From Escherichia phage Mangalyan, in sequence record OR449013: DNA of 64,000 nucleotides; one strand, 5' to 3'. This document shows, one piece after another, positions 1 to 64,000 of this stretch. Below the pieces are notes generated by a model. It was not told the origin of the DNA and searched no databases. It worked only from the letters and a program-made list of their open reading frames with translations. How positions within the stretch are numbered: position 1 is the first letter of the stretch; the number at the start of each line of letters is the position of its first letter. The position numbers and the translations under genes are program-made.

Positions 1-841
1 CAACCAGCAAACCATACTTACCAGCTACATAGCTGAGATCTGCGCCACAAGCTTTCAGCATTTCTGCCATAATGCTTGCCGGAGCCTCGTCCATGTCAAA
101 CTCGCCATTAATGGTGTATCGGCGCTCACTGGTTCCGTCTGCGTTTTTTACCGCCTCGTCGCATATGTTAGCAGCCTCCTTGAAGGACTCCCAGTTGATG
201 GTTTCGTCAGGACATTTAAGGTACGTTCTTAAATAGTCTAGAATCACCAAGGCCGCGTTATTGGTATACACCTCTTTACTGATGCGAGGATCATAGCATT
301 TTTTACCAACCTTAACGAGTGTAACGTTTGGCAACCCAAAAGGAAACTTGTTAGGGTCAAACCTGAAGCTGGCACGTAGCCAACTGATCCCTCTACCTAT
401 CATGTCGGGTGACCATGATGGGCAGTGTGTACCCATGAAAGGATCAGATGTTTTTCTGTCGTTATGTAGCTCCCACGATACCAGATCTCCATACGAGGAA
501 ATAGGATTACCGTCGATAAGTATATCTTCTATACCTTCCAGAGGGTGATTGGCAAGAACAATAGCACAATGGAGGGTTCTGTCGCTATCCTGCTCCAAAA
601 ACGCAAGCAATCCGGATGTGCGTGTCTTCCCATACACTACAGAGCAGGGTGCAGCAGAAGATCTGAGAAGCTTTTGTCTATCTTGCTGACTTCTGTAAGA
701 TTTGTTGCCCTCAAAAATCTTATCCAGAGTTCTGGTGGTAACAGTGTTCAGGCTGTCAGCCAGAGCTGCCTTGGATGCGTTCCAGTCATAACTTGAAGAT
801 CTTGCAGAAGCAACGATGTTATCAATCATTGCAATTGGCAT
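1..841 (-). CDS. tail tip/hub protein, lambda gpJ-like central domain (5' part only; gene runs off the window start)
   Basis: Minus-strand frame open from ATG at 841-839 to position 1; start overlaps stop of upstream gene (TAATG). Translation carries NNAALVILDYL / WESFKEAANICDE / ERRYTINGEF, recalled as the gpJ-type host-specificity pattern. Plus-strand ORFs 348-1008 are shadows. Confidence 0.5.
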   Translation of the reverse strand, partial: MPIAMIDNIVASARSSSYDWNASKAALADSLNTVTTRTLDKIFEGNKSYRSQQDRQKLLRSSAAPCSVVYGKTRTSGLLAFLEQDSDRTLHCAIVLANHPLEGIEDILIDGNPISSYGDLVSWELHNDRKTSDPFMGTHCPSWSPDMIGRGISWLRASFRFDPNKFPFGLPNVTLVKVGKKCYDPRISKEVYTNNAALVILDYLRTYLKCPDETINWESFKEAANICDEAVKNADGTSERRYTINGEFDMDEAPASIMAEMLKACGADLSYVAGKYGLLV

Positions 842-1278
842 TAATACCTCCAGACATCAACAACTATAGAATCTTTCATGTCGAACATAAAGACCCCTTT
901 ATCACCTTTCGCCCAAATCTGGTTGTTCCAGAACACACCAGCGGTGAGCCCGTTCAGACCTTCGAAGATAACAATATCGCCACGCTGAACCTGTTTAGGA
1001 GTATCTAGTCGAGTCATAAAGAGATCAAAAATAGTAGGCAGGTGTGTGGTTTTGAAACGGAGCATGCACCATCTTTTGCTTTCCAACTCTGTTTTATATG
1101 TTCCTTCGAAGTTAGAAAGAAAATCTGTTCCGTATTGGGCATCAACACACTTAGCTGCAAAGGTGCAGCAATCGTGGAATCCCCATTCAAAAGGTATGGT
1201 GGCCTCTTCGTCAAACACTTTCCACAATCTTTCTTGCCAATCCACTAAACGAGGGTGTGTGCTCATTAAACCTCCCAA
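841..1278 (-). CDS. putative tail-associated NlpC/P60-like peptidase
   Basis: 145-aa ORF with HDCCTF Cys motif and later GDIVIF; lies between distal tail genes. Confidence 0.35.
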   Translation of the reverse strand: MGGLMSTHPRLVDWQERLWKVFDEEATIPFEWGFHDCCTFAAKCVDAQYGTDFLSNFEGTYKTELESKRWCMLRFKTTHLPTIFDLFMTRLDTPKQVQRGDIVIFEGLNGLTAGVFWNNQIWAKGDKGVFMFDMKDSIVVDVWRY

Positions 1279-1832
1279 ATGATCGGGCGGCTCGCCACCT
1301 GATCCACATATTTAAAAAATCTGTCATTATCGTTTCTTGAGCTGTGGCTTTCGTCCGTGTACCGATAAGGAAAACCTCTTAACCAACTGTTAAAGATGGA
1401 AGAGATGGATATGGACAAAGCGCTATTCTCACCTGTCTGAATAGCCATATCTGTTATAAGGCCGTCAAACAAGCCATTAGTTGTAACAGGCAGACCATTC
1501 TCCATAGCGGTAATGTACAACGTGGCACGACAACCAGAATACTCAGTCTTTAGCAGATCACCCACATACTTAGGATCAAACCCGTTCAATGTCGCTACCA
1601 CAGATCCGAAGTTGGTGGCATCTTTCTCAGACACAGCAGTTAACGTTGCTGATCCACCTATCCCTATAAAATGTTGCCCCTCAATTACTACAACACCAGT
1701 GCCTGAGCACACCCTGACAGTTCCTGTCGGTAGCTCCAGCTTTGCAGCAATTAAGATCTCAACACCATCAAGCTCCAGCTTTTCAAGAAATAAATTATCT
1801 AATGGCGCTCTGATCATCTTAGAAATCCTCAA
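1266..1832 (-). CDS. hypothetical distal tail/baseplate protein
   Basis: 188-aa ORF overlapping neighbours by a few nt in the late operon; no firm motif. Confidence 0.4.
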   Translation of the reverse strand: MRISKMIRAPLDNLFLEKLELDGVEILIAAKLELPTGTVRVCSGTGVVVIEGQHFIGIGGSATLTAVSEKDATNFGSVVATLNGFDPKYVGDLLKTEYSGCRATLYITAMENGLPVTTNGLFDGLITDMAIQTGENSALSISISSIFNSWLRGFPYRYTDESHSSRNDNDRFFKYVDQVASRPIIWEV

Positions 1833-2409
1833 AGAAGTTGATAACTATATTATCACCTTTTTGCATAGCATCGACTTTTTGCTTAATTTTATAAATATCT
1901 CTGATATGAAACCTACCCTTCGGGGATTGAGTTATTATCTTCATAGTGTCCCCTGCGGCAATAGGTTTTCTAAGTCTTGGAGATATGCTTATAACAGCAG
2001 ACCCAACACCATCGCTACGCACTGGAGCTGTTACCACTTTCAATTCATCATTGACAGATATTTTATCCCCAGCTCTAGCTATGTCTCTGTTTGGCTCCCA
2101 CCCAACCGTCTTCAAAAAATCGTCGTTACCAGTAGGCCCAAGGGCGATTGGCTCATTAGCTGTAACTGAGTGACCGTAAGTTTTAATAAGAAAGATGTTT
2201 CCATCTCTATACACCTGATCAACAAAGCTCTTAAGCTCCAGCAACTGTGACTCGCTGATATTGGAAACTGTCAAAGTGCCTTTCCAATTAGGTGTGGCAT
2301 AGGTTACTTTTTGCGTTTTACCTGTAAACGGACTTTTAAACGTAACAATATCTGCCAGCAGCTCCAATCTAATATCCGGAAGGTATCTAGGCCTTTCCCA
2401 TAAAAACAT
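1819..2409 (-). CDS. hypothetical distal tail/baseplate protein
   Basis: 196-aa ORF, translationally coupled to downstream gene. Confidence 0.4.
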   Translation of the reverse strand: MFLWERPRYLPDIRLELLADIVTFKSPFTGKTQKVTYATPNWKGTLTVSNISESQLLELKSFVDQVYRDGNIFLIKTYGHSVTANEPIALGPTGNDDFLKTVGWEPNRDIARAGDKISVNDELKVVTAPVRSDGVGSAVISISPRLRKPIAAGDTMKIITQSPKGRFHIRDIYKIKQKVDAMQKGDNIVINFFEDF

Positions 2410-2471
2410 TGTGCCTCCAGGTTAAACAATCATGATAGTTATTTTACCAGATTTTAAGTTAATACGCAATA

Positions 2472-2501
2472 CAAACAAAAAGCCCCCGCCGAAGCGAGGG
2501 C
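2472..2501 (-). terminator. rho-independent terminator
   Basis: Minus-strand GCCCTCGC-TTCG-GCGGGGGC hairpin followed by a T-run, just 3' of the 2508-2840 gene. Confidence 0.6.
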
Positions 2502-2507
2502 AATACT

Positions 2508-2840
2508 TTAAAGTGCTTCCAAGGTGGATACTGATGGGTCGAACATGTTCAACCTTATCGGATCTACAACTTTTCCGCTTTTAGAGACGATGTTTTCTGC
2601 ATCCTCGTCCAGAGCCAGAACGTTAACATAAAACAATTCACTTTTCTCGCAAACCGGGTAGACAACCATGTTGCCAAATTCATCTTCGGCCTCATAAGTG
2701 TCTCCAGTCTCTGTGTAAATGAACCCGACAACCTCTACAAGAAGGGTGTTTTGCAACACCTCATTCTCGTAAAAGCCGATTTCGTCCATGAAACCGTTAA
2801 AATCCTCCCTGTCAGTAAACCCAAGGGTAAAAGTATTCAT
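2508..2840 (-). CDS. hypothetical acidic protein (possible fibre assembly factor)
   Basis: 110-aa acidic ORF immediately 3' of the 1479-aa fibre gene. Confidence 0.4.
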   Translation of the reverse strand: MNTFTLGFTDREDFNGFMDEIGFYENEVLQNTLLVEVVGFIYTETGDTYEAEDEFGNMVVYPVCEKSELFYVNVLALDEDAENIVSKSGKVVDPIRLNMFDPSVSTLEAL

Positions 2841-5800
2841 TATTCAACACTCTCCATCATAAGCTGGGTGTCTGTCAGTGCAGAGTTCCAAACTCTTATG
2901 TCCTTAATATGACCAAATAAGTGTCTTTCACCTGTCGCCGTTTGACCACCAATGCGGATGAAAGCGCCTCCTGCTAGGAATTCCCAAGAAGACTGCGTTT
3001 CCGTGCTCACCAGTCCGTTAGCAAAAGAGCAGGTTTTACCGTCATCTTTTATCCTGAACCCAATTTTCAATTTACGGGCTTTAGCCATCTCGTAAACACG
3101 TCTGTTTGACCCTCCAATATCACAGTATGGATAACCGTCCTTCGCAATATTTGTTGCAGAGCCAAACCCCATGATAAATGCAGCACCGGATTGATGACCC
3201 TCTGTATCAATAACCCTAGGGGCTGCGTTAGGAGCTTTGCCCCAGCCTCTCCAGTTGGCATCAACCGTAGCGGCGATAGTGAATGGTCTGGGCGCTAGGT
3301 TATCCGTCATTGGGAATTTACAAAGATCTGCCGCCCTGGTTACAGGTGAAGACCCTGTAGGGATAAACGAGGACTCACAAGATCCCAACTCAAACTGAGG
3401 TATTGCAACGTCAACCCAATCCCCTACGGCATGTTGAGAACTCTCCGGCGGGGCAATCTGGAACTGGCAACCGATATTCCTGTCAGAGGACACTGCCTCA
3501 AACGTAGCAACAACCCTTATCCAAGCAGGTCCGGCTGTTTGCCATCTCTCAGCTTTTACTTTAATTCTCCCCGCTGCAACACCTGTTGTTTTAACTTCAA
3601 GTGTTGACAGGTTAACATAAGCATCACCTTGAAATGTTGTGGTGGATCCGTCGTACATGTCGAATCTTATACGTAATCTCCGGTTCGCTTTACCTCCCCT
3701 TGCAATAATAGACCCAGTACAGAATTTCTCAGCACCTGTTACATCGGCACCTCTGGTGGCTGGAACTGTAGCAAGGTTTAACGCTGTTGTTTCCACACCG
3801 GATGCAGTGTTTACTGTAAATCTTGCACCTTTTGTGCCGTTGGTGTTTGTCACAGTACCACCAACAGTAATCTGTTGACTGGCTCCCCATTTACTAGGGT
3901 CTTCACTGTTAAGCATTAGGTTTGTCCTTTGCCCTTCAATAAGCAGACCATCTCTTTCAAAACGTGGTTGGTTTGCTTGTGCAACAGCCATAACACCACG
4001 CTTAGTGAAATAGGTTGCTGTAGAAGGTCTGGAGAAGACCATCTCACCTTCACCCAGTGCAGGTTTTAGGTTAGAGGTTAAAGGCAACCACAAGTCAGGC
4101 ATAACTGGAGCGGTGGTGTTTTCTGGGAAGCTTGTTCTCTTCCAAGGGCTCCAAGCCATTCCGCTGCCAAGGTTATTGTAATACCTTTCCCATGTTCCAC
4201 CAAGATACATTTTATATATCTGGATACAACCTGTTCCTTCGTTAGCGGAGTTTCTAAGAACGATCAGCGTACCAGCCATCTGCTGCCCTGGTGGGTAATT
4301 TCTTTCCGCTGTGGCGTTGGCATTTGCCTCTTGATGGTAAATCCCTTCACGATCTGCCTTGTAGTCGTTAAGGTCATTAGTTCCCAACCCTTGACCACGG
4401 TGCTGAATAACTTTGTTCCACGCTCTGTGGTTTCCCTGCTCTATGGAACGAGTGTACAGCTGATCTAAACGACCTGCCATCTGGAAAGCGTAGTTTCCAG
4501 AAAATGCCACAGACAACCCACCAACAACCATCGATCCTTCAGGTCCGTTGACATTGCCTGCCATTATTTTAGAAGGGTTGTTATTCCCGAACTGGTTGTT
4601 CCAGTCTGCACCTGTGTGGCATACAAAACCACCTGGTGCTGAGAAAGTACCATCCTTGTTGAAGTTGTAGAATCTATGAGCTGTGCCTACAACATCGCGA
4701 ACAATAACTTGACCCGCTTCCGGAGTAGATCTGAACTCTGCCTGACCTTTGAGACCAGCACCATTACCGCATTTAGAGGTAAACGTACCGTTAGTCAGAT
4801 CCTCTGTCCCATCGGATGCACACTGGAATCCTGCATTAGAGAATAACGCCTTTCTAGGACTGCCGTAGCACAAATAGTCAAGACCGTCTGCCCATAGCTC
4901 GACTTTTGGCATATTCATTTTGCTCATCACAGCATAGCGTTCAGCAGAACCTATATAGTGCCACTGTGTGCCGCCACCAGTGTAGAATCCTGAAGTACCT
5001 TTGAAGTCAACAATAGGTCTGGTATTGGTGTTGTTATCTCCAAGAATAGCAAGATTCAAATCTGCTGATTGAAGAGGTGCAACGAACTTAACCCCATCCT
5101 GATTGTTTGTTACAGAGCCGACTTGATAATCTTGCTCTCTGGTAAACACTTCGACAACATTTCTACTTGCGTATATGCTGACAGGGAAAGCACGAGCCTC
5201 TGCATAGAAAGCAACATACTCTTGTTTACCCCTTGTTGGAGCAACCATCCCAAGAAGTGCTTTTTCATTCTGGTAGAAATTTACTACCCCGTAGAAAGAG
5301 TCTCCCCTGTCCGTCCAGCCGCCAGTTCTATAGTGACACTGCAGGGTGGCACAGTTCATAGGGTCATTTCCAGATGAAGACCTGGTGACTATAGTAATAT
5401 CTGTACCTGTCGAATGGGCGTAATACGGATCTGTTCTAACGATGATTGGGTAGTATTTCCCATCTTCCATTCCTGCAGTTCTTGGCAGTGTTAAGAAGTC
5501 TTTTACACCTGCTGCTATAGGAACTTTGAACAGATTCTGAGCATCTGCTAAAGTTGTAGCCCCGGTGCCACCTGCGGCTTGAGGTAGAGGTTCCCACTTG
5601 GCCTTCCGGTTGTTATAAACACCCCATTCCAGAGTGCCGTTACCGGATTCGTCCATCTCACCATCCCAGATAACCATCTTGGCGGCTTTCTTGGACCCCC
5701 AGAAGCCTCTTTCTGCTCCTGAACTACGAATCCACTCTCCAAGTCCCCAGTTTGTCAGCTGACCAGTAAGATCCCCAACCTGCATGTATTTAGGACAGTC

Positions 5801-7279
5801 TAACACGCCGTCTTCGCGGAAACCTAAATATCTATGGGTTTCAGATCCTTTTGCACCTTTGTGCAGGTGGATTGTCAACCAAGCCTTATTGTCGTTTCTT
5901 ACCTCAGAGTAGATCCTATATCCATGCTCAAGGACACCGTCAGCGCTGTATTTGTCCCCGTTAACAATACCTGATGCTGACTTAACATCAGCAGAACTTT
6001 GAGACAGGTAAAGGTGCCCGAAGGTAGGGGAGTTTCTAGACCCGAGACCGATGTGCGATCTAAAGGTATCATCGTTACGAGGTCTGACCATTGGCTGCCA
6101 TGCAGTCCACTGGTTTGTGTTGGCCTGATAGGTTCTCAAATACCAAACATCCACGTTAGAGAATGGATAGTATTCCTGACGACAACCTGTACCGCCGTTA
6201 GCATTGTTCTGCCAAACAATCAAGTGACCAGCACCAGAACCTGCAGGGTAACCATTTGCCTCAGTTGCATAAGCAGTCATCGGCTGGTAGTATACACCAT
6301 CCTGATTACCAGTCAAGTTATTGATATTGAAATTTGACTCAAGAGCTGCACGTTGCTTATAGAAAGCCCCTAAGTTAATGCGTGCACCTGCGGCATCTCT
6401 GGCCCCCGTACCGCCTTGCTCTATAGCAAGAGGCTGCCACGAGGCTGTTTGTTGGTTCCACATGCCCCAACGGCCTGTTGCGTCAAGCTGCAAGTACCCT
6501 GCCGTGTTTAAATCATCTCCAGCACGGATAACTGTTCTTGTTGGGTTGTTTGCCTCCAGGCGTTTAAATTCATCACGAAGTGCTATTCTTTTTGTTGTTG
6601 CTACACCGTTGGTTACTGCGATGGTATACATGGCTCCGGATGTAGCGCCACGGAAAATACCATCAACAGTTGTAGTATCACGACGAGATACCACACCGTT
6701 CAGAAATTTTTCACCAGCTGCTACAGAAGGGTAGTTGGTGGTTCTTCCCTCTTCAATAACTGCAGGACCCACAAAGTTATCAAGGTGAATAACATCACCT
6801 ACAGTGTGCACCGTACCAAAATCTACACGCTGTGCAAGTGCTTTAGCATCGTTAGCTGTCTGAACAGTAACATCCATTACATCCTGGACAGACTGCCCTT
6901 CGGCTGTCATGATCATAGATGCGCCAATGGTAGATTCCAGCTCCTCCCTTAGGGACGGGTCAGTATATACCATCCATGCAGCGTCAGTAATCCCACCATC
7001 GGAGTACGGTGAAGATAGTGCAGGAACAGTGTGTGGAAATTCGCCTTTCCAACGCAGGTAGAGATCTTCCTCTTCGAAATAGGCAAAATCCATTGGGCCG
7101 TTTAACTTACCACCTTCCTTAAAGGAGATTACATGAGAAACAGTCCCATCCACATGGACAACATCGCCAATTTTTACACGACGGGTCAGGTCTGGTTGTT
7201 GAACAACCAGGTAATCATCCTCTGTCACTGCGGTAGTGGCAGGAAGAGATTCAATTCTGACAACTTTAATATCAGCCAT
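2840..7279 (-). CDS. tail fibre / tailspike protein (1479 aa)
   Basis: Very long ORF with AGGAGAAA SD; N-terminal ~100 aa shares a domain with the 222-aa protein at 9914-10582 (DDYLVVQQPDLTRRVKIGDVV vs DDFLVVNQTDGTRKAKIDDVV); Gly/Thr/Asn-rich body typical of fibres. Confidence 0.65.
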   Translation of the reverse strand: MADIKVVRIESLPATTAVTEDDYLVVQQPDLTRRVKIGDVVHVDGTVSHVISFKEGGKLNGPMDFAYFEEEDLYLRWKGEFPHTVPALSSPYSDGGITDAAWMVYTDPSLREELESTIGASMIMTAEGQSVQDVMDVTVQTANDAKALAQRVDFGTVHTVGDVIHLDNFVGPAVIEEGRTTNYPSVAAGEKFLNGVVSRRDTTTVDGIFRGATSGAMYTIAVTNGVATTKRIALRDEFKRLEANNPTRTVIRAGDDLNTAGYLQLDATGRWGMWNQQTASWQPLAIEQGGTGARDAAGARINLGAFYKQRAALESNFNINNLTGNQDGVYYQPMTAYATEANGYPAGSGAGHLIVWQNNANGGTGCRQEYYPFSNVDVWYLRTYQANTNQWTAWQPMVRPRNDDTFRSHIGLGSRNSPTFGHLYLSQSSADVKSASGIVNGDKYSADGVLEHGYRIYSEVRNDNKAWLTIHLHKGAKGSETHRYLGFREDGVLDCPKYMQVGDLTGQLTNWGLGEWIRSSGAERGFWGSKKAAKMVIWDGEMDESGNGTLEWGVYNNRKAKWEPLPQAAGGTGATTLADAQNLFKVPIAAGVKDFLTLPRTAGMEDGKYYPIIVRTDPYYAHSTGTDITIVTRSSSGNDPMNCATLQCHYRTGGWTDRGDSFYGVVNFYQNEKALLGMVAPTRGKQEYVAFYAEARAFPVSIYASRNVVEVFTREQDYQVGSVTNNQDGVKFVAPLQSADLNLAILGDNNTNTRPIVDFKGTSGFYTGGGTQWHYIGSAERYAVMSKMNMPKVELWADGLDYLCYGSPRKALFSNAGFQCASDGTEDLTNGTFTSKCGNGAGLKGQAEFRSTPEAGQVIVRDVVGTAHRFYNFNKDGTFSAPGGFVCHTGADWNNQFGNNNPSKIMAGNVNGPEGSMVVGGLSVAFSGNYAFQMAGRLDQLYTRSIEQGNHRAWNKVIQHRGQGLGTNDLNDYKADREGIYHQEANANATAERNYPPGQQMAGTLIVLRNSANEGTGCIQIYKMYLGGTWERYYNNLGSGMAWSPWKRTSFPENTTAPVMPDLWLPLTSNLKPALGEGEMVFSRPSTATYFTKRGVMAVAQANQPRFERDGLLIEGQRTNLMLNSEDPSKWGASQQITVGGTVTNTNGTKGARFTVNTASGVETTALNLATVPATRGADVTGAEKFCTGSIIARGGKANRRLRIRFDMYDGSTTTFQGDAYVNLSTLEVKTTGVAAGRIKVKAERWQTAGPAWIRVVATFEAVSSDRNIGCQFQIAPPESSQHAVGDWVDVAIPQFELGSCESSFIPTGSSPVTRAADLCKFPMTDNLAPRPFTIAATVDANWRGWGKAPNAAPRVIDTEGHQSGAAFIMGFGSATNIAKDGYPYCDIGGSNRRVYEMAKARKLKIGFRIKDDGKTCSFANGLVSTETQSSWEFLAGGAFIRIGGQTATGERHLFGHIKDIRVWNSALTDTQLMMESVE

Positions 7280-7314
7280 TCTTTCTCCTGAAAGGGGGCA
7301 AACAGCCCCCTATG

Positions 7315-9912
7315 TTAAAGGTACAATCCACGGTATTGAGCATAAAGGCCCAGACCGCGAAGGATTTCGCCAGAGTGATAGCCCACCGGATCAGAAACTG
7401 CCCAGCAGCCGTTTAAAACATTATCCCCATTGATGAAGTGGTGCTTTTGCAGTAGCTTCATACAGGCTTCTACAACAATGTCTATTTGAGGTATTGTCTC
7501 TGAATACCCGCACAGACCTAGCCAGCAGCAACCTGCAAGCCATTCACCTACCACCCACATCCTGTCCCCTCTGTCTTGATAAGAATATCCCCCAGAGGTG
7601 TTAAAGTCTGTAGGCAGATTTCCTGAATGAGATGACTGGAATCTGTTGAGGAACCATGCCCATTTCTGGCAGAACAGGAACAGTCTTTCATCAACAGGTT
7701 CTTTATGTTTCTTGAGCTCATATATTGTGCGGCACGCAGCAACAAAAGATCTTGACTGGAGCTTAGAGTTATCTACCATCTCCCACCAACCAGTCAACCC
7801 TTCATTACCTCTCTGCCATACATAACGCGAGGCAACTGGACCCTCTGTCTTAAATGTATTATTATACCAGACTTGAGCGTCATACAGAAATCCTATTGTA
7901 TTTGACAATCTATGGCGATCTATGTTTTCTGCACCCATGCAGTATACTGCTGGGTATTGCATGCCAGGGTATGGCCAATTTGGCTTTTCCTCTAAGAGAT
8001 AGTTTTCCTTATCTATCACCTTTCCGGCAGGGAACACACCTGGTGTGTGCCTGTATGCACCTTGCTTGTAGTTTCTGACATAGCAATCACCAACCTTAGC
8101 GGTTGATTCTGTCTTGCTTGCCATCCATACGCTAAACCATATTAGATAAGCATCCCTATCTGCAATATAGAACTGCGGCAGCGTGTTTACGCAGTACAGA
8201 TCAAACAAGCCATTACCTATCTGCCTGTCGCTTAGGCTGAAATCTACAGAGGTGAGCCCCTTAGGATTAGCAAAGAAAGGTTTAATCTCTTCTTCGGTGT
8301 GATGAGGTTGTGTCGGATCTAGTTTGAAATCTCCTAGAGTAAGAGTTTCTGTTATCCATTGTCCATTAGTGGCATATAGATCAGCATACCATAACCACCT
8401 GTCTTTGTCAAGAAATTTGACCCTTACCATCTCATCATCTGATCGATAAGTTACTGAGTTTAAAGAAATCTCTCTTCCAAAATTGAAAGTTACTTTGCCT
8501 CTTGCTATATTACAACGGGTGAAGTTGTCAGAGTGGTTGTAAATGTCAGTAGCGTACTGCATACTAACACTGGCACCACCGCTCACGGCAATGTTTTCCT
8601 CTTTAGGTAAAAGGTACGGATTACCGTCTTTACCAACTACCTCTACGAAATCAGTAACCTTGGCAACTATTTCTGTTACCTCTGCCCCTCCAAAAGGAAC
8701 CCCTATCCTGTACTGTTTTTTGTTATTGTTGCCATCATTAAGGATGAAATGTGGCTGGAACAGAACCCCTTCTCCTCCGAAATTCATAACAATTTCAGCA
8801 TCTCTGCCTATTTTGTATGTAGTCCCTTTTTGAATTATTTCGCAAGGCTGGCGTGCGTTCATTCTAAAGTTGATATACCCGTCACTGTCTCTGCTCATGA
8901 CAGGAACTGTTCCTGCAACAAGACAAGTACCGTCTGTAAACGGTGCCTTAATCAACGTGGTCTTTCTAAACAGCTTGTCGTAGGCGTTTATATCACTGAA
9001 ATTAAGCAACTTGTTGTAAGACTGTTTAAATGCGGTGTAATACTTTTCCTCACCTGTCAGGGTGTAGAGTTGATAACAAGCGTCACACCACATTTCTTCC
9101 CCGTCCAACTCTGGGGCCTGATTATCTGCAACCACGTTTATAGGATTTACAATTACAGGGGATCCAGCAGGTATCACCGATCCGCCCTGCTCTTGAGGTA
9201 ATCTTACACAATAGGTCACCTTGTGACTGCCTGTAACACCCTTATCTTGTAATTGGATTGTGCCGAACTCTACAGACGTATGACCACTGTCGGCTATGCT
9301 ACCGTTAGCCCAATAGCGGTTACCATCCCATGCTATGTACCACTCAACCCACCAACTTAATCCGGATGTTGTCCAATCTGGGTTAGCATCTGTGCCACCG
9401 TAAACATCAGAGTCTACAGTGTTTCTTCCTAACACACCGTTATACGCTTGGAATGCCTTGTCCAGGTATTCCCCCCATGTCGGAGATCCAGCTGGGATTT
9501 TTCCTCTACCGTTGGTAAAAGACACCACCACATCTTTAAACCCACCGTGTGATGGAACCCCATCTGTGGATAGAGGGTAGTGGGACAATCTTTGCATTTT
9601 ACTTTCTACGGCATATGCACCCAGAAGATGACTATTGTAAGCTTCCCAAGCATCTTTTGCCCTATCCAGATAGAAATCGCTTTTCGATGCCCTATATGCT
9701 TCAATGTATCCCAGAATCAACACAGCTTGGGACTCATGCATTGCCCAATCATTATTTATCTTATTACCTGCCCACCCTGCAGCTATAAGACCATCAGGGT
9801 TTACTAGCTTATTTTGTGTAGGGGTGTTGGTAATACCTGTGTTGTTATCGAGGCACTTCCTGTGCCCCTCAATCATCTGAAATACGTTATCAATGTTGTG
9901 TTGAATACGCAT
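7315..9912 (-). CDS. tail fibre / tailspike protein (865 aa), possible glycan-degrading domain
   Basis: Long ORF starting 1 nt after the stop of the 222-aa anchor-domain protein; Trp/Tyr-rich composition typical of carbohydrate-active spikes. Enzymatic activity is inference. Confidence 0.5.
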   Translation of the reverse strand: MRIQHNIDNVFQMIEGHRKCLDNNTGITNTPTQNKLVNPDGLIAAGWAGNKINNDWAMHESQAVLILGYIEAYRASKSDFYLDRAKDAWEAYNSHLLGAYAVESKMQRLSHYPLSTDGVPSHGGFKDVVVSFTNGRGKIPAGSPTWGEYLDKAFQAYNGVLGRNTVDSDVYGGTDANPDWTTSGLSWWVEWYIAWDGNRYWANGSIADSGHTSVEFGTIQLQDKGVTGSHKVTYCVRLPQEQGGSVIPAGSPVIVNPINVVADNQAPELDGEEMWCDACYQLYTLTGEEKYYTAFKQSYNKLLNFSDINAYDKLFRKTTLIKAPFTDGTCLVAGTVPVMSRDSDGYINFRMNARQPCEIIQKGTTYKIGRDAEIVMNFGGEGVLFQPHFILNDGNNNKKQYRIGVPFGGAEVTEIVAKVTDFVEVVGKDGNPYLLPKEENIAVSGGASVSMQYATDIYNHSDNFTRCNIARGKVTFNFGREISLNSVTYRSDDEMVRVKFLDKDRWLWYADLYATNGQWITETLTLGDFKLDPTQPHHTEEEIKPFFANPKGLTSVDFSLSDRQIGNGLFDLYCVNTLPQFYIADRDAYLIWFSVWMASKTESTAKVGDCYVRNYKQGAYRHTPGVFPAGKVIDKENYLLEEKPNWPYPGMQYPAVYCMGAENIDRHRLSNTIGFLYDAQVWYNNTFKTEGPVASRYVWQRGNEGLTGWWEMVDNSKLQSRSFVAACRTIYELKKHKEPVDERLFLFCQKWAWFLNRFQSSHSGNLPTDFNTSGGYSYQDRGDRMWVVGEWLAGCCWLGLCGYSETIPQIDIVVEACMKLLQKHHFINGDNVLNGCWAVSDPVGYHSGEILRGLGLYAQYRGLYL

Positions 9913-9913
9913 C

Positions 9914-10582
9914 TTAGATAGCTCCTGCGATAATCAGTGCCCCGTACCAAGTTAACCCGTTGTCGTAGGTTTCCAACTTGAAAATGTCTGTTGCACCAGC
10001 TGTAAATGTTAGGATAGGATCTCTTCCGTAGGACCATTTAACATTACCAGGCCAATAGACTTTGTTGCCGCCAGAGGTCTGAGTAATGCATACGGTTATA
10101 GTTCTCGCCACCCCTTCAAGACCTTCTGTTTGATTTTCAAAAGAGATTGTGGTATTTGAAGTTAGTCGAACCTTAAAGGTATCCGCAACTTCAAGATCCA
10201 TATCAAGCTTACCACCGATAGATCCGTAATCAACTATTCTGCCAGAAGAAGTTGCAGCAAGCTCACCAAAAACAGACCAGGCATTTGCAGACACACCCCC
10301 AGCACCCTCTACAGTGGAGTCTGGGAGGATTATTTTAGGATAATCCCCGTTCCACGTGTAGTAGCGCTTAGTTTCTGGATCATAAGCAAAGTCCTTCTTG
10401 CTCTTAAGATAACCACCCTCTGTGAAATAGACTATTTTAGTAATGCTGAGATCGTTGACAACATCATCAATCTTAGCCTTTCTTGTCCCATCAGTCTGGT
10501 TGACAACCAAGAAGTCATCACTCAGGACTGTTTCTGCATCTTCAAGATCTGGAATTGGTATTGTAGGATAAGCTACAGCCAT
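9914..10582 (-). CDS. tail fibre protein with shared N-terminal anchor domain
   Basis: 222-aa ORF; N-terminus is homologous to the N-terminus of the 1479-aa fibre (DFAY, AWSVF/AWMVY blocks). Confidence 0.5.
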   Translation of the reverse strand: MAVAYPTIPIPDLEDAETVLSDDFLVVNQTDGTRKAKIDDVVNDLSITKIVYFTEGGYLKSKKDFAYDPETKRYYTWNGDYPKIILPDSTVEGAGGVSANAWSVFGELAATSSGRIVDYGSIGGKLDMDLEVADTFKVRLTSNTTISFENQTEGLEGVARTITVCITQTSGGNKVYWPGNVKWSYGRDPILTFTAGATDIFKLETYDNGLTWYGALIIAGAI

Positions 10583-10591
10583 GATTTCTCC

Positions 10592-11308
10592 TTAGTTAAC
10601 ATCGATAGCACGACCAGACTGGTTGGCAATAGCCTCATCATTGGAGGTAGCAATAACACCAGAGTATTCGCGCTCATCTGGAGCAAGAGTCCAGGTATTG
10701 CGGTTAATGGTTTGTTCTGCCTCAGTCATCAGCAGATCTTTATCCTGAGTCAACAGAGAGCCTACAGGGATCGGGTTTTCCATCTCAGGACCAGCATACT
10801 GGTTCCACCATGTGGCATCTCCGGTTCTAGGCAATCTGAAGTTGATCAGGTAGTACAGTTTATTAGCCCACTTAATCCAACCTTCATCATCACAGAGAGA
10901 GGTTGTCCCAGAATCAGGCTGTGGGTAGGTAAACTGATCAAGACCTACAAAAGCCAGCCTTACAATCTCGTTCTCTTTGGTAACAACCTCAAAGAACGCT
11001 TGGTATGTTCTCGATCTTCGATCCATGGTAGACTGGAAGTTTACGATGTTTAGCACATCCGGCTCTTGTCTTGCCACTTCCATAATCTTGTTATCAAGAA
11101 CAGTCTTCATGACCTTCTTACTGAGAAAGTCCATATAAGGGAAGCCAAACAACTCGTCAAAGTACCAGCTCCCCTTCCACGTATTAAACCTCATCCACAA
11201 GCGCTGGCGTAGACTTACCTGGTTTGAATCTATCAACTCAAGACCTTTGTCTATCGCCAAATCGCCTGTCTGTGGGTCCATCAATATATCACTATAAAGC
11301 GTAGCCAT
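10592..11308 (-). CDS. hypothetical baseplate protein
   Basis: 238-aa ORF in baseplate region. Confidence 0.4.
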   Translation of the reverse strand: MATLYSDILMDPQTGDLAIDKGLELIDSNQVSLRQRLWMRFNTWKGSWYFDELFGFPYMDFLSKKVMKTVLDNKIMEVARQEPDVLNIVNFQSTMDRRSRTYQAFFEVVTKENEIVRLAFVGLDQFTYPQPDSGTTSLCDDEGWIKWANKLYYLINFRLPRTGDATWWNQYAGPEMENPIPVGSLLTQDKDLLMTEAEQTINRNTWTLAPDEREYSGVIATSNDEAIANQSGRAIDVN

Positions 11309-11320
11309 GAAAGCCCTCTA

Positions 11321-11998
11321 TTAGTGCGGTCCACTTGTCTCGCCATCAGGGCAAGAGTGGGTATGACCTTTATATTCTGCATAGAATGAATCCAAATCCA
11401 CGCCAGCAGCAGTTATAATTCTACCAGATGGGTCTATTGTAGCACCATTCATTCTGATATTCCCATCCACAGCAGCTCGCAAATTGGCAGCCCCGTTAGT
11501 GAAAGAAAACTCCCCGCTGCTGTCGCACCGTAATGTCCCACCAGGTGTTTGAAGCTCAAAATCGCCAGAAGGTGTCAGTTTAAAATAAACCCTATCATTC
11601 CATAACTCTACGTTATCAGGATCGATCTGTAAGGCGTTTGAGTCTGAATGAACAGAGGTGATTGCCCACCCTGGAAACAGGCCGTGAGTTTGTTGATCGT
11701 CGTTATTGTTTTCATTTCTCTCTGAAAACTGCAATCCTACAACATCTCCAGCCTTAATAGGGAGTGTTAACCTTGCCTTTCCGCTGTTTGCAGACATCAC
11801 CTGAATTGGAACGTCATAGATAAGAGGGTATCTCTCCACATCTCCGTCATCAAACGTAGTTTCAGCTATTGGCTGCACGGCTGCAGAAGGTATACTGTAG
11901 TCTACACTGACAACTCTGGCCCTGATACTGGTGTGGTAGTCCCTCATTATTTTTTCTATAAAAGATCTTACAGCAGCATCTTTCCTATTTATTGCCAT
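11321..11998 (-). CDS. putative baseplate central spike (gpV/gp5-like)
   Basis: 225-aa ORF ending in GHTHSCPDGETSGPH, a C-terminal HxH apex motif as in spike proteins. Confidence 0.4.
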   Translation of the reverse strand: MAINRKDAAVRSFIEKIMRDYHTSIRARVVSVDYSIPSAAVQPIAETTFDDGDVERYPLIYDVPIQVMSANSGKARLTLPIKAGDVVGLQFSERNENNNDDQQTHGLFPGWAITSVHSDSNALQIDPDNVELWNDRVYFKLTPSGDFELQTPGGTLRCDSSGEFSFTNGAANLRAAVDGNIRMNGATIDPSGRIITAAGVDLDSFYAEYKGHTHSCPDGETSGPH

Positions 11999-13002
11999 TA
12001 TACCTCCTCAGTTTTGTCAACAACTCCACCCACTGTTTCCCCAAGGCCAAGCTCTGTAGTGTAATCACCACCTTCTATGGTGCCCTTATGATGCACCGTG
12101 ATCACCTTATAGAAGCCTGTATATTGCTTGCTTTTAAGATAAATAGTGGACTCTGGGAGGATAGCTCCGTTAAGGCATGTGGTTACAGTAAGGCCAACAT
12201 CCTCTCTCGGGTTTTTCTTTTTCTTTTTAGATGTCGAACCACCTTTGGCAGCAGCTTTAGCTTTTCGTTTTTTAGCAGGTTCTGGGTTTTTAGGGGTAGG
12301 AGATCCGTGCATCCCAGACTCTGCACTTATTTCAAACACAGAGTCCTTGAACCTTTTTCCAACCTTGGTCCAATACAAAGCCCCATCCTGAACGCTAAAT
12401 GTTGAGTTGGTCAGCCTTGCAAACCTGCGGAGGTTCTCTGCAGTGTTTCCAGAGAAAGCCATAGAGTATTGCAAAGTCTGGTTTCCAAAACCAACAACCC
12501 TACCTTTTGGCAAGTTCATATCCTTCAGTAAGTCATTAAGCACAGAGTTCAGAGGTGTGCCTTTCTGATAAGATCTTGTGCTTTGGCACTTAATGATGTT
12601 CTCAGTACCATCCCCAAAGATGAACTTAGTTTTTCTGGTCGGACCTTCCCATCTGTCTTCAACAAACTCCACAGTTCCGGAGAATATCAACTGGTTCTCA
12701 TTATCATAGCCAGCTTCAAACATAACTGCAAGGGCATCAGCCTGATGCATATCCAAATAGTTAACTGTATCGTCAGACAGGTTGTAAACTGTCACATAAC
12801 CTTTGTTTGGCTCTTTGGTATTGTCCTTTTGTATGTCAAACTCTATATTGGCAGCACCAGTGTCTGAGCTAACTTCATAAACTCCGGAATCACTCTCCCC
12901 TTTCTTTTCAACAGATTTTGGGATATTGGTTTTTGATTTACCGCCATGTTCTACAGGACGACCAAACAATAATCGCCATGTTCTACGTCTGTACTCTGCC
13001 AT
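11998..13002 (-). CDS. hypothetical baseplate/tail protein with Lys-rich segment
   Basis: 334-aa ORF with internal KKRKAKAAAKGGSTSKKKKK tract. Confidence 0.4.
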   Translation of the reverse strand: MAEYRRRTWRLLFGRPVEHGGKSKTNIPKSVEKKGESDSGVYEVSSDTGAANIEFDIQKDNTKEPNKGYVTVYNLSDDTVNYLDMHQADALAVMFEAGYDNENQLIFSGTVEFVEDRWEGPTRKTKFIFGDGTENIIKCQSTRSYQKGTPLNSVLNDLLKDMNLPKGRVVGFGNQTLQYSMAFSGNTAENLRRFARLTNSTFSVQDGALYWTKVGKRFKDSVFEISAESGMHGSPTPKNPEPAKKRKAKAAAKGGSTSKKKKKNPREDVGLTVTTCLNGAILPESTIYLKSKQYTGFYKVITVHHKGTIEGGDYTTELGLGETVGGVVDKTEEV

Positions 13003-13382
13003 TATTCTAACCCTTGCTGTTCCTTGTAAAGATCAACCGGGGTGCCGTATACAAGTTGTAGCTCAGATCTCGCCCCAAGGTTATATCTTCCAACCCTACC
13101 CCAATATTGATCGTCTTTAAACGACAGCGCCATCAGTCTACCTTTCGGTAAATCATCTCTGTAATGCAGTCCGTCTAAAATATCTTGACAAGCTGTTACT
13201 TTTCTGGTTACTAAAGGGCTGTCACCTACTGGACCAAGAGATAACCACCAGGACTCATCCCTCTCATTCCATTGCATACGCATTTCATACGTTTCATTGT
13301 CTAAAACAACACGCATGGTTTGATCAGGAAAGCCGTCAATGTCCCACACAAAGGTGATTATGCACCAATCTTTAAGCTCCAT
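13002..13382 (-). CDS. hypothetical tail protein
   Basis: 126-aa ORF translationally coupled to neighbours. Confidence 0.4.
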   Translation of the reverse strand: MELKDWCIITFVWDIDGFPDQTMRVVLDNETYEMRMQWNERDESWWLSLGPVGDSPLVTRKVTACQDILDGLHYRDDLPKGRLMALSFKDDQYWGRVGRYNLGARSELQLVYGTPVDLYKEQQGLE

Positions 13383-13393
13383 TATACTCTCCC

Positions 13394-14278
13394 TTATTTC
13401 CCGTTAACTTTGTCGTAGTTTCCCTGCTCAGATGGGACTATGGTAGAAGGTCTTCCATATTCCTGATAATACCAATCCGCAGCCGATTGGGTAACACCGT
13501 TTTCATCTGTCCACATCATGGATTTGTATGGCTGCCACTCTTCTGCAGCATTTGTGGATGCAGTGTCTGCGAATGCTCCTGTGTCCCTCTTGTTACCTAC
13601 GTTACTACCATTCTTACAGTCGTTGACAGCACCTTTTTGTTGGGTCTTGCCTACTTTCTTAGGATTGCTGTATACAGTTGCATTAACAACCTTATTCAAG
13701 TAGAATGTGCGGAACTCTGTAAGTTCTACATCAAACACCATTGCAGCGCCTTCACCAACAGACTTGCTGGCAGAAAGACTGGTTATGATGTAGTTCTCAA
13801 GAAGTTTCTCCTCGGTAACCAAAGAAACCAACTGTCGCTTATTGATAATCTCAGTCAAAGCCTCCAATGCAGCGCCTGGTCGCATAGATGCTGCAGGGTT
13901 TTTAGAGTCAGTATTCCTATCAATGTAGTTTTGCTCATAAATTATATGTGGGGATGTATTTACCCTACCAGTAAAAGAAAATACACCATCTTTAATTACA
14001 GCGTGGTCTGACAGGGTAGATTTATCTTCCACCGCAAAATCAGTCTTATCAACAGAATGTTTGAAAGAGTAGTTCTCAATCTGATCGAAGATGATGGCAA
14101 GATCGTTGGTAAAGTTTTTACCCTTCATCTCCGTATTGCGACCACCATAGTTAAGACCGCTGACAAACATAGTGTACTTTACATCGCTTTCAGTTTGCTG
14201 CTCTGCCTTTTCAGCCTTTGGAGATTTAACCTCTTGAGGCTTGTACAGGTCTTTTTCATCAACTATATTGCTTGGCAT
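13394..14278 (-). CDS. hypothetical tail protein
   Basis: Track ORF 13394-14305; internal ATG at 14278 preferred because it follows a GGAGAGG SD. Confidence 0.4.
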   Translation of the reverse strand: MPSNIVDEKDLYKPQEVKSPKAEKAEQQTESDVKYTMFVSGLNYGGRNTEMKGKNFTNDLAIIFDQIENYSFKHSVDKTDFAVEDKSTLSDHAVIKDGVFSFTGRVNTSPHIIYEQNYIDRNTDSKNPAASMRPGAALEALTEIINKRQLVSLVTEEKLLENYIITSLSASKSVGEGAAMVFDVELTEFRTFYLNKVVNATVYSNPKKVGKTQQKGAVNDCKNGSNVGNKRDTGAFADTASTNAAEEWQPYKSMMWTDENGVTQSAADWYYQEYGRPSTIVPSEQGNYDKVNGK

Positions 14279-14346
14279 AACCTCTCCAGGACACTCCGAT
14301 ACCATCTAGATATTGTATCATAAAATAGCCGTTTTTACAACACCGA

Positions 14347-14371
14347 TAAAATAAAGGGGGCCGGAGCCCCC
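14347..14371 (-). terminator. rho-independent terminator
   Basis: GGGGGCTCCGGCCCCC hairpin then T-run on minus strand, 3' of the tape measure gene. Confidence 0.6.
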
Positions 14372-14382
14372 TGCACAGTTTA

Positions 14383-16719
14383 TTACCAAAGGTCGGTAGA
14401 CATGAAGTTGATATCTTTATTGTTCTCCCACTCAAGTTTTGCATCAAATATTTTGTTAAACTCACCCTCATCTATTGAAATCGTGATTTTCCCATCACTG
14501 ATCTCTAAAGGTAGCATTTCCATAGTCCTTAATTGAGAAGCAAAACCAGGGCCACCTGGCAACGGAAGAGTCCCTCCCGGTAAGGTGTCCAAAGGATTAA
14601 CAAATCCGTTACCTCCCGATATGATATCTTTGCGAATCATATCGCTGATAGTATCCAGCTGCTGATTTCTTTCACTTAGGGGGTTGTAACGGTCATTAAA
14701 TAATTCCCCGGCGCTTAGTATTGTACCGATAATGCCCAGCTTACCGAGCAGACCAACTTTGCCACCAGGTGTCTTGAGGCCACCTCCACCTTTTCCTGCC
14801 GGAGCTCCACCACCAGACCCTTCTGTAGTAGCGGCACCCGCTGCTCCAGCTGCACCCCTTAGAGAGTTAAGGAATTTAAAGGTTTTTACAAGCATGGATG
14901 CCATGACAAAACCTTTTGTTAGGGCGTTGACTACCAGCATGATGGCAGCAGCAAACCCTGCCCATTTAGCATAACTAAAGGTGTCATGAAGCTCTTCAGA
15001 ATATTCCTTCGTCTTAGCTGTTATGAATCCCCATTTAATCCCCCATTCAAGGAAAAACATGCGGATCTTGACTATAGTGTTGTTTAGTTCACCAACTACC
15101 CAGTTAAGACCTCTCACAAACCCGCTAACAAAATCACCAGAGGCATCCCACACAAATTGCAAAGTCTCACCTGTGCGGATCAGTGTATAATAGAACTCTG
15201 TTAGTTCGTCAGACCAACGGGTGAACAGTTTCTGACGAGTCAGTTCGATAAAGGTTTTCAGTCTGTTTTCTGCCAGCACGTTAGACTTCTGCATTCTTTC
15301 ATAACCAGCTGCAGATGCCTCGTTCATGTACTTAGCCACATACTTCATGATCTTGGCTGTTTTAACCTCACCTTTCTTCATCATGTCCATGAACTGATCC
15401 ATGGAGAGTTCAGAAAGACCAAAAGCCTCTTTGGTGGCCTTGATAAAAGGTTCGTATGCACCAGGCAATGCTTCAGCAAGTTGTTGCTTCAGTTCTTCGG
15501 ACATTACTTGCCCTTTACCGAGCATTTGCTGGATTGCCATAATACCGCGCTGGTATTTTACCTCATCGGCACCATAAGCAGCAGCATACTGGGAGTATGC
15601 AGAAAACAGCTCATGCACTTCCTGATTTGTCATCTGGTTTTTGGCGTTTACCGACATCTGGGCGTAACCTTGAAGACCAGATTTGAGATCAAAACCAAGA
15701 CGCATAGCCTCTTGCTGGACAAACGCAACCTCACTGTTGGCTTTGTTTGGATCTCCAGTAACAGCAGTAAGAGCAGCACTTGCCCCCTCCATCATGTGAC
15801 CGGATCTGTTAACCGCAGCAAATCCAGAAAAAGCTGTATACGCAGCTGTTGCATTAATAACAGATCTACGTAAGTCTCTCATGGCATCGCCTAGTGTAAG
15901 CGTTTGGCTGGTGGCGCTTTTAAACCCAGACTGCAGCGCTGACAGGTGGGCGTTAAAGGTTGACTTTTTCATCTCCCCGCGAGCAAACCTAGACTCTAAC
16001 TCTGAGTATCCTGGCAAGCTTCTACGGAATCCGGCCCCATACTTGGCAGAAAGTCTTATCGCGGAGTTGTAGAGGTGGGTTCTTCTTGCCTCACGATCCG
16101 ACATAAGCCTATTATCCATACCAGCTTTACTGTCTCTTCTTAGCTGTCTATGATAACGATTCATAGCGGCTGTCTGAGCTTTCACAAGGTTAGGGTCGGA
16201 AGCCACACCACCCATATTAGGGTTACCGGGAATATATTTGAAAGCTTTGGCATTAGCCAAAACTCTTGCCTTAGGTGCCTTATAACCGCCGTAAGATACT
16301 GGTGCAGATTTGGCAGCCTTTTTGGCCTCTTTAGCTTGCTGCTGGTAGAACTTACGCATCCTAGCCATTTCTGGATTTTTAGCGGTAAGATTACCTACAG
16401 CTTGTTTACGTCTCGCATTCTCCCTACGTTCTATTGCAGCCCTTACTGCAGCCTCTTTCTTGGCCTGTGCTACGCTCTCCCTGTGCAGCTTGGCATTTGC
16501 CTGAGATTGCTGTCTGGCAACCCGCTGCATTGTCTGCTGGGTTTTAACAGCTACCGCCTGCCATCTGCTCATGGGGTTGGCTGAGTTAAAATCTTCGCCC
16601 AGTTTCCTGAACTCCCTCCCAATACTGCGAATTTTCTCTACAGCTTTTTTGTAGGAGGAGTTCTCTATCTCAAAGCCAATCTTGTTGACTGTTGTGGCAA
16701 CTATTTTGTTTGTAGCCAT
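14383..16719 (-). CDS. tail tape measure protein (778 aa)
   Basis: Long ORF directly 3' of the chaperone pair; Ala/Gln/Lys-rich N-terminal helical region and Gly-rich segment; GAGGAA SD. Confidence 0.7.
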   Translation of the reverse strand: MATNKIVATTVNKIGFEIENSSYKKAVEKIRSIGREFRKLGEDFNSANPMSRWQAVAVKTQQTMQRVARQQSQANAKLHRESVAQAKKEAAVRAAIERRENARRKQAVGNLTAKNPEMARMRKFYQQQAKEAKKAAKSAPVSYGGYKAPKARVLANAKAFKYIPGNPNMGGVASDPNLVKAQTAAMNRYHRQLRRDSKAGMDNRLMSDREARRTHLYNSAIRLSAKYGAGFRRSLPGYSELESRFARGEMKKSTFNAHLSALQSGFKSATSQTLTLGDAMRDLRRSVINATAAYTAFSGFAAVNRSGHMMEGASAALTAVTGDPNKANSEVAFVQQEAMRLGFDLKSGLQGYAQMSVNAKNQMTNQEVHELFSAYSQYAAAYGADEVKYQRGIMAIQQMLGKGQVMSEELKQQLAEALPGAYEPFIKATKEAFGLSELSMDQFMDMMKKGEVKTAKIMKYVAKYMNEASAAGYERMQKSNVLAENRLKTFIELTRQKLFTRWSDELTEFYYTLIRTGETLQFVWDASGDFVSGFVRGLNWVVGELNNTIVKIRMFFLEWGIKWGFITAKTKEYSEELHDTFSYAKWAGFAAAIMLVVNALTKGFVMASMLVKTFKFLNSLRGAAGAAGAATTEGSGGGAPAGKGGGGLKTPGGKVGLLGKLGIIGTILSAGELFNDRYNPLSERNQQLDTISDMIRKDIISGGNGFVNPLDTLPGGTLPLPGGPGFASQLRTMEMLPLEISDGKITISIDEGEFNKIFDAKLEWENNKDINFMSTDLW

Positions 16720-16737
16720 GGTTTCCTCATAATAAAA

Positions 16738-16769
16738 AGGGCCAGATCCCAGAAAAGGAATCCGGCCCT
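16738..16769 (-). terminator. terminator-like hairpin between chaperone and tape measure genes
   Basis: Imperfect 12-bp stem (AGGGCCGGATTCC / GGATCTGGCCCT) followed by TTTTTATTATG on minus strand, immediately 5' of the tape measure SD. Confidence 0.4.
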
Positions 16770-16773
16770 TAGA

Positions 16774-17022
16774 TTATCCTCTCCTGCGCTTAGCTTTCGC
16801 AGCAGCTGCGGCAGCCTTCTGCTCCCGCTCCATTTCCCTGTTTTGGACGGTATCTAGGAATTCTTCGATATCAAGATACTCACAGAGCTTCAGGAAATAC
16901 GCCATATCTGCAAGATTTAGCGATTCAAAATTTTCCCCTTTGAAATTCTTGAGCACCCTGCACCAAAGAAAGTCGAACCAGTTGAGTGAACTGTTCTTGG
17001 CTGCCCACTCACTGGCCCTCAC
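16774..17022 (-). CDS. tail assembly chaperone, putative frameshift-extension ORF
   Basis: 82-aa ORF in the -1 frame relative to 17034-17507; that frame is open across the upstream stop. Slippery site not identified. Confidence 0.4.
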   Translation of the reverse strand: MRASEWAAKNSSLNWFDFLWCRVLKNFKGENFESLNLADMAYFLKLCEYLDIEEFLDTVQNREMEREQKAAAAAAKAKRRRG

Positions 17023-17033
17023 AACAACCTTGC

Positions 17034-17507
17034 TTATTCCTGCTCTTCCGGAGTCTGATCCAGGTTGTTCACCTGCTGAATCATACCCATCTGCTGTAAC
17101 ATCTCCAGAAGGCTTCCTAAACCGTCTTGTGTGAAAAAACAGCCGTAGTTAACCTCCAGAACCTTACCTGCCAGCTTAATCATCTCCAGCAGATGCCCTG
17201 CAAACACAACATCCGGGTTAAGCTTATCCACACCATCTACGGTAATATCTTCGAACAAGATTTTAAATAGCTCTTCAATAGAGGTATCATCAAGTTCTTG
17301 GAACAGGTAAGCCAGAGCTGTAGGAAGGACCTCTGCCATATTCTGACCACCAGAGATAATAGATCCACCGATAGCACCTAGCGGGACAGCCACAATCTTA
17401 CCGATTTTAGGCATGTTTTTCATTGCTTTCATCGGTCCCCAGTGGGTGATCACAAAGTTGTGCCCTGCTAAATCAATCTCTGTTGTAGGTCTAAAGTTTA
17501 TAGCCAT
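17034..17507 (-). CDS. tail assembly chaperone
   Basis: 157-aa acidic ORF between tube-like gene and tape measure gene. Confidence 0.5.
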   Translation of the reverse strand: MAINFRPTTEIDLAGHNFVITHWGPMKAMKNMPKIGKIVAVPLGAIGGSIISGGQNMAEVLPTALAYLFQELDDTSIEELFKILFEDITVDGVDKLNPDVVFAGHLLEMIKLAGKVLEVNYGCFFTQDGLGSLLEMLQQMGMIQQVNNLDQTPEEQE

Positions 17508-17550
17508 TTTATAGCATCCTTATTAGTCATGTTGTGCACCATATTTGTGT

Positions 17551-17579
17551 ATTTTACCATGATTATGGTGCATTGTCAA
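17551..17579 (-). promoter_or_regulatory. sigma70-like promoter (TTGACA-17-TAAAAT)
   Basis: Minus-strand TTGACA at 17579-17574 and TAAAAT at 17556-17551, upstream of the chaperone gene. Confidence 0.5.
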
Positions 17580-17620
17580 TTTAACCTTTCAAGCAATTCA
17601 AGAACGTGTGTCAAAACCAT

Positions 17621-17652
17621 AAAAGCAAAAAGCCCCACCCGAAGGTGAGGCT
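17621..17652 (-). terminator. rho-independent terminator
   Basis: AGCCTCACC-TTCG-GGTGGGGCT hairpin plus T-run on minus strand, 3' of the tube-like gene. Confidence 0.6.
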
Positions 17653-17669
17653 TATGCTAAAGTGTGCCC

Positions 17670-18143
17670 TTAGATAATACCTGCAAGACCTGCTAGGCCA
17701 GTAAGAGCACCAGTGATGTTATCACGGTTGAGCCATGCATCCAGAATACCGATATCCCAGTCCAGTTGACCTACTTCGGTTCCGTAAGTCAGGTCAGGCT
17801 GTTTCTGGATCCAACCGATTGTGGAAATACCAGGACCCTGGCTACCTTCCAGCAGAACCGGGAAGAATACCAGACCAGTAATCGATGCCTGTTTCTGCCA
17901 GTCAGAAAGGTAAGCGTTCCATACAGAAGTGTTCTGCAAAGATACAGTCATAACACCAGATTGGTTACGAGACAGGGCCGCAGACATTTCGCCATCCACA
18001 CCAACGTGAGGGTAGATGTTGTCTTCGTTTCTTGAAACAACGATCTTGGTGTCAGCAGCGAAGCCAGTGACACGCTGCTGCATCAGGTACAGTTTGACCT
18101 TTTTAGGATCATAAGCATAAGGAGTTAAAATTTGAGTTTCCAT
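17670..18143 (-). CDS. putative tail tube protein
   Basis: 157-aa ORF directly 3' of the sheath-like gene. Confidence 0.45.
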   Translation of the reverse strand: METQILTPYAYDPKKVKLYLMQQRVTGFAADTKIVVSRNEDNIYPHVGVDGEMSAALSRNQSGVMTVSLQNTSVWNAYLSDWQKQASITGLVFFPVLLEGSQGPGISTIGWIQKQPDLTYGTEVGQLDWDIGILDAWLNRDNITGALTGLAGLAGII

Positions 18144-18153
18144 CTAGTCTTCC

Positions 18154-19530
18154 TTATTCAGTCATTGCAACAGCATTGGTGGATTTAGAACCAACTTTGT
18201 CCAGAAGGACGTTGATCCGGATACGAACGAAGTGCAGGGCGTTGTTATACACCAGTTCTACTTTCACACCTTCCAGAACACGAGCAGCCAACTGATTGGT
18301 TGGAATCTCTGCACGTTTAGGAACTGTGATGATCGGGTCGTAGAACACATTGTTGTCTTCGTCAAAACCTGTCAGGATCGCACCATTCTTAATGCCAGTG
18401 TTGATTGGGTTGTTCATCAGGACAGACTTGATAACCGGAAGATCATCATCAGACATCTTCATGCTTAAACCCATGTTGGAGCGACGATGCATGTACCCAA
18501 ACATAGATTCTTCAGATCTGAACTTGATCCAGTGTGCAAAACGAATAGCGTCTGCATACTGACCTGAAGCACACTTACCTTCCCAGAAAGCACCAACACC
18601 GTTAATCATTCTGTAGAAGTTAACGTGGTTTTCCCAAATAGCCATACGCTGAGTTAAAGTCAGAGACGGTGCAATCACACCTGGCATCTGTTTTAAGTGC
18701 AAGCTGTCGCCGTAAGACGGATCGTTGGATGCCATAGCACCTATGATACCACCCTCCGGGAAGTCCTTATCTGCACGAGGATCGTACATGCCGACACTGT
18801 CATATTGTGCAGCTTTCAGTTTGGTGGCGATGTTATTATCTTTACCCGTCACATCTTCTGCAGTAGAGTAGACATGCAGCTTGTAGTTAGCCTGAGCCCA
18901 CTTAGCACATGCTTCAATGTCGGTGTGGTCTTCATGGCACAGGAAGTACCAATTGTCACGCTCAGCATTGATCTTATCAACTACTGTAGAAGGTTTTTCA
19001 GCATTGGCGATATTTTTGATTGTATAGTTACCAGTATGGTAACCAACAGTACAGTCACCAGTGATGGTGAGAACACCTTCAGAAGCCTCTACAGTGATAT
19101 CGTCCAAGTTATCATCTGCTTCGATTTTAGTCTTCATTGACTCTGCAATCTGAGTTGCAGCTGTTCCACCAGAGATAGGGACTATCAAAGAGGTATTGTA
19201 GCTACCTTTTGCAATAGTCATTACGACATCGGTATCAGCTGCGGCAGCAATACCTTTAAAATCTACAGTGGTCTTTTCTTTGGCCTGTCTGCCGATCATA
19301 ACGTATTGTGGAGGGAATACACCACCAAAAGCTTTTGCTGCAAACTCATACGCTGCAGAGCCTTGTGCGAAACCATCTTCCACCATCTGATCCAGCTCTG
19401 CATATACGCGAGCTCGCTCAGTAAAGTTGTTGTGGATAGCGATGAACAGGGGAGTTTCGAAACCTACAGTGTCAATAGGCTGGGTTCCGAGGTTAACTGT
19501 AACATCTACCACTTTATCTAAATATGGCAT
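18154..19530 (-). CDS. tail sheath-like protein (458 aa)
   Basis: ATG with AGAGGAAA SD; size and C-terminal G-x-G...W-x-G pattern resemble contractile sheath proteins. Could instead be a large tube protein. Confidence 0.45.
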   Translation of the reverse strand: MPYLDKVVDVTVNLGTQPIDTVGFETPLFIAIHNNFTERARVYAELDQMVEDGFAQGSAAYEFAAKAFGGVFPPQYVMIGRQAKEKTTVDFKGIAAAADTDVVMTIAKGSYNTSLIVPISGGTAATQIAESMKTKIEADDNLDDITVEASEGVLTITGDCTVGYHTGNYTIKNIANAEKPSTVVDKINAERDNWYFLCHEDHTDIEACAKWAQANYKLHVYSTAEDVTGKDNNIATKLKAAQYDSVGMYDPRADKDFPEGGIIGAMASNDPSYGDSLHLKQMPGVIAPSLTLTQRMAIWENHVNFYRMINGVGAFWEGKCASGQYADAIRFAHWIKFRSEESMFGYMHRRSNMGLSMKMSDDDLPVIKSVLMNNPINTGIKNGAILTGFDEDNNVFYDPIITVPKRAEIPTNQLAARVLEGVKVELVYNNALHFVRIRINVLLDKVGSKSTNAVAMTE

Positions 19531-19602
19531 TTGTTTCCTCTTAATATCTGTGCACGGATATCAAACACGCAGTGTAATCATTACACTACACAATTATAAC
19601 GA

Positions 19603-20154
19603 TTACTGACCACTGTCTGTAACCGCTTTACCAGAATTGGGTGAAGGGAAGTGTGTGGTTATTTCAGCCTTAATTCCCTGAAGATCCTCAAAAGCCCCAA
19701 TGTCTGTTTCAACAAACCTTACGTTAAATGTCAGCATCACAGTGGCTCTATTTTCATACGTCTGCTTATTCAACGGCACTCTTTGAGGTGAGATTGTTGA
19801 ATTGTTAGAGTAGGCAAAGCACGATCCCAGAGGGAAATACTTGTCATAAAACATTGGAAGGTTTATTGCTTGCAATACTCTGCTAAGTGCAGCATATGCC
19901 CTGCCACGATAAGCTGTTAACAGATAAGTAACAGTGTAGCTGTGGGTGACGTAAGCATTACCCTCCGCATCTTGAAACTCATTATCTTCCCAAGTGGTGG
20001 GATTGATCGCCAAGGTTTGTAAAAGCACAAACTCACCTTCCGGCTTCGGTATGGTAGAGCTTTCTGCCAGAACTACAGTTCTTCCTGTGGCAACCTTGAC
20101 AAGCTTAGCAATGGTTGTTTCAAGATCAGAAAAAACTTTTTCGAAAGCTTCCAT
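19603..20154 (-). CDS. hypothetical head-tail joining/tail completion protein
   Basis: 183-aa ORF between head and tail modules. Confidence 0.4.
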   Translation of the reverse strand: MEAFEKVFSDLETTIAKLVKVATGRTVVLAESSTIPKPEGEFVLLQTLAINPTTWEDNEFQDAEGNAYVTHSYTVTYLLTAYRGRAYAALSRVLQAINLPMFYDKYFPLGSCFAYSNNSTISPQRVPLNKQTYENRATVMLTFNVRFVETDIGAFEDLQGIKAEITTHFPSPNSGKAVTDSGQ

Positions 20155-20579
20155 CAGTCTTCTCCTTCAGGCTCTTCTACCACAAAAAATCTATATCTCC
20201 CACCACCAGAGGTAACATATGCATCGCATTTTAAAACGGTAAACCATTTCAAGTCACCACGGATGTCAGGCAGCTGAATTTGGTCAGCCATTGCATATGT
20301 TCCTTCGTCCGGACTATACAACTTGGTTGAGGAGTACACTGTAAAAGCCTCGTACTGTCTGTCACCTTCTGGATTTATTTGAGAGGAGTAATCTTTAGCT
20401 GCCCTTCCTGTCAACGGCTGCACAACACACTCTAAGACATCAAACTCTTCATACTCGAGCTCTAACCCCTCGTTGACAAAAGGACCACCAACTGTTTTGT
20501 TATACACTCTGTGGCGACCTTTGAATGTTTTACGAGGTATTAGTCTGTTCTTTCCTATCAGCTTATAACCTGCTGCCAC
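20154..20579 (-). CDS. hypothetical head-tail protein
   Basis: 141-aa ORF, start overlaps upstream stop. Confidence 0.4.
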   Translation of the reverse strand: MAAGYKLIGKNRLIPRKTFKGRHRVYNKTVGGPFVNEGLELEYEEFDVLECVVQPLTGRAAKDYSSQINPEGDRQYEAFTVYSSTKLYSPDEGTYAMADQIQLPDIRGDLKWFTVLKCDAYVTSGGGRYRFFVVEEPEGED

Positions 20580-20594
20580 TCAACCCCCTTATTT

Positions 20595-21065
20595 TTACTG
20601 TCCGATTTTAAAGGTTGCAGATTCAAGCAGCACATCGTAATGCCGCATAGCCTCGTTGAAGCCCTTTTCTTGTGCCCACTGCTCACTAACAGTAGGATTA
20701 CTAAACTGACCAGCCTCAATAACAAACTGGATAGCTTTGGCCCCTGTGTCCCCCATCTGCTTAAGAATAGCCTCTGCACTTGATCCTCTAGCCATAGCTC
20801 TCAACAATTTTTCTGTCAAGGTCTGTAGTTGAGTGCTGTGAAATGCAAAGGCTGTCTCCATGAAATTGCGAACAGGCAGCCCGTTCCAACCGAAGTTGTG
20901 AATGGCTGCCAATGTTGCCATATTTAAGCCTGACGGGTGAGGTTCGTCATAAAAGCCGTAGGTTATTGTTTTACTTTCAAGTCTCACAAGTTCTTTGTAG
21001 AAGCTATCTAAACGCTTTAGGTTGAACCTTGTTTGACATTTAACCTTTAGCATTATATCCCTCAC
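20595..21065 (-). CDS. hypothetical head-tail protein
   Basis: 156-aa ORF. Confidence 0.4.
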   Translation of the reverse strand: MRDIMLKVKCQTRFNLKRLDSFYKELVRLESKTITYGFYDEPHPSGLNMATLAAIHNFGWNGLPVRNFMETAFAFHSTQLQTLTEKLLRAMARGSSAEAILKQMGDTGAKAIQFVIEAGQFSNPTVSEQWAQEKGFNEAMRHYDVLLESATFKIGQ

Positions 21066-21106
21066 TAATGTATTTTACCACAAAGATACATCAAAAGCAA
21101 CAATTT

Positions 21107-21727
21107 TTAAAAACTGCGTTTGCGTCTTGGGTGGCGAGGAGGTTGGTTATTTAGACCACTGATAGGTGTAATACCCTGGACATCGAACGGCCCGTTGCTG
21201 TTTTCATTAAATTTAACCCGAATTCCTTCATCTACACGAACACCACCAATGATAATCATTCTGCTGTAAGCATCTAGCTCAGAATCTACATAGTCAGGGT
21301 GTGCCAGCAGCCAATCAAGGAAATCTTTCCATTGGGCGTAGGAAGATCCACCACGAATCTCTATGGTCTCATCACCTATTTTTTCCAGACGGGAAGTTAT
21401 ACTTGCATTACCGCTGGAAACTTCCTGCATCATCAGCCATCGCACAAGCTGCACAAGCACATTGTACTTAAGCAGTGGTAGCTTATCAGGGTCTGCCGGA
21501 TAATTTAGTTTCAGCTTCTCCATATCAAGGAATGTTTTAATTACCTCATCAGGGAGTGTTTCCTCATCAACATTGCCAAGCAATAACCTCATAATATCAA
21601 TAAGAGGTTGGTCTGGATCAGGTTCCGGAGGTACAGGATCTTCTTTTGGTGGCTCTTCTGGGGTATCGACTACACCATCATGGTTAGGCGGGGACGGGAT
21701 AATATCTTCATCTTCATACCATGCCAT
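21107..21727 (-). CDS. hypothetical virion protein
   Basis: Track ORF 21107-21784; ATG at 21727 preferred (GAGGT SD). Confidence 0.4.
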   Translation of the reverse strand: MAWYEDEDIIPSPPNHDGVVDTPEEPPKEDPVPPEPDPDQPLIDIMRLLLGNVDEETLPDEVIKTFLDMEKLKLNYPADPDKLPLLKYNVLVQLVRWLMMQEVSSGNASITSRLEKIGDETIEIRGGSSYAQWKDFLDWLLAHPDYVDSELDAYSRMIIIGGVRVDEGIRVKFNENSNGPFDVQGITPISGLNNQPPRHPRRKRSF

Positions 21728-21751
21728 TTGAAAATACCTCGTAAAAATAAA

Positions 21752-21776
21752 GCCCCATTCCTGATTTGGAAGGGGC
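21752..21776 (-). terminator. terminator-like hairpin
   Basis: GGCCCCTTCC / GGAATGGGGCT hairpin followed by a T-rich run on minus strand, just 5' of the SD of the 21727 gene. Confidence 0.4.
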
Positions 21777-21786
21777 CTTAACAAAA

Positions 21787-22605
21787 TTATGCCAGTGCAG
21801 CCTCAAAATCTTTCATCATATTTTGGAAAGTTTTTGCCTTACTTAAGGTAACACCGTGCTCTTTAGCGAAGGTTTGGAGTGCATCTTTTGAACCACTTTT
21901 GTCATCTTCGTTGTTAAGAGCTGCGGCCTGTTTAAGGATTTCATCCTTATTCTCAACAGCTGCAGATGCGAAAGAGGCTACAGCCACATCTTGTGGATCT
22001 GCTACAGGACCTTCACCGTCACCCTCTCCAGGCGGCTCAGGCTCTGGTTCAGGCTCAGGTTCAGGTGCTACTGTAGAAGTCAAACCCAGATTTATAACCT
22101 GAGAACGTTTCTTAGGCCACTCAATGGTGAAAGTTTGGGTATCTTCTTCATAAACAATGTTGCATTGCTCATCGTTTATGGTCACTTTTTTAGGCATTCC
22201 TGCAGGGTCCCATAGATGGCCCTCTGCCACGGAAACCTTGAAAGCAGCATCTACCTCTTTAAACACTGAAGGGGTAAGTGTAATGTTGACATCACCACTT
22301 TGAAGTGTTAAAGTGCTTTCATCAAGGTTCTCTGTGAAGAACAGAAGAATAACACCCATACGGATAGTTGAGATACCAGTATCAATTGGCAGGCCTGTGT
22401 GTTTTGCAATCTTCTCGAAGAAGTCTACAATCGTTCTGCATGGATAGTGAACACTTCCAATAACGAACTCTGTTGGTGGCAGCAGGGCTGATAAACCAAC
22501 ATTGATTTCTGGATTGTATTGTGCTAAAAATTGATAAAAACTTAACTGATTGTTGAAAACTCTTAATAGAGGATCATACTCGACTGGATATACAACTCTA
22601 TTCAC
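21787..22605 (-). CDS. hypothetical virion protein with PEPEPEPEPEP linker
   Basis: 272-aa ORF; internal (PE)n linker. Confidence 0.4.
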   Translation of the reverse strand: MNRVVYPVEYDPLLRVFNNQLSFYQFLAQYNPEINVGLSALLPPTEFVIGSVHYPCRTIVDFFEKIAKHTGLPIDTGISTIRMGVILLFFTENLDESTLTLQSGDVNITLTPSVFKEVDAAFKVSVAEGHLWDPAGMPKKVTINDEQCNIVYEEDTQTFTIEWPKKRSQVINLGLTSTVAPEPEPEPEPEPPGEGDGEGPVADPQDVAVASFASAAVENKDEILKQAAALNNEDDKSGSKDALQTFAKEHGVTLSKAKTFQNMMKDFEAALA

Positions 22606-22638
22606 GGGACACTCCTGTTAAACCCTAATAAATAAAAA

Positions 22639-22662
22639 GGGGAGGGGGAGAACCCCCTCCCC
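22639..22662 (-). terminator. rho-independent terminator
   Basis: GGGGAGGGGG-TTCT-CCCCCTCCCC hairpin then TTTTTATTTATT on minus strand, 3' of the capsid gene. Confidence 0.65.
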
Positions 22663-22686
22663 ATATGGGATGAATCACCTTAGTGA

Positions 22687-23691
22687 TTAGTCACCACCTT
22701 TCAGAGTTGCTTTAACAACCAGCTCTGGACGGGTGTTAACTGCCAGCATAGAGGTTTCAGATTCGATTTTCTGTTCTCTCAGGTAGGCAGAGTGTTTATA
22801 CCACATATACAGCTCTTGAGCTGGGGTATTTGCATCTTCCACAGTGTCAGCCGGGGCAAAGTGCAGCTGGAACATCTGATCGATACCCATAGGCATCAGG
22901 CGAGCCTCACCGTCCGGAATGTTGCCAGAAATATCTTCGATAAAGGTCATACCCTTGTGTTCAAACACACGGTAAATGCTTTGTTCGCCACCTGCACCCA
23001 GACGACGACGCAGCGGTTCCTGAGAAGAGCTGTAGTAGGTGTAGGCCAGCTCTACCAGTGGGTGATGAACCAGTGCAGAGAAGAATTTCGGAGAGCACAG
23101 CGCGATGATGTTATAAGCACCAGCGTTGTCACCAGCCTGCAGAGCAATGTGCAGACGTGCATCTTCGATTACTTCCATCGGGTCCTGTGCTGCATTTTTA
23201 GGATCGATTTCGATAGATTTCTGAGAAACGCCCCACAGCGTGTAATAGTCATACTGGCAAGTTTTGTCACCAGGTGCATAGGATTTACCCAGAATTGCAG
23301 AAAAAAGAGCTTTTTCACGCAGGGTTTCGTGGCTCAGACGAATACGACGAACTACACGAGTAACCACGTCTTGCACAGTTTTCGGTGCATCTGGGGTGAA
23401 GTAGCGACGAAAGTTCTGAACGTCCGCAGCAGTAATGCCCTTATCCAGCGGGAAGAACGGGATGTTCAGGTTTTTGATCTGTGCACGTTCGCTATCGACG
23501 TAGTTACGTTCACCACCACGACGGCGAGCGGCGATATCACCAACCACTTCATCAACACGTTCGATCTGTGCGATTGTTGAGGTGCCGAGATGGGTTTCAA
23601 ACAGATCCATACCAGTGATCAGGCGATATTGGCGCGGAACCAGTTCAAGAGTAGCACCTAAATCAACAATACCAAAATCATCTTTACGCAT
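22687..23691 (-). CDS. major capsid protein (lambda gpE-like)
   Basis: ATG at 23691 with GGAGAA SD (track starts at an upstream TTG, 23703); sequence style matches E-type capsid proteins; flanked by decoration and scaffold genes. Confidence 0.75.
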   Translation of the reverse strand: MRKDDFGIVDLGATLELVPRQYRLITGMDLFETHLGTSTIAQIERVDEVVGDIAARRRGGERNYVDSERAQIKNLNIPFFPLDKGITAADVQNFRRYFTPDAPKTVQDVVTRVVRRIRLSHETLREKALFSAILGKSYAPGDKTCQYDYYTLWGVSQKSIEIDPKNAAQDPMEVIEDARLHIALQAGDNAGAYNIIALCSPKFFSALVHHPLVELAYTYYSSSQEPLRRRLGAGGEQSIYRVFEHKGMTFIEDISGNIPDGEARLMPMGIDQMFQLHFAPADTVEDANTPAQELYMWYKHSAYLREQKIESETSMLAVNTRPELVVKATLKGGD

Positions 23692-23737
23692 TATTTTCTC
23701 CAAATAACTTTAAAATTTGTTTCCCAAAGATCTAGGA

Positions 23738-24112
23738 TTATTCCTGAACTTTGTTGCCTTTGGCTTCGAGAGCTTCCAGAACTGCAGCAGGTGCAGCTTC
23801 GCCGCTGGCTACTTTCAGGTGTTTTTTAGCGAAAGTAACGCCACGAACAGCAACGACTAATTTGTATTTCTGACCCACAGTCAGAGGCTCTGCCAGATTA
23901 ACTTTGCCAGCAGAGTCCGGCAGAAGTGCACGGTCAACCAGAACACCAAATGTGTCTGTGCCATCTTTGTTAGCCAGAGTGCCAGTTTTGGTAACTACTG
24001 CGCCAGCAACGTGATCAGCAGTAAGGGTAATTTCAATCTCTTTAAAGTTGAAACCTGCATCGCTTGCATCTACTTTGCCGAGCACGATATCAGAATATTG
24101 AGTGGTGATCAT
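23738..24112 (-). CDS. head decoration protein (gpD-like)
   Basis: 124-aa Ala/Gly/Val-rich ORF immediately upstream of the capsid gene. Confidence 0.55.
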   Translation of the reverse strand: MITTQYSDIVLGKVDASDAGFNFKEIEITLTADHVAGAVVTKTGTLANKDGTDTFGVLVDRALLPDSAGKVNLAEPLTVGQKYKLVVAVRGVTFAKKHLKVASGEAAPAAVLEALEAKGNKVQE

Positions 24113-24133
24113 TATTTTCCCCTATTAAGCAGA

Positions 24134-25114
24134 TTATTTATTAGATTCTTTACGTGCACGAGCCAGAGCTTTAGCGACGTTTTCAGCAATAATATCTTCA
24201 GCAGATTTAGCAATGTCATCTACTACGACATCACCATCTTTGCCTTGCTCGGTGGTTGCGAACTCTTCTTTAGCTTTTTCAACTTTAGCTTCCAGTTCAG
24301 CAATACGAGCTTGAGCTTTTTCCAGCAATTCAACAACAGGAGCGTTAGCTTTATCCAGCATGAATTCGACCAGAGATGCGTGGTCTTCTTCAGTGGTGAA
24401 GCTTAACGCCTGAGCTTTTTCCAGCATTTTAGCTTTTTCAACTTCTACCTGAGCCTTGATGATTTCTTCAGCTTTTTCATTGGTAGCTTTCAGTTCTTCG
24501 AACTGTTTCAGCAGGTCCAGGTACTCTTGAGACTTGGTTACGTCTTCCACCGGATTCTCCTCGGTATTTGCGGATTTATCAACATTGTCCACAGCGTCTG
24601 TAACAACTTCTTCTGTGGTTTCCTGCGCCGCTTTAATAAGTTTCCCTTCTTCATCGAAGAGATCAGCGGTCATCTGCTCAAAAACTTGTTGGGTTTTCAA
24701 CAGAGTGTATTGGTCAACAATACTTAAATCTTTACCTTCTTTAGCAGCTTTGTGAATGGTTACGTTATCACAACGTTCTTCTAACCACTGCACACAAGCC
24801 TCTGCATCAGCCTGTGCCCACTCCCAATCTGGGTGTTCTTTTGCCCAAGCTTCTTCCTCAATCTCGAACCCAAGCAGGTGAGCCAGTGCCTTAGCATCGT
24901 CATACCACATATCGAAAAAACGACGCAGGTATTCTTCAAAACTGAGCTCCACAGTAACTTGGCGAAGTGCCTTAACAATATCGTCTGTTAACTGCTCAGG
25001 CTTAAGATCGCTCTTCATTAAAAGAGATACAGGCCGATTGTTAGCGCTATAGCCTTGCGCCTTATGGCACAGGGCAATACCCTTCTCTTTAATAGTGATT
25101 GTTTTTTCAGACAT
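24134..25114 (-). CDS. putative scaffolding protein
   Basis: 326-aa Glu/Lys/Ala-rich helical ORF between portal and capsid genes. Confidence 0.5.
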   Translation of the reverse strand: MSEKTITIKEKGIALCHKAQGYSANNRPVSLLMKSDLKPEQLTDDIVKALRQVTVELSFEEYLRRFFDMWYDDAKALAHLLGFEIEEEAWAKEHPDWEWAQADAEACVQWLEERCDNVTIHKAAKEGKDLSIVDQYTLLKTQQVFEQMTADLFDEEGKLIKAAQETTEEVVTDAVDNVDKSANTEENPVEDVTKSQEYLDLLKQFEELKATNEKAEEIIKAQVEVEKAKMLEKAQALSFTTEEDHASLVEFMLDKANAPVVELLEKAQARIAELEAKVEKAKEEFATTEQGKDGDVVVDDIAKSAEDIIAENVAKALARARKESNK

Positions 25115-25545
25115 TATTCATTGCCCTCTTCTACAACACTGATCCCGAAATTTACATTGGTAATTTCGCCCGTCTCTTCATCAACATTACCTGTTGCCTG
25201 AATGCTTAGGCCACCAACAATGCCAGCCTTCTTAGCTTCCCATAATTCAGGATTATTGTATTTAACTTTAGCAACCCAAGAGCCAGCCTTGATGACCTGC
25301 TCAGTACCAATTACTACAACATCAAACTCTTCTTGAATCCACGTCTTTTCAATAGTGAAAGCATCTGTAGAGGTCAAGTGGAAAAGGTTTTCAGAAACTA
25401 GGCCTGCGGCGTATGCTGCGTCCCAATTATCTTTAGCCTTTTTGATGGTGTCTTTACTCATCCACTCACCGTGAGCGTCTTTAGTGTCCGGTTCGTAGAT
25501 GATTTCGTAGGAAATCATTTCTTCCTGTGGCATCTTATTCCCCAT
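25114..25545 (-). CDS. hypothetical head morphogenesis protein (possible small prohead protease)
   Basis: Track ORF 25114-25689 overlaps the portal 3' end; internal ATG 25545/25533 preferred. Confidence 0.3.
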   Translation of the reverse strand: MGNKMPQEEMISYEIIYEPDTKDAHGEWMSKDTIKKAKDNWDAAYAAGLVSENLFHLTSTDAFTIEKTWIQEEFDVVVIGTEQVIKAGSWVAKVKYNNPELWEAKKAGIVGGLSIQATGNVDEETGEITNVNFGISVVEEGNE

Positions 25546-25600
25546 GTGGATTATTTTATCACGCCAAAGGAGGTTTTGCAACCCCCTGTGTTGATAATTT

Positions 25601-27157
25601 TTAATTTTCCATGTTGGATATGGAATTATCTCTGGTTGATGACATCTTAGAAGTGCCGTTGCCAGTGGATCCTGCAGCCATTCCATCACCAGCCCTGCTG
25701 ATATCCTGGCCCAAGAGCTTCATCAGCTCTTCTTGATCCATGTCCTCGTCAAATCTTTCATCAAACCCACCTACTTCAAGAATCTTATTAATTACTGCAG
25801 GAGTTTTTGGCAAGTAACCTACAGCACCGATCCTCTGGACAAACTTGGAGAAGCTCTCCATGTCCACCTCTTCAATCAGGCCAGGTTTCAGTTTAGGCAT
25901 ATCATCATCTTCAAGGATGATACCATTCAATGCCAGAAGCTGTGGAATAAGATCTTTATTGAAGGCCTCAGTGATAATATCTATATCACGCTGAACAAAA
26001 TGACCATGGATAGACTGTTTTGACTCAGACAGAGAGAAGGATCCGACGTTATCGTTACCGAGGTTAATAAAGCCAGCACCGAAACGGTCAAGAATCGCCT
26101 TCTTACGGGCATCAATCAAATCTTTAGTGGAATACTGCTTGCCCATACCGTCAACCCCCTTCAGGGTCATGGAGTAAAGCTCTTTACCAGACTTATCTCT
26201 ATCAGACGGAAGTATAAAGAAACTTTGCTCCCCACTATGGGCGTTTGCTGCGTCAAGCATAAGATCTGCAACCATTCTCCCTTCCATTGAATTCGGGTCA
26301 ATACTGGCCTTGTTCAAAATATTGGAAGGAATTTTCAGCTCAAGCACACCACCAAGGTCTTTGGAACAGCCAACAACCTCAAGGTTTTCAATCAAAACTT
26401 TCTCACGGAAAGATCTGTAGCAACCTATCATCGGTGACACACCTGCAGGGTTAGATTCTGTTCCTGACAGAGTCATGAGCATAAGCTTTTTAGCAGGGAT
26501 GAAAATTTCAGGCTCATTAAAGCCTTTTGAAGGCATTGCAGCGAGAGGACCAGCCCAGCGTGCATTCTGCGTGTTTAGAAATGCATTAGGTGATTGATAA
26601 ATACCTGTCAGTGTTCTACTATTCTTGTCAAAGACAAACGGCTCTGATCTGGACAAACTGGCCTGTGGTCGGAACGCAATCTTATCAATAAGAAGCATCC
26701 CGGCGTATTTACCTTCTTTCTCTCTGCGGTATACTTTCTCAAACAGTGAAAAACCATACTCGTTAAAGGTAGCTGCGCTTCTTGCAATATCTCGAAGAGT
26801 TTGTTGGTTTGCCAAATTACGCAAAGAATACTCTATAAGCTCGGCAGCTTTCTTAGAGTCTTCACTTTTAACATTATAAAGGATCTTAAAATCATTAAAT
26901 GCTTTCGTGATGAAAACATATTTTGTATCTAAGGCAGTAGCAACTGTGGAATCACATTTCATAGTCTCCACTGTGGCAATCAGTTGAGGCCAACGCAATT
27001 CCTCAACCATCATAGATTGTGATTCTGCCATAATTTGGGAAAGTGCGCCAGAACCGATCTCACTCATACGAACATTATGAGTTGGTGCGCCTGCGTTCCC
27101 AGATTTATTCACAGTTTTGGCTGTGGCGTTGTGTTTCCTGCGGTTCTTTTTGGACAC
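25601..27157 (-). CDS. portal protein
   Basis: 518-aa ORF directly 3' of the terminase; start appears to be GTG. Confidence 0.7.
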   Translation of the reverse strand: MSKKNRRKHNATAKTVNKSGNAGAPTHNVRMSEIGSGALSQIMAESQSMMVEELRWPQLIATVETMKCDSTVATALDTKYVFITKAFNDFKILYNVKSEDSKKAAELIEYSLRNLANQQTLRDIARSAATFNEYGFSLFEKVYRREKEGKYAGMLLIDKIAFRPQASLSRSEPFVFDKNSRTLTGIYQSPNAFLNTQNARWAGPLAAMPSKGFNEPEIFIPAKKLMLMTLSGTESNPAGVSPMIGCYRSFREKVLIENLEVVGCSKDLGGVLELKIPSNILNKASIDPNSMEGRMVADLMLDAANAHSGEQSFFILPSDRDKSGKELYSMTLKGVDGMGKQYSTKDLIDARKKAILDRFGAGFINLGNDNVGSFSLSESKQSIHGHFVQRDIDIITEAFNKDLIPQLLALNGIILEDDDMPKLKPGLIEEVDMESFSKFVQRIGAVGYLPKTPAVINKILEVGGFDERFDEDMDQEELMKLLGQDISRAGDGMAAGSTGNGTSKMSSTRDNSISNMEN

Positions 27158-27180
27158 AAGCTTTACCCCTCAAAACAGTA

Positions 27181-27207
27181 TAACAAAATAGCCCTCGTCA
27201 GAGGGCT
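27181..27207 (-). terminator. terminator-like hairpin
   Basis: AGCCCTC-TGAC-GAGGGCT hairpin plus U-rich tail between terminase and portal genes. Confidence 0.35.
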
Positions 27208-27257
27208 AGTATCTCCAATTACTTTATTGTACCACATCTAATTAAGATTGGCAACAC

Positions 27258-28379
27258 TTAGATAAAACGCTTAAACATAGAAGGTGATGAGATTGATGGA
27301 ATCACACAAGGAAGTGCTACCTCCTCTTTCTCCAGGAAATTAATCGCAGAAGCTACACAGTCGGCCCAGTCGTCTTTTCTGTTAAATGTTGATCTTTCCC
27401 CGTTGAATTTTTCAAGTTCAGTCAGAAATGCTTCCAAAGTATCAGGATGGAAACTGGATTTTACAATCCTCACCATTCCTTGTTGGGCAAGATTGGCAAA
27501 AGGTGAGAACCTTGTCAGTTTAGATTTGTTGGAAGGCATTGGGTCTTCTTCAACCCTAAACCCTTCGGCGAGCAAGGATCTGGAGGAGGTTAAGAACTCA
27601 CTCTTACCTGCCTGACCGGGGTCCACAGAGAATACGATTATACAATCATCACCATCAAACTGCGCCTGTTTCCTGATGATCACATCTCGTTCACCAGCCT
27701 TTTTACAAAACTTACCTTCCAGACCTGTGGAATACCTCCCGTCATCCACGTTCTCAGGACAATAATCACCGGACAGGTAATAAAAGCCGTCACTATCTTT
27801 ACTTACCTTAACACTGGCGGTAAAGTCAGGAAATTTATTACCGGAAGTTCTCTCGGTTCCTGCCTTATCCCATGCTCTGCAAGATACTGATCCAAGGGGT
27901 ACTCTATCGGCATCACGAAGGAAAGATCTTTGAAAATAGTTTGCACCCTCAGGCTTTGCAAACCAGTTACCATGGAGAAGCTGAGCTTTTTCCAGCTCTG
28001 GTAGACCTTCGAGGAAAGCAAGGTATTCTGGGTTGTCTCTCAAACAGACAGGATTATCGAATATTGTTGCGCCTATGAACGAGAATGACAACGGTCTTGG
28101 CTTGATCTCTACACCCAGTCCGTTAACCGTGGTGTATTTCTCTATCAACTCTTCCTTAGAGTCTCCCCAAATAAATTCACCGTCGCGTCGGATAAAATAT
28201 CTTTTCTTACCGCATTTCTCAGGATCTGGATACCCTTCATCGTCCAACCACCATCTAACCAGTTTGGCAAGCATGTGTTCTGAATCGGGGTTACAGCTGA
28301 TAACCATTCTTGATGGATACTTTGACTGAGATCGCAGACGAGACATCAGATAGTCTATCTGCTCCCATTCGAATTGTGT
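27258..28379 (-). CDS. terminase large subunit, exon 2 (nuclease domain)
   Basis: Frame continues terminase reading after the predicted intron; Asp-rich nuclease-domain motifs. Exon 5' boundary (28379) is predicted, not proven. Confidence 0.75.
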   Translation of the reverse strand, partial: TQFEWEQIDYLMSRLRSQSKYPSRMVISCNPDSEHMLAKLVRWWLDDEGYPDPEKCGKKRYFIRRDGEFIWGDSKEELIEKYTTVNGLGVEIKPRPLSFSFIGATIFDNPVCLRDNPEYLAFLEGLPELEKAQLLHGNWFAKPEGANYFQRSFLRDADRVPLGSVSCRAWDKAGTERTSGNKFPDFTASVKVSKDSDGFYYLSGDYCPENVDDGRYSTGLEGKFCKKAGERDVIIRKQAQFDGDDCIIVFSVDPGQAGKSEFLTSSRSLLAEGFRVEEDPMPSNKSKLTRFSPFANLAQQGMVRIVKSSFHPDTLEAFLTELEKFNGERSTFNRKDDWADCVASAINFLEKEEVALPCVIPSISSPSMFKRFI

Positions 28380-28698
28380 CGTTTATGTTCGGGCAAGGTC
28401 GCTAGTCTTGCCCCGCCATTTTCAGGCAGCTGCATGTCTCCATGCAGACCAGACTATATCTTATAAGCGACAAAAACCGCTTACCCTCCCGTTTCGAATC
28501 GCTTGATTCTACGTCTCTCGACTAGTCGTTGAACGTTCATCCTCTCGGATGCTTCGCTGCGGATTATCTAAATTAACACACTGTTACCATACCTTCGATC
28601 TCTCTTCGAAGCCTCTATAATGTTACCATGACAGGTTGGTGGTGTCAATAATAAAGATTTCCCCGCAATTAGGGAGGTTTTACGAGAGCTACAAATTA
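28380..28698 (-). ncRNA. group I intron (ORF-less) in terminase large subunit gene
   Basis: Minus-strand P (AATTGCGGGGAAA, 28656-28671), Q (AATCCGCAGC, 28551-28565), R (GTTCAACGACTAGTC, 28520-28534), S (AAGATATAGTCTGG, 28449-28462); P1 pairing exon GAGGGU with intron GCUCUC; in-frame TAA right after exon 1. Confidence 0.8.
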
Positions 28699-29124
28699 AC
28701 CCTCATCGAAGCAAACCATGGTGTACTCAAGCCCTTGGTGGTTAAGCTTATCTTGTACATACTCCATGTGGCAGTATTTTACAACAGCCCCCTTTTTGCT
28801 TCTATCCCACTTGCCAGTGTTCGGATCAAACCGTGGAAAAATGAACTTATGATCCTTCTCTCTGAACTTTGGCTTAATGTTTTCAGGCAGATCACTATAA
28901 ATAGCTACTGCTTTAGGCCATAGTCCACCCTCACCTTCCAACTGTGGGGTTGTTCTTCGGAACATAACCACAGAGCTGTGGGGGTCATCAATAATTTTAA
29001 GCGGCATCAACTGCAAGAGGAACGACTTGCCAGACCCAGCTGCACCGCCGATTACCAAAATATCTGCATCGTTTTCGAGGATCATCTTCTGCTTTTCAGA
29101 ACACGGTCCGTAAATCTTAGACAT
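28699..29124 (-). CDS. terminase large subunit, exon 1 (ATPase domain)
   Basis: Walker A GGAAGSGKS and Walker B VCFDEG; ORF terminates in intron. Confidence 0.8.
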
Positions 29125-29411
29125 TAACCTCTCTCCTTTGGAAAAAGTGTTCTAATATAGTCTTGCAAAATGATCAATTTAGCTCTATCATTGCTACAAG
29201 ACAGATTATTGTCCCTCATAATGCCAGAGTTCACCGCATCTGGCGCACCTTTCTTCAAAGGCATAGCTTTAGCAGGTGGTTTCATGGCACCTTCTGGTGG
29301 TTTAACAATCAACCTTCCTACATCCGGAGGGTCAATCTTGTATTCTCTCTCAACGCTGGTTGCACACCCACATAATAACAAGCACGCAATAAACAGTGTA
29401 GCAACTCTCAT
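29124..29411 (-). CDS. putative o-spanin (outer-membrane lipoprotein)
   Basis: 95-aa ORF with signal peptide and Cys-rich lipobox-like LLLCGC; overlaps neighbours (ATGA). Confidence 0.5.
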   Translation of the reverse strand: MRVATLFIACLLLCGCATSVEREYKIDPPDVGRLIVKPPEGAMKPPAKAMPLKKGAPDAVNSGIMRDNNLSCSNDRAKLIILQDYIRTLFPKERG

Positions 29412-29806
29412 CGATCCTCCTGATTGATACTCTCATTATAAATATCTATAAGCTGATCAGGGAGTGTTGACTTATTACCTTCAGGTGATTGGAGGTAGAT
29501 AATCTGCTTTTCTCTACCTTCCCTCTCAGCTATATTTAATTTATCCTGCAGATCAGAAAGAGATTTTTCAAGGTTTTTAACCTCCTCTGCGTGGCCCATT
29601 TTAATTTTGTCTGCCTGCTTTTGTTGCTGATCAAGGATCCGTTCCCACTTTAACTCTGTTGCTGACACACCCTCTTGGTAGGCATCATTAAGCTTAGAGT
29701 TAAACCAATACACGGCCCCAAGATAAGCTGTACCTATAGCCGCTGCAAAAACTAAACCTTTTATGATCCCTCTATACCTACTCAGCCATGTTAAACCTGA
29801 AATCAT
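29408..29806 (-). CDS. putative i-spanin
   Basis: 132-aa ORF with N-terminal transmembrane segment then charged coiled-coil region; coupled to the lipoprotein gene. Confidence 0.5.
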   Translation of the reverse strand: MISGLTWLSRYRGIIKGLVFAAAIGTAYLGAVYWFNSKLNDAYQEGVSATELKWERILDQQQKQADKIKMGHAEEVKNLEKSLSDLQDKLNIAEREGREKQIIYLQSPEGNKSTLPDQLIDIYNESINQEDR

Positions 29807-29823
29807 TTTAAGGCTCCAGAAAC

Positions 29824-29858
29824 GAAAAAACCCCGCAGCTATACAGCTAACGGGGCGG
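29824..29858 (-). terminator. rho-independent terminator
   Basis: CCCCG...CGGGG hairpin with palindromic loop followed by TTTTTTCGTTT on minus strand. Confidence 0.55.
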
Positions 29859-29911
29859 GTTAAAATTGAGTAACCTAAATAGATCGAAACTAACTAAAAG
29901 GAGACTAATAC

Positions 29912-30181
29912 TTATCGAGGCACTCGGTGGATGATTCTAACAGTAACTGCATTTTCATTCATCAAGTATGCATCTACATCTCTGTAAATATAAAACTTCT
30001 GCTCACTATCAACAACACAAGCTACCGCCCCTTCAGAGTTGTCTTCAAAAAAGACCACCACTGCATCGCAGCTGAGTTCATGATATGACTCTCGAAGATT
30101 TACAGCCAGAGGATTGAAATCGTCACGAAAATCTACGGTATGGGTTGGATTTACACGCTCTACAATTTTAAGTGTATACAT
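29912..30181 (-). CDS. hypothetical protein
   Basis: 89-aa ORF. Confidence 0.4.
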   Translation of the reverse strand: MYTLKIVERVNPTHTVDFRDDFNPLAVNLRESYHELSCDAVVVFFEDNSEGAVACVVDSEQKFYIYRDVDAYLMNENAVTVRIIHRVPR

Positions 30182-30227
30182 TTTAAAGGTTCCTTTTGTT
30201 TATATATGTTTAAAGTATAACTGAAAG

Positions 30228-30304
30228 TGGTCTCCACGGAGTGATTCGAACACTCGACCTCCTGATCCCAAATCAGGCGCTCTACCAAGCTGAGCTACGC
30301 GGAG
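30228..30304 (-). tRNA. tRNA-Pro (anticodon TGG)
   Basis: Cloverleaf folded by hand on minus strand: acceptor CTCCGCG/CGTGGAG, anticodon loop TTTGGGA, T-loop GTTCGAATC, encoded CCA. Confidence 0.8.
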
Positions 30305-30315
30305 TATTTACTATT

Positions 30316-30390
30316 TGGTGGCCCTGGGTGGAATTGAACCACCGTCTGGCGATTATGAGTCGCTTGCTTGAACCTTCCAGCTACAGGGCC
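30316..30390 (-). tRNA. tRNA-Met/fMet/Ile2 (anticodon CAT)
   Basis: Acceptor GGCCCTG/CAGGGCC, anticodon loop CTCATAA, T-loop TTCAATT, CCA encoded. Confidence 0.8.
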
Positions 30391-30391
30391 T

Positions 30392-30467
30392 TGGTGCTAA
30401 TGGCAGGACTTGAACCTGCAACCTATTGATTACAAATCAATTGCACTACCAATTGTGCTACATCAGC
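30392..30467 (-). tRNA. tRNA-Thr (anticodon TGT)
   Basis: Acceptor GCTGATG/CATTAGC, anticodon stem ATTGA/TCAAT with loop TTTGTAA, T-loop TTCAAGT, CCA encoded. Confidence 0.8.
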
Positions 30468-30472
30468 AAAAA

Positions 30473-30571
30473 GGTGCTAGGTGATGGAATCGAACCATCT
30501 ATGTATTCAACGACTACCTCGTCTATTTTCAGGATTAAAAATCCTCGCCCTTGCCAAAGGGCTTACCTAGC
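30473..30571 (-). ncRNA. atypical 99-nt tRNA-like gene (Lys-type UUU anticodon loop, ~30-nt variable region)
   Basis: Acceptor GCTAGGT/ACCTAGC, D-arm GCCC-TTTGGCAA-GGGC, anticodon loop TTTTTAA, canonical T-arm GATGG-TTCGATT-CCATC, but ~30 nt lie between anticodon stem and T-stem. Confidence 0.45.
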
Positions 30572-30669
30572 TCAGTATGTTGACCATGTTGCTAGTCGGC
30601 GATGACGACTGTAACATTTGATAATCCGGTTCTGCTTCCGGCTTTCGCTTAATTACAAGGTCAACAATG

Positions 30670-30760
30670 TGGCGGAGAGTAATGGAATCGAACCATCATC
30701 GAGTCATCCTCAATGGGACGGTTTTCAAGACCGCTTGAGCACCATTGCTCCCTACTCTCC
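30670..30760 (-). tRNA. tRNA-Ser (anticodon TGA), class II
   Basis: Acceptor GGAGAGT/ACTCTCC, anticodon loop CTTGAAA, long variable arm, T-loop GGTTCGATTCC, CCA encoded. Confidence 0.8.
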
Positions 30761-30874
30761 TTTATAAATTATACTGATAATGACACTGATTTTCGAGCAG
30801 TTAGTGACTAGTATAAACGACGATAAATATCAATGCCATTATCTGTATTATTTATGCATCTAAAAATATAAATT

Positions 30875-30961
30875 TGGTGGGGAGTGGTGGAGTCGAACCA
30901 CCCGAGTCGCAATGACAATAGATTTACAGTCTACACCGCTACCTCTACGGGATAACTCCCC
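30875..30961 (-). tRNA. tRNA-Tyr (anticodon GTA), class II
   Basis: Acceptor GGGGAGT/ACTCCCC, anticodon stem GTAGA/TCTAT with loop CTGTAAA, long variable arm, T-loop GGTTCGACTCC. Confidence 0.8.
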
Positions 30962-30965
30962 AATT

Positions 30966-31040
30966 TGGCACCCCGTACTGGACTCGAACCAGTGTCAACG
31001 GCTTAGAAGGCCGCTGCTTTATCCACTAAGCTAACAGGGC
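30966..31040 (-). tRNA. tRNA-Arg (anticodon TCT)
   Basis: Acceptor GCCCTGT/ACGGGGT, anticodon stem GCGGC/GCCGT with loop CTTCTAA, T-loop GGTTCGAGTCC. Confidence 0.8.
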
Positions 31041-31098
31041 ACTGGGTGGCTTTCTTTTACACCTTAGCCGCCAGAAAAGGTGGGAGACCATGTTTACA

Positions 31099-31127
31099 AT
31101 ATTACACTGTTAAGCAAAGTTTGTCAA
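31099..31127 (-). promoter_or_regulatory. sigma70-like promoter upstream of tRNA cluster (TTGACA-17-TAATAT)
   Basis: Minus-strand TTGACA (31127-31122) and TAATAT (31104-31099), ~55 nt upstream of tRNA-Arg. Confidence 0.5.
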
Positions 31128-31136
31128 GAAAATATT

Positions 31137-31475
31137 TTAGCTATTGCTAACAGGCTGTATTTCTGTAGTAAATGGCATAAAAGGTGCTGGTTTTTCAGCC
31201 TCTTCTACTACCACCTCTTCCTCTTCACCAAACATCTCATCATATTCTTCCTGCATTCGGTCTGCCTTATCAAGAACATACTCTGCAATGCTTTGACGAA
31301 TATTTTGTTTGGTTTTCGGGTCCAACATCAGCTCTCTTAAAACTTTGTGAGCTTCTGGAACCATCGCTATAAAAGATTCCTTCATATCAAGGATGTTCTT
31401 CTCTAGCTGAATGGCGTTGGACTCCTCTTTCAGAGGTCTGCCTCTACGGCGACGCTTTTTAGTTGTATCCGCCAT
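31137..31475 (-). CDS. hypothetical basic DNA-binding protein (possible small terminase subunit or regulator)
   Basis: ATG at 31475 with GGAGGAAA SD (track ORF extends spuriously to 31595); N-terminal KKRRRRGRP basic tract, acidic C-terminus. Confidence 0.4.
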   Translation of the reverse strand: MADTTKKRRRRGRPLKEESNAIQLEKNILDMKESFIAMVPEAHKVLRELMLDPKTKQNIRQSIAEYVLDKADRMQEEYDEMFGEEEEVVVEEAEKPAPFMPFTTEIQPVSNS

Positions 31476-31486
31476 GTTTCCTCCAT

Positions 31487-31498
31487 TATCACGTGATA
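31487..31498. promoter_or_regulatory. perfect 12-bp palindrome TATCACGTGATA between promoter -10 and SD (candidate operator)
   Basis: Palindrome sits between the -10 element and the SD of the 31475 gene. Confidence 0.4.
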
Positions 31499-31503
31499 GG
31501 TGG

Positions 31504-31532
31504 ATTTTATCATAGCAAATACTGATTGTCAA
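31504..31532 (-). promoter_or_regulatory. sigma70-like promoter (TTGACA-17-TAAAAT)
   Basis: Minus-strand TTGACA (31532-31527) and TAAAAT (31509-31504) upstream of the 31475 gene. Confidence 0.5.
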
Positions 31533-31534
31533 GT

Positions 31535-31760
31535 TCGCCGCAGGGTGGTATTCCCTGCGACTTGTCCAGCGTCCTGGACCAGCAAGACCAAACAAGTGGG
31601 TTACCAGAGGCCTATTACCCGCGCTTCGGCTCGACCTTGTTACAGGTTGGCTGGGGTCACATCGTCATGTGCTGGCTGCCCCTACCATTTTAAGTGTGGT
31701 GCACTATCAAGCCCTCTAAGGGGAACTCAGCCTTCTCCGAACCCTGTTTCAAAGCATCCG
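31535..31760. other. GC-rich ORF-free island A (candidate structured RNA or regulatory element)
   Basis: Visibly GC-rich versus flanks; hairpins such as GCAGGG-TGGTATT-CCCTGC; only shadow ORFs. Confidence 0.3.
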
Positions 31761-31821
31761 GAGATAAAGCCATCAAATTCATCTTTAAATTGGATATTCA
31801 TCATGATACACGAAAACAACC

Positions 31822-32064
31822 TCATTGTAAAGCACAAATAAATAAAACATACTTAATTTGTTTGTTATCAGGCTCAGGGTAGAAGTAGAAGATCTTGCTA
31901 TCACCGATCTGAACACCACCATCCCAACAGCATAGCCCATAACCTGTATTCATACAAGCTAAGTCGTTGGCAAAATCTATTGCATCATCCAGTGCACGAA
32001 ATTCACCTTCATCTTCTAAATAATCCTCATTCATGGAACGAAAAACGAGCTTAACCTTAAACAT
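31822..32064 (-). CDS. hypothetical protein
   Basis: 80-aa ORF. Confidence 0.35.
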   Translation of the reverse strand: MFKVKLVFRSMNEDYLEDEGEFRALDDAIDFANDLACMNTGYGLCCWDGGVQIGDSKIFYFYPEPDNKQIKYVLFICALQ

Positions 32065-32140
32065 AGCATTACCTGTAGACCTCGTAAGTTAAAATTGCAT
32101 CACATCATATTGCAGATCTTATCAGGTAACACTATTTTTG

Positions 32141-32329
32141 TCAACAGATTCCGGCCTTATCCTTCCTGTCTGCGTATTCTTTAATCGCAACCTCATCTGC
32201 ATTAGTGACCAGGTCTTCAAAGTAACTCTCAAGCTCCTCGTCAATGTCAGGAGACCAGCTCTTTTTCCTGTCAGTGTGAATTGCAGACTTGTTGAACTTA
32301 TTACAGTTCTTTGCTACCGGGTTGTTCAT
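32141..32329 (-). CDS. hypothetical protein
   Basis: 62-aa ORF, coupled to upstream gene. Confidence 0.3.
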   Translation of the reverse strand: MNNPVAKNCNKFNKSAIHTDRKKSWSPDIDEELESYFEDLVTNADEVAIKEYADRKDKAGIC

Positions 32330-32339
32330 TAAGCGCTCC

Positions 32340-32918
32340 TCAGCGTTCGTAGTAGATTTTATTTAACATTACCTCATCTTTTGCAGAAAGAATACCGAGA
32401 TATGCATCACCGAATCTACCTGCAACAACCTCTGCATGATACATCACTTCGTTAATATCGTCAAGAGTGATAACTGGATGACCGTATCTCTCTGAGTATT
32501 GTCTCAGAGTGCGATGTAGAGAGTCATCATCATAGGCAGACTTTTTAATATCACAAACACGACGAATAGCCTTGATGTCGAAAAACCCTGTACGATACCA
32601 ACCAAGAAAAAGGTTTCGTGCAGTGTCAACATCCACATCAATACCATCAAGAACCTTATCTACAAGATAGCTGTCATCCTTTGGACCTGCTTCCTTAGTG
32701 CGAATGTAGTTGCCATCTTTTCCAGGTGACAGCTCCTTCTCATCACCAACCTGCATGCCATCATTTGGCGGTGTTAACCACTTATCCGGATGCTTACGAT
32801 CACGAGCGTTAGAATGATTACGCTGGAAACCGGGCTTCCACTTGAAAGTTTTCTCCATCTGTTCTTCATTCTGATAACGTTTTGCAATCTTTTCACGGTC
32901 ATCTTTGCGTGAACCCAT
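32340..32918 (-). CDS. hypothetical protein
   Basis: 192-aa ORF with GAGGAGG SD. Confidence 0.45.
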   Translation of the reverse strand: MGSRKDDREKIAKRYQNEEQMEKTFKWKPGFQRNHSNARDRKHPDKWLTPPNDGMQVGDEKELSPGKDGNYIRTKEAGPKDDSYLVDKVLDGIDVDVDTARNLFLGWYRTGFFDIKAIRRVCDIKKSAYDDDSLHRTLRQYSERYGHPVITLDDINEVMYHAEVVAGRFGDAYLGILSAKDEVMLNKIYYER

Positions 32919-33039
32919 AGCTGCCTCCTCTTCAAGTTATAGAAAAACTCACTGTATCGCTTTGTAACGAGCTTTTCTATCAAACTGGTGCGATTGCATT
33001 ACCTGGTATAGTTTATATAGCTGTGGAGCGATTTAGGGG

Positions 33040-33290
33040 CCTTCTTGTCAGTTTCCACACATAAACTTCATCCAAGCTCGCGCGGGAGACTCTCAACCGA
33101 CTCCTTACGGCGCTGGCAAGCTTTCGTCGGTGGTCCACATCAGTGCTCGGCCTTTGGCCTGCGCTATAGCTTCGCTCCCACACATGTTAACAGACCTGCA
33201 TGTGTGCACTTCTGTTATTGTGTGCACCAAGGAGGCCCGGCATCTCGCCCCTCGTAGGCGAGTGCCAATGAAGGGCCGACACTGCCCATA
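33040..33290. other. GC-rich ORF-free island B (candidate structured RNA or regulatory element)
   Basis: Visibly GC-rich versus the adjacent AT-rich segment; several hairpins (e.g. CTCGCC-CCTCGTA-GGCGAG at ~33244-33262); only a low-complexity shadow ORF. Confidence 0.3.
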
Positions 33291-33300
33291 GTAAGTAATA

Positions 33301-33420
33301 AATTTAAAACATGGTACTTAGGATCTAGTATATTCTACATAAGTTAAGTATATGTACTTAGTACCATAAGTACTAGATCTTTTATTTTTTTATTATTTAG
33401 TTATTTTAGTTATATTCTTT
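33301..33420. promoter_or_regulatory. AT-rich segment with inverted repeats (candidate DNA unwinding element or promoter region)
   Basis: Inverted repeat GATCTAGTA (33322-33330) / TACTAGATC (33371-33379), repeated GTACTTAG motifs, poly-T/A tracts. Confidence 0.4.
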
Positions 33421-33423
33421 ATG

Positions 33424-33505
33424 TGTCCGTATCACGGACAGTTAGTGTCCGTATTACGGGCAGATGTGTCCGCGTGACGGACAGTAGTGTCCGTATCACG
33501 GACAG
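33424..33505. repeat. four tandem 17-bp palindromes (TGTCCGT-N3-ACGGACA) at 21-22-bp spacing
   Basis: Copies at 33424-33440, 33446-33462, 33467-33483, 33489-33505 (first and fourth identical); a degenerate fifth follows. Confidence 0.75.
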
Positions 33506-33579
33506 TTAATAGTATCCGTTCCATGGCGAACATAAAACATACGAATCCTTATAGTATAGATATTTAAGTTTTTACTGGT

Positions 33580-33930
33580 CTAACCAGTTGTTGACATCCG
33601 AATAACTTCTTCTGGTGGCAAAACTTTGGAAAATGTGCATCTTTTACCTCTCCCTTGTGTGGATGTTTCAACCACTCCTGCACATTCTAAAGTTTTAACG
33701 CACGCTGCTGCTTTTGTTTTCTTTATCCCAACATCTGCTGCAATTTTCCTTGTGCTTGGTGTGAAGCGTGAATTTCCTCCAAGCTTATACCAGTTGTGCA
33801 GGTAGCAGTATACGATCTTGTCATACAAGTCAAGAACAACAACCTCCCCAGTTGTGTCATTCAAAACTTTTGACATAGATAGTATTTCAAGGGGGACTTT
33901 AAGATATAGCAGCTTATCCCCATCTTTCAT
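33580..33930 (-). CDS. hypothetical DNA-binding protein (candidate binder of the adjacent palindromic repeats)
   Basis: 116-aa ORF with AGGAG SD; helix-turn-helix-like segment TPSTRKIAADVGIKKTKAAACVKTLECAGVV; repeats lie ~75 bp 3' of its stop. Binding is inference. Confidence 0.4.
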   Translation of the reverse strand: MKDGDKLLYLKVPLEILSMSKVLNDTTGEVVVLDLYDKIVYCYLHNWYKLGGNSRFTPSTRKIAADVGIKKTKAAACVKTLECAGVVETSTQGRGKRCTFSKVLPPEEVIRMSTTG

Positions 33931-33977
33931 ATCTCCTGATTCTCCTTGTGTGGCAATTTTCTTTAAAATAGCAGGGA

Positions 33978-34532
33978 TTACTCCCTACTGTCAATATCAA
34001 AACTCATTGCAATACGGTATGCCTCCTCTAATGGTAAGAGTCTCCCCCACACATCCCAACCGACATCAAGCTGCCTGCCAAACAACTGTTGTGTGGTTCC
34101 GTGAGCATGACCGAACAGTTGGACTGATCCGTGAGGCTTTCTGTTCCACTTTGCAAACTGGTAATGGCTCATACAGATCAAATTCTTGTTGTGGCGAAGC
34201 TCGTAATAATCTACAACCTCATGACCGAACTCTTTCATAATTCTGACAGTCGTCCTTGTGTCATGGTTGCCACGAACAAGAATAATATGTCCGTTCAACA
34301 TATTTAGAATATCTGGAAGTAAGTTGTTGATATTCTTATCATTAGTGCACGCAATATCTCCCAAGTGGAACACAGTGTCTGCAGGTGACACAACAGAGTT
34401 CCACTTGGCGATGATTCCCGCATTCATACTGTCAAGATTGTGATCATACTGAGATCTGTGTTTTTGACATGAATCAAACTCCATGACCCGCTGATGGAGA
34501 AAGTGTGTGTCGCTTGTTACAAAGTATTTCAT
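33978..34532 (-). CDS. calcineurin-like metallophosphoesterase (putative polynucleotide 3'-phosphatase)
   Basis: ATG at 34532 with GAGGA SD (track ORF starts upstream); motifs SDTHF, GDI, GNHD; starts 7 nt after the kinase stop. Confidence 0.6.
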   Translation of the reverse strand: MKYFVTSDTHFLHQRVMEFDSCQKHRSQYDHNLDSMNAGIIAKWNSVVSPADTVFHLGDIACTNDKNINNLLPDILNMLNGHIILVRGNHDTRTTVRIMKEFGHEVVDYYELRHNKNLICMSHYQFAKWNRKPHGSVQLFGHAHGTTQQLFGRQLDVGWDVWGRLLPLEEAYRIAMSFDIDSRE

Positions 34533-34539
34533 ACATTCC

Positions 34540-34950
34540 TCATTTAAGTTTAATGCAGTTTTTAAGCTGGCGTTCCATACGATCCACAACCTTGTCTGGA
34601 ACATCATGAATGCTTTTATTACCGTGGCGGTTTTCAACCACGATCACGGTATAACTATACCCATGACTGATTGCCATGTCAACATATTCCTGCACATGTT
34701 TTTCTTTTGTAAACGTATTACTTACCACGATACGGTCGTATCCCATACGCATCATATCTTCTACGTTATCTTTGCACCATTTTGCTGCGAGTGTTACTTT
34801 ACTTGCATCCCAGTTGTAATTGCCGTCATCGTCATACCAGAACATGTCGTTCTCAAAATGTGGATACAGACCCTCTAAAGATAGCGCATTTGCCAGTGTT
34901 GATTTGCCAGACCCTGGTAGACCACGCACGATATATAGCATTTTAGACAT
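34540..34950 (-). CDS. polynucleotide 5'-kinase-like P-loop protein
   Basis: ATG at 34950 with GGAGGG SD; P-loop GLPGSGKST resembles the T4 Pnk kinase domain. Confidence 0.6.
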   Translation of the reverse strand: MSKMLYIVRGLPGSGKSTLANALSLEGLYPHFENDMFWYDDDGNYNWDASKVTLAAKWCKDNVEDMMRMGYDRIVVSNTFTKEKHVQEYVDMAISHGYSYTVIVVENRHGNKSIHDVPDKVVDRMERQLKNCIKLK

Positions 34951-34978
34951 AGTGACCCTCCGTTTTAATTTCAACGGT

Positions 34979-35007
34979 AGTATACCTGACTGTTTTGTTA
35001 ATTTCAA
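34979..35007 (-). promoter_or_regulatory. sigma70-like promoter (TTGAAA-17-TATACT) for kinase/phosphatase operon
   Basis: Minus-strand elements in the divergent intergenic region. Confidence 0.45.
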
Positions 35008-35071
35008 GTGTTGACACTAGGTTATTTGTGTGGCAGGATAGACTGACAAAATGACAAATGAGGAACGTATA

Positions 35072-35986
35072 ATGAAGTATTTTAATGCAGACGACCTAGT
35101 TGACAAAGGTCTTGTAACCAGTAGGTATTACCCAGATCTCGGGCTAAAGATCTATAAATATGCCAGAAAAGTATTCTACAACAATCTGTGGCATTTGTCT
35201 CCGCGTTTACTGGAGTGCCGAGGTATTGTTGTTGGCAATGAGGGGAATGTTGTGGCATGGCCTTTCACAAAAGTATTCAACTTAGGAGAAAACTCCACCA
35301 ACCTACCGGACAGTAAACTTGTTACTGCGGTAGAGAAAAAGAACGGATTCCTCGGTGTGGTATCATCTCATAAAGGTGACCTATTGTTCTCAACAACCGG
35401 GTCTCTTGATTCTCCATATTGTAACCTTGCAAAGGAAACCATCCAAGAGCAATGTGGTAATTTAGATCTTATCAAGAAGGTTATGGGCAATGAAAACATG
35501 ACATTCATGTTTGAAATTTGTCACCCTTCAGATCCGCATATTGTTCAAGAAGACCATGGCGCATATTTGATAGGTTGCAGATATAATGATTCTGGAATAA
35601 TGCTACCAGAAGCAGCTTTAGATGGGATTGCCAAATACCTTGGTGCAAAACGTCCTCACACTGTGCGTGAAATTCCGTTCAGCTATGCAAAAGAGTTAGC
35701 TGCAGAAACAAGAGGTGAAGGATATATGATTCGTAAGCCTTACTACCCTTATGATCTGCAGTTGAAGATCAAGTCTCCATACTATCTGGCACGAAAGGCC
35801 GTAATGAGGGGTAAAGCTTGGAAGATTTGGGATGATGATATCTTTAAACGTGTTGACGAAGAGTTTTACGGCATGGTAAACTTCATTCGTAACAACTACA
35901 CAGAGGATGTATGGAACTGCCTCCTGGAGCAGGAACGCCGTGAGATACTTGACTGCTATTTCCACAACGAGGACTATATGCAATGA
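35072..35986 (+). CDS. putative RNA ligase (nucleotidyltransferase)
   Basis: Motif I EKKNGF (K-x-N-G), motif IV EGYMIR, motif V LKIKSP; second ATG 35072 preferred (GAGG SD) over track start 35051. Confidence 0.55.
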   Translation: MKYFNADDLVDKGLVTSRYYPDLGLKIYKYARKVFYNNLWHLSPRLLECRGIVVGNEGNVVAWPFTKVFNLGENSTNLPDSKLVTAVEKKNGFLGVVSSHKGDLLFSTTGSLDSPYCNLAKETIQEQCGNLDLIKKVMGNENMTFMFEICHPSDPHIVQEDHGAYLIGCRYNDSGIMLPEAALDGIAKYLGAKRPHTVREIPFSYAKELAAETRGEGYMIRKPYYPYDLQLKIKSPYYLARKAVMRGKAWKIWDDDIFKRVDEEFYGMVNFIRNNYTEDVWNCLLEQERREILDCYFHNEDYMQ

Positions 35987-36333
35987 AGAAGTTGATTGTG
36001 TGGCTGGATGACTTGAGAGATCCGTCAAATTACGGGCTCCAAGACGCTGTTTGGCTAAAGAATTCCTCCGAGTTTATAGATTTTATTAACGATAATAGAA
36101 AGCTCTACAGACGCGTTTCTGAGTGGCACATGGACAACGACCTTGGAGAGTTGTTCGAAGGGTACGATTGCCTATCTATGTTGGAGGAAAAATTTGTATT
36201 TGGTAAGCCCCCTGTAGTTGACAACGTGAAGATTTTCGTGCATACTTCTAACCCATCAGCGGCTCGTAAATTCATGCTTGCAGCTGACTCGTTTAAAAAG
36301 TTTGGAATAGAGATTAAACAAAACATCTACTGA
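35983..36333 (+). CDS. hypothetical protein coupled to RNA ligase and Sir2-like genes
   Basis: 116-aa ORF whose ATG overlaps the ligase stop. Confidence 0.45.
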   Translation: MKKLIVWLDDLRDPSNYGLQDAVWLKNSSEFIDFINDNRKLYRRVSEWHMDNDLGELFEGYDCLSMLEEKFVFGKPPVVDNVKIFVHTSNPSAARKFMLAADSFKKFGIEIKQNIY

Positions 36334-36341
36334 GGACACTT

Positions 36342-37103
36342 ATGCGACGACTGATTATTATCTCCGGTGCTGGTTTGAGCGCTGAATCTGGTATTCCCAC
36401 TTTCCGATCTGGTAGCACTGCAATGTGGGAGAATTTCAGCATCGATGAGGTGTGCAACATCCACACCTTTGCCAAGAACTACTACAAGGTGCATGACTTT
36501 TACAATGCACGTCGTGTAGCTCTAGGCGGTGTTGAGCCTAACCTTGCACATCTTCGGATCGCTGAGTGGTATTCCCGCTGGTCTGGTCGTGTGATCAACC
36601 TTACCACCAATGTAGATGATTTGCTGGAGCGTGCTGGTGTAAAACATGAAGATATTTTACATGTTCACGGGTATTTGCCAGAAATAGTCTATGAGGACGA
36701 TGAAGGAAGTGACGTCATTAAGGACATTGGATACTCTGAGGTAGATGCAGGAAAGTATACCTGGGTTAAACCTAATGTGGTGTTCTTCGGAGAAGTAGCT
36801 CCGAAGTATACAGACATGTATGACCTGTTGACTTCTCTTACAAGCAATGATATGGTTATCCTTGTAGGGTGTTCCAACACAGTTATCAATTTTAACTGGG
36901 AGCTATTCCCTGCCTGCAATAAGGGCACCAAACTGCTGATCGTTAACAAATACGACTCACAGCATCTAGAGGAGAATGGCATTTCACGTAGTGATATTTA
37001 CCAGTACGAGGATCGCGGCATCCCGGTTTGGTTTAACGGGGCGGTTGACGCTTTCTCTGATAAAACATTCATTGAGACCGTAGAAAACTTTATGGAACTT
37101 TAA
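36342..37103 (+). CDS. Sir2-family NAD-dependent protein (sirtuin-like, lacks Zn-ribbon cysteines)
   Basis: Rossmann motif ISGAGLSAESGIPTFR, TTNVDDL, catalytic HVHG, VVFFGE; no CxxC...CxxC zinc module. Confidence 0.7.
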   Translation: MRRLIIISGAGLSAESGIPTFRSGSTAMWENFSIDEVCNIHTFAKNYYKVHDFYNARRVALGGVEPNLAHLRIAEWYSRWSGRVINLTTNVDDLLERAGVKHEDILHVHGYLPEIVYEDDEGSDVIKDIGYSEVDAGKYTWVKPNVVFFGEVAPKYTDMYDLLTSLTSNDMVILVGCSNTVINFNWELFPACNKGTKLLIVNKYDSQHLEENGISRSDIYQYEDRGIPVWFNGAVDAFSDKTFIETVENFMEL

Positions 37104-37116
37104 AAGGAGACCTTTA

Positions 37117-37830
37117 ATGCTGAATACTAAACTGATCGACAACCTGGAAAAACTGTCTCAGCCTGAAAACTACCTTTGGTCTGCCAACTGGGTGGAAAAC
37201 TGGAACCGTGTGGCAGCTAAAGTGAAAAAATCATACACACCATTCGAATTACAGCTTAGCTTCATTGAGGAAGAGTTCAATGAGGTTTTGGAAGAGCTGG
37301 AGAAAGGTGATGGTGGAGATCACCTGCTAAAAGAGGCCTGCGATCTTCACGTTGTCACAAGTTATGCCGCTTATCTTGTTAATGATAATCACGAAAAGTG
37401 GTCAAACCTGTTTGATAATCCACGAGGTCTTAAGTTCAAGATCGGTGAGTTCTATGATACACTGATCGCTGCGAAAAACACATCCAAGCAAAGAGCGTCA
37501 GCTTACCGCTTAGCGGAGTTGTCAACAGCTTTGCTGTTCCAGCTTCGCGGCGATGTGTGTGGGATGATGCGGAAGGTTCTCAAATCTAATGACAGCAAGT
37601 TTGCACGGATCAACCATCTACGATATTCTCACGGTGCCAGTGCAGATATGTCTACTGAATTGCTCATAGAGTTAGAGATTGAAGATCTTGAGCGTCGTTT
37701 TGGTGGTCGCTACGAAGGTTTCGTTGCTAAAGAGGAGTTCTACAACGGTAATAAAGTTATTATATTCCTTGACAGTAAAGGTAAGATTATGAAGCCTTCG
37801 AGCTTCAAGGATGTAACAGAGTATATTTAA
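37117..37830 (+). CDS. MazG-like nucleoside triphosphate pyrophosphohydrolase domain protein
   Basis: EEEFNEVLEELEKGDGGDHLLKEACDL acidic metal-binding helix pair; extra C-terminal domain of unknown function. Confidence 0.45.
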   Translation: MLNTKLIDNLEKLSQPENYLWSANWVENWNRVAAKVKKSYTPFELQLSFIEEEFNEVLEELEKGDGGDHLLKEACDLHVVTSYAAYLVNDNHEKWSNLFDNPRGLKFKIGEFYDTLIAAKNTSKQRASAYRLAELSTALLFQLRGDVCGMMRKVLKSNDSKFARINHLRYSHGASADMSTELLIELEIEDLERRFGGRYEGFVAKEEFYNGNKVIIFLDSKGKIMKPSSFKDVTEYI

Positions 37831-37836
37831 CAACAT

Positions 37837-37862
37837 AGCCGGGATTACCCGGCTTTACTTAT
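37837..37862 (+). terminator. terminator-like hairpin
   Basis: AGCCGGG-ATTA-CCCGGCT followed by TTTACTTATT. Confidence 0.35.
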
Positions 37863-37892
37863 TATGGAAAGTATGCAGTGAGGTAGTTAGTT

Positions 37893-38201
37893 ATGTACAA
37901 GCATTCCAGAGATCTTGAAAAAGATGCTGTGTTTGGCGACCAGATGAAGGAGCTGATCAAACTTATAGGTAGAATGGAAGATAAGTTTGACACTAAAATC
38001 TACATCGATAGCAAGATCTTCAACCACAAAATATGGACAAATGTGTGTGTTGGGCTACATGGTGATAAAGATATTGTAAATTTGGTTGTAATAAAGTTCA
38101 TAGTGTGGCAGAATAGGACTATACGTTATTCCGATCCACACTTACTTGTTTATCCTATAAAAGACCTACTACAGAAGGAGGACTGCAATGCCGTTATTTA
38201 A
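37893..38201 (+). CDS. hypothetical protein
   Basis: 102-aa ORF. Confidence 0.4.
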   Translation: MYKHSRDLEKDAVFGDQMKELIKLIGRMEDKFDTKIYIDSKIFNHKIWTNVCVGLHGDKDIVNLVVIKFIVWQNRTIRYSDPHLLVYPIKDLLQKEDCNAVI

Positions 38202-38457
38202 TCTTGCTAAACCTGTAGAAGCACACCAGTTTGATGGAAGCTCTTCATCAGTATCTGATCTGCAACGGTGGATTGATACAGGTGTGTTTACATCGTCACC
38301 TGTTCGGACCAGAGATATTCGTCGCATGTGTGAGCTTGTTGAGCCGTTTGGTAACCTTGTCCTGTACCAGGGAGATTGGCTAGTTGACTTTATGGGAGAC
38401 TGGTTGGTAATGAGTAAAGAAGAGATGTTTAAAATTTTTAAGGAAGAGGCCGAGTAA
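38188..38457 (+). CDS. hypothetical protein
   Basis: 89-aa ORF with AGGAGG SD. Confidence 0.4.
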   Translation: MPLFNLAKPVEAHQFDGSSSSVSDLQRWIDTGVFTSSPVRTRDIRRMCELVEPFGNLVLYQGDWLVDFMGDWLVMSKEEMFKIFKEEAE

Positions 38458-39740
38458 TGCATCAAATCAAAACAACACTGTACGCACTGAACAAAGATGG
38501 CAGCTACCAACAGTGGAAAGTATTCACTGATGGCGAAAAGGTTATCGTAGAGTTTGGCAAGCTTGACGGTAAATTGCAGTACAAAGAGACGGTATGCACA
38601 CCTAAGAACGTAGGTCGTGCCAATGAGACTACAGCTGAGCAACAGGCCGAGCTTGAGGCTATCAGCAAGTGGGAAAAACAAGTCCGTCTGGGGTATGTTG
38701 AAAACATGGAAGATTGCGAGCAGGGTGTTGATCTTTTACCCATGCTGGTGCATGACTACCTGAAGCGTGGCAAGGCACTTAAACTACCTTGCTGGATCTT
38801 GCGTAAGTTAGATGGCCTTCGTCTGCTTGTTGTTTTCCAAAATGGTGAGCCTAAATTTATTTCCCGTGGTAATAAGTCCTACCCTATTCAAGGAAAGCTT
38901 TTAGAGCAACTTCGTTCTTTCCATTCTACCACTGGGATTAAACAACTTGATGGGGAACTATACATTCATGGTCTTCCTTTGCAGAAAATAGTGTCTCTTG
39001 CTAAACGGTGGCGCACACAGGAAGAGATTCAGGCCGAGATCGATAAAGACTATGAGGCAGATAAAAAACGCCGTCATGCCGCAATTAAGTCCGGCTTATC
39101 AACATACAAAAACTTCAACAAGGTAGATATTCCTGTCGATGTTGAGCCTGTTCGTGATGATTTGCGTTACGGTGGGTACTGTAGCTACGATCTGGAGTAT
39201 CACATTTTTGATATTCCTAGCGACAAGGTGTGGTGGGATCCCGAAACAGAGTCTGGACGCTGCAAGGATCTTATGGATGCAGAGGATACCGTTACCACTC
39301 TGATGCTTGACCATATCAAGGTTGTTGACGCAGAGCTTGCGTACACAGTTGATCATTGCGAAGAATCTGTTGGTATATTCATGTCCGAAGGATATGAAGG
39401 TACCATTATGCGTAACTTCTGTGGTAAATATGAGTACGGTCAGAGAACATCTGAAGCATTGAAATGGAAAAAGTTCAACGACGCAGAGGTGAAAGTTATT
39501 GACGTTGAGAAAGATAAGAATGATGAAGGTGTTCTTATCTGTGTTGACAAGGAAGGTATTGTTGTTAAAATGAAGATGAAAGGTACGCACGAGGAGCGTA
39601 GCTATGACAGAATGCAGGAAATGATCGGCAAGTTTGTCACCTTCAAATATCAAGCAAGGACAGAAGACAACAACTACCAATTCCCTGTCGGTATCTGCGT
39701 CCGAAATGTTAACCCAGACACTTGGGAGGTGCTGGAATAA
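38457..39740 (+). CDS. ATP-dependent DNA ligase
   Basis: Motif I LRKLDGLR (KxDG), motif IV EGTIMR, motif V LKWKKF; 427 aa. Confidence 0.7.
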   Translation: MHQIKTTLYALNKDGSYQQWKVFTDGEKVIVEFGKLDGKLQYKETVCTPKNVGRANETTAEQQAELEAISKWEKQVRLGYVENMEDCEQGVDLLPMLVHDYLKRGKALKLPCWILRKLDGLRLLVVFQNGEPKFISRGNKSYPIQGKLLEQLRSFHSTTGIKQLDGELYIHGLPLQKIVSLAKRWRTQEEIQAEIDKDYEADKKRRHAAIKSGLSTYKNFNKVDIPVDVEPVRDDLRYGGYCSYDLEYHIFDIPSDKVWWDPETESGRCKDLMDAEDTVTTLMLDHIKVVDAELAYTVDHCEESVGIFMSEGYEGTIMRNFCGKYEYGQRTSEALKWKKFNDAEVKVIDVEKDKNDEGVLICVDKEGIVVKMKMKGTHEERSYDRMQEMIGKFVTFKYQARTEDNNYQFPVGICVRNVNPDTWEVLE

Positions 39741-39882
39741 TTTAGGTATGTTTAGTAGCCAATTGAATAAGTGTTTTCAATTTGCACCTACATATGCCCT
39801 GATGTATGAACTGTGCAACCTAGCCACACCACACAGTGGTGCTGATCGGGGCTCGTTATGAGTGAACTGGAGAGTATGAAAA

Positions 39883-40353
39883 ATGAAACTTGATAAAAAT
39901 GTTCAACGAAAGGCTTTCTTGGATATGATCGCATATTCGGAAGGCACAGATAATGGTAGACAACCTACCAAGGATCGGGGATACGATGTCATAGTCGGAG
40001 GCAAGCTGTTCAGCGATTACAGCAAGCATCCCGGTGTTTACGTTAAGCTAAATGCTAAACTTACCTCCTCCGCTGCTGGGCGTTACCAGGTTTTGGAGAA
40101 GTTTGCTAAACACTACATGGAACAGTTAGGATTGCCAGATTTTGGCCCTGCCAGTCAGGACAAGATTGCGTTGCAACTGATCCGTGAGTGCAAGGCTCTC
40201 GCCGACATTGACGAAGGGCGTATCCACGAGGCTATCCATAAATGCCGTTCCCGCTGGGCTTCGTTGCCTGGTGCTGGATATGGTCAGCATGAACAGAAGA
40301 TTGAGAAGTTGATCGAGGTGTTTAAAAAGGCAGGCGGTGTTGTCCTTGATTGA
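39883..40353 (+). CDS. endolysin, lambda R-like lytic transglycosylase
   Basis: Near-collinear similarity recalled to lambda R (KAFLDMIAYSEGTDNGRQ..., GYDVIVGG, SAAGRYQ, WASLPGAGYGQHE). Confidence 0.8.
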   Translation: MKLDKNVQRKAFLDMIAYSEGTDNGRQPTKDRGYDVIVGGKLFSDYSKHPGVYVKLNAKLTSSAAGRYQVLEKFAKHYMEQLGLPDFGPASQDKIALQLIRECKALADIDEGRIHEAIHKCRSRWASLPGAGYGQHEQKIEKLIEVFKKAGGVVLD

Positions 40354-40356
40354 TCA

Positions 40357-40385
40357 TTGACATAACCACACGGACGTGGTATTGT
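40357..40385 (+). promoter_or_regulatory. sigma70-like promoter (TTGACA-17-TATTGT)
   Basis: Upstream of the 40417 gene. Confidence 0.5.
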
Positions 40386-40416
40386 TACCTCATAAAATGT
40401 TTAGGAGGGTTTAACC

Positions 40417-40623
40417 ATGAAAGACTTTCTGTTGGCAATTTTGTTCATGGCAGCATGTCTGGCCTGTGGTGTCGTGTTTGCAGGTGAAACAGCGTATCTT
40501 GTCGATGTATATCGGGACAATGGTAAACGTATTTGCCTTTATGAGACAAGTCAAGGTGAGCTCTACGAGCTTGTGAAACAAGGCGAGGCTGGATCTTGTC
40601 CTCGCACCCATTTCTTTGAGTGA
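40417..40623 (+). CDS. small secreted/membrane protein next to endolysin (possible lysis accessory)
   Basis: 68-aa ORF with hydrophobic N-terminus FLLAILFMAACLACGVVFAG; AGGAGGG SD. Confidence 0.4.
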   Translation: MKDFLLAILFMAACLACGVVFAGETAYLVDVYRDNGKRICLYETSQGELYELVKQGEAGSCPRTHFFE

Positions 40624-40632
40624 GGAGAATAC

Positions 40633-41097
40633 GTGGAAGACGGACGTTTAATGAAGTCTGAACGCAGGCTTATTGTGCAACTGATCCCAGAAACAGCTTG
40701 GTATAATAACCTCCGAAACGCTGTGAAGAAGAGTGAGTGGGATAAGATCCGCAAGAAGTGCTATAGAGAAGCCAACTACACCTGTGAGGTGTGCGGCGGT
40801 AAAGGCAGCAAACACCCAGTGGAGTGTCATGAACTTTACACTTTCGAAGAGGGAGTGATCCGGCTTGTCGGACTGATAGCGTTGTGCCCAGATTGTCACA
40901 CATCGGTGCATCCTGGGTTAGCAAATATCCGTGGAAAGTATGCTCAGGCAGTTAGTCAGTTAGCTAAGGTGAATAAGATCACCAAGGGTATGGCAGAGGC
41001 CTATTACCGAGACTGCTTTGCAGAGTGGCGTGAGCTTAGTAAAGTTCCAGAATGGAAGACTGACTTTTCGTGGATAGAGGGTTACCTTGATGGCTAA
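40633..41097 (+). CDS. HNH-family nuclease-like protein
   Basis: CEVCGG...ECHE...CPDCH...H zinc/HNH-like arrangement. Confidence 0.4.
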   Translation: MEDGRLMKSERRLIVQLIPETAWYNNLRNAVKKSEWDKIRKKCYREANYTCEVCGGKGSKHPVECHELYTFEEGVIRLVGLIALCPDCHTSVHPGLANIRGKYAQAVSQLAKVNKITKGMAEAYYRDCFAEWRELSKVPEWKTDFSWIEGYLDG

Positions 41098-41380
41098 GAA
41101 ACCTGTAAAAGAGAAATTCGATAAGACAGCTTTTGTATTCGATACACCTCTGGACGATATCATCAGAGGTATGCAAGCCTTGTATCGGAAGGCTGAATCT
41201 GAGCAGTTGTCTGAATCAGAACTTTACTGGCTTGGTTGGTGGGAGTTAAACCTGCCTAAAGCTGAAAGTTCTTGTCTGAGAACTGTTAAAACGTGCGCCC
41301 AAGAAAACGCTGCACTTGGAATCTACCACAAAAGGAAAAGATCAACAAAAAGCTCTCCAAGAAAGACTAAAAAGTCTTGA
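41087..41380 (+). CDS. hypothetical protein
   Basis: 97-aa ORF with basic C-terminus. Confidence 0.35.
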   Translation: MMAKKPVKEKFDKTAFVFDTPLDDIIRGMQALYRKAESEQLSESELYWLGWWELNLPKAESSCLRTVKTCAQENAALGIYHKRKRSTKSSPRKTKKS

Positions 41381-41406
41381 CAAAAGTGTTATTAATCTGA
41401 TATTAT
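41377..41406 (+). promoter_or_regulatory. sigma70-like promoter (TTGACAAA-N-TATTATCGG family)
   Basis: TTGACA 41377-41382, TATTAT 41401-41406, upstream of the 41440 gene. Confidence 0.55.
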
Positions 41407-41439
41407 CGGTCAGATATCTATAAACTAGGAGAACTAGAT

Positions 41440-41748
41440 ATGCTTAAAATTTTTATTATTGAAGATAAAGATATTGTCCAGTTGTATGCAAACGAGAATC
41501 ATAAAGGTATGATTCTGAAGAAGGCAAGCAACCTTCATGAAAACACAATTCAACCTGGCGATGTAATTAAGATCTGTGGTTATATGATACCAGACTCCTT
41601 GATGAAAATAACCCACCACTGGGGGTCTAATCCGTTCCTTTTTGAAAAGTATTGGGATGTTGAGTCACTTATTGCAGAGAGTGATGATGCATTCCATTAC
41701 AGCATCCAACCATCTTGCAGAATAACTAACAGGAGGGTCTTTGAGTAG
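41440..41748 (+). CDS. hypothetical protein
   Basis: 102-aa ORF with AGGAG SD. Confidence 0.4.
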   Translation: MLKIFIIEDKDIVQLYANENHKGMILKKASNLHENTIQPGDVIKICGYMIPDSLMKITHHWGSNPFLFEKYWDVESLIAESDDAFHYSIQPSCRITNRRVFE

Positions 41749-42880
41749 AGAATATCCACTTATTGAGTCCATAGATTGTCTGGCTGATCTTCTTGAACCT
41801 GACGCTATAGTTTATTATGACTTCGATCAGGTTGCATATCAAGCTGCAGCAAGTTGTGAAAAAAGGACAATTGAGGTAACACACAAAGCCTCCGGACGTA
41901 AGAAGATGTTTAAAACACGAACAGAGTTCTGGGGGCGGCAGAAGAACACCGTTGGTGGTTGGTTAAAAGCTGAGAATACCAACCGTGAAGCTGCATGTAA
42001 AAAGGCTGGCAAGGAGTTTATTCCGTGGACACGAGAAGATTTCGATGTCTTGGATATCCAAACCCCAGATCCTGTAGAGAACTGCTTGCACACAATTAAG
42101 TGTAAAGCTAATGCAGTCCTTAATTATCTCGGTATTCCGGAAGATCGGTGCGTTGGGGTGCTGGGAGGCACAGGTAACTTCAGACTAGATCTCCCAATGC
42201 CGGAAAGATATAAAGCCAACCGTAACAATACTCTTCGACCACTGCTGCTTGGAGATGCAAGGCAGTATCTCCAAAAGCAGTATAATGCTCAAGTGATCAA
42301 CGGTATCGAGGCTGACGACTGGTTAGCTATCCAGCAATTTGAAGGTTGGAACCACTACCAAAAAACAGGTAAGTTCAACAAGTTTATTATCTCTATTGAT
42401 AAGGACCAAAGAACACTACCGGGGCTTGTGTTCGATCCCATGCGAAATGATAAGGGAGATTTTGTAAGGGAAACCCCTATGCTGATCGATAACGGTATGG
42501 GTAACATCTTCATGAAGCCTAATGGAGAGGTTGGTGGTTACGGAATGCTGTTCTTCGGATACCAAATGCTGTGTGGTGACTCTGCTGACAACATCAAGCC
42601 GTATCAAGGACTTATCGGTAAGGGTAAGTTCGGGGATGCCTCAGCATTCTACCTACTGTCTCAGTGCAGCACTCCAAAGGAGATGTGGGCGGCTATTATT
42701 GATCAGTACAAGAAGTGGTTCCCGAAAGGTGTTGTTAAGTATACTGACTTCAATGGTATTGATCGTAGAATTTCCGTAGGTCAGTGGATGAGTATAATTT
42801 TTGACTGTTTGTATATGAAGCGAACATTCAATGATCGAACAAAACTTGTTAACGTTCTTAGAAATGTTGGAGCAATTTGA
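41741..42880 (+). CDS. 5'-3' exonuclease / flap endonuclease-like protein
   Basis: GIEADDWLA matches the G-x-EADD motif of FEN/Pol I 5'-nucleases. Confidence 0.55.
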   Translation: MSREYPLIESIDCLADLLEPDAIVYYDFDQVAYQAAASCEKRTIEVTHKASGRKKMFKTRTEFWGRQKNTVGGWLKAENTNREAACKKAGKEFIPWTREDFDVLDIQTPDPVENCLHTIKCKANAVLNYLGIPEDRCVGVLGGTGNFRLDLPMPERYKANRNNTLRPLLLGDARQYLQKQYNAQVINGIEADDWLAIQQFEGWNHYQKTGKFNKFIISIDKDQRTLPGLVFDPMRNDKGDFVRETPMLIDNGMGNIFMKPNGEVGGYGMLFFGYQMLCGDSADNIKPYQGLIGKGKFGDASAFYLLSQCSTPKEMWAAIIDQYKKWFPKGVVKYTDFNGIDRRISVGQWMSIIFDCLYMKRTFNDRTKLVNVLRNVGAI

Positions 42881-43212
42881 TGACTAAAAATTCTGTAGAT
42901 AATGCAATTATGGAAGCTGTTTTTGAGGATGATCATACAACAGGGACCATTAAAACAAAAAATACATTTATTGTTGCCACAGGTATGTGGCGGTTGTATG
43001 AAGATGACACTATTTCATACATCCTGTACACAGATGATTACGCAGATGACCGTGTATGGTCTGCTGTTTTAAAAGAGGATTGTGAGTTGATTGAGGGCGA
43101 GCGGTTATGCATGTTCACCAGTGTGGAAACAGATGTTAAGCTTTGCTCTCTCGTCTTGTTCAAAGATAAGGCTTATGCTCCTGATGAAGGAGAGGAGGAT
43201 GAGGAAGCATGA
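42877..43212 (+). CDS. hypothetical acidic protein
   Basis: 111-aa ORF. Confidence 0.4.
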   Translation: MMTKNSVDNAIMEAVFEDDHTTGTIKTKNTFIVATGMWRLYEDDTISYILYTDDYADDRVWSAVLKEDCELIEGERLCMFTSVETDVKLCSLVLFKDKAYAPDEGEEDEEA

Positions 43213-43838
43213 GAGAGCGTCTATTATCCATAGACCAGTCGTTGACACACACAGCTTGCGTTGTATGGGACGATGGAAAGCCTGTTCATAAGGTTGTGTT
43301 ACGAACTCAAAGCTCATCTGCAAAAGAGAAGAAACCAGGGACGGTTTCTTTTGCAACAGCTGCTGAGCGTATTGACTGGATCTGCAAACAGGTCAGATAT
43401 TATATCCACACGCATCACGTTGACACCGTGGTTATGGAAGGGCTTTCCTTTGGATCACGCGGGGATGCCACACGTGAACTGGCTGGGTTGTTTTACGGTC
43501 TTGAAATTATGCTTTGGGATGCCTTAGCTGATTGTGAAAATGACGGCCTGTTTAAGGTCCACACAGTGACACCAACAACTGCCAAAAAGTTTGCTCGTAG
43601 TCATCTTCCTGAAGAACTTGCTTTTGAGGAGAAGAAAAAGCTTGACAAAAAGACAGGTAAAGAGCATACTGTGAAGAAACCTGTTACAATGGATAAAAAG
43701 TTGATGGTTAAGGCCTGCGAAGTATCTGAACCTGGGTTCCTAGACGGGATCAATTTGGTACAAGGTAAGGCCGATCTCGCAGATGCTTATTGGATAGGCA
43801 GGGCTCATCTGGAGGGATTATCGCAAAGCGTAAAATAA
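43209..43838 (+). CDS. RuvC-like Holliday junction resolvase
   Basis: N-terminal LSIDQSL...CVVWDDG and C-terminal ADLADAYWIG resemble RuvC-fold catalytic motifs. Confidence 0.55.
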   Translation: MRERLLSIDQSLTHTACVVWDDGKPVHKVVLRTQSSSAKEKKPGTVSFATAAERIDWICKQVRYYIHTHHVDTVVMEGLSFGSRGDATRELAGLFYGLEIMLWDALADCENDGLFKVHTVTPTTAKKFARSHLPEELAFEEKKKLDKKTGKEHTVKKPVTMDKKLMVKACEVSEPGFLDGINLVQGKADLADAYWIGRAHLEGLSQSVK

Positions 43839-44395
43839 GAAAGAAAGCTGTCAAAGCCCCAGTTCATAACGGGTGGTTAAAAGATTCTAAGGACATAGCC
43901 AACTTTCGAAAAGAATTGTCAGAGGAGCAGGATGGTCTTGATCCGATCTTGTGCGAGCCACTTCGTAAGCCTTGTTTAGATCATGATCATCTGACTGGTC
44001 GTTGCAGGGGTGTTTTGTCTCAATGCACTAATACCTTTGAGGGGTATGTGCTTAAATACTGGATGAAATACTGTAACGAGTATACAGATTGCAGTTTATC
44101 AGAGGCGTTGCGCCGGATGGCTGACTATTTGGAGAAAGACTACAGCGACTTCCCGCTCCACAAAAACTACAGAGATGATATGACAAAGTTCTTGAGGAGA
44201 TGCTCTAAAGCTACGATTATTGCACGAGCAGAATCAGATCTCAATCTTGTCATTAATCCAGAGTGCACCAAGCATGAGGCTATTGAGCTCTACATGCAGG
44301 AGTTTATAAAGAAAACTGAGGAGAGAGATTTCTATGGGGATGAAAAAGGTATTCAATCCTTGCGACTCAGTCCTGATCAGGATGAAATACCGTAA
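43790..44395 (+). CDS. endonuclease VII-like (HNH) protein
   Basis: CLDHDHLTGRCRGVLSQCTN matches the Endonuclease_7 zinc/HNH signature; start uncertain (overlaps upstream gene). Confidence 0.55.
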   Translation: MDRQGSSGGIIAKRKIRKKAVKAPVHNGWLKDSKDIANFRKELSEEQDGLDPILCEPLRKPCLDHDHLTGRCRGVLSQCTNTFEGYVLKYWMKYCNEYTDCSLSEALRRMADYLEKDYSDFPLHKNYRDDMTKFLRRCSKATIIARAESDLNLVINPECTKHEAIELYMQEFIKKTEERDFYGDEKGIQSLRLSPDQDEIP

Positions 44396-44555
44396 CTGGA
44401 AAGGTGTTGTTGCAGATCGCTGCGTTACTGAGCCTAATTTATGGTTTGGCTCTACAGAGTATCATAAAGAAGAGCAGTGGTTGATGCGTGCCTTCGATGT
44501 AGACAAGGGCGAATATCGTGACTTCGCTTTAAAAGACATTCTTCAGTTTTACTAA
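44334..44555 (+). CDS. hypothetical protein
   Basis: 73-aa ORF with GAGGAGAG SD. Confidence 0.35.
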   Translation: MGMKKVFNPCDSVLIRMKYRNWKGVVADRCVTEPNLWFGSTEYHKEEQWLMRAFDVDKGEYRDFALKDILQFY

Positions 44556-44567
44556 GGAATCTTAACG

Positions 44568-45551
44568 ATGATGACAAAGTTAACTCTTGAGCAAATTTTA
44601 ACACTAAAGCAACAAGGATACACTAATAGACAAATTGCTCGTGAATTTTTAGGCCGTGAGTCACGTGAGAGCTGGATCCGACTACAGCTTAAACGTGCAC
44701 AAGAGAATATGTCAGAGATTGTAGGAGAAGCAACGGAGCGCTTCCTTGAAGAGCACAAAGGTGCTAAAGTTTGGGTGTATGATACAGAGACATCCCCAAC
44801 AAACGGCTGGTTCTTTGGGCACTATAAGACCAACATTCAAACCTGTGGTATTGAAGTTATGCCCTATATGCTAACTTTCGCAGGTAAGTGGTTAGACAGC
44901 TCTAGTGTGGTTGACTGCGCTCTTCCAGATTACAAAATGTGGGATGAGGATATTCACAATGATCTCGAATTGATTCAGGATTTGTGGTATTATCTGGATA
45001 AATGCGATGTCGCAGTAGCCCACAATTCAGGTTTTGACTGCGGGTGGGCCAACCAACGATTTGCATTTCACGGGTTGCCTCCAACAAGCCCCTACAAAGA
45101 GGTTGACACCCTTAAAATGATCAAGAAGGCATTCCGTTTGAATGCAAACACTTTAGAGTATGCATGCAAATACTTCCAACTGGCCCGACAGAAACTGATT
45201 GACCACACATTTGAAATGTGGATCAAGTGTGTCCATGGCGATCTTGAGGCATTTAAACAGATGCGGGAGTATAATGTTGGTGATATCCTGTCTCTGGAAG
45301 GCTTGTATTTGCTGGCTCGCCCGTTTGCTAAGCAGCACCCAAACATGTCATTGTACTACCAGGACGAGGAGCCAAAGGTTCGTTGCCCACGCTGTGGTGG
45401 AGAACACCTTCACGAGGAAGAAGCTTTGGCGTATACTCAGCTGAGTGCATTTAAAACATACCGCTGCGAAGGTTGTGGATCTGTTGTTCGTGATCGTAAC
45501 AACATCCGTACCAGAGAAGAGATGAAAAACACCCTGATTCAGATAATCTAA
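44568..45551 (+). CDS. DnaQ-like 3'-5' exonuclease with N-terminal HTH and C-terminal zinc ribbon
   Basis: Exo motifs VYDTETS, HNSGFD, YNVGD; HTH-like TNRQIAREF; CPRCGG...CEGCG. Confidence 0.5.
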   Translation: MMTKLTLEQILTLKQQGYTNRQIAREFLGRESRESWIRLQLKRAQENMSEIVGEATERFLEEHKGAKVWVYDTETSPTNGWFFGHYKTNIQTCGIEVMPYMLTFAGKWLDSSSVVDCALPDYKMWDEDIHNDLELIQDLWYYLDKCDVAVAHNSGFDCGWANQRFAFHGLPPTSPYKEVDTLKMIKKAFRLNANTLEYACKYFQLARQKLIDHTFEMWIKCVHGDLEAFKQMREYNVGDILSLEGLYLLARPFAKQHPNMSLYYQDEEPKVRCPRCGGEHLHEEEALAYTQLSAFKTYRCEGCGSVVRDRNNIRTREEMKNTLIQII

Positions 45552-45558
45552 CAAGTAG

Positions 45559-45587
45559 AGGGAGGCTTGCGCCTCCCTTTTCCTTTT
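45559..45587 (+). terminator. rho-independent terminator
   Basis: AGGGAGGC-TTGC-GCCTCCCT hairpin followed by TTTTCCTTTT. Confidence 0.6.
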
Positions 45588-45596
45588 GGAGGCACT

Positions 45597-46415
45597 TTGA
45601 GCAAGAAAGAGTCTAACGACAAGTATTACACAAACCCAGGGTATGCAGAATATCTTGTTGGTAAAGTAAAAGATAAGTATGGGAATTGTGCATACGTTGA
45701 GCCTTCTGCTGGAAGAGGTTCTTTTTCAAAACTATTTTCAGAGATACTGTCGTACGATTTAGTACCAGATCCTGAATTTGAAGGACCAACACCGTGCATT
45801 CAGGCAAACTTCTTGGAGATGCACCCCAAGGCAGATGTCTTCATAGGTAACCCACCATTTGGCAAGAATTCATCTTTAGCTTGCAAATTCTTTAACCATT
45901 GTGCATCATTGCTAGAGCTTGGCGGGGCTATAGCCTTCATCTTGCCACGGACATTTGAAAAAATATTTTTTTCAAACAAACTGGACATGTCTATGCACCT
46001 TGTCTACAGCGAAAGGTGCCCTAAGAACTCGTTTTTACTTAATGGCAAACCTTATGACGTGCCATGTGTTTTCCAAATTTGGGAGAAAAAGGCGTGCAAT
46101 AGGGATCCTGTAGAGATTGGAGAGAATAAGTTATTTTCTTTTAGCACACCGGATGACTACGACTTCTGTGTAAGACGTGTTGGGTATAACGCTGGAAAAG
46201 TATTGGGTGATGATGATCCAAAATCTGAAGAATCTACATATTTCATAAAATCTTTAGTTGACGGTGTTGACAGAGTGTTTGCTGAATGCTATTCTTCTTT
46301 TCAAGAAGAAGCAGGTAAGACTGCTGGAATGAAGAGTATAGGCAAGAAAGAACTACAATACATTTTGGAGACCCGGTATGATCAAAAGCATAGACTTGAC
46401 CAAAGAACTTGCTGA
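45597..46415 (+). CDS. N6-adenine DNA methyltransferase
   Basis: Motif I EPSAGRGSF and motif IV NPPF; TTG start at 45597 after GGAGG preferred over track start inside the terminator hairpin. Confidence 0.6.
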   Translation: MSKKESNDKYYTNPGYAEYLVGKVKDKYGNCAYVEPSAGRGSFSKLFSEILSYDLVPDPEFEGPTPCIQANFLEMHPKADVFIGNPPFGKNSSLACKFFNHCASLLELGGAIAFILPRTFEKIFFSNKLDMSMHLVYSERCPKNSFLLNGKPYDVPCVFQIWEKKACNRDPVEIGENKLFSFSTPDDYDFCVRRVGYNAGKVLGDDDPKSEESTYFIKSLVDGVDRVFAECYSSFQEEAGKTAGMKSIGKKELQYILETRYDQKHRLDQRTC

Positions 46416-46836
46416 TGCAAAAGCTTTTGGTGAGACAGCGGTACAAAGAGGCCAGGCTATGGGACTGGCACTACCTTTCGTCTTAAAAGAGCACTTTACA
46501 GATTTTCAACTTATCAAGGGTGATAAGGGAATTCTTATCCTGGAGCATAAGTTGAGTAAGAAACGCTATAAAGTTGTTTTTAATTCTAAAGCTCCAACAA
46601 AACTGGGATTCAGAACTTACAATCTTAACCCATCCTACACTAAGGGTGTAGGAAGAGTAGAACAACAGCATTTCAGTGCTAGAGCTTCTTTAGCCCCCTT
46701 GATGCTAAATTTTTCAGGGGTGGCTTTAGGATACCTTGACAAGAAAAGAGTTCTTCATGTCCGTTTCACAGACTTTGTAACGCTTTTAGCTAACAATGAG
46801 GTAGATGAAAAGGGACGTGTAAAAACAAACTTCTAA
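46378..46836 (+). CDS. hypothetical protein
   Basis: 152-aa ORF. Confidence 0.4.
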   Translation: MIKSIDLTKELADAKAFGETAVQRGQAMGLALPFVLKEHFTDFQLIKGDKGILILEHKLSKKRYKVVFNSKAPTKLGFRTYNLNPSYTKGVGRVEQQHFSARASLAPLMLNFSGVALGYLDKKRVLHVRFTDFVTLLANNEVDEKGRVKTNF

Positions 46837-46851
46837 TAACGCATAGTATGA

Positions 46852-47055
46852 TTGGAGACCGCAATGACACTAAAGTTAACAGTTCCAGACAGCTTTTCAG
46901 AAAACTTTATCCCAGAAATGATGGATAAGATGCGATCATTGCTTGATCAGATTGAAGAGGCTGTTTGGGAAGACGATGCTGTAGTGGCTAACGAGCTGGT
47001 AGATAAGTGTAAAAGTATTATTGATGCAGTTGAAGAATACCACGGAGGTTTTTGA
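46852..47055 (+). CDS. hypothetical acidic protein
   Basis: 67-aa ORF. Confidence 0.35.
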   Translation: METAMTLKLTVPDSFSENFIPEMMDKMRSLLDQIEEAVWEDDAVVANELVDKCKSIIDAVEEYHGGF

Positions 47056-47669
47056 TGGATATTATTGTTCTTAACGCCCCACCTAGTAGTGGTAAGGATC
47101 ACATTGCAGATCTCTTGTTGGAAGCTATTCCTAACTCACACCATCGTGAGGTTAAGGAGATGCTCTTCAGCGTGGCAATTAAGGCAGCTGGTGTAACTCC
47201 TCAACTCTGGAATGCACTTTATGACCGCCACTACAAAGAAGAGCCTTGCCCTTTCTTAATGATAGACGGTAAGCATGTTTCTCCGCGAGAGTGGATGATC
47301 CATTGTAGTGAAAATCTGATTAAACCTATCTTTGGTGAAGATGCTTTCGGTAAGGCCGCAGTCACATCCTTGAAGAAAGATTTCCCTAAAGGTAAAGGGG
47401 TTGTTGTTTACTCCGATGGTGGATTCAAAGAGGAGCTGGCATGCCTTAGTGAGTACGCATACAGCACAGGTGGAGATCTGTTGTTGTTCCGTATTCACCG
47501 TGTCGGATATGACTGGGGAAATGATTCCAGAACCTATCTAAGTCTGGAAAAGAACGGAATAAAAGGGATTGAGTTCGATGTTGTAAACCCTGAAGGTGCA
47601 CCTTGGGAGTGTGCATCGGAGATTGTGTGCAAGTATATTGATGCTAAAGAGGCCCAAGAAGAATGTTAA
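47052..47669 (+). CDS. P-loop nucleotide kinase (dNMP kinase-like)
   Basis: N-terminal P-loop NAPPSSGKDHIA resembling phage deoxynucleotide monophosphate kinases. Confidence 0.5.
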   Translation: MMDIIVLNAPPSSGKDHIADLLLEAIPNSHHREVKEMLFSVAIKAAGVTPQLWNALYDRHYKEEPCPFLMIDGKHVSPREWMIHCSENLIKPIFGEDAFGKAAVTSLKKDFPKGKGVVVYSDGGFKEELACLSEYAYSTGGDLLLFRIHRVGYDWGNDSRTYLSLEKNGIKGIEFDVVNPEGAPWECASEIVCKYIDAKEAQEEC

Positions 47670-48256
47670 TCGGAATTGATGTAGATTTGACACTGGTAGA
47701 TTCAGGAACAGCATGGTGGGAGTGGTTGGAGCGTTTGTATGGTCCAGCCAGTAAGACAGTCGCTAAACCTTCTAATGGACTGATGTATTACGATCTGTCA
47801 AAGTATTGGCCTGATCGCCCCAAAGAAAACATCATAGGGCCTTTTGATTTCTGGAGTGACCCATTCCTCTACGACTTTCTTAAGCCTGAAGAGGGGGCTA
47901 TTGAGGTTATGAAAGATTTGGTGGCTCGTGGTCACAAGCTTGCATTTATCTCGGTATGCAAGAAAGGTCACCTTGCATCTAAATCAAGGTTCTTAAAGCG
48001 TTGGACCAGTGATTTTATGGATCTGGACGATCACACCCAGGGTCACGGCTTCTACGCCACACATTTCAAAGGAAATGTGGCTGTAGATGTTATAATTGAC
48101 GACAGGCATGAATACCTTAACCAATTCGCTTCACGACCTGAAGTTATTAAAATCCTAAAAGATACGCCTTATGAGCAATTCGAGGAGTTAAAGGTCAGTG
48201 TTGACTATACCGCCAATAGCTGGTATAAAATAGGAAAGTTTTTAGAAGGTATTTGA
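47663..48256 (+). CDS. HAD-superfamily phosphatase (putative nucleotidase)
   Basis: Motif I IGIDVDLTLVD (DxDxT). Confidence 0.45.
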   Translation: MLIGIDVDLTLVDSGTAWWEWLERLYGPASKTVAKPSNGLMYYDLSKYWPDRPKENIIGPFDFWSDPFLYDFLKPEEGAIEVMKDLVARGHKLAFISVCKKGHLASKSRFLKRWTSDFMDLDDHTQGHGFYATHFKGNVAVDVIIDDRHEYLNQFASRPEVIKILKDTPYEQFEELKVSVDYTANSWYKIGKFLEGI

Positions 48257-48257
48257 A

Positions 48258-48458
48258 ATGGGCAGATGTTCTAAAGGTGGCGATCCTGTAGTCAGATACG
48301 GTGACTGGCTGGAGGTATATGATCTGGGAGGTAAGCTAGTGTATGCCTCCAGGATCACCCAAGACATGTGCTCTGATATGTTTAACAGATACCTTGCATT
48401 TAAGGCCAACATAAACCCAGACGAAATTTCCAAAATTAAAACAAGGAGAGCTAAATAA
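48258..48458 (+). CDS. hypothetical protein
   Basis: 66-aa ORF. Confidence 0.35.
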   Translation: MGRCSKGGDPVVRYGDWLEVYDLGGKLVYASRITQDMCSDMFNRYLAFKANINPDEISKIKTRRAK

Positions 48459-49441
48459 TGCTAAAACTGTGCACTGCAAAGATCATTGCTGACAGCATTT
48501 CCGAGAAAGGTAAGCGTATCACCACTTTTGAGCTAGAGTATCCTCGAATTATTCACTCAGAGCTTATGACGCACCGAGTGTTCAGCCGAAACGCCATGTC
48601 TTCCCGTGCAGTTCCTGTCGGCAAGATGCTGCAGCAGATTGTGGAGAATCCGGCAATGCCAGTTCGCTTCGGTGTAAATAAGCGAGGTATGGAAGATGGT
48701 GGAGAACACGATCAAAAGATCCGTGTAGAGTACACTGACATGGAGCTAACCCCTGAAGAGTTTTGGAAAGAAGCTGCAAAAAACGCCGCTTGGCATGCAG
48801 AGAAGTTCGCCCTTGCTGGTTACCATAAACAAGTATGTAACCGCTTAGTGGAGCCGTTTCAGCGCATGAAAACAGTTGTAACAAGCACAGAGTGGAATAA
48901 TTTTTTCCATCTCCGTTGCTGGCACGATGCGGATCCTACGATTCAGATGTTGGCTAATTGTATGTGGGAAGCTCTTGTGAATAGCACTCCTGAAATCCTT
49001 AAACCATGGCAATGGCACACTCCATATGTAGAGCACGTTTATTTGGACGGAGAGTTTAACTACGCTGTACGTGACACAGAAGGAAAGCTCTGCATTCTCG
49101 ATACTAAAGAAGCTCTGTCTATCAGTGCTAGTTGCTGTGCACAAGTATCTTATCGAAATATTGACAGCACGTTTGAAAAGGCAGACAGTGTGGCTAAAAA
49201 ATTGATTGGTGGGGATCGTATCCATGCAAGCCCTTACGAGCACCAGGCAACACCTATGGATCACGATAACGCAATGGAACGTTTAAACTACTACCTGTCT
49301 TCATGTGAAATCACACAAGACAGCTGTGTTTGGCAGGAAGGTGTAACCCATCAAGACCGTGATGGTAAATTCTGGTCTGCCAACTTTTGTGGGTGGGTTC
49401 AGCACAGACAACTGCTTAATAACCACTTCGTGAAAGGTTAA
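48458..49441 (+). CDS. thyX: flavin-dependent thymidylate synthase ThyX-like
   Basis: HRVFSRNAMSSR matches the ThyX RHR...S...S-R signature region. Confidence 0.65.
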   Translation: MLKLCTAKIIADSISEKGKRITTFELEYPRIIHSELMTHRVFSRNAMSSRAVPVGKMLQQIVENPAMPVRFGVNKRGMEDGGEHDQKIRVEYTDMELTPEEFWKEAAKNAAWHAEKFALAGYHKQVCNRLVEPFQRMKTVVTSTEWNNFFHLRCWHDADPTIQMLANCMWEALVNSTPEILKPWQWHTPYVEHVYLDGEFNYAVRDTEGKLCILDTKEALSISASCCAQVSYRNIDSTFEKADSVAKKLIGGDRIHASPYEHQATPMDHDNAMERLNYYLSSCEITQDSCVWQEGVTHQDRDGKFWSANFCGWVQHRQLLNNHFVKG

Positions 49442-49470
49442 TCCTATCACAGCGATAGGTAACTTTTGTG

Positions 49471-49499
49471 TTGACTAATAGTATCAGATAATCTATAAT
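49471..49499 (+). promoter_or_regulatory. sigma70-like promoter (TTGACT-17-TATAAT)
   Basis: Consensus-like elements upstream of the 49528 gene. Confidence 0.55.
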
Positions 49500-49527
49500 A
49501 ATGGCTCACTTTGTTGGTGAGCCAGAA

Positions 49528-50001
49528 ATGGAGACAGATATGAGTAATGTTATGATTCCTAAAAAGACATTTATTTCAGTTACTTTAGATTTCCTAGCTA
49601 CCGTCCCTGGGTTTAACGTTCGCACACGAAACGGTCTCCGAGCTGCACTCTTTGCCGTAGGGTTTGATTTAAAAAGTATTGATGTTCTTCGTGGAAAAAA
49701 CGTTCGATGCAAAAATAAGCCAACACATTATCGAAAGGCAGATGTATTTGCTGGTGTTATGCGTGCAGACTTTAGATACCCGCAAATGTATAACGGTGTA
49801 GATATTTTAGATGTGGATAAAGCACCTGGTGAGGCAATGCTTGTTCAAGATCTCCCGTATGATATCCCAGTAGAGGATCGTGTTAATGTAAGAAAGTATA
49901 CAAAACAATCTGAAAAGGCTGAAGATATTCATATTGTTGATGAACCTTTCAATTTTGAAGATCTGCATCGCCTGGAAAAATTATTCGGTATTGAAAGCTA
50001 A
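49528..50001 (+). CDS. hypothetical protein
   Basis: Track ORF 49501-50001 starts 2 nt after the -10 element, so the internal ATG 49528 is preferred. Confidence 0.35.
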   Translation: METDMSNVMIPKKTFISVTLDFLATVPGFNVRTRNGLRAALFAVGFDLKSIDVLRGKNVRCKNKPTHYRKADVFAGVMRADFRYPQMYNGVDILDVDKAPGEAMLVQDLPYDIPVEDRVNVRKYTKQSEKAEDIHIVDEPFNFEDLHRLEKLFGIES

Positions 50002-50011
50002 GGTGGTGAAG

Positions 50012-50242
50012 ATGAGCCATAACTCCAAGTGGAAGGATCTTGGTTTTGCAAGTCGGGCAGAGTATGTTGGTTGGCTTTGGTTCAACGGCCTGACAAACGA
50101 TATTAAAATGTATGATGATGTTTATTATGACGAGTATACAGGTAAAATTATAAATATCTCTGTAGAAGAGGATACCTTTATCCAGCAAGATACTGATACC
50201 TGCCTTGATAAATACGTTAATGAAGTGGAGGAAGCAAATTGA
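50012..50242 (+). CDS. hypothetical protein
   Basis: ATG 50012 with AAGGTGG SD (track ORF starts upstream at 49934). Confidence 0.35.
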   Translation: MSHNSKWKDLGFASRAEYVGWLWFNGLTNDIKMYDDVYYDEYTGKIINISVEEDTFIQQDTDTCLDKYVNEVEEAN

Positions 50243-52554
50243 TCACCAAGGTAATTAAAAGCAACGGATGTGAGGTAGCATTCGATCCAGAACGTTTAAA
50301 TAAGGCAGCTATTTTCGGTGACGACGGTAACGGCAATTGGTCACATATTGCACTGGATGCATACAAACGACTGTATGATGGATGTACAACCAAAGAAGTT
50401 AACCAAGCTATCATAGACTCCTGTGTTAGCCGTAAAGACGAAGCACATTCCCGTATGGCTGGTCGTGTTCTTATTGGTCAGATTTATAAAGAGGCTTTTG
50501 GAGGGTTTACAAAGATCCCTTCCTTACCATCATTTTACAATACCATGGTTGAGAAAGGGTATTGGGAGGATATGGGCTATAGCTTTACCGAGCTAAACAC
50601 TTTAGACGCTGTTATTGACCACAGTAAAGATCTCGGTTATGGCTATGCAGTCCTTAAACAGTTTCGCGACAAATACGGGATCAAGGATACTCTTAAAGAC
50701 ACCTTGTTTGAATCTCCCCAGATGATGTTTATGGGGATAGCAATGGCTGTCATGAAGAATATGCCGAAAGAACGTCGTATCAACGATGTTGTAAAATTAT
50801 ACACTTATCTGTCCGACTTAAAGATCAATGCCCCGACACCGTACTTAAACGGGCTGCGCACAGGTAAGACAGGGTATGCATCTTGTTGTGTAATAAAAGC
50901 TGACGATACAGCAAAATCTATTGGTGTGGCACGTGAAGTTGCGTACACAATGACGGTTAACCAAGCAGGTATCGGCTACTATTTATCATCAAGATCTGCA
51001 GGCGATGGTGTTCGTGGTAACACTATTAAACACATGGGTAAGATTCCATATTATCGAGGTATTGATGCTGGGGTTAAGGAGAACAGACAACAATCACGTG
51101 GCGGTTCTGCAACAGTATCATTTCTTGCACTAGACCCGCAGATTGATGAGCTAATCCGTTTGAGAAACCCTATGACTGTTGCTTCAAAAAGAATCAACAC
51201 CATGGACTACTCCATCGGTATTAATAGGTCGTTTATCAACCGTGTGGCTAAGAATTTGGATTGGATGCTTGTTTCTTATAAGCACGCGCCTCAACTGCAT
51301 GAGGGTATCTTCACCATGTCTATGGAGGAGTTTGATGCAGAGGTTGATCGTATTGCTAAAGATGACAGTATTCCTAAAACATGGATCCGGGCCAGAGATC
51401 TTGCTGTTGAACTGATCACGCAGCGTACTGAGGTGGGAAGGCTGTATGTATACTGGACAGATGAGATGAATAGACATACACCTTTTAAAGATGTGATCTA
51501 TTCAAGTAACCTGTGTGCAGAAATAGCCCTCCCGACAAAAGGCTATTCAGATATGCGTAATATCTTCAAGTACGATGCTGATGATGGAGAGGTTGCATTG
51601 TGCTTCCTGTCATCTCTTGTAGCTGGGAGGGTTACTCCAGAGGAGTATGAGGATGTTGCATACTATACGGTGCTTATGATTGACAATGTTATGGAAATCA
51701 TGACATATCCGTATGAAAATATGGAAAGCACAGTTAAAAAACGCAGATCCATCGGGGTTGGCCTTACCAATGTTGCACATTTTATTGCCAGCCACAAGGT
51801 TACTTACGGATCTCCTGAAAGTAAACAGCTCGTTCACGATCTTGCAGAACTTCACAGCTACAGCTTGCATAAGGCAAGTTTACGGTTGGCAAAAGAGCGT
51901 GGTGTCTGCGAGTGGATGCATAAAACAAAATATCCAGAAGGTTGGTTACCAATCGACACCTATAACAAAGAGGTCGATAGCGTGGTGAAAGATCCTTCTC
52001 TTAAACAGGATTGGGAAGGGTTACGTAAAGAAATCATTGAAAATGGTGGGCTACGTAATAGCGTTCTTGAAGCATATATGCCTAATGAAAGCTCTTCGCT
52101 GGCAACAAACACCACTAACGGGGTCTATCCTGTCCGTGAGCACATTATCTTTAAAAAGTCGCCACAAGGGCAGGTGCTGTTTATCGTTCCTGACTATGAT
52201 GAGTTGAAAGAGTATTACACTTCGGCTTGGGACGTTGATACTAACGACATGATCGATATGTATGCTGTGATTCAAAAATTCACAGGTCAGGCAATCAGCG
52301 CGGATTTGTACATAGACTACACCAAGTTGAAAGATGGTAAAATTTCAATGAAGGAGCAGCTAGGGTACCTTATCCGTGCCACTAAATTCGGAATGAAGAC
52401 ATGGTATTATTTAAACTCTAGGGTTGGTGCTGGCGACTCCTTGGCAGAGGAACTTCATGCCAAGAAACAGGCTGAAGATGAAACCAGAAAGAACTATCCT
52501 TTGAATGCAGATAGTTCAGTTGAAGATCAGTATTGCGAAAGTTGTGCACTATAA
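50239..52554 (+). CDS. nrdA: ribonucleotide reductase class Ia large subunit
   Basis: ATP-cone VIKSNGCEVAFDPERL at N-terminus, 771 aa, followed by nrdB; TTG start. Confidence 0.85.
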   Translation: MITKVIKSNGCEVAFDPERLNKAAIFGDDGNGNWSHIALDAYKRLYDGCTTKEVNQAIIDSCVSRKDEAHSRMAGRVLIGQIYKEAFGGFTKIPSLPSFYNTMVEKGYWEDMGYSFTELNTLDAVIDHSKDLGYGYAVLKQFRDKYGIKDTLKDTLFESPQMMFMGIAMAVMKNMPKERRINDVVKLYTYLSDLKINAPTPYLNGLRTGKTGYASCCVIKADDTAKSIGVAREVAYTMTVNQAGIGYYLSSRSAGDGVRGNTIKHMGKIPYYRGIDAGVKENRQQSRGGSATVSFLALDPQIDELIRLRNPMTVASKRINTMDYSIGINRSFINRVAKNLDWMLVSYKHAPQLHEGIFTMSMEEFDAEVDRIAKDDSIPKTWIRARDLAVELITQRTEVGRLYVYWTDEMNRHTPFKDVIYSSNLCAEIALPTKGYSDMRNIFKYDADDGEVALCFLSSLVAGRVTPEEYEDVAYYTVLMIDNVMEIMTYPYENMESTVKKRRSIGVGLTNVAHFIASHKVTYGSPESKQLVHDLAELHSYSLHKASLRLAKERGVCEWMHKTKYPEGWLPIDTYNKEVDSVVKDPSLKQDWEGLRKEIIENGGLRNSVLEAYMPNESSSLATNTTNGVYPVREHIIFKKSPQGQVLFIVPDYDELKEYYTSAWDVDTNDMIDMYAVIQKFTGQAISADLYIDYTKLKDGKISMKEQLGYLIRATKFGMKTWYYLNSRVGAGDSLAEELHAKKQAEDETRKNYPLNADSSVEDQYCESCAL

Positions 52555-52561
52555 TTTTAAA

Positions 52562-52580
52562 GGGGCTTCGGCCCCATTTT
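52562..52580 (+). terminator. intergenic hairpin (attenuator-like) between nrdA and nrdB
   Basis: GGGGC-TTCG-GCCCC followed by ATTTTA. Confidence 0.45.
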
Positions 52581-52593
52581 AGAGGTTAGAATA

Positions 52594-53682
52594 ATGGCTG
52601 TATTTAATGCTGAGAACACCGCTCATAAAACTGGTGACTATCCGCTGTTTCTAGGACAGCAAATGGGTATGTACGACTCTATCAACAAAAAATATCCACA
52701 ACTGTTTGAACTATACAAAAAACAAAAAGAACAAGACTGGGCAGAGGATGAAGTGGATTTGTCGCAATCTATTTCAGATTTTGTAACATGCTCAAAGTCA
52801 ACTTATGACGTGATGGTGCAGACCTTGATGTGGCAATGGGAGGCTGATAGCGTTGCGGCAAGATCTATCATTTGTCTGTTTTCACCATTTATCACCAATA
52901 GTGAGCTTTTCACTCTATTGATGAAACAGTCAGAGATTGAAGTTCTTCACGCACTAACTTACTCAGAGATTGTTAGACAATGCCTCCCCAATGCCCGTGA
53001 GATTATAGAAGAGATTCAGGAAAACCAAAACGTTCTGAGCAGATCCGGCGTTATTGTCAAATACATGCAAGAGCTTGAGGTTATTGGTGCAAAATACCGA
53101 CTGGATCCTTCTAGTGTTGAAGAAGATGTTGTGCGGAAATGCATTCTTAGAGCGCTTTTTGCACTTTTAGCTCTGGAAAGTATTGAGTTTATTGCAAGTT
53201 TTGCATGCACTTTCGCAGTAGCTGAGCAGGGTATCTTTGTTCAGGTGGCGCAGCTTGTTCAAAAAATCATGCTTGACGAAATGCTACATTCGAAAGGTGA
53301 TTTTGCCATCATTGATATCCTGCTTAATGATCCCGCATGGGAGAAAAGCTTCCTTGAGATAAAAGGGGAGTTAAAAGAGATTCTTGATGAAGTACGAACC
53401 AAAGAGTACGGTTGGAGTGACTATATTTTCAGCGAAGGAAGAGCGATTATAGGTCTTAACTCACCGTTGCTTAAAGAATGGGTTGACTATAACTGCTCAC
53501 CGATTTATGATTACTACGACATCGACAAAGACTTTGTGCCGCCAACAAAGGACCCTCTACCGTTTATGCAGGTGTGGATGAAACCTTCATTGCAACAGAC
53601 GGCGAACCAAGAAATGTCGAACACTGACTACCGCGTCAACACAACTGTTAACGACGCTGAAGAAGAAATTTGGGAGTTTTAA
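52594..53682 (+). CDS. nrdB: ribonucleotide reductase small subunit
   Basis: 362 aa, di-iron R2-type pattern (EIEVLHALTYSEIV), directly after nrdA. Confidence 0.8.
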   Translation: MAVFNAENTAHKTGDYPLFLGQQMGMYDSINKKYPQLFELYKKQKEQDWAEDEVDLSQSISDFVTCSKSTYDVMVQTLMWQWEADSVAARSIICLFSPFITNSELFTLLMKQSEIEVLHALTYSEIVRQCLPNAREIIEEIQENQNVLSRSGVIVKYMQELEVIGAKYRLDPSSVEEDVVRKCILRALFALLALESIEFIASFACTFAVAEQGIFVQVAQLVQKIMLDEMLHSKGDFAIIDILLNDPAWEKSFLEIKGELKEILDEVRTKEYGWSDYIFSEGRAIIGLNSPLLKEWVDYNCSPIYDYYDIDKDFVPPTKDPLPFMQVWMKPSLQQTANQEMSNTDYRVNTTVNDAEEEIWEF

Positions 53683-53685
53683 TAC

Positions 53686-53964
53686 ATGAGCTGTGAAAAA
53701 TCTTTTTTCTTTATTATTTACGGTAAAGATAACTGCCCACATTGTGTAAGAGCAAAAGAATTTGCAGTCAGTAAGGGTCTGCCTTTTGTATATAAGACAC
53801 TTGGCGAGGGTTACACAAAAGAAGAGCTTATTGAGAAGTGCAGTCCAATCGTACCCAGAACGTTGCCGCAGATCTTCTTAGAAAGTAATCTTGAAAGTGT
53901 CCATATAGGCGGTGCCGACGATTTCATCTCTTTTGTTAAGAATGGTTTTGGAGAGAAAAAGTGA
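53686..53964 (+). CDS. glutaredoxin (NrdH/Grx-like)
   Basis: CPHC redox motif near N-terminus; 92 aa; between nrdB and nrdD. Confidence 0.7.
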   Translation: MSCEKSFFFIIYGKDNCPHCVRAKEFAVSKGLPFVYKTLGEGYTKEELIEKCSPIVPRTLPQIFLESNLESVHIGGADDFISFVKNGFGEKK

Positions 53965-54821
53965 AAGTTGTAAAACGGGACGGTAGAGAAGAGGTCTATA
54001 ACGGAATTAAGGTGATCAAGGCGGCAGAGTCCGCCTTACTTGAGTCTGGACATACTGAAGAAGAAGCTTACCGGATCGCCTGCGCGGTTAATGAAGTTGT
54101 TGCTAACACTCTACCAACCGACCAGTGCACGATCTCTGTAAAAAATATCCATATCCTTGTTGAAGACGCTCTTATGGATATGGGTTTAAAATGTGCAGCC
54201 AGAGAATACATCCAGTATAGGCAGACAAGAGATAATAATAGAGAGGCAGGTGGAAAACTGCTTGCAGATATTAGTGGCTTCTTGGATCGCACTTGTGATG
54301 AATTTACAAAAGAAAACGCAAATAAGCCTACCAATCATGTACACACTCATCGTGACCTGCTTGCAGGCATCCTTAGCAAACACCTTGCATCAACACAGAT
54401 CCTGCCAGACCGTGTCTCAGAAGAGCACAATAGAGGCTTCATCCATGTGCATGATCTTGACTACTTGATCAGTCCGTTAACAAACTGTTGTTTGGTAAAT
54501 TATCCAGATATGTTGGAAAACGGATTCAACATTGGTAACGCCCATGTCAGTAAGCCGAAGTCAATAGGGGTTGCAACAACAATCCTTAGCCAAATCTCTA
54601 GTGCAGTAGCTAGTGCTCAATATGGTGGTCAGACTATGAGCCATATTGATCATTATCTGGCACAGTATGCTGAAGCGACCTATGAGAAGAACCTTAAATT
54701 TTGCCAGGAACATTGGTTGCCAGATGCTGAGACTGTTGCAATGCAAATGACAGATAAAGACGTATTTGACAGCATGCAGACTTTGCTCTATCAAATCAAT
54801 ACGTTAACTTCTGTCAACGGT
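53961..54821 (+). CDS. nrdD: anaerobic ribonucleoside-triphosphate reductase, exon 1
   Basis: ATP-cone VVKRDGREEVYNGIKV; ORF ends with TAA at the first intron codon. Confidence 0.8.
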
Positions 54822-54975
54822 TAACAAACTGGCCGTTGTAAAACTCTCCTAACCTCATAAGAGGGGTCGGTAAATCCGGCTAACGGGGAACGCTAAGGCG
54901 AAAGCTATGCCAATCCCGTGACTAGTTCTTACAGGAGTTGGAACGGTTGTAACGACTAACGAAAGGCAGAGATGC

Positions 54976-55004
54976 TTGACAAACATTTCTGAACCAAGTA
55001 GTGT
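54976..55004 (+). promoter_or_regulatory. promoter-like element inside intron upstream of homing endonuclease ORF (TTGACA-17-TAGTGT)
   Basis: TTGACAAA motif as in other phage promoters here; weak -10. Confidence 0.35.
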
Positions 55005-55045
55005 AGGGGTTAGTTGAAATACTAACTTCGAAATGGAGAGGCTCT

Positions 55046-55579
55046 ATGAAAAAGATCATTCTTAATGGTGAAGAATCAAACTATGTGATTGATGAGGTTG
55101 GAAACGTATACGGAAAACGTGGAATGCTACACCCAATATTGTGGGGAGGTTATGGAAAAGGTAAAAAGCATGTTAAACGCCGTTATATGTACTCTTTCAA
55201 CCACAAAGGTAAAAAGATTCGAATCCAAACCTCAAGGATTGTTGCCTTGTATTGTTTGCCGGATGTCCCAGAAGACCCTGAAAACTGGGAAGTGAATCAT
55301 AAAGATGGCAATACATTGAATGATCATCCGTCTAACCTAGAGTGGGTTTTGCCGGAAGATAATAAGAGACATGCTTTCCGAACAGGACTTTGTCCAGGTA
55401 AGTGCTATAGGAAAGTGCAGGCATACAAAGGGAAAACCTTGGTGGGTGAATATCCTTCACTCTATGCCTGTGCAAAAGCCTTAAATTTGAACGTAGGTAA
55501 CGTTCATAGGGCTATCGAAGGAAATGCCGAAGGTAAGCATCTCACAATAAAGGGTTATTATCTTATTGAAGTAGAGTAA
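55046..55579 (+). CDS. HNH homing endonuclease (intron-encoded)
   Basis: VNHKDGNTLNDHPSNLEWV...EDNKRH HNH motif; GGAGAGG SD; stop abuts the intron S element. Confidence 0.7.
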   Translation: MKKIILNGEESNYVIDEVGNVYGKRGMLHPILWGGYGKGKKHVKRRYMYSFNHKGKKIRIQTSRIVALYCLPDVPEDPENWEVNHKDGNTLNDHPSNLEWVLPEDNKRHAFRTGLCPGKCYRKVQAYKGKTLVGEYPSLYACAKALNLNVGNVHRAIEGNAEGKHLTIKGYYLIEVE

Positions 55580-55639
55580 GAGATAGTCTGGCCCTGTGGA
55601 AACACAGGGAGGAGACAGCAGACTCCATTCATCACATTG

Positions 55640-56881
55640 AGTTTAGGACTGGATACCTCGGTCTTTGGTAGAATGATTACCAAAAACTACTTGAAAGTCC
55701 ACAAAATGGGTCTTGGTGAAGAACGTATTACACCTGTATTCCCTAAAGTGCTGTTCTTCCTGGAAGAGGGTGTTAACATGAACCCTGGGGATCCTAACTA
55801 TGATTTGAAACGATTAGCTCTGGAATGCTGTGCAGAACGTATCTACCCTGACTTCGTATCTGTACCACTAAATAGAAAAGTGACAGGCTCGACAGATGGC
55901 AAAGTAACGAGCATGGGTTGCCGGAGTTTTCTTAGCAAATATAATGACTTGGAAACAGGTGAGGAAAAATACCTTGGCAGATTCAACTTGGGTGTTGTTA
56001 GCCTTAACCTGCCAATGATTGCGGCAAAAGCTAAGACGGAAGGTGTTGATTTCTTTGCAGTTCTTGACGAATACTTGGATCTTGCATACGAGGCTCACCT
56101 TGTAAGGGTTAACCGTCTAAAAGGAACAAAGGCAGGGCAGAACCCCATCATGTGGTGTGAAGGCGCTCTTGCTCGCCTGGATCCTGAAGAAAGTATTGAT
56201 AAACTCTTCTATGACGGGTACGCTTCCATCAGCATTGGGTATATTGGTGTGTATGAAACCTGTCAGATTTTGGGCAGAGAGGGTGACAAGGCTTTAGCTC
56301 TTGGAATCCTTCAGCACATGAGAGATGCTTGTGAGCGATACAAGAAGGAAAGTAGACTAGCGTTTAGCTTGTACGGCACCCCTTCTGAGAGTCTATGCTA
56401 TAAAGCTGCAACCTGTCTGGATCGTGAATATCCTGAAGTGTTGAAGCACGAGCATGAATATCTCACCAACAGTTTCCATCAGCCAGTATGGATCAATAGC
56501 TCTCCTTTTGATAAGTGGGCGTATGAGGAAGGTTTTGCTATGATCTCCTCTGGTGGCAACATCGGATATGTAGAGACACCGAATCTGAAAAACAACTTAG
56601 ATGCTTTAGAGGCTCTTGTTGACTTCGGGTATAAACACATTATGTATTTTGGTATTAACCAACCTGTGGATAAATGTCTCAAGTGTGGTTTCTCTGGGGA
56701 GTTCAGTGCAACAGCTAAAGGCTTTGTATGCCCAGAGTGTGGAAACCATGAAGAGGGAACGATCAGTGTGATCAGACGTGTGTCTGGATACCTTTCCAGT
56801 CCTAACTCCCGTCCTTATAATAAAGGTAAGCAAGCGGAAGTTATCGAGCGAGTTAAGCACTATGGAAGTTGTAGTTGCTGA
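55640..56881 (+). CDS. nrdD: anaerobic ribonucleoside-triphosphate reductase, exon 2
   Basis: Glycyl-radical motif RVSGYL and zinc ribbon CLKCGF...CPECG; predicted 3' splice site after G at 55639 (P10 AGUUU / AAACU). Confidence 0.8.
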   Translation, partial: SLGLDTSVFGRMITKNYLKVHKMGLGEERITPVFPKVLFFLEEGVNMNPGDPNYDLKRLALECCAERIYPDFVSVPLNRKVTGSTDGKVTSMGCRSFLSKYNDLETGEEKYLGRFNLGVVSLNLPMIAAKAKTEGVDFFAVLDEYLDLAYEAHLVRVNRLKGTKAGQNPIMWCEGALARLDPEESIDKLFYDGYASISIGYIGVYETCQILGREGDKALALGILQHMRDACERYKKESRLAFSLYGTPSESLCYKAATCLDREYPEVLKHEHEYLTNSFHQPVWINSSPFDKWAYEEGFAMISSGGNIGYVETPNLKNNLDALEALVDFGYKHIMYFGINQPVDKCLKCGFSGEFSATAKGFVCPECGNHEEGTISVIRRVSGYLSSPNSRPYNKGKQAEVIERVKHYGSCSC

Positions 56882-56945
56882 TACTTGACAAAAGCCACAA
56901 GGATGTGGCACCATACAGATGTTTAGGGAAGTTAGGAAACAAGAG

Positions 56946-58079
56946 ATGGCTAAATTATCGACAGAAGAGTTTATAGAGAAGGCGAAAATCATTCACGGTT
57001 ATAAATACAATTACAAGAAAACAGTGTACGTGGATTGCTATGCGAAGGTTTGCATTACCTGTCAAATCCATGGAGATTTTATGCAAGCACCTTGTCAACA
57101 CTTGCAAGGTCGTGGTTGTCCTTTTTGTGCAAAACTTTCTCGTGCTACAAAGTGTAATAAAGGTCTTAAATTTGTAGAAAGAGCCAAAGAAATCCATGGA
57201 GATAACTATGACTACTCTCTCGTATACTACAAGACTTGCAAAGATAAAGTAGAAATAATCTGCAATACTTGTGGAAATCACTTTACACAGACACCTGACA
57301 ATCATATAAATTTGAAAAGAGGTTGTCCAGTTTGCAAGGGGTCAAGAATCTCACAAAGCAAAACCAAACCTCATGAAAAGTGGGTTGAGGACATAGAGAA
57401 GAAAAATACTTATATTGAAATATTAGAAGAGATCACCACTGGGTGGAATAAAGTATTATGTCGTTGCAAAGTTTGCAACCACGAATGGTCAGCTACGCCT
57501 GTTATCCTTAAGCGTGGTCACGGCTGCCCCGGATGTGGCGGATCTATGAAAAAGACCACTGAAGAGTTTATCCAGGACGCTGTGGCTATCCACGGGAACA
57601 AGTATGATTACTCTAAAGTGAGGTATGTGAATTCACACATCAAGGTTACAATTGTTTGCACAGATCATGGAGATTTCTGTCAATCCCCTACCCAGCATTT
57701 AGGAGGGGGAGGGTGTCCTAAATGCACCAAAAGAGGATTTTTATCCCACGATTGTGGTAAACTTTACATTATGGTTGATGATCCGGAAGTGCCTACATTT
57801 ATGAAAATAGGTGTCAGTCATAATGAAAGTAAGCGAAGAGACCAGATACTTAAAAGTGCACAAAGATCTGGAGCTGGTATCTGCGATCTGTACATAGTGA
57901 AAACGTTGGAAGGATCAACTGAAAACATGCTGGCTGTAGAAAAATCTATGCACAAAGCCTTCAGTAAATATAAAATAAACTTCCCTGTAAAATTTGATGG
58001 TAGCACCGAATTCTTCTACTACAGGCCTGAGGTGTTCAGCACAGTGGAAGCAGCGTACAAAGAGATCTGCGGTAAATGA
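56946..58079 (+). CDS. zinc-ribbon repeat protein with C-terminal T5orf172/GIY-YIG-like domain (putative freestanding homing endonuclease)
   Basis: Three repeats of HG-x-Y-x-Y...C-x-HG-F...GCP-x-C and C-terminal KLYIMVDDP...MKIGVS; located between nrdD and nrdG. Confidence 0.4.
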   Translation: MAKLSTEEFIEKAKIIHGYKYNYKKTVYVDCYAKVCITCQIHGDFMQAPCQHLQGRGCPFCAKLSRATKCNKGLKFVERAKEIHGDNYDYSLVYYKTCKDKVEIICNTCGNHFTQTPDNHINLKRGCPVCKGSRISQSKTKPHEKWVEDIEKKNTYIEILEEITTGWNKVLCRCKVCNHEWSATPVILKRGHGCPGCGGSMKKTTEEFIQDAVAIHGNKYDYSKVRYVNSHIKVTIVCTDHGDFCQSPTQHLGGGGCPKCTKRGFLSHDCGKLYIMVDDPEVPTFMKIGVSHNESKRRDQILKSAQRSGAGICDLYIVKTLEGSTENMLAVEKSMHKAFSKYKINFPVKFDGSTEFFYYRPEVFSTVEAAYKEICGK

Positions 58080-58131
58080 TCGTAGAAAGATACACATATC
58101 TTAAACATGCTATAAACTAAGGAGGTACAGT

Positions 58132-58248
58132 ATGTCTACAGGCATTTATAAAATTTGCAAGTGTGGTTGTCGTTGCAATCTTCGTTGGTGCAAGGCACTG
58201 GACGATTTTATTTGGCATTGTCCTGAATGCGATGCAGAGTACTTATAA
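58132..58248 (+). CDS. 38-aa cysteine-rich micro-protein (MSTGIYKICKCGCRCNLRWCKALDDFIWHCPECDAEYL)
   Basis: ATG preceded by AAGGAGG; 8 Cys in 38 aa; below track size cutoff. Confidence 0.4.
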   Translation: MSTGIYKICKCGCRCNLRWCKALDDFIWHCPECDAEYL

Positions 58249-58263
58249 GCATAAGGGGTCGAA

Positions 58264-58368
58264 ATGCGGAAATCTATCAAGAAAATCAAGATAAAATTGT
58301 TAGCACTGAAGCGTAAGTATAAAAAGTTATACGGCTTCATCAAATGGACTTTTATAAGTTTATCTTGA
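58264..58368 (+). CDS. 34-aa basic micro-ORF (MRKSIKKIKIKLLALKRKYKKLYGFIKWTFISLS)
   Basis: ATG with AAGGGG SD; may be non-coding. Confidence 0.25.
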   Translation: MRKSIKKIKIKLLALKRKYKKLYGFIKWTFISLS

Positions 58369-58399
58369 ATAGAAGCACACCACAGAAGAGAGGTTCCTT

Positions 58400-58636
58400 A
58401 TGGTAGGTGTCTGTGTAAAAGCTAACAGATGGTTTACATTCGGCAAGGATTACGAAATTATCTTTCATTCGGACAGAGCCACAACAGTAGAAAGCGATGA
58501 TGGGTGCTACTGGTTCGTTAGTTACCAGGGTGATGGGTATTATAGATCTACTGATTCCAGAGGGGAAGAAGCTGTTTTCTTAGATAGAGCTTATTGTGGG
58601 CCTGAATATCCCTACCTCAAAGAGGGTAAGGAATGA
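58400..58636 (+). CDS. hypothetical protein
   Basis: 78-aa ORF; stop overlaps nrdG start. Confidence 0.4.
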   Translation: MVGVCVKANRWFTFGKDYEIIFHSDRATTVESDDGCYWFVSYQGDGYYRSTDSRGEEAVFLDRAYCGPEYPYLKEGKE

Positions 58637-59106
58637 ATGTTGTTAATATTATAGAGTGTAGCATGGTTGACGGCCCAGGCATTAGGACAACGGTGTTCTG
58701 TTCTGGTTGTCCACATCACTGCGTTGGTTGCCAAAACAAAAGTGTTTGGTCACCCGCTAAAGGGGAACCGTTAACAAATGACACAATTGAGAGTATACTT
58801 CACTCTATAGAGCCGAAACATATTACTGGCGTTACATTATGCGGTGGCGAACCTTTAGCGCCTTACAATATCGATGGTATGTACTCGATCATTCTCGCTA
58901 TCCGTGAACGCTTCGGCAACACAAAAACTATCTGGGTGTACACAGGGTATTTGTTTGAAGAAGTCCCAGGTTATATTAAAGATAGTGTCGATTACATTAT
59001 GGATGGTAAGTACGAAAAAGATAACCCCACCAAAAAACCATTCAGAGGTAGTGATAACCAAAGAATGTTTAAAAAAGTATCAGGCGGTTGGGTTCAGGTA
59101 GACTAG
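58633..59106 (+). CDS. nrdG: anaerobic ribonucleotide reductase activating protein (radical SAM)
   Basis: CSGCPHHCVGC cluster motif; 157 aa. Confidence 0.8.
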   Translation: MNVVNIIECSMVDGPGIRTTVFCSGCPHHCVGCQNKSVWSPAKGEPLTNDTIESILHSIEPKHITGVTLCGGEPLAPYNIDGMYSIILAIRERFGNTKTIWVYTGYLFEEVPGYIKDSVDYIMDGKYEKDNPTKKPFRGSDNQRMFKKVSGGWVQVD

Positions 59107-59109
59107 CTG

Positions 59110-59139
59110 TTGACAAAGCTTTGTTTAGATAGGTATAAT
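59110..59139 (+). promoter_or_regulatory. strong sigma70-like promoter (TTGACA-18-TATAAT)
   Basis: TTGACAAAGC...TATAATTATCG, immediately upstream of the 59171 micro-ORF. Confidence 0.6.
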
Positions 59140-59170
59140 TATCGTAAAATGAAAGCAGAGGAGGTGCCAA

Positions 59171-59284
59171 ATGGCTAAAAAAGCCTTGAAGAAGGCGTAC
59201 AAAAAAGAAATTGCGCTTGAGCTCAAGAAAAAACACAAGCGTGAAAAGAAACATCATGAGGATGAAGAGGAGCTGCAACAGTGA
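59171..59284 (+). CDS. 37-aa highly basic micro-protein (MAKKALKKAYKKEIALELKKKHKREKKHHEDEEELQQ)
   Basis: ATG with AGAGGAGG SD directly downstream of the strongest promoter; stop overlaps next gene GTG start. Confidence 0.35.
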   Translation: MAKKALKKAYKKEIALELKKKHKREKKHHEDEEELQQ

Positions 59285-59631
59285 CACAAGAACGTATCGA
59301 TTTGGCTAATAAGTTTGTAGATCTCATTTTGCCACGGTTAGTTACTCAACATGCAGACGCTATTTCTACTAATCTTGATGGCTTACGCCTAATGCTGAAT
59401 CGCACAGATGACCCTCGCATTCGGGCTGATTTAGAAGCCTCTGCCAACAAACTGGAAAAGTTCTTGCAAGTAGATACGCAAGAAGCCTTACACAAGATTA
59501 TGGTGGAAGGTTTCTCTAAAGAATTTACCATTAAAGAGCTTAAGGAGCTGATCCACCAAGAAGAGATGAATATCCGAGTTCAGGCTGTTGCAAGCAGCAT
59601 GGAAGCGGCTATTGAAAAACTGTTGCAGTAA
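59281..59631 (+). CDS. hypothetical protein
   Basis: 116-aa ORF, GTG start. Confidence 0.4.
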   Translation: MTQERIDLANKFVDLILPRLVTQHADAISTNLDGLRLMLNRTDDPRIRADLEASANKLEKFLQVDTQEALHKIMVEGFSKEFTIKELKELIHQEEMNIRVQAVASSMEAAIEKLLQ

Positions 59632-59669
59632 AAGTACTTGGCACATCTCAATCTGAAAGGAGTCCCAAC

Positions 59670-60458
59670 ATGGGTCGAGCTAAAGAAACAAAACGCATGC
59701 GTGATGAAGCTAGAGAGGCTCGCAAATCTGATCGCCTGCGCAAGGCTGCTGAGAAATTTGCTGACGAAAGAGAGCACACCGCTCCAGCTCTCCGACCAAT
59801 GAATAAGAAGCAGCAAAAGTATCTTGATTATCTAGGGTCACGTAAGATTATCATTGTAAACGGTGTGTTTGGATCCGGTAAGACATTCATGGCATCTGCA
59901 TATGCAGGTGATCTTCTGCGTAAGAACGAGATTGATAAGATCATTGTTGCACGTCCTTACGTTCAGACAGGAAAGACTTCAGGATTTAAACCTGGAAATG
60001 CAATGCAGAAACTGTGGCCCTATCTTCGAAGCATGATGGACACGATTTGTCGTCGTGTTGGCAAAGGTGCTTTTGCCGCAATGCTGGGAGACGGTCAGAA
60101 CAGTCGTATCGAGATTTGTGAAGTTGAAAGCATTCGTGGTCGTAGTTTCGATGAGCGATGCTTTGTCCTGATTGACGAGGCACAGCAAACTAACCCTGAA
60201 GAAATGTTGTCAATTATCACAAGGATCTCTGATCAGGCCACCCTTGTAATCATGGGCGATAATAGCCAACGTGACATCCCTGGTAAATCTGGACTTGCAT
60301 GGGTGACGGATTTCTTTACTCGTCATCCAGATCCTGAGGTTGGAATGATCAGCTTTGATAGTCCAGACGATGTCGTTCGTTCCGGATTGGGTCGTCAGAT
60401 TGCACTCAATCTTATTGAGGATCGTGCAAATCATATTTGGACCCCTGTTTCCGAGTAA
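59670..60458 (+). CDS. phoH: PhoH-like ATPase
   Basis: Walker A GVFGSGKT, Walker B LIDEAQ; 262 aa. Confidence 0.8.
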   Translation: MGRAKETKRMRDEAREARKSDRLRKAAEKFADEREHTAPALRPMNKKQQKYLDYLGSRKIIIVNGVFGSGKTFMASAYAGDLLRKNEIDKIIVARPYVQTGKTSGFKPGNAMQKLWPYLRSMMDTICRRVGKGAFAAMLGDGQNSRIEICEVESIRGRSFDERCFVLIDEAQQTNPEEMLSIITRISDQATLVIMGDNSQRDIPGKSGLAWVTDFFTRHPDPEVGMISFDSPDDVVRSGLGRQIALNLIEDRANHIWTPVSE

Positions 60459-60502
60459 CACAGAAGGGTGGTTATTCCACCCTTAGATATCTAAAACAGT
60501 TG

Positions 60503-60531
60503 TTGACAAACAGGTAAGCTTTAGATATTAT
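60503..60531 (+). promoter_or_regulatory. sigma70-like promoter (TTGACA-17-TATTAT)
   Basis: TTGACAAAC...TATTATTATCGG upstream of the 60557 gene. Confidence 0.6.
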
Positions 60532-60556
60532 TATCGGACAAGGAGAAGGAGATAGT

Positions 60557-60868
60557 ATGGCTACAGTACAAGAGAAACTGAATAAAATATACTGCCTGTT
60601 TGTCTATAACGGCGAGACAATTCTGGCATATAAAGGATCCAAGAATGTATGGATCAAGGACAGTGGTGGTAATATAATCAACTTAGCGTTGCTACGTGAG
60701 CGCCGACACAGATTCTTTATCGAGTCTCGGATTATTGAAAGCAGCACCTGCTACAGAACAGGCGATAAAGTAATTGTTGACAATGATACGTGGTATGTGG
60801 TAGACTGGCAATCACTGAGCTGTGATGCTTCTGACAATCGTAAGTACTCTATAGTGATTGCTAAATAA
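60557..60868 (+). CDS. hypothetical protein
   Basis: 103-aa ORF with AAGGAGAAGGAG SD. Confidence 0.4.
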   Translation: MATVQEKLNKIYCLFVYNGETILAYKGSKNVWIKDSGGNIINLALLRERRHRFFIESRIIESSTCYRTGDKVIVDNDTWYVVDWQSLSCDASDNRKYSIVIAK

Positions 60869-60928
60869 AGGTAAATGTGAATCAGGTTTAAATAAATAGC
60901 TTTCAACTTCCAATATTAAGGATCTCTC

Positions 60929-61978
60929 ATGAATTTAACACCTCGCAGCACCATGGTACACGGCATGAAAGAAAAACAGAACGGTTTCGAACCTATGAGT
61001 AATAAAATGTTTGGTATGCCGGGGGGTATTATGGAAACATATAGCTACCCAACACCTGTTGTTGACCACGTTCTTTATATCGACGATTTGGAAGACTTAC
61101 AAGATCATATGTCTCGTCTGCAGACGATCCGTATGGCTCAGCCGGAAGAAAGCATTCGGGTGATCATCAATAGCCCAGGGGGCTGCGTGCACATTGCAAT
61201 GGCTTATTTGCAGGCATTCCGCGAGTCTCAGGCAAGCGTTGTTGCACACGCTGAAGGGATGTGCTGCTCGGCAGGAACAATCTTATGGCTGGGCTGCAAA
61301 GAACGAACTGTGGCTCCGGACACAGAATTTATGTTCCACTACTATCAAGGTGGCACCTATGGTAACGGTGTGAACATGAATACCCAGATCAACTACTGGA
61401 AGAAACGTTTTGAACGCCTGATCGAAAAATACTACGGTGGGGTGTTAACAGAAGATGAGATCGCATCCATCACAGCTGGCGGTGAAGTGTGGTTAGATGG
61501 AGAAGAACTGGCATCTAGAACTGGTGCTATCATTCTGGACGATGAAAACATTCAGCGCATTCAGAATGGACAGAAACCGAAAAAGCTTTTGGCAAAAAGT
61601 GATGAAGAAGGTGTGCTAGGCGAAGCAGGCCTGCCAGAGATTCACCAATGCACATCTCTGGACGAGCTGGTTCATGCTGTTGAGTCTGCAAAAGCAAATG
61701 GTATGAAAGATGATGTTCACACTGTGTTCCTGAATCTGCAGATGGAAAGTGGCGAGACCGTCCGGATCGCCCTGGGTGAAATTACTTCAGAAGATCTGCA
61801 GCGATTCTCTGTCGTCGAACTTCAGGATATTCTGTCTCAATTGAAGACTACTCTGAACGGCGGTGAAGAGGTTAAGGTGAAAGACAAGACCCGCAAGCGT
61901 CTGATGGACAATATCATTAAAACAGCAAAAGAGCTCAATGAAAAAATCCTGGGTGCAGGAATTGTCGAAGAAGCTTAA
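60929..61978 (+). CDS. ClpP-like serine protease (S14 family) with C-terminal extension
   Basis: INSPGGCV, catalytic-Ser context MCCSAGT and His context MFHYY match the ClpP family; ~130-aa helical C-terminal extension. Confidence 0.6.
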   Translation: MNLTPRSTMVHGMKEKQNGFEPMSNKMFGMPGGIMETYSYPTPVVDHVLYIDDLEDLQDHMSRLQTIRMAQPEESIRVIINSPGGCVHIAMAYLQAFRESQASVVAHAEGMCCSAGTILWLGCKERTVAPDTEFMFHYYQGGTYGNGVNMNTQINYWKKRFERLIEKYYGGVLTEDEIASITAGGEVWLDGEELASRTGAIILDDENIQRIQNGQKPKKLLAKSDEEGVLGEAGLPEIHQCTSLDELVHAVESAKANGMKDDVHTVFLNLQMESGETVRIALGEITSEDLQRFSVVELQDILSQLKTTLNGGEEVKVKDKTRKRLMDNIIKTAKELNEKILGAGIVEEA

Positions 61979-61991
61979 ACATTAATTCTAA

Positions 61992-62013
61992 AGCCCTCTT
62001 CGGAGGGCTTTTA
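61992..62013 (+). terminator. rho-independent terminator
   Basis: AGCCCTC-TTCG-GAGGGCT followed by TTTTAT. Confidence 0.6.
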
Positions 62014-62029
62014 TGATCTGGAGATTTGC

Positions 62030-62563
62030 ATGACTTGTGCTAGAAAACCTGATGAACAACGTAACGCCTACGATGAGTATGTGACACCGGAGTGGTGTGC
62101 AGAAGGGCTGTATGACCTTATTCCGTTCCCAGAAGACTGGACCTACTTAGAGCCTTGCAGGAATAGTGCCTCAGGTGTGTTCTACTCCCGTATGCCGTTA
62201 GGATCTGCATGGGGAGAAATACAAGAAGGTGTTGACTATCTGAATACAGAATACAACCATGTTGACTGTATTATCACCAACCCACCATACAGCCTGGCTC
62301 GTGAGTTTGTAGACAAGGCGTTGAAAGATGCTGACGTAGTTATTATGCTTTTGCGTCTTAATTTTCTGGAAAGCAAAGCCAGATTTGAATGGTGGCTTGA
62401 TAATGCACCTACTACTGTGATCACAATATCTAAGCGTCCATCATTTCAATCAAACGGCAGAACTGACGGGCAAGCATATGCATATTTTGTGTGGGATAAG
62501 AAAAACCGTTTAGACTTGCCGCCGTTTATGTGGTTGGCACCCCCAGAGGTAGACCTGAAATGA
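62030..62563 (+). CDS. small N6-adenine DNA methyltransferase (phage Dam-like)
   Basis: Catalytic motif IITNPPYS; N-terminal YDEYVTPEW; 177 aa. Confidence 0.6.
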   Translation: MTCARKPDEQRNAYDEYVTPEWCAEGLYDLIPFPEDWTYLEPCRNSASGVFYSRMPLGSAWGEIQEGVDYLNTEYNHVDCIITNPPYSLAREFVDKALKDADVVIMLLRLNFLESKARFEWWLDNAPTTVITISKRPSFQSNGRTDGQAYAYFVWDKKNRLDLPPFMWLAPPEVDLK

Positions 62564-62844
62564 AAATGAGTGCTAAGGACAAATTACACCAGCTAGCGCT
62601 AAAACGCCCTGTAACGCTCCCTGACGAGCTTAACTCCATTTATGATGCGATTGTAGGGGAGATACAAAATAAAGCGTTAGCAGGCTTTCTGGGGTGCGGA
62701 TTTTCGATAAATCTACCCTCGCATCTCTCAGATTACTTCCCGCACATTGTTGGAGATTTAAGGGCAGGAGGTCTGCAGGTAGATGTTGTTGGCATCTCCC
62801 CAGAGAAAAATAATACGGTTGCCTACTTGACAGTAACCTGGTAG
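62560..62844 (+). CDS. hypothetical protein
   Basis: ATG 62560 overlapping the methyltransferase stop (ATGA) with GAGGT SD. Confidence 0.35.
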   Translation: MKMSAKDKLHQLALKRPVTLPDELNSIYDAIVGEIQNKALAGFLGCGFSINLPSHLSDYFPHIVGDLRAGGLQVDVVGISPEKNNTVAYLTVTW

Positions 62845-62880
62845 TTGTGTATTGTTGTTTTCAACAAGAGGGGGTCATTT

Positions 62881-63120
62881 ATGTACAAGTCATTTTCAAT
62901 CTACTCAAGACAGGCGAAACACTACACAGAGATCCTGATCACTCAGAAAAAATCTGTGGAAGGTGAGTGGGAATATCACCATAAAATGTTGCGTCCAGAC
63001 TGGGTTTTTGATAGACTTATTGCTATGATCCCTCTCGGAGAAGTATACCCTCTGACAGCCCATCGCGATGCTTGGGATTTAATTGATTACATAGATTCAT
63101 TTAAGGAGCCTAGATTATGA
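62881..63120 (+). CDS. hypothetical protein
   Basis: ATG 62881 with AGAGGGGG SD. Confidence 0.35.
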   Translation: MYKSFSIYSRQAKHYTEILITQKKSVEGEWEYHHKMLRPDWVFDRLIAMIPLGEVYPLTAHRDAWDLIDYIDSFKEPRL

Positions 63121-63515
63121 AGATTGAGATTACTAAAGAAGGTAAGAAAGTGTCCGGCAACTATGCAACAGTAATTCGGGATTTAATGTTTGAAGCCACC
63201 AAGATCGGTACATCTAAAGTTGGTCAAACTGTTAGTGTGAAAAGTAATATCTCCACAGGAGAGAAGGTATTCATTGTGGTCAAAGGGCAGGATCCCGTGG
63301 AAGGAACAGTGGGCCGAGGTGGCTACCTGTGCATTTCTGAAGAGCCGCGTATGTTAGTGGCTGACGCTACTATGGGTGGGAAACGTGTGTGCGAGGCGGA
63401 TGAGGTAATGATTATCCAACCTGTTGATCCAGATGACCCAGCAACTTGGGTGGTAGGAAATGAAATCTTCTCTTTAGAAGAGTTATCCTTCCCAGCACCG
63501 CGCTCTGTTCAGTAA
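63117..63515 (+). CDS. hypothetical protein
   Basis: 132-aa ORF coupled to upstream gene. Confidence 0.4.
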   Translation: MKIEITKEGKKVSGNYATVIRDLMFEATKIGTSKVGQTVSVKSNISTGEKVFIVVKGQDPVEGTVGRGGYLCISEEPRMLVADATMGGKRVCEADEVMIIQPVDPDDPATWVVGNEIFSLEELSFPAPRSVQ

Positions 63516-63554
63516 TAATTTATCTTACCAGGGACGGTAGAAGCAGGAGGTAGC

Positions 63555-63788
63555 ATGAAAGTTAAATTTCTTACAGATTTAGGGTACCCTTCCTTGGTTG
63601 ACTGCGTTGGTAAAATTGTGGAAGCAAAACGGCTATCTGCAAACGAGAATGTTGTCCTGGTTAAGGGAAAGGATTTACTAGCTGCAGGTGCAGAGTCTGG
63701 CAGGATCTCTCCTGACTATACATATTACCTATCTTTAAGTAATCTGCCAGAACGAGGCGGCAAAGGCCTTGAAGTTGTGGAGGAGTGA
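63555..63788 (+). CDS. hypothetical protein
   Basis: 77-aa ORF with AGGAGG SD. Confidence 0.4.
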   Translation: MKVKFLTDLGYPSLVDCVGKIVEAKRLSANENVVLVKGKDLLAAGAESGRISPDYTYYLSLSNLPERGGKGLEVVEE

Positions 63789-63794
63789 CAGGTA

Positions 63795-64000
63795 TGCTTC
63801 TTATTAACTGGGAAGACCTCTATGGGGACAAAGACCCTGTTGCGTTTGTTGATCGTAGATGGAGATATACTGAAGAACAACTGGCTGCAAAAAATTTAAC
63901 TGCGAAACGCAGAAAGATTATCCAGTGCAAGTACAAATACGCACAGTTTGCTGCAAAAGTGTCTCCACAAATCGAGAGCTTTGTACTTAAATTGTATGAC
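63795..64000 (+). CDS. hypothetical protein (5' part; runs off window end)
   Basis: ATG at 63795 after GGAGGAG; frame open to the window end. Confidence 0.35.

What the first reader, a model, noticed from the sequence alone, without database searches (positions are those of the whole stretch)
30473..30571. Atypical 99-nt tRNA-like gene with Lys-type anticodon loop and oversized variable region
Within the tRNA cluster, this element has a perfect 7-bp acceptor stem, a normal D-arm and a canonical T-arm, and an anticodon stem-loop with loop TTTTTAA (anticodon UUU, Lys-like). About 30 nt, including a small hairpin GACGA-GGTAG-TCGTT, separate the anticodon stem from the T-stem, far longer than any class II variable arm. 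It could be a modified tRNA that evades host anticodon nucleases (tRNA-Lys is the classic PrrC target), a tRNA carrying an insertion, or a tRNA-derived regulatory RNA.
Basis: partly seen in the sequence, partly recalled or inferred. Interest (0 to 1): 0.6.

Follow-up and report, generated by a model that had tools for sequence, protein, structure and literature searches.

The report
Conserved oversized tRNA-like RNA in rV5-type phages
This 97-base gene in a phage tRNA cluster folds like a tRNA with a 30-base extra region, is conserved across a whole phage subfamily, and is probably a tRNA look-alike of unknown function, not an ordinary lysine tRNA.

Summary
On the minus strand (30571..30475) lies a 97-nt cloverleaf inside the tRNA operon of an rV5-like phage. 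It has a 7-bp acceptor stem, a D arm, a TTCGATT T arm, a 4-bp stem with loop UUUUUAA, and 30 nt including a hairpin before the T stem.

It is not a one-off insertion. Single-copy homologues occur in five Vequintavirinae genera and in metagenomic relatives. All 22 scored pairs hold in all 23 sequences, and 10 show compensatory changes. One of these is the tertiary elbow pair, G19:C56 to U19:A56.

The junction sequences are invariant but the "anticodon" loop is not. It is UUUUUAA only in rV5-like phages and differs elsewhere (UUUAUAA, NAUCAAR without U33, 8-nt CCNNCCAG, 6-nt GUGAUA). Relatives with large tRNA sets also carry a normal tRNA-Lys(UUU). In this window it is the only gene of the operon without an encoded CCA.

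I read it as a conserved, tRNA-shaped, probably non-decoding RNA. My best guess is a mimic or decoy for tRNA-binding or tRNA-cleaving factors. A nuclease-resistant tRNA-Lys in rV5 remains a live rival. Function is untested.

The parts
30475..30571 (-). Whole tRNA-like RNA 'X', 97 nt from the first acceptor base to discriminator A73. The CC at 30474-30473 follows, and then U, so CCA is not encoded.
   Evidence: ARAGORN; Rfam tRNA 37.5 bits; fold z = -4.2; own covariance model R1 scores it 103 bits against at most 25.6 bits for ordinary tRNAs.
30565..30571 (-). Acceptor stem 5' strand, GCUAGGU. It pairs with 30476-30482.
   Evidence: 7 of 7 pairs. Across 23 homologues, 3 of the 7 pairs show compensatory changes and 100% of cells are paired.
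30547..30564 (-). A8 A9 followed by the D arm GCCCUU-UGGC-AAGGGC. This is a 4-bp stem extendable to 6 bp, with G18 G19 in the loop.
   Evidence: Pairs 11:24, 12:23 and 13:22 covary. U14, U15, A20 and A21 are invariant. G19 covaries with C56 of the T loop (G:C in 19 sequences, U:A in 4).
30530..30546 (-). 'Anticodon' arm: G, AGGA, UUUUUAA, UCCU, G. The stem has 4 bp flanked by an invariant G...G. The loop reads UUU at positions 34-36, with U33 and A37.
   Evidence: The stem pair 27:42 covaries (A-U 12, G-C 10). The loop sequence and length are not conserved in homologues.
30524..30529 (-). Junction J1, AAAAUA. The AAAA is conserved throughout the family (offset by one base in L134).
   Evidence: Invariant columns in alignment A4.
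30509..30523 (-). Extra arm: hairpin GACGA-GGUAG-UCGUU, 5 bp including a closing G.U.
   Evidence: A-U changes to G-C in Avunavirus. In other genera the arm is replaced by unrelated hairpins of 15-29 nt. Mean z is -1.75 against shuffles over 18 variants.
30500..30508 (-). Junction J2, GAAUACAUA. The AUACAUA is invariant in the family, and its last A could be the position-48 partner of U15.
   Evidence: Invariant columns A66-A72 in A4. The 15:48 pairing is an inference.
30483..30499 (-). T arm GAUGG-UUCGAUU-CCAUC.
   Evidence: Two of its 5 pairs covary. Loop C56 changes to A together with G19 to U.
30476..30482 (-). Acceptor stem 3' strand, ACCUAGC.
31099..31127 (-). Sigma-70-type promoter-like site (TTGACA-17-TAATAT) upstream of tRNA-Arg. 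It is the likely promoter of the operon Arg-Tyr-Ser-X-Thr-Ile2/Met-Pro.
   Evidence: Consensus scan. The same place is annotated P(tRNA) in rV5 RefSeq. That X is co-transcribed from it is inferred.

Best explanation
X is a conserved, single-copy, tRNA-shaped RNA of the phage subfamily Vequintavirinae. It is not an ordinary tRNA-Lys.

Inferred biogenesis: X is transcribed with the phage tRNAs from the early tRNA promoter. RNase P cuts its 5' end, the RNase P cut that releases tRNA-Thr frees its 3' side, and exonucleases plus the CCA-adding enzyme finish it. It folds into an L shape with a normal acceptor/T-arm elbow.

Its short 'anticodon' arm and its extra arm are evolutionarily free, while the junction core (G...G, AAAA, AUACAUA) is fixed.

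Most likely it works as a tRNA mimic. It would occupy a host or phage factor that recognises tRNA shape, most plausibly a tRNA-directed defence nuclease, as a decoy or competitor. It would not decode codons. In rV5-like phages its anticodon arm imitates the tRNA-Lys(UUU) loop, a frequent nuclease target.

Shown: the structure, its conservation, and the non-conservation of the loop. Inferred: processing, stability, and the decoy role.
For: Structure:
- Cloverleaf with an extra hairpin, z = -4.2.
- 23 distinct homologues keep all 22 scored pairs in 506 of 506 cells. Ten pairs show compensatory change, against 34-50% pairing in slid controls.
- The tertiary pair G19:C56 switches to U19:A56 in GAP31, 4MG, Ro1 and KB57.
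- G.U pairs occur only on this strand.

Family:
- Vequintavirus, Avunavirus, Seunavirus, Mydovirus, Henunavirus and metagenomic contigs of about 140-150 kb, with synteny next to tRNA-Thr(UGU).
- One copy per genome at 83-113 bits; ordinary tRNAs score at most 25.6 bits.
- Nothing above 21 bits in 915 kb of unrelated viral DNA.
- None in 185,579 bacterial and archaeal genomes or in E. coli genomes.

Against decoding:
- Loops of 6, 7 or 8 nt with no U33 in most genera.
- A separate canonical tRNA-Lys(UUU) in L134, L149 and L136.
- Avunavirus has UAU with discriminator U or C.
- X is the only gene in the window and in the Avunavirus operon without an encoded CCA.
- Variable region of 30-40 nt with invariant linkers.

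Context:
- An RNA-repair cassette lies 3.5-5.5 kb away: metallophosphoesterase, P-loop kinase, T4 Rnl1-type ligase and a cREC domain protein. This argues that these phages face tRNA-cleaving defences.
- Authors of PMC12409363 raise competition by viral tRNAs as a possible way to inhibit AriB.
Against: - No expression, processing or binding data exist, and no partner protein is identified.
- In the rV5 genus the loop is a textbook anticodon loop (U33, UUU, A37, A38) and the discriminator is A73. These are the LysRS identity elements known from E. coli (own knowledge). rV5 also lacks a canonical tRNA-Lys.
- In other genera U73-CCA is kept and the loop triplets are UCC/GCC or UCA. This pattern hints that the 3' end, and perhaps charging, matters.
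- A decoy would be expected to copy a host tRNA loop in every genus, and most loops do not resemble one.
- Phage V18 has lost X, together with Tyr and Ser, and is viable, so X is dispensable at least in the laboratory.
Confidence: 0.45

Rival explanations
1. In rV5-like phages X is a working, aminoacylated tRNA-Lys(UUU). Its unusual body (different anticodon stem, giant variable region) makes it resistant to tRNA-Lys-specific nucleases such as PrrC, RloC, PARIS AriB or Schlafen, so it rescues AAA decoding.
For: - 7-nt loop UUUUUAA with U33, UUU, A37 and A38, and discriminator A73.
- Rfam tRNA score above the gathering threshold.
- Several GenBank records call it tRNA-Lys.
- rV5 has only six other tRNAs and no canonical Lys.
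- tRNA-Thr(UGU), another PARIS target, is the adjacent gene (PMC12409363).
- T5 tRNA-Lys is a precedent for a nuclease-resistant viral tRNA (PMC11464382, PMC12409363).
- An RNA-repair cassette is nearby.
- The few polymorphisms within the rV5 clade spare the loop.
Against: - The anticodon is not conserved among orthologues. The sister genus has UAU with U or C73, which fits neither LysRS nor IleRS.
- Other genera have loops of 6 or 8 nt or lack U33.
- Only 4 Watson-Crick pairs in the anticodon stem, flanked by G.G.
- A8/U14 in place of U8/A14.
- A 30-nt variable region in what should be a class I tRNA.
- It is the only operon member without an encoded CCA.
- LysRS is a class II enzyme that approaches from the variable-loop side, so a large arm may clash (own knowledge, not tested).
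Confidence: 0.25
2. X is a chargeable special-purpose tRNA whose identity lies in the acceptor end and body. It would be either an unconventional decoder (UGA suppressor in the UCA clades, as annotated 'tRNA-sup(tca)' in Hena1, or a quadruplet or frameshift reader in the 8-nt-loop clades) or an aminoacyl carrier for a non-ribosomal reaction.
For: - U73-CCA is strictly kept outside the rV5 and Avunavirus genera, as in the phages' own tRNA-Gly and tRNA-Cys.
- G1:C72 and C2:G71 are nearly invariant.
- Loop triplets are UCC/GCC (Gly-like) or UCA (next to Cys GCA; opal) followed by A37.
- NAUCAAR differs from the tRNA-Sec loop CUUCAAA only at position 33 (own knowledge of the Sec loop).
- The tRNA-Sec model is the best Rfam match in Hena1, at 39 bits, which is below threshold.
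- L149 and L142 also carry a tRNA(CUA).
Against: - A33 or C33 in place of U33, and loop lengths of 6 to 8 nt.
- No sign of TGA recoding in the flanking genes; the longest ORFs do not change when TGA is read through.
- Position 3:70 varies.
- The CCA and discriminator decay in rV5 and Avunavirus while the body stays conserved, which argues that the conserved function does not need charging.
- Class II tRNAs generally score on the Sec model.
Confidence: 0.15
3. X is a decaying tRNA pseudogene or a mere processing spacer with no function of its own.
For: - It is not annotated in the rV5 RefSeq record.
- ARAGORN cannot assign it, and misses it in the other genera.
- CCA is lost in rV5 and Avunavirus.
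- It is lost in V18.
Against: - It is retained as a single copy across five genera, with 100% pairing and 10 compensated pairs including a tertiary pair.
- The single-stranded junctions are invariant.
- Polymorphisms in the rV5 clade preserve the structure.
- A pseudogene would not keep this.
Confidence: 0.05

Closest known systems
Class II (long-variable-arm) tRNAs: Leu, Ser, bacterial Tyr, Sec
   Same: Cloverleaf with a base-paired extra arm between the anticodon and T arms, a canonical T loop, and a G18G19/T-loop elbow. It lies in a tRNA operon. The D arm can be drawn as a 6-bp stem with a 4-nt loop, as in tRNA-Sec.
   Different: - The extra arm is set off by conserved linkers of 6 and 9 nt, giving a variable region of 30-40 nt (from own knowledge, class II tRNAs have roughly 13-21 nt).
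- A8/U14 in place of U8/A14.
- A 4-bp anticodon stem with G.G.
- The anticodon is not Leu, Ser, Tyr or Sec, and is not conserved.
- The acceptor and T stems are 7/5 bp, not the 8/5 of tRNA-Sec.
- Rfam tRNA-Sec stays below threshold: 39, 23.7 and 23.2 bits against 47.
Phage T5 tRNA-Lys(UUU) that resists PARIS AriB (PMC11464382, PMC12409363)
   Same: A phage-encoded RNA with a UUU anticodon loop, in a phage that also carries tRNA-Thr(UGU). The anticodon stem sequence differs from that of host tRNA-Lys.
   Different: T5 tRNA-Lys is a normal-sized tRNA with two point changes. X has a 30-nt variable region, a shortened anticodon stem and no encoded CCA. Its UUU is not shared by its homologues.
Phage T4 stable RNAs species 1 and 2 (rnaC, rnaD)
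   Same: Small RNAs of unknown function encoded inside a phage tRNA cluster. By sequence, rnaC ends in a T-arm-like GGGTTCGAATCCC hairpin.
   Different: No homology: model R1 does not match them. They are longer (139 and 119 nt) and are not a cloverleaf plus one arm.
Non-translational tRNA-like RNAs: B. cereus tRNA-Other (PMC3399842) and the tRNA-like domain of YrlA Y RNAs (Rfam RF02553)
   Same: tRNA-shaped RNAs that do not act in decoding and work through proteins or regulation. tRNA-finding programs label them 'Other'.
   Different: Unrelated sequence and host. X has free acceptor ends like a real tRNA, whereas YrlA closes through a Ro-binding stem. The only YrlA match in the window is weak (25 bits against 69) and lies on the neighbouring tRNAs, not on X.
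allo-tRNAs and Sec-like tRNA-Cys with non-standard cloverleaves
   Same: Long-arm tRNAs whose anticodon varies freely because identity lies elsewhere; some carry UCA and U73.
   Different: Those have 8/4 or 9/3 acceptor/T geometry and are bacterial. X is 7/5, occurs only in phages, and has non-canonical loop lengths.

Membership tests
Canonical decoding tRNA (tRNA-Lys UUU) | 7-bp acceptor stem, T arm with a T-Psi-C loop, and a D loop G18G19 forming the elbow | tested here: met
   The G19:C56 tertiary pair covaries across the family.
Canonical decoding tRNA (tRNA-Lys UUU) | 5-bp anticodon stem with a 7-nt loop carrying U33 and a purine at 37, kept in orthologues | tested here: not met
   The window has 4 Watson-Crick pairs plus G.G. 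Its loop is canonical (UUUUUAA), but orthologues have 6-, 7- and 8-nt loops, and most have A33 or C33.
Canonical decoding tRNA (tRNA-Lys UUU) | Anticodon and discriminator conserved among orthologues | tested here: not met
   UUU/A73 in rV5; UAU with U or C73 in Avunavirus; UCA, UCC or GCC with U73 elsewhere.
Canonical decoding tRNA (tRNA-Lys UUU) | Short (4-5 nt) variable loop of class I tRNAs | tested here: not met
   30 nt between the anticodon stem and the T stem.
Canonical decoding tRNA (tRNA-Lys UUU) | 3' CCA end, encoded as in the other tRNAs of the same operon | tested here: not met
   Arg, Tyr, Ser, Thr, Ile2/Met and Pro all encode CCA; X reads A-CC-U. Post-transcriptional addition is possible but was not tested.
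Canonical decoding tRNA (tRNA-Lys UUU) | Aminoacylation by LysRS and use on the ribosome | not testable with these tools
   Needs acid-gel or periodate assays, or tRNA-seq of charged species.
Rfam tRNA RF00005 | Score at or above the gathering threshold of 29 bits | tested here: met
   37.5 bits in the window. Homologues in other genera do not reach it. The bona fide class II tRNA-Tyr scores only 29.9 bits, so this score discriminates poorly.
tRNA-Sec (RF01852) | 13-bp acceptor plus T helix (8/5), UCA anticodon, G73, long extra arm, 6-bp D stem | tested here: not met
   7/5 helices, UUU, A73. The best family score is 39 bits against 47. The two extra D-stem pairs never vary, so they are neither supported nor refuted.
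Vequintavirinae tRNA-like family 'X' (defined here) | Cloverleaf with A8, an invariant G...G around a 4-bp arm, G-AAAA and AUACAUA junctions flanking an extra hairpin, single copy next to tRNA-Thr(UGU) | tested here: met
   103 bits on model R1; all invariant columns present; adjacent to tRNA-Thr(UGU).
T4 rnaC/rnaD stable RNAs | Sequence or structure homology | tested here: not met
   R1 gives no hit on L158 1409-1672.
Self-cleaving ribozyme or intron inside a tRNA | Match to a known ribozyme or intron model, or a canonical tRNA left after removing the insert | tested here: not met
   No Rfam match other than tRNA at E <= 1. CUGAAAA lacks the hammerhead G8. Removing the insert leaves the non-canonical anticodon arm. 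A real group I intron is found elsewhere in the window.

The most novel reading that the evidence does not exclude
X defines a new class of phage tRNA mimics. It would be a stable, tRNA-processed, L-shaped RNA with an enlarged, conserved junction core and rapidly evolving tips, made by a whole subfamily of virulent Enterobacterales phages. Its role would be to bind and neutralise a tRNA-recognising host factor, such as an anticodon-arm nuclease of a defence system. Alternatively it would carry an amino acid for a non-ribosomal purpose. Either way it would be an RNA-based anti-defence or hijacking device, not a translation adaptor.
Probability: 0.3. Interest if true: 0.8.

Novelty: new variant of a known kind. 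Interest (0 to 1): 0.55.

Why it matters
Phage tRNAs are now seen as counter-measures against tRNA-cleaving bacterial immunity, but only ordinary tRNAs with point changes have been characterised.

A subfamily-wide tRNA look-alike with a fixed core and free "anticodon" and extra arms would be a different solution: a mimic or decoy, not a replacement. It sits in well-studied, genetically tractable E. coli phages (rV5 and BASEL Bas49 and Bas55), so the idea is directly testable.

There is also a practical side. Databases label this gene inconsistently as tRNA-Lys, tRNA-OTHER, tRNA-Stop(tta), tRNA-sup(tca), a hypothetical protein, or nothing. This distorts counts of phage tRNAs and of suppressor tRNAs.

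Tried and rejected
1. Recent insertion into a tRNA-Lys. Rejected: the architecture is conserved in five genera.
2. Intron or ribozyme in the variable region. No Rfam hit, no hammerhead core, and removing the insert does not yield a canonical tRNA.
3. tRNA-Sec or opal suppressor with recoding. 7/5 geometry, A33, below-threshold Sec scores, and no sign of TGA read-through in the flanking ORFs.
4. Homology to T4 rnaC/rnaD. None.
5. Derivation from, or similarity to, a host tRNA or a prophage copy. No blastn match in 5,426 E. coli genomes and no motif match in GTDB genomes.
6. Protein-coding reading. A + strand ORF at 30426-30605 overlaps X, and some records annotate a CDS there. The family length varies by non-multiples of 3, and the compensatory and G.U pattern is RNA-like.
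7. Kissing interaction between the 'anticodon' loop and the extra-arm loop. UCCA/UGGA in PVP-SE1 and GAP31 and GCCA/UGGC in 4MG look compensatory, but the idea fails in Ro1, KB57 and the other clades. Left as inconclusive.
8. Loop-E-type pairing of the two junctions. The bases next to the arm vary, while the invariant bases are those next to the core, so this is not supported.
9. A first motif scan (TTTGGCAAGGNCGAGG) was too loose and returned about 120 chance loci. These were reused as a negative control.
10. Literature. No paper found on this element.

Full report
WHAT IS THERE

The window is an rV5-like Vequintavirus. Positions 30100-31200 are 99.5% identical to Escherichia phage V5 at 61848-62948.

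The finding lies on the minus strand inside a tRNA operon: Arg(UCU), Tyr(GUA), Ser(UGA), X, Thr(UGU), Ile2/Met(CAU), Pro(UGG). The operon follows a sigma-70-type promoter-like site at 31127..31099.

Rfam's tRNA model aligns it end to end at 37.5 bits against a threshold of 29, with a 26-nt insertion in the variable region and loop UUUUUAA. The thermodynamic fold is a cloverleaf plus one extra hairpin, with z = -4.2.

Three refinements apply:
- The anticodon stem has only four Watson-Crick pairs bracketed by G and G. Alternatively it has five pairs with a 5-nt loop.
- Positions 8 and 14 are A and U, where canonical tRNAs have U and A.
- X is the only gene of the operon that does not encode CCA (A-CC-U); all six neighbours do.

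IT IS A FAMILY, NOT AN ACCIDENT

BLAST and motif scans recovered homologues from these sources:
- about 120 rV5-like genomes;
- Avunavirus (Av-05, 18-1-2);
- Seunavirus (PVP-SE1, NINP13076, GE_vB_MG, GAP31, 4MG);
- Mydovirus (Ro1, KB57, Mydo);
- Henunavirus (Hena1) and Erwinia phage pEp_SNUABM_01;
- metagenomic contigs, most of them about 140-150 kb.

No match was found in 185,579 bacterial and archaeal genomes or in E. coli genomes.

A covariance model built from 23 distinct sequences separates the family cleanly. Members score 83-113 bits, with one copy per genome. Every ordinary tRNA scores at most 25.6 bits. In 915 kb of unrelated viral DNA nothing exceeds 21 bits.

X sits next to tRNA-Thr(UGU) in every genus examined. 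Outside rV5 the order is Thr-(tRNA)-X-...-Leu(UAA)-Arg(UCU)-Cys.

THE tRNA FOLD IS UNDER SELECTION

On the 23-sequence alignment all 22 scored pairs are formed in all 506 cells. Ten pairs show changes on both sides. Sliding the partners gives only 34-50% pairing.

The most telling pair is tertiary. In GAP31, 4MG, Ro1 and KB57 the D loop reads UGUC where the others read UGGC, and the T loop reads UUAGAUU where the others read UUCGAUU. The elbow pair G19:C56 has therefore become U19:A56. This supports a genuine L-shaped fold.

The few polymorphisms within the rV5 clade fall in stems and preserve pairing. G.U pairs exist only on this strand, so selection acts on the RNA.

The extra arm is a hairpin in every member, but its sequence and length (15-29 nt) differ between clades. 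Compensatory changes occur within clades, and the mean z is -1.75 against shuffles. One clade keeps a conserved 12-nt loop, GAAYUAACAGUA, on a weak stem.

The single-stranded junctions are the opposite. G-AAAA after the anticodon arm is kept in every member (one base later in L134), and AUACAUA before the T stem is invariant.

THE 'ANTICODON' IS NOT CONSERVED

Loop sequences by clade:
- rV5 genus: UUUUUAA.
- Avunavirus: UUUAUAA.
- Henunavirus and several metagenomic clades: CAUCAAA, UAUCAAA or AAUCAAG, with A33 where U33 is expected.
- Seunavirus and Mydovirus: mostly 8-nt loops (CCAUCCAG, CCAGCCAG, CCCUCCAG, CCCUCAAG); GE_vB_MG has a 7-nt CCAUCAG.
- L139: 6-nt GUGAUA.

Only U34 and A37 are near-constant.

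Relatives with 14-25 tRNAs carry a separate, canonical tRNA-Lys(UUU) besides X. ARAGORN misses X in all other genera, and Rfam does not reach threshold there.

The discriminator is U, followed by an encoded CCA, in most genera. This matches the neighbouring tRNAs, including the phages' own tRNA-Gly and tRNA-Cys. It is A-CC-U in rV5 and U or C followed by ACA in Avunavirus. In the lineage of this window the 3' end is therefore drifting while the body remains constrained.

INTERPRETATION

The simplest reading is that the conserved function resides in the tRNA shape and the enlarged junction core, not in codon reading. I propose that X is matured like a tRNA and acts as a tRNA mimic. The most plausible role is as a competitor or decoy for a tRNA-recognising factor such as a defence nuclease.

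Supporting context is indirect. The window carries an RNA-repair cassette 3.5-5.5 kb away, consisting of a calcineurin-type phosphoesterase, a P-loop kinase, a T4 Rnl1-type ligase and a cyclic-phosphate 'cREC' domain protein. This is the kind of tool kit T4 uses against the tRNA-Lys nuclease PrrC (established knowledge). The ligase is widespread in the subfamily. Recent work shows that tRNA-Lys(UUU) and tRNA-Thr(UGU) are targets of PARIS AriB, and that viral tRNAs rescue infection and might also compete (PMC11464382, PMC12409363).

No paper describing this element was found.

RIVALS

Working tRNA-Lys in rV5. The loop is a perfect Lys anticodon loop and the discriminator is A73, which are the E. 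coli LysRS identity elements (own knowledge), and rV5 has no other tRNA-Lys. X may therefore have been co-opted there as a nuclease-resistant tRNA-Lys. I give this 0.25. Against it stand the sister genus (UAU with U or C73), the 4-bp stem, the 30-nt variable region and the missing CCA.

Special chargeable tRNA. This rests on the kept U73-CCA and on Gly-like (UCC, GCC) or UCA triplets in other genera. Candidate roles are opal suppressor, quadruplet reader or non-ribosomal aminoacyl carrier. I give this 0.15. There is no sign of TGA recoding.

Pseudogene. This is disfavoured by the covariation (0.05). Phage V18 has nonetheless lost X, Tyr and Ser through one deletion and is viable.

COMPARISON WITH KNOWN KINDS, AND NOVELTY

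X works like, and is built like, a class II tRNA. It fails several defining features of a decoding tRNA when judged across its family (see the membership table). It is not tRNA-Sec, not tmRNA, not YrlA, and not homologous to the T4 species 1 and 2 RNAs.

I classify it as a new variant of a known kind: a tRNA-like RNA. GenBank records label it inconsistently:
- nothing in the rV5 RefSeq record;
- tRNA-Lys in BASEL phages;
- tRNA-OTHER Asp|Gly in Murica;
- tRNA-???(atcc) in slur16;
- tRNA-Stop(tta) in SophiaRose;
- tRNA-sup(tca) in Hena1;
- a CDS in NINP13076 and PMBT16.

VERDICT

X is a real, conserved, structurally unusual tRNA-like RNA whose function is unknown and is testable in tractable phages. 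Interest is 0.55.

Noticed in passing
window 28430-28708 (-): Group I catalytic intron (Rfam RF00028, 83.8 bits) inside the terminase large-subunit region. rV5 RefSeq annotates that gene as joined from three pieces, and an ORF of 362 aa (27258-28346, -) lies between the exons.
   Followed up: partly
window 33978-37103: RNA-repair-type cassette: calcineurin-like phosphoesterase (33978-34637, -), P-loop kinase AAA_33 (34540-35007, -), T4 Rnl1-type RNA ligase (35051-35986, +), cyclic-phosphate processing receiver domain protein (35983-36333, +), then a Sir2-family protein (36342-37103, +).
   Followed up: partly
window 30572-30669 (-): The 98-nt spacer between tRNA-Ser and X folds into a closed multi-branch structure: a long-range stem UUGUUGACC/GGUCAACA with two inner hairpins (z = -2.6). 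It is present in rV5-like phages. In Avunavirus, Seunavirus, Mydovirus and Henunavirus X follows a tRNA directly. No Rfam match.
   Followed up: partly
window 30761-30874 (-): The 114-nt AT-rich spacer between tRNA-Tyr and tRNA-Ser forms a long imperfect hairpin (z = -4.45) and contains a promoter-like site, TCGAAA-17-TATAAT (30796..30768).
   Followed up: no
L007 (Escherichia phage V18) about 951-1042: A natural deletion fuses the 5' part of tRNA-Tyr to the 3' part of X (from the extra arm's 3' strand onward). It removes tRNA-Ser and the 5' two-thirds of X. The phage is viable without the three genes.
   Followed up: partly
L149 2791-2865 and L142 7862-7934: These metagenomic Vequintavirinae-like contigs carry a tRNA with anticodon CUA, which is amber-suppressor-like and is labelled 'Pyl' by ARAGORN.
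   Followed up: no
L141 2536-2640: Immediately after X lies another odd tRNA-like sequence. It has an acceptor-like closing stem, two GGUUCGAUUCC-type T-arm hairpins, and a 3' CCA.
   Followed up: no
L153 683-873, L154 640-830, L004 1603-1921: A spacer of about 190 nt between X and tRNA-Leu(UAA) is conserved among Seunavirus phages. It begins with a tRNA-like GCATTAGCTCAG. It has no Rfam match and only weak predicted structure (z = -1.4).
   Followed up: partly
search results: Eighteen 'Campylobacter phage' GenBank records (MG0656xx; the one opened, A147, is marked UNVERIFIED) are 98-100% identical to rV5-like E. coli phages over this locus. This suggests mislabelled hosts or contamination.
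   Followed up: no
L155 (Raoultella phage Ro1) 130-522: An HNH endonuclease gene is inserted between tRNA-Thr and X in the tRNA cluster.
   Followed up: no

What the first reader, a model, noticed from the sequence alone, without database searches (positions are those of the whole stretch)
31535..31760. GC-rich ORF-free island A between small minus-strand genes
A second GC-rich ~225-bp segment lacking a credible ORF on either strand, located upstream of the promoter/operator of the 31475 gene and a few hundred bp from the tRNA cluster. Phage tRNA regions sometimes carry small stable RNAs of unknown function, and two such islands bracketing a small-gene cluster is unusual.
Basis: seen in the sequence. 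Interest (0 to 1): 0.5.

Follow-up and report, generated by a model that had tools for sequence, protein, structure and literature searches.

The report
Widespread unannotated structured phage RNA
The GC-rich, gene-free stretch is a folded non-coding RNA on the minus strand whose three-way-junction core recurs, unannotated, in over a thousand phage genomes including T4, and what it does is unknown.

Summary
Window 31535-31760 has 56% G+C against a window mean of 43.6%, which makes it one of the two highest GC peaks. It has no conserved ORF and lies just upstream of the ORF74 promoter, about 500 bp from the tRNA cluster of an rV5-like phage.

The island is a minus-strand structured RNA of about 190 nt (31537-31725). 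Its centre (31606-31654) is a three-way junction: a closing helix and a small hairpin that both covary, plus a near-invariant hairpin, AACCUGUARYAAGGUCRAG…CGGUAAU.

The same core occurs in 34 distinct sequences from about ten unrelated phage groups:
- rV5-like phages, and T4 itself (between denV and vs.8);
- Klebsiella and Vibrio phages, a 359-kb jumbo phage, a 45-kb phage, and marine contigs.

It is found in more than 1,000 GenBank phage records, always unannotated. It matches no Rfam 15 family, no E. coli genome, and none of 185,579 bacterial or archaeal genomes by exact pattern.

Context suggests a stand-alone small RNA tied to tRNA arrays. One clade has its own consensus promoter, some small phages have terminators around it, and other copies sit inside or beside tRNA clusters. 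Expression and function were not tested. Riboswitch-like, ribozyme and decoy roles remain open. Island B is unrelated.

The parts
31803..31831 (-). Promoter-like site TTTACA-17-TATCAT (TG-extended) at the end of ORF75. It is a possible start point for the island transcript in this clade.
   Evidence: It is kept as TTTACA-17-TATTAT in the diverged relative L004. Consensus match only; not shown to be active.
31727..31801 (-). Mini-ORF or spacer (24 aa from the ATG; 36 aa from an upstream TTG at 31837), ending in TGA just before the RNA. It contains a 21-nt block, AAAGATGAATTTGATGGCTTT, that is identical in the sister clade.
   Evidence: In clade B the block is an 8-codon ORF, MKDEFDGF*, preceded by AAGGAG. 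It is probably not part of the RNA.
31681..31725 (-). 5' domain specific to the rV5-like clades. It has hairpin CCCC-UUAG-AGGG (31712-31723), hairpin AGUG-CACCA-CACU (31693-31705) and the single-stranded tract AAAAUGGUAGG (31681-31691).
   Evidence: It is 39/44 identical between clades A and B, whose flanking ORFs are 68-69% identical. In clade B it starts about 6 nt after the -10 element of TTGACA-17-TATACT.
31653..31682 (-). Hairpin H1: outer stem GGGG/CCCC, a 5' internal loop CAGCCAG, and inner stem CACAU-GACG-AUGUG.
   Evidence: Only 32% identical to clade B, yet the structure is kept by compensatory changes (GGAAC/GUUCC; CUACG-GACG-CGUAG). Every phage group has an analogous hairpin of unrelated sequence in this position.
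31606..31654 (-). Universal three-way-junction core. Closing helix Pc is AGCC (31649-31652) with GGCC (31609-31612). Hairpin H2 lies within AACCUGUAACAAGGUCGAG (31630-31648). Hairpin H3 is G-C[CGAAGC]G-C (31621-31630). The junction is GGG-UAAU-A (31613-31620).
   Evidence: Covariance model R1 scores it 58.3 bits, E 1e-19, and it is the only strong hit in the window.
31537..31605 (-). 3' part specific to this clade. It has a CUGG tract, hairpin X CCCA-CUUGU-UUGG (31588-31600), hairpin Y GUCCAG-GACG-CUGGAC (31564-31579) and hairpin Z CGCAGGG-AAUACCA-CCCUGCG (31539-31559). No U-run follows.
   Evidence: Alignment of 15 clade A and B sequences. Hairpin Y is kept by a compensatory change in L004 (GCUCAG/CUGAGC). 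Hairpin X is deleted in L098. No terminator is found.
31504..31532 (-). P74 promoter TTGACA-17-TAAAAT. It drives ORF74 and bounds the RNA on its 3' side.
   Evidence: 11 of 12 matches. It is annotated as P74 in the rV5 record and conserved in clade B.

Best explanation
Island A encodes a structured non-coding RNA of about 190 nt, read from the minus strand. It belongs to a phage-only RNA family that has not been annotated in any record examined.

Shown:
- The family is defined by a three-way junction. The closing helix (Pc) and a 2-bp hairpin (H3) covary.
- The hairpin and junction sequence AACCUGUARYAAGGUCRAG…CGG(G)UAAU is almost invariant across unrelated phages. These include T4 (between denV and vs.8), rV5-like phages, Klebsiella, Vibrio and Aeromonas T4-likes, a 359-kb jumbo phage, a 45-kb phage and marine contigs.
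- A variable hairpin (H1) always precedes the core.

Inferred from context:
- It is a stand-alone small RNA, not the leader of one particular gene.
- In rV5-like phages it is transcribed ahead of, or together with, the ORF74-tRNA operon and released by processing, much like the small stable RNAs of the T4 tRNA cluster.
- The invariant junction acts as a docking surface for a conserved partner: a host RNA-processing, translation or tRNA-directed factor, or a ligand.

The partner and the effect are unknown. The confidence given (0.5) is for the whole statement; that the island is a functional structured RNA of this family is about 0.9, the stand-alone, partner-docking mechanism about 0.4-0.5.
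For: Family and structure:
- The core was found with the exact pattern in 15 further IMG/VR contigs and 67 metagenome stretches.
- Model R1 separates true copies (55-71 bits) from anchor-only chance matches (31 bits or less).
- There are 34 distinct sequences. Pc pair 5-44 is CG:21, GC:11, AU:2 with none unpaired. Pc pair 6-43 is CG:28, UA:5, AU:1 with none unpaired. H3 pair 26-33 is CG:22, UA:5, GC:2.
- None of 500 shuffles reaches the observed covariation score. Sliding the partners by 1-3 columns drops pairing from 87.6% to 23-44%.
- G-U pairs (9 at Pc pair 4-45) fit only this strand.

Distribution:
- 1,067-1,119 phage records carry it, annotated 'none' or 'hypothetical'.
- T4 carries it.
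- There are no Rfam hits even at E<=10.
- There are 0 hits in E. coli genomes and 0 exact-pattern hits in 185,579 bacterial and archaeal genomes.

Stand-alone RNA:
- Clade B has TTGACA-17-TATACT immediately before the RNA and the separate P74 promoter after it.
- In phage Ivi the element lies between two hairpin-plus-U-run terminators, and the next operon has its own promoter.
- Hairpin-plus-U-run sites lie 115-210 nt downstream in L030, L032 and L040.
- Downstream genes are unrelated across groups.

tRNA link:
- The element starts 45-51 nt after a tRNA in L027 and L106, and lies inside a tRNA array in L068.
- It is about 560 nt upstream of tRNA-Arg in clades A and B, and within 0.85-1.3 kb of tRNAs in L034, L066 and L073.
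- In sister genera the homologous slot upstream of the ORF74 homologue holds tRNA genes.
Against: - No expression, end-mapping or stability data were available.
- Neither the window nor most groups have a terminator after the element, so it may stay part of longer mRNAs.
- In T4-like phages each copy sits at a fixed distance (about 75-85 nt) upstream of an ORF, with a conserved hairpin before the ribosome-binding site. Klebsiella phage pzk-kv4 has two copies, each before a gene. That pattern looks cis-regulatory.
- Single-sequence folding is not better than shuffles for the core (z -0.5 and +0.3) and only mildly so for the whole island (z -2.1).
- The invariance of the anchor is partly by ascertainment, because copies were collected with an exact pattern. 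The variants found otherwise change only 1-2 positions.
- The motif may already be listed among 10,006 unnamed viral candidate RNAs (PMC10690425). Those lists could not be read here.
Confidence: 0.5

Rival explanations
1. It is a cis-acting leader, either riboswitch-like or protein-binding. It would control translation, stability or read-through of the genes just downstream: ORF74 plus the tRNAs here, vs.8 or an ipII-like gene in T4-like phages.
For: - It is always on the same strand as the downstream genes, with an ORF 100-450 nt further on in most groups.
- In T4-likes there is a fixed spacing and a conserved hairpin, GCCA-YGGAA-UGGC, before the ribosome-binding site.
- Two copies sit before two genes in pzk-kv4.
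- Covarying stems around invariant junction bases is the classic aptamer pattern.
Against: - The downstream genes share no homology or function across groups.
- No terminator or RBS-sequestering helix overlaps the core.
- In clades A and B an independent promoter (P74) lies between the element and ORF74.
- In Ivi a terminator and a new promoter separate it from the next genes.
- In jumbo phages it follows tRNAs, with no ORF for about 400 nt.
Confidence: 0.2
2. It is a new class of self-cleaving or otherwise catalytic RNA that cuts polycistronic phage transcripts, for example separating tRNA precursors from mRNA.
For: - It is a compact three-way junction with near-invariant junction and loop bases and covarying helices.
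- It has no consistent gene association.
- It is confined to phages.
- It lies directly 3' of tRNAs in L027 and L106. From general knowledge, not tested here, this resembles HDV-like and hammerhead ribozymes that flank phage tRNAs.
- It is embedded in longer transcripts without terminators.
Against: - It matches no known ribozyme family in Rfam, even at E<=10.
- No cleavage site can be inferred.
- It occurs as one or two copies per genome rather than many.
- The evidence is purely circumstantial.
Confidence: 0.12
3. It is a decayed remnant of tRNA genes, a tRNA pseudogene left when the rV5 lineage reduced its tRNA array, with no function of its own.
For: - In PVP-SE1, 4MG, Mydo and Hena1 the slot upstream of the ORF74 homologue holds tRNA-Leu, tRNA-Arg and tRNA-Cys.
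- G+C is tRNA-like.
- The H2 loop reads CUGUAR, like positions 32-37 of a tRNA-Tyr anticodon loop (seen directly in the sequence).
Against: - ARAGORN and the Rfam tRNA model find nothing there.
- There is no similarity to the window's tRNAs, the PVP-SE1 array or T4 rnaC/rnaD beyond chance 9-10-mers.
- The core is conserved, with compensatory changes, across unrelated phages, which a decaying pseudogene would not show.
Confidence: 0.03
4. It is a protein-coding gene or degraded pseudogene, for example the 113-aa plus-strand ORF at 31500-31841.
For: An uninterrupted 113-aa ORF spans the island. Some GenBank records annotate small hypothetical proteins there. T4 annotates the vs.8 start inside its copy.
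Against: - No overlapping ORF has a Pfam or PHROG match.
- The ORFs are not conserved in clade B.
- 1-nt and 2-nt indels lie inside conserved blocks.
- Only a 48-nt core is shared with other phages, with variation in paired positions rather than third codon positions.
- The large protein-database search was not run.
Confidence: 0.02
5. It is a DNA-level element, such as a replication origin, a recombination or homing site, or a mobile promoter/stem-loop cassette of the kind described in T4-type genomes.
For: It is duplicated in pzk-kv4. Some copies lie near HNH or PD-(D/E)XK endonuclease genes (L040, L073). The sequence block is very conserved.
Against: - The G-U pairs are strand-specific.
- Helices covary, which DNA protein-binding sites do not need.
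- It has one or two copies per genome rather than dozens.
- There are no iterons or repeats.
Confidence: 0.03

Closest known systems
T4 small stable RNAs, species 1 and 2 (rnaC, rnaD), in the T4 tRNA cluster
   Same: They are phage-encoded, non-coding, of unknown function, and genomically tied to tRNA genes. They are presumably co-transcribed and processed with the tRNAs.
   Different: There is no sequence or structural similarity. Model R1 hits T4 only between denV and vs.8, not at rnaC or rnaD, and blastn finds nothing. T4 carries both kinds of RNA, and its copy of this motif lies about 6 kb from the tRNA cluster.
Orphan riboswitch-like motifs and three-way-junction aptamers (for example purine or TPP type architecture)
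   Same: Covarying helices surround highly conserved junction and loop nucleotides, and the element lies in intergenic regions on the sense strand.
   Different: There is no Rfam match. There is no recurrent downstream gene family and no expression platform overlapping the core. No ligand is known.
Small self-cleaving ribozymes in phages (hammerhead three-way junction; HDV-like ribozymes next to phage tRNAs)
   Same: It is similar in size, has a junction-centred conserved core, is enriched in phages, lacks gene association, and sometimes lies adjacent to tRNAs.
   Different: The core sequence differs from every ribozyme family in Rfam. Catalysis was not tested.
Lambda/HK022 nut and put antitermination RNAs
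   Same: In clade B the RNA begins right after a strong promoter and precedes a long, highly structured operon (ORF74 plus tRNAs). ORF74 has an N-terminal arginine-rich stretch reminiscent of N proteins. Small GC hairpins with 5-nt loops flank the core.
   Different: No boxA/boxB or put consensus was found. In T4 and the jumbo phages the element does not follow a promoter. The resemblance rests on recall and was not tested.

Membership tests
New phage three-way-junction RNA family (defined here, model R1) | Closing helix Pc, hairpin H2 within AACCUGUARYAAGGUC, RAG, 2-bp hairpin H3 with a 5-6-nt loop, then CGG(G)UAAU(R) and the return strand of Pc | tested here: met
   Window 31606-31654 (minus) scores 58.3 bits, E 1e-19. 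The other true copies score 55-71 bits and false anchor-only hits 31 bits or less. The window was one of the 29 sequences the model was built from, so its score is not independent.
New phage three-way-junction RNA family (defined here, model R1) | A variable hairpin H1 immediately 5' of Pc | tested here: met
   It is present in all groups, with compensatory changes within groups. A shuffle test on the outer stem alone is weak (combined p 0.056).
tRNA or tRNA-like RNA | Cloverleaf detectable by ARAGORN or the Rfam tRNA model | tested here: not met
   There are no hits in 31500-31800. There is no similarity to the window's tRNAs or the PVP-SE1 array.
T4 species 1 / species 2 RNAs (rnaC, rnaD) | Sequence or structure homology to rnaC or rnaD | tested here: not met
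   blastn finds no hits. Model R1 does not hit L041 9909-10172.
T4 species 1 / species 2 RNAs (rnaC, rnaD) | Accumulates as a stable processed RNA during infection | not testable with these tools
   No expression data were available.
Any Rfam 15 family (including group I intron, known riboswitches, ribozymes and sRNAs) | Covariance-model match at the gathering score, or at E<=10 | tested here: not met
   The window scan finds only a group I intron at 28430-28708 and tRNAs. Nothing is found in the island at E<=10. The same holds for the T4-like and other copies.
Riboswitch | Recurrent functional class of downstream genes | tested here: not met
   The downstream ORFs differ: ORF74, vs.8, an ipII-like gene, an SSB-like gene, an HNH gene, a PD-(D/E)XK gene, small terminase, and unknowns.
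Riboswitch | Expression platform (terminator or RBS-sequestering helix) coupled to the aptamer | tested here: inconclusive
   There is no terminator in the window or most groups. Terminator-like sites lie 115-210 nt away in four small-phage contexts, which is too far to overlap the core.
Riboswitch | Specific ligand binding | not testable with these tools
   This needs in-line probing or ITC.
Self-cleaving ribozyme | Site-specific self-cleavage | not testable with these tools
   This needs an in vitro transcription assay. No known class matches.
Protein-coding gene or pseudogene | ORF conserved in relatives, or a match to a protein family | tested here: not met
   plus frame-breaking indels. 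The 5.8-billion-protein search was not run.
Host-derived insert or repeat (REP or MITE-like) | Similar sequence in host genomes, or several copies in the phage | tested here: not met
   There is no match in 5,426 E. coli genomes. The window holds a single copy.

The most novel reading that the evidence does not exclude
The three-way-junction element is a new functional RNA class used by large virulent phages, T4 included. It would be either a new self-cleaving or processing ribozyme, or a decoy or sensor RNA whose invariant loop (CUGUAR, like a tRNA-Tyr anticodon loop) and junction engage a conserved host tRNA-directed or translation factor during takeover or counter-defence.
Probability: 0.15. 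Interest if true: 0.9.

Novelty: categorically new. Interest (0 to 1): 0.75.

Why it matters
If it is real, a conserved structured RNA has gone unannotated in the best-studied phage (T4) and in more than 1,000 sequenced phages, many of them therapy candidates such as the rV5-like phages. It has no counterpart in cellular genomes and no assigned family.

Near-invariant junction sequences shared by phages with unrelated genomes imply a common molecular partner. Finding that partner could reveal a new step in host takeover, tRNA or mRNA processing, or counter-defence.

The result also corrects annotation, such as the T4 vs.8 start and the small 'hypothetical proteins' called over the element. It supplies a covariance model and coordinates, so the question can be tested directly in T4, where genetics and public RNA-seq data exist.

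'Categorically new' is meant at the level of RNA family: a structured phage non-coding RNA is a familiar kind of object. The motif may also already sit, unnamed, in bulk lists of predicted viral RNAs.

Tried and rejected
- **Known families.** The Rfam 15 scans, at gathering score and at E<=10, found nothing in the island or in copies from other phages.
- **Island A versus island B.** They share no similarity.
- **Other Vequintavirinae genera.** nhmmer, blastn and model R1 found no copy within 3 kb of the ORF74 homologue in PVP-SE1, Mydo, 4MG or Hena1.
- **Pseudoknot.** Some cases look attractive: GUGAGGG/CCCUUAC in L005, GGGAG/CUCCC in L031, CUCCGG/CCGGAG in Ivi. A uniform shuffle test of pairing between the H1 internal loop and the sequence after Pc is not significant (Fisher p 0.23), so it is left as possible only.
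- **H1 outer stem.** A shuffle test on the outer stem alone is weak (p 0.056). H1 therefore rests on within-group compensatory changes.
- **rRNA mimicry.** GUAACAAGGU equals 16S 1497-1506, and CGCGGUAAU equals 16S 526-534. Shared k-mers are not longer than expected (p 0.05-0.2 against 16S, 0.13-0.46 against all rRNA). Rejected as chance.
- **Covariation in H2.** A relaxed pattern (NN in the 3' strand) returned only chance matches that model R1 rejects. H2 is sequence-constrained, so its pairing remains unproven.
- **Host or plasmid origin.** None was found.
- **Cellular homologues.** There were 0 exact-pattern hits in genome contigs.
- **tRNA remnant and similarity to T4 rnaC/rnaD.** None was found.
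- **Coding potential.** No support.
- **Thermodynamic folding.** Single-sequence folding is not informative.
- **Literature.** Seven full-text searches, including the literal core sequence, found no description. The supplement of the 10,006-candidate viral RNA catalogue is not held.

Full report
**What the window is.** The 501 bases around the finding match 118 phage records at 90% identity or better. All are rV5-like (Vequintavirus) genomes. On the minus strand the gene order is ORF75 (31822-32064), then the island, then promoter P74 (31532..31504), ORF74 (31137-31475), and seven tRNA genes (30228-31040). The rV5 and Gotham records annotate nothing between P74 and ORF75.

**Observation.**
- G+C of 31535-31760 is 0.562 against 0.436 for the window. 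Island A (0.57) and island B (0.60) are the two highest 200-nt GC peaks in 64 kb (sd 0.037).
- Mechanical ORFs overlap the island. None has a Pfam or PHROG match.
- None of those ORFs is conserved in the sister clade. The clades differ by 1- and 2-nt indels inside conserved blocks.
The functional unit is 31537-31725.

**First evidence for an RNA.**
- Four IMG/VR contigs (clade B: L005-L008) encode ORF74 and ORF75 at only 66-72% amino-acid identity, yet they keep an element of the same size between the two genes.
- Conservation is mosaic:
  - ORF75: 69% nucleotide identity
  - ORF74: 68%
  - 5' domain of the element: 89%
  - hairpin H1: 32%, with both stems rebuilt by compensatory changes (GGGG/CCCC to GGAAC/GUUCC; CACAU..AUGUG to CUACG..CGUAG)
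  - core: 70%
  - 3' part: 39%
- In clade B a near-consensus promoter, TTGACA-17-TATACT, ends about 6 nt before the first conserved hairpin. The separate P74 promoter follows the element.
- In the window a weaker TTTACA-17-TATCAT lies at 31831..31803.
- G-U pairs in the helices fit only the minus-strand transcript.

**The core is a widespread phage motif.**
- A 19-nt block of the island, AACCTGTARYAAGGTCRAG, was searched as an exact pattern. It occurs in 15 further unrelated viral contigs and in 67 metagenome stretches.
- About half of these continue with a small hairpin and CGG(G)TAAT. They fall into about ten groups:
  - rV5-like clades A and B
  - T4-like phages of two subtypes
  - a 359-kb jumbo phage and a relative
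  - several marine or freshwater contigs
- T4 itself has the motif directly after the denV stop codon. The T4 annotation of vs.8 starts inside it, while related phages keep only the downstream start MRTFLTGPYLS.
- blastn finds the element in 1,067-1,119 of 50,697 phage records. These include Tequatrovirus, Mosigvirus, Klebsiella, Citrobacter and Aeromonas T4-likes, Vequintavirus, 23 Vibrio phages and a 45-kb E. coli phage. Nearly all are annotated 'none' or 'hypothetical protein'.

**Structure.** The shared core is a three-way junction, with a variable hairpin H1 always preceding it:

`[Pc 5' strand]-AA-[H2: CCU-GUARYA-AGG]-UCRA-[H3: G-p1-(5-6 nt)-pN-C]-GG(G)UAAU(R)-[Pc 3' strand]`

On 34 distinct sequences aligned to covariance model R1 (the MAFFT alignment gives the same picture):

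| Pair | Observed pair types | Unpaired |
|---|---|---|
| Pc 5-44 | CG:21, GC:11, AU:2 | 0 |
| Pc 6-43 | CG:28, UA:5, AU:1 | 0 |
| Pc 4-45 | 25 of 34 paired (GU:9, AU:7, GC:7, CG:2) | 9 |
| H3 26-33 | CG:22, UA:5, GC:2 | 5 |

- None of 500 shuffles reaches the observed covariation score or the percentage paired. Sliding the partners by 1-3 columns drops pairing from 87.6% to 23-44%.
- Four of the five unpaired cells at pair 26-33 are one group whose 5-nt loop is placed one column off in the MAFFT alignment (seen).
- R1 scores true copies at 55-71 bits and anchor-only chance matches at 31 bits or less. The window has one copy, 31606-31654 minus, at 58.3 bits.
- H2 never varies. A relaxed pattern that allowed its 3' strand to change returned only chance hits. 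H2 is therefore sequence-constrained, and its pairing is an assumption.
- Variants found by other routes change only one or two anchor bases (pzk-kv4, Ivi, EP32B).
- Single-sequence folding energies are not informative.

**Not a known family, and not cellular.**
- Rfam 15 gives no match at gathering score or at E<=10, for the island or for copies elsewhere.
- There is no match in 5,426 E. coli genomes.
- A specific pattern (expected chance hits below 1 by my estimate) finds nothing in 185,579 bacterial and archaeal genomes.
- There is no similarity to T4 rnaC or rnaD, to the window's tRNAs, or to the PVP-SE1 tRNA array.
- Seven literature searches, including the literal sequence, found no description. 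A catalogue of 10,006 unnamed viral candidate RNAs exists but its lists are not readable here.

**Context and likely mode of action.**
- The downstream genes are unrelated across groups: ORF74, vs.8, an ipII-like gene, SSB-like, HNH, PD-(D/E)XK, small terminase, and unknowns. This argues against a gene-specific riboswitch.
- Three kinds of context point to a separate RNA product:
  - Clade B has its own promoter.
  - In phage Ivi the element lies between two hairpin-plus-U-run terminators after the lysis cassette, and the next genes have their own promoter. Hairpin-plus-U-run sites lie 115-210 nt downstream in L030, L032 and L040.
  - It is tied to tRNA arrays. It starts 45-51 nt after a tRNA in two jumbo-phage contigs, lies inside an array in L068, is about 560 nt upstream of tRNA-Arg in clades A and B, and is within 0.85-1.3 kb of tRNAs in three more groups.
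- In the sister genera of rV5 the slot upstream of the ORF74 homologue is occupied by tRNA genes.
- I therefore favour a stand-alone small RNA, transcribed with or ahead of the tRNA operon and released by processing, whose invariant junction docks a conserved partner. That part is inference.
- Against it: T4-like copies sit at a fixed distance before ORFs with a conserved hairpin in between; pzk-kv4 has two copies, each before a gene; and most groups, including the window, have no terminator.
- A new self-cleaving ribozyme would fit the phage-only distribution, the lack of gene association and the tRNA adjacency. It cannot be tested here.

**Clade-specific parts in the window.**
- The 5' domain (31681-31725) has two small hairpins plus AAAAUGGUAGG. 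It is shared only by clades A and B.
- A similar module, CCC-NUAGA-GGG-CUUGAAAGUGC, recurs 3' of the core in clade B.
- The 3' part in the window has three hairpins. Hairpin Y is supported by a compensatory change in L004, and hairpin X is deleted in L098.

**Rejected leads.**
- The pseudoknot between the H1 loop and the downstream sequence is not significant.
- rRNA mimicry is not significant.
- Also rejected: tRNA remnant, coding region, host-derived DNA, and relatedness to island B.

**Island B.** It shares no sequence with island A. It occurs only in Vequintavirus and is more variable than island A. It is absent from the sister-clade loci fetched and has no family match. It remains unexplained.

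**Verdict.** The island is a member of a new, widespread, phage-only structured RNA family that is also present in T4. Confidence that it is a functional structured RNA of this family is about 0.9. Confidence in the stand-alone, partner-docking small-RNA mechanism is about 0.4-0.5. The function is open.

Noticed in passing
window 33000-33320 (island B): A second GC-rich stretch (0.535-0.60) with only a 56-aa ORF (rV5 ORF78), which has no Pfam or PHROG match. It is unrelated in sequence to island A, is found only in Vequintavirus at 80-100% identity, and is absent from the sister-clade loci fetched.
   Followed up: partly
window 28430-28708 (minus): A group I intron (Rfam RF00028, 83.8 bits). 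The rV5 record joins its large terminase subunit from three pieces, which is consistent with introns in that gene.
   Followed up: no
window 30473-30571 (minus): A 99-nt tRNA-like gene that ARAGORN reports with a 4-base anticodon. Rfam tRNA gives 37.5 bits, and another record calls it tRNA-Lys(TTT) of 97 nt. It may be an intron-containing or otherwise unusual tRNA.
   Followed up: no
window 31137-31475 (minus), ORF74: A small protein with an N-terminal arginine-rich stretch (TTKKRRRRGRPLKEE) and an acidic C-terminus (phrog_3330, function unknown). Its homologues sit in the middle of the tRNA arrays of PVP-SE1, 4MG, Mydo and Hena1. It could be an RNA- or DNA-binding regulator of the tRNA operon.
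   Followed up: partly
window 31764-31784 (minus): The 21-nt block AAAGATGAATTTGATGGCTTT is identical between clades whose genes are about 68% identical. In the sister clade it forms an 8-codon ORF (MKDEFDGF*) with a strong Shine-Dalgarno sequence. In the window it is part of a 24- or 36-aa ORF.
   Followed up: no
window 31488-31497 (minus): The perfect palindrome ATCACGTGAT lies between the P74 -10 element and the ORF74 ribosome-binding site. It is a candidate operator.
   Followed up: no
window 33423-33444 and 33487-33508: A 22-nt exact direct repeat, with partial inverted copies nearby, between the HTH-domain gene (33580-33930) and island B.
   Followed up: no
L041 (T4 NC_000866) record 64,790-64,940: The annotated vs.8 CDS (64253..64912) begins inside the RNA motif. 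Related phages conserve only the downstream start MRTFLTGPYLS, so the T4 start is probably mis-assigned.
   Followed up: partly
L120 19955-20620 (Klebsiella phage pzk-kv4): Two diverged copies of the motif (48 and 34 bits) lie 530 nt apart. One precedes an ipII-like internal-protein gene and the other precedes the next annotated hypothetical-protein gene (20582-21163; not identified). A T4-early-type promoter-like sequence lies before the second copy.
   Followed up: partly
L121 3385-3660 (Escherichia phage Ivi): The motif lies between two hairpin-plus-U-run terminators after the lysis cassette. An annotated 38-aa CDS (3553-3669) overlaps the second terminator and is probably spurious.
   Followed up: partly
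search results: Eighteen records named 'Campylobacter phage', and one E. coli 'plasmid' (CP057073.1, 137,565 bp), are essentially rV5-like phage genomes. They are probably mislabelled or contaminant records.
   Followed up: no

Follow-up and report, generated by a model that had tools for sequence, protein, structure and literature searches.

A conserved hairpin array beside an origin-like locus of rV5-like phages, shared in part with small plasmids of Escherichia coli

Introduction

What does a compact GC-rich block that seems to encode no protein do in the genome of a virulent coliphage? Such a block was noticed at 33040-33290 of the 64,000 nucleotides of Escherichia phage Mangalyan analyzed here (the window), and a first-pass annotation, made from the letters alone, proposed that it was a structured noncoding RNA or a recombination or regulatory site. 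The window comes from an rV5-like myovirus (Vequintavirus), and the island is carried by 118/118 Vequintavirus records. Annotation of the island in these relatives is either blank or consists of short hypothetical ORFs placed over it.

Composition and Coding Potential

The island is compositionally distinct, as had been stated: G+C is 56.6% across 33040-33290 in comparison with 43.6% for the whole window, and the sliding G+C peaks at 0.52-0.57 over 33000-33300 and drops to 0.25 at 33300-33449. Homology places the left edge at ~33020 and the right edge at 33280-33283, the latter coinciding with the end of similarity to a divergent relative, and the island thus delimited (33020-33283) has a G+C of 57%. 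It lies, again as first described, between the side of the 192-aa gene and an AT-rich region with repeats (Table 1). Region 32900-33600 matches 118 phage records, all rV5-like, at 88-100% identity. The closest of these, at 99.9-100%, include MG065635.1 and carry the label "Campylobacter phage." Their genomes are nevertheless those of ordinary rV5-like coliphages, and the host label looks doubtful.

The lack of coding potential reported at first pass held up. Plus-strand ORFs of the island contain stop codons in most relatives. A small protein could be sought in a 56-aa minus-strand ORF, which corresponds to ORF78 of rV5, is annotated as hypothetical in several records, and is open in 12 of the 13 phages compared. 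That ORF has a GTG start and an internal stop in the divergent phage, its variable columns fall at codon positions 1/2/3 as 13/20/15, with position 2 the most variable and no codon-position bias, and the plasmids described below keep the M1 hairpin without it. Lacking a coding signature, the island can hardly be a protein gene, and we rejected a coding origin for it.

No known RNA family was recognized. At the gathering score, the Rfam covariance search that the first-pass annotation had proposed matched no family in 33000-33300, and with the E limit relaxed to 10 it returned only noise there, such as rli43 with 21 bits against a threshold of 100. ARAGORN reported no tRNA or tmRNA in the island, with tRNAs found only at 30228-31040. 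An antitermination RNA of the nut/put type was rejected, as reading of 33000-33300 revealed no boxA (CGCTCTTA-like) sequence and no Rfam nut/put model matched. Compared with dinucleotide shuffles, the excess of folding was modest on both strands, with z scores of -2.4 (plus strand) and -2.1 (minus strand) and 5-6 of 200 shuffles folding equally well. The main support for the several hairpins seen at first pass comes from compensatory changes in relatives.

The genes around the island, from 35007 down to the tRNAs, are all on the minus strand. The 192-aa protein encoded on its left has no Pfam match, and its PHROG match is a family of unknown function. Homologues are few, and a 50%-identical relative is found in a tight operon without any island. 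Its AlphaFold model was unfit for a fold search because the pLDDT was 49.6. Both proteins flanking the island are confined to the same 118-119 phage records.

Several other elements of this part of the genome are worth recording. A GC-rich (0.52-0.56), ORF-free stretch at 31530-31760, presumably the "island A" of the first-pass annotation, is located between two small minus-strand genes; it is 92% conserved in the divergent phage and has no sequence in common with the plasmids. A group I intron at 28430-28708 on the minus strand (Rfam, 83.8 bits) is near, and probably inside, a minus-strand protein-coding gene. A tRNA-like gene at 30473-30571, also on the minus strand, is unusually long (97-99 nt) and is assigned a four-base anticodon by ARAGORN; its Rfam tRNA score is just 37.5 bits, and relatives annotate it as tRNA-Lys or tRNA-OTHER.

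Table 1. Positions of the island, its parts, and related features (window coordinates unless a plasmid or contig is named)
Feature	Positions	Strand	Basis or remark
Counterparts of plasmid tail proteins	13592-14149, 15424-16377, 20625-20966	-	all minus strand
tRNA cluster	30228-31040		left of 192-aa gene; ARAGORN
192-aa gene, function unassigned	32340-32918	-	left neighbor of island
Possible extended -10 promoter TGGTATAGT	33004-33012	+	read from sequence; weak; reads rightwards into island
Leader motif GATTTAGGGGCC	33030-33041	+	alignments; plasmid arrays have CATTTAGGGG[G/C]C
TCCACACA, first copy of punctuation motif	33054-33061	+	alignments
M1 core hairpin	33072-33143	+	covariance model R1, 97 bits; ends in TCCACAT
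M1 lower helix	33088-33091 with 33132-33135	+	
M1 upper helix	33096-33101 with 33126-33131	+	
M1 invariant 24-nt loop	33102-33125	+	
Hairpin b	33142-33165	+	AGTGC..GGCC-TTT-GGCC..GCGCT; read from sequence and fold
CCCACACA punctuation motif, exact copy	33177-33184	+	
Long hairpin c	33181-33224	+	inverted repeat I4, fold
M6, 3' hairpin	33234-33277	+	outer helix GGCCC/GGGCC, inner 10-bp helix with one bulge, loop CCTCGTA
AT-rich stretch, presumed DNA-unwinding element	33290-33420		~130 nt; G+C 0.25-0.32; inverted repeats I8, I9
GATCTTTTATTTT	33376-33388		inside AT-rich stretch
Four iterons, 21-22 bp direct repeats	33423-33508	+	family D1, spacing 22/21/21
116-aa winged-helix protein, presumed iteron-binding initiator	33580-33930	-	Pfam, PHROG matches
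RNA-repair-type cluster (phosphoesterase, polynucleotide kinase, RNA ligase 1-like)	33978-35986		right of presumed origin region
CCACAC, minus-strand copies	33657, 33948, 34091, 35028, 35355, 35998	-	inside genes of both orientations
CCACAC switch spans	window 33055-36000; L299 7690-9200; L305 3800-8400		switch at AT-rich stretch and iterons
GGGAGACTCT copies	33084-33093	+	
	5297-5306, 28158-28167, 34037-34046	-	all three inside minus-strand ORFs

Structure of the Array

Read on the plus strand, the island consists of hairpins in a row, with the motif (C/T)CCACA(CA) as punctuation (Table 1). The possible promoter in front of it, TGGTATAGT, resembles the TggTAaAAtA "late" motif reported for rV5 (PMC3606486); it is absent as a conserved site in two relatives (L213 and L006) and was missed by a sigma-70 scan. 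The leader motif (TTTAGRGG) is not enriched elsewhere in the window. Hairpin b includes one U.G pair on the plus strand and is without counterpart in the plasmids. Hairpin c is shorter in rV5, Pr121LW, and MaxTheCat, which have lost 18 nt located between two TGTGTGCAC repeats, and in L006 one A-U pair of this hairpin has become C-G by changes on both sides, as read from the alignment. Conservation past M6 extends to 33283. A consensus fold of the whole island was uninformative for either strand.

Compensatory Changes

The clearest changes are those of M1. Its upper stem reads ACCGAC/GTCGGT in the phages and GCTGCC/GGCAGC in the plasmids, three stem pairs thus being changed on both sides, and the 24-nt loop is invariant, as is the 5' stretch GCGCGGGAGACTCT. 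Of the cells of the M1 helix, 92% are paired, none of 500 shuffles reached the observed score, and sliding the partner by 1-3 columns left only 11-61% paired. In the lower helix, which was added by RNAalifold, the pair 33089/33134 is seen as AU, GU, and GC. For M6, 99% of the cells are paired, and two G-C pairs of the phages are U-A in plasmid L004, one of them counted by the tool and the other found by eye. The hairpins of plasmid module M2 show three two-sided changes between L299 and L303, as read from alignments. Helices kept through two-sided changes, our test for a structured element, were thus found in M1 (three pairs), M6 (two pairs), and plasmid M2 (three pairs).

These patterns support the island being a structured noncoding element, folded as RNA or as single-stranded DNA. 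The conservation in related phage genomes that the first-pass annotation had asked about is complete, the island being present in 118/118. That part of the initial proposal stands, with stems maintained via two-sided changes and loops invariant. RNA is one candidate form of the element: wobble pairs are split between the strands, the plasmid copies end in plus-strand terminator-like hairpins, and a strand flip of CCACAC, described below, suggests a role at the DNA level. The same data bear on the idea that the island is a functionless GC-rich remnant, or a set of selfish palindromes, derived from a plasmid-like element and tolerated by the phage. The foreign composition (57% vs. 44% G+C), the longer and more varied arrays of the plasmids, and the 18-nt deletion in one hairpin of some phages would all suit such a remnant. 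Its presence in 118/118 genomes at 88-100% identity, its survival of a swap of the neighboring cassette, and the compensatory stem changes around an invariant 24-nt loop make this very improbable.

M1 has a narrow distribution. Its covariance model, R1, found a single copy in the window, in each plasmid, and in each Vequintavirus locus searched, and none in 16 more distant phage loci located via their RNA ligase. A scan for an 18-mer of the M1 loop across one genome per species and metagenomes gave mostly chance matches in GC-rich genomes and added just four phage contigs and two plasmid-like contigs, and a 14-mer scan of viral contigs gave chance matches only. The 10-mer GGGAGACTCT from the 5' part of M1 has four exact copies in comparison with 0.14 expected, with no one-mismatch copies. 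We gave no weight to this excess because the copy at 34037 is lost in the divergent phage.

Small Plasmids Sharing M1

Parts of the island match, at ~85% identity, circular E. coli plasmids of roughly 13.5 kb (~13.3-13.9 kb). Among 5,426 complete E. coli genomes, 7 contain such an element, in each case as a plasmid, and further examples come from two metagenome contigs. A host origin of the island was rejected, as the 5,426 genomes contained no chromosomal match and only the plasmids were hit. The set consists of L004 (NZ_CP020521.1), L299 (NZ_CP035869.1), L298, L300, L302-L304, L206, L226, and L005, the last being a 39.6-kb trimer. The 15-17 annotated genes include a major capsid protein, a tape-measure protein, a baseplate protein, and several helix-turn-helix proteins, one of them a lambda-O-like Rep; neither terminase nor portal is among the annotated genes. 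Three plasmid proteins, namely the tape measure, the baseplate protein, and a second protein of the tail region, have counterparts encoded in the window, with identities of 39-55% (Table 1). Because the capsid, tape-measure, and baseplate genes are related to the phage's own, the plasmids are probably satellites, and they would form an undescribed family that depends on rV5-like phages as helpers. Our literature search found no paper describing the plasmids and no satellite of rV5-like phages.

The plasmid arrays are built like that of the phages but are modular, the hairpin modules being shuffled like cassettes. A leader and M1 are followed by varying modules M2-M5, each ending in CCCACACA, and then by a hairpin and TTTCATTTGTGGG. 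That last hairpin is a plus-strand terminator according to the scan, and a second terminator-like hairpin comes after it. All plasmid arrays but one end in such a strong plus-strand terminator-like hairpin, the exception being L004, the one plasmid type in which M6 occurs and where it stands in that place. Three plasmids start instead with another module, M1', which is built along the same lines and matches no phage record and no viral contig. The order and orientation also agree with the phage, with the array followed by a short AT-rich stretch and the plasmid's own iterons and with an O-like Rep; at least four iteron types are found beside the same array among the plasmids, and in L004 the array is ~540 nt from the iterons.

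M1 and a 52-nt element are the sole two noncoding stretches shared by plasmids and phages, and both are common to the plasmids and Vequintavirus genomes only. The 52-nt element (10646-10697 in L299; 2501-2552 in L301, phage naam, MN850630.1) forms three small hairpins; the final one is of the C(UUCG)G type and has a T run behind it. In the phage, it is ~41 kb to the right of the island, outside the window, in a ~2.5-kb region devoid of ORFs, where CCCACACA is also abundant and about six TGTTTACA repeats are found. This region may be a second origin or a pac region.

The sharing of M1 could also stem from packaging, M1 being the pac site of the helper that the plasmids use. Vequintavirus-type genomes have been described as circularly permuted or headful-packaged (PMC3606486, PMC8407724, PMC13211470), and because of headful packaging and the absence of an annotated terminase gene, the plasmids would need the pac site of their helper. 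M1 is one of only two shared noncoding candidates, and the 39.6-kb trimer is what packaging of concatemers could give. Small-terminase subunits, on the other hand, normally read double-stranded repeats, which gives no reason for two-sided stem changes, and the island is placed by iterons in a region of tRNA and nucleic acid metabolism genes, away from the packaging genes and with no terminase gene adjoining, whereas a pac site is usually in or near the small-terminase gene. The 52-nt element is at least an equal pac candidate because it is located in the 2.5-kb ORF-free region. On balance, we consider a pac function of the array improbable.

Origin-Like Context

The sequence to the right of the island has the layout of an iteron-type (lambda-like) origin, for which at least three direct repeats of ~20 bp are expected: four such repeats, an AT-rich stretch, and an adjacent initiator gene are all present. 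Within the AT-rich stretch, GATCTTTTATTTT fits the E. coli oriC 13-mer consensus, GATCTnTTnTTTT, and each iteron holds the dyad GTCCGT..ACGGAC. The 116-aa protein matches Pfam HTH_36 with E 2e-5 and 24.5 bits, just under the curated cut-off of 25, and PHROG 12838, "replication initiation protein," with E 5e-80; PHROGs 8102 and 428 match more weakly, and RefSeq also names it "replication initiation protein." We infer that the locus is a replication origin and that the array forms its structured noncoding half. Skew analysis did not define an origin for rV5, which encodes a family A DNA polymerase and a T7-gp4-like primase-helicase (PMC3606486). The initial suggestion of a recombination site found no support in the island, and the origin-like context had been missed.

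A divergent Vequintavirus contig, L305, separates the array from its neighbors. The region corresponding to 32326-33280, including the island, is 83% identical; homology then ends at 33280 and resumes at 33968. Between these points, L305 has a different AT-rich stretch, different repeats, and an initiator of only 28% identity, the initiator and iterons having been replaced together and the island kept. This swap and the four or more iteron types of the plasmids suggest that the array works beside whichever initiator and iterons are present. Across phages and plasmids, it is always found on the same side of the iterons and in the same orientation.

Strand and Molecular Form

If the array acts as RNA, G-U pairs may tell which strand is read. 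The lower helix of M1 favors the plus strand, with G.U at 33089/33134 in 7 of the 18 aligned phages and an invariant U.G at 33091/33132, as do the G.U pair of hairpin b and another within module M3 of L304. The minus strand is favored by three T-to-C changes, seen in L006, Aya, and SYGMH1, that give A.C on the plus strand and G.U on the minus, and by C(UUCG)G loops that plasmid modules M0 and M2 form when read on the minus strand. Several loops of the array are C-GNA-G triloops, either C-GAA-G or C-GTA-G, and these two, being very stable in DNA, would favor DNA. Overall, we would place ~50% on plus-strand RNA as the active form, 35% on DNA, and 15% on minus-strand RNA.

Read-through of a long minus-strand operon across the island is probable, as the neighboring genes are all on that strand and the promoters listed for rV5 include none between P081 and P075 (PMC3606486). 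The array might then be a segment of the operon transcript, serving as a processing site, stabilizer, or attenuator between the initiator and 192-aa genes, and both the C(UUCG)G loops of M0 and M2 and the three variants giving G.U on the minus strand would fit this. In the plasmids, though, a terminator stands ~1.5 kb ahead of the array in the path of minus-strand transcripts from the closest upstream genes, and the next genes are separated from the array by a strong leftward promoter, so that the array is outside any operon there. The invariant U.G of M1 would be an A.C mismatch on the minus strand, and the invariant loop shared with the plasmids would be left unexplained. We therefore give little credence to an operon segment.

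Signals of a small-RNA gene differ between the two genomes. In the phage, we found just the nonconserved extended -10 and no canonical terminator directly after M6; in the plasmids, the array is followed by two plus-strand terminator-like hairpins, and a promoter-like site scoring 9/12 is located ~270 nt upstream. No convincing antisense targets were found for the M1 loop, the M6 loop, or the leader, with M1-loop complements no longer than 11 nt in the window and 9 nt in the plasmid. These data bear on a free-standing plus-strand small RNA acting in trans as a sponge or regulator, its CCCACACA linkers and M1 loop being presented to a protein or to target RNAs. The satellites would then encode their own version to tap or disturb helper regulation, and the proximity to the origin would be incidental, reflecting the clustering of control regions. 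The terminator-like ends of the plasmid arrays, the cassette-like shuffling of modules, the upstream promoter-like site, and the G.U pairs of the lower M1 helix all agree with such an RNA. No conserved target was found for it, CCCACACA and its complement are not enriched across the whole window, the phage array has no canonical terminator directly after M6, and the strand flip of CCACAC at the iterons is not expected of an RNA gene. We regard a trans-acting RNA as unlikely.

The CCACAC motif is found on the plus strand to the left of the iterons and on the minus strand to the right, in the phage, in L305, and in five plasmids, with the switch at the AT-rich stretch and iterons (Table 1). Enrichment to the right of the iterons is modest, with 6 copies in 2.4 kb in comparison with ~1.1 expected. 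The pattern is suggestive of a DNA-level role tied to the direction of replication, and with this polarity the complement, rich in G and T, would be in the lagging-strand template at each of the two forks that depart from the iterons. On templates of this kind, the primase of T7 synthesizes primers composed of A and C only. The pattern is a lead rather than a result.

Discussion

The reading that we favor, with a probability of roughly 45%, is that the array is an accessory element of the origin that acts as a folded single strand, either as a transcript or as unwound DNA, and that M1 serves as a helper-specific handle. The proposed layout consists of the hairpin array, the AT-rich unwinding stretch, four iterons, and the initiator gene. 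The array would act as a plus-strand transcript running toward the AT-rich stretch or as DNA after that stretch opens. M1, with its invariant loop and changeable stem, would be a site recognized and bound by a phage-encoded replication factor, candidate readers being the T7-gp4-like primase-helicase and the family A polymerase. Satellites with their own iterons and Rep would carry M1 in the same place so that the replication machinery of the helper works on them too. Several observations speak against an origin accessory: the plus-strand promoter is weak and lost in two relatives, the array of L004 is ~540 nt from the iterons, and M1' is found in three plasmids without a known phage match. The plasmid terminators between the array and the iterons also fit a self-contained RNA gene better than a primer.

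A broader proposal is conceivable, with the odds against it as a whole. Undescribed plasmid-borne satellites, with capsid, tape-measure, and baseplate genes of their own, may parasitize virulent rV5-like coliphages via a mimicked origin hairpin, M1, acting as RNA or single-stranded DNA, and arrays of hairpins plus CCCACACA may represent a new modular class of replisome-capturing elements in which interchangeable M1 and M1' modules set helper specificity.

The locus offers a concrete candidate origin for rV5-like phages, and it is the island that brings to light a group of small plasmids in E. coli, the probable satellites of a virulent myovirus. A changing stem around a fixed loop, in helper and parasite alike, marks a probable recognition element and gives a handle for finding its phage-encoded reader. 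As rV5-like phages are used against pathogenic E. coli as candidates for therapy and biocontrol, any satellites exploiting or disturbing them would matter in practice.

The array is absent from every RNA library searched, and we found no paper treating it in the literature. Comparison with known systems is most informative for replication origins. The oric of phage G4 and ssiA and ssiB of RSF1010, which are read by the RepB' primase, are single-strand initiation signals at origins. These, too, combine GC-rich hairpins with origin iterons and an AT-rich stretch, and a specific primase reads the folded single strand, the pairing of the stem and certain unpaired bases being what matters. The array differs from them in its size of ~260 nt (up to ~370 nt in plasmids), its modular build, and its 8-nt motif, and there is no sequence similarity; recognition of the array by a primase is putative, its position and hairpins being in keeping with such a signal.

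Transcript-dependent origins include the T7 primary origin, where promoters are followed by an AT-rich stretch, ColE1 with its RNA II, and the R-loop origins of T4. The likeness is a possible promoter reading through a structured segment into an AT-rich stretch. Those origins are without iterons or an initiator protein. The present promoter is weak, and the plasmids have terminator-like hairpins before the AT-rich stretch. The replisome is of the same type as that of T7, with a family A polymerase and a gp4-like primase-helicase (PMC3606486). With the lambda origin and its O protein, the locus shares four iterons with an internal dyad, an adjacent AT-rich stretch, and an O-like winged-helix initiator. 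The lambda origin is inside the O gene and without a 260-nt hairpin array, and the 116-aa initiator is without the C-terminal domain of O, with no P-like loader identified.

Other parallels concern parasitism and regulation. P4 shares the cos site of P2, and PLE aims at the replication of ICP1; in both, as in the putative satellites here, a small element without most phage functions carries a short noncoding piece matched to its helper. PLE would resemble the plasmids further in having its own initiator and iterons and in parasitizing a virulent myovirus with a family A polymerase. The piece shared here, in contrast, is a hairpin kept by compensatory change and not a cos site, and the plasmids are free and have their own capsid, tape-measure, and baseplate genes. 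Sponge RNAs such as CsrB/RsmZ and CrcZ likewise repeat a short motif between or on stable hairpins, with a varying number of units. The motif of the array is CCCACACA rather than GGA or a CA-rich Hfq/Crc site, and the strand switch at the iterons is at the level of DNA. By analogy, the array appears nearest in kind to single-strand initiation signals and transcript-dependent origins. In comparison with those kinds, its novelty would consist of a modular, motif-punctuated build and of being shared, with compensatory change, by a virulent phage and plasmid-like parasites.
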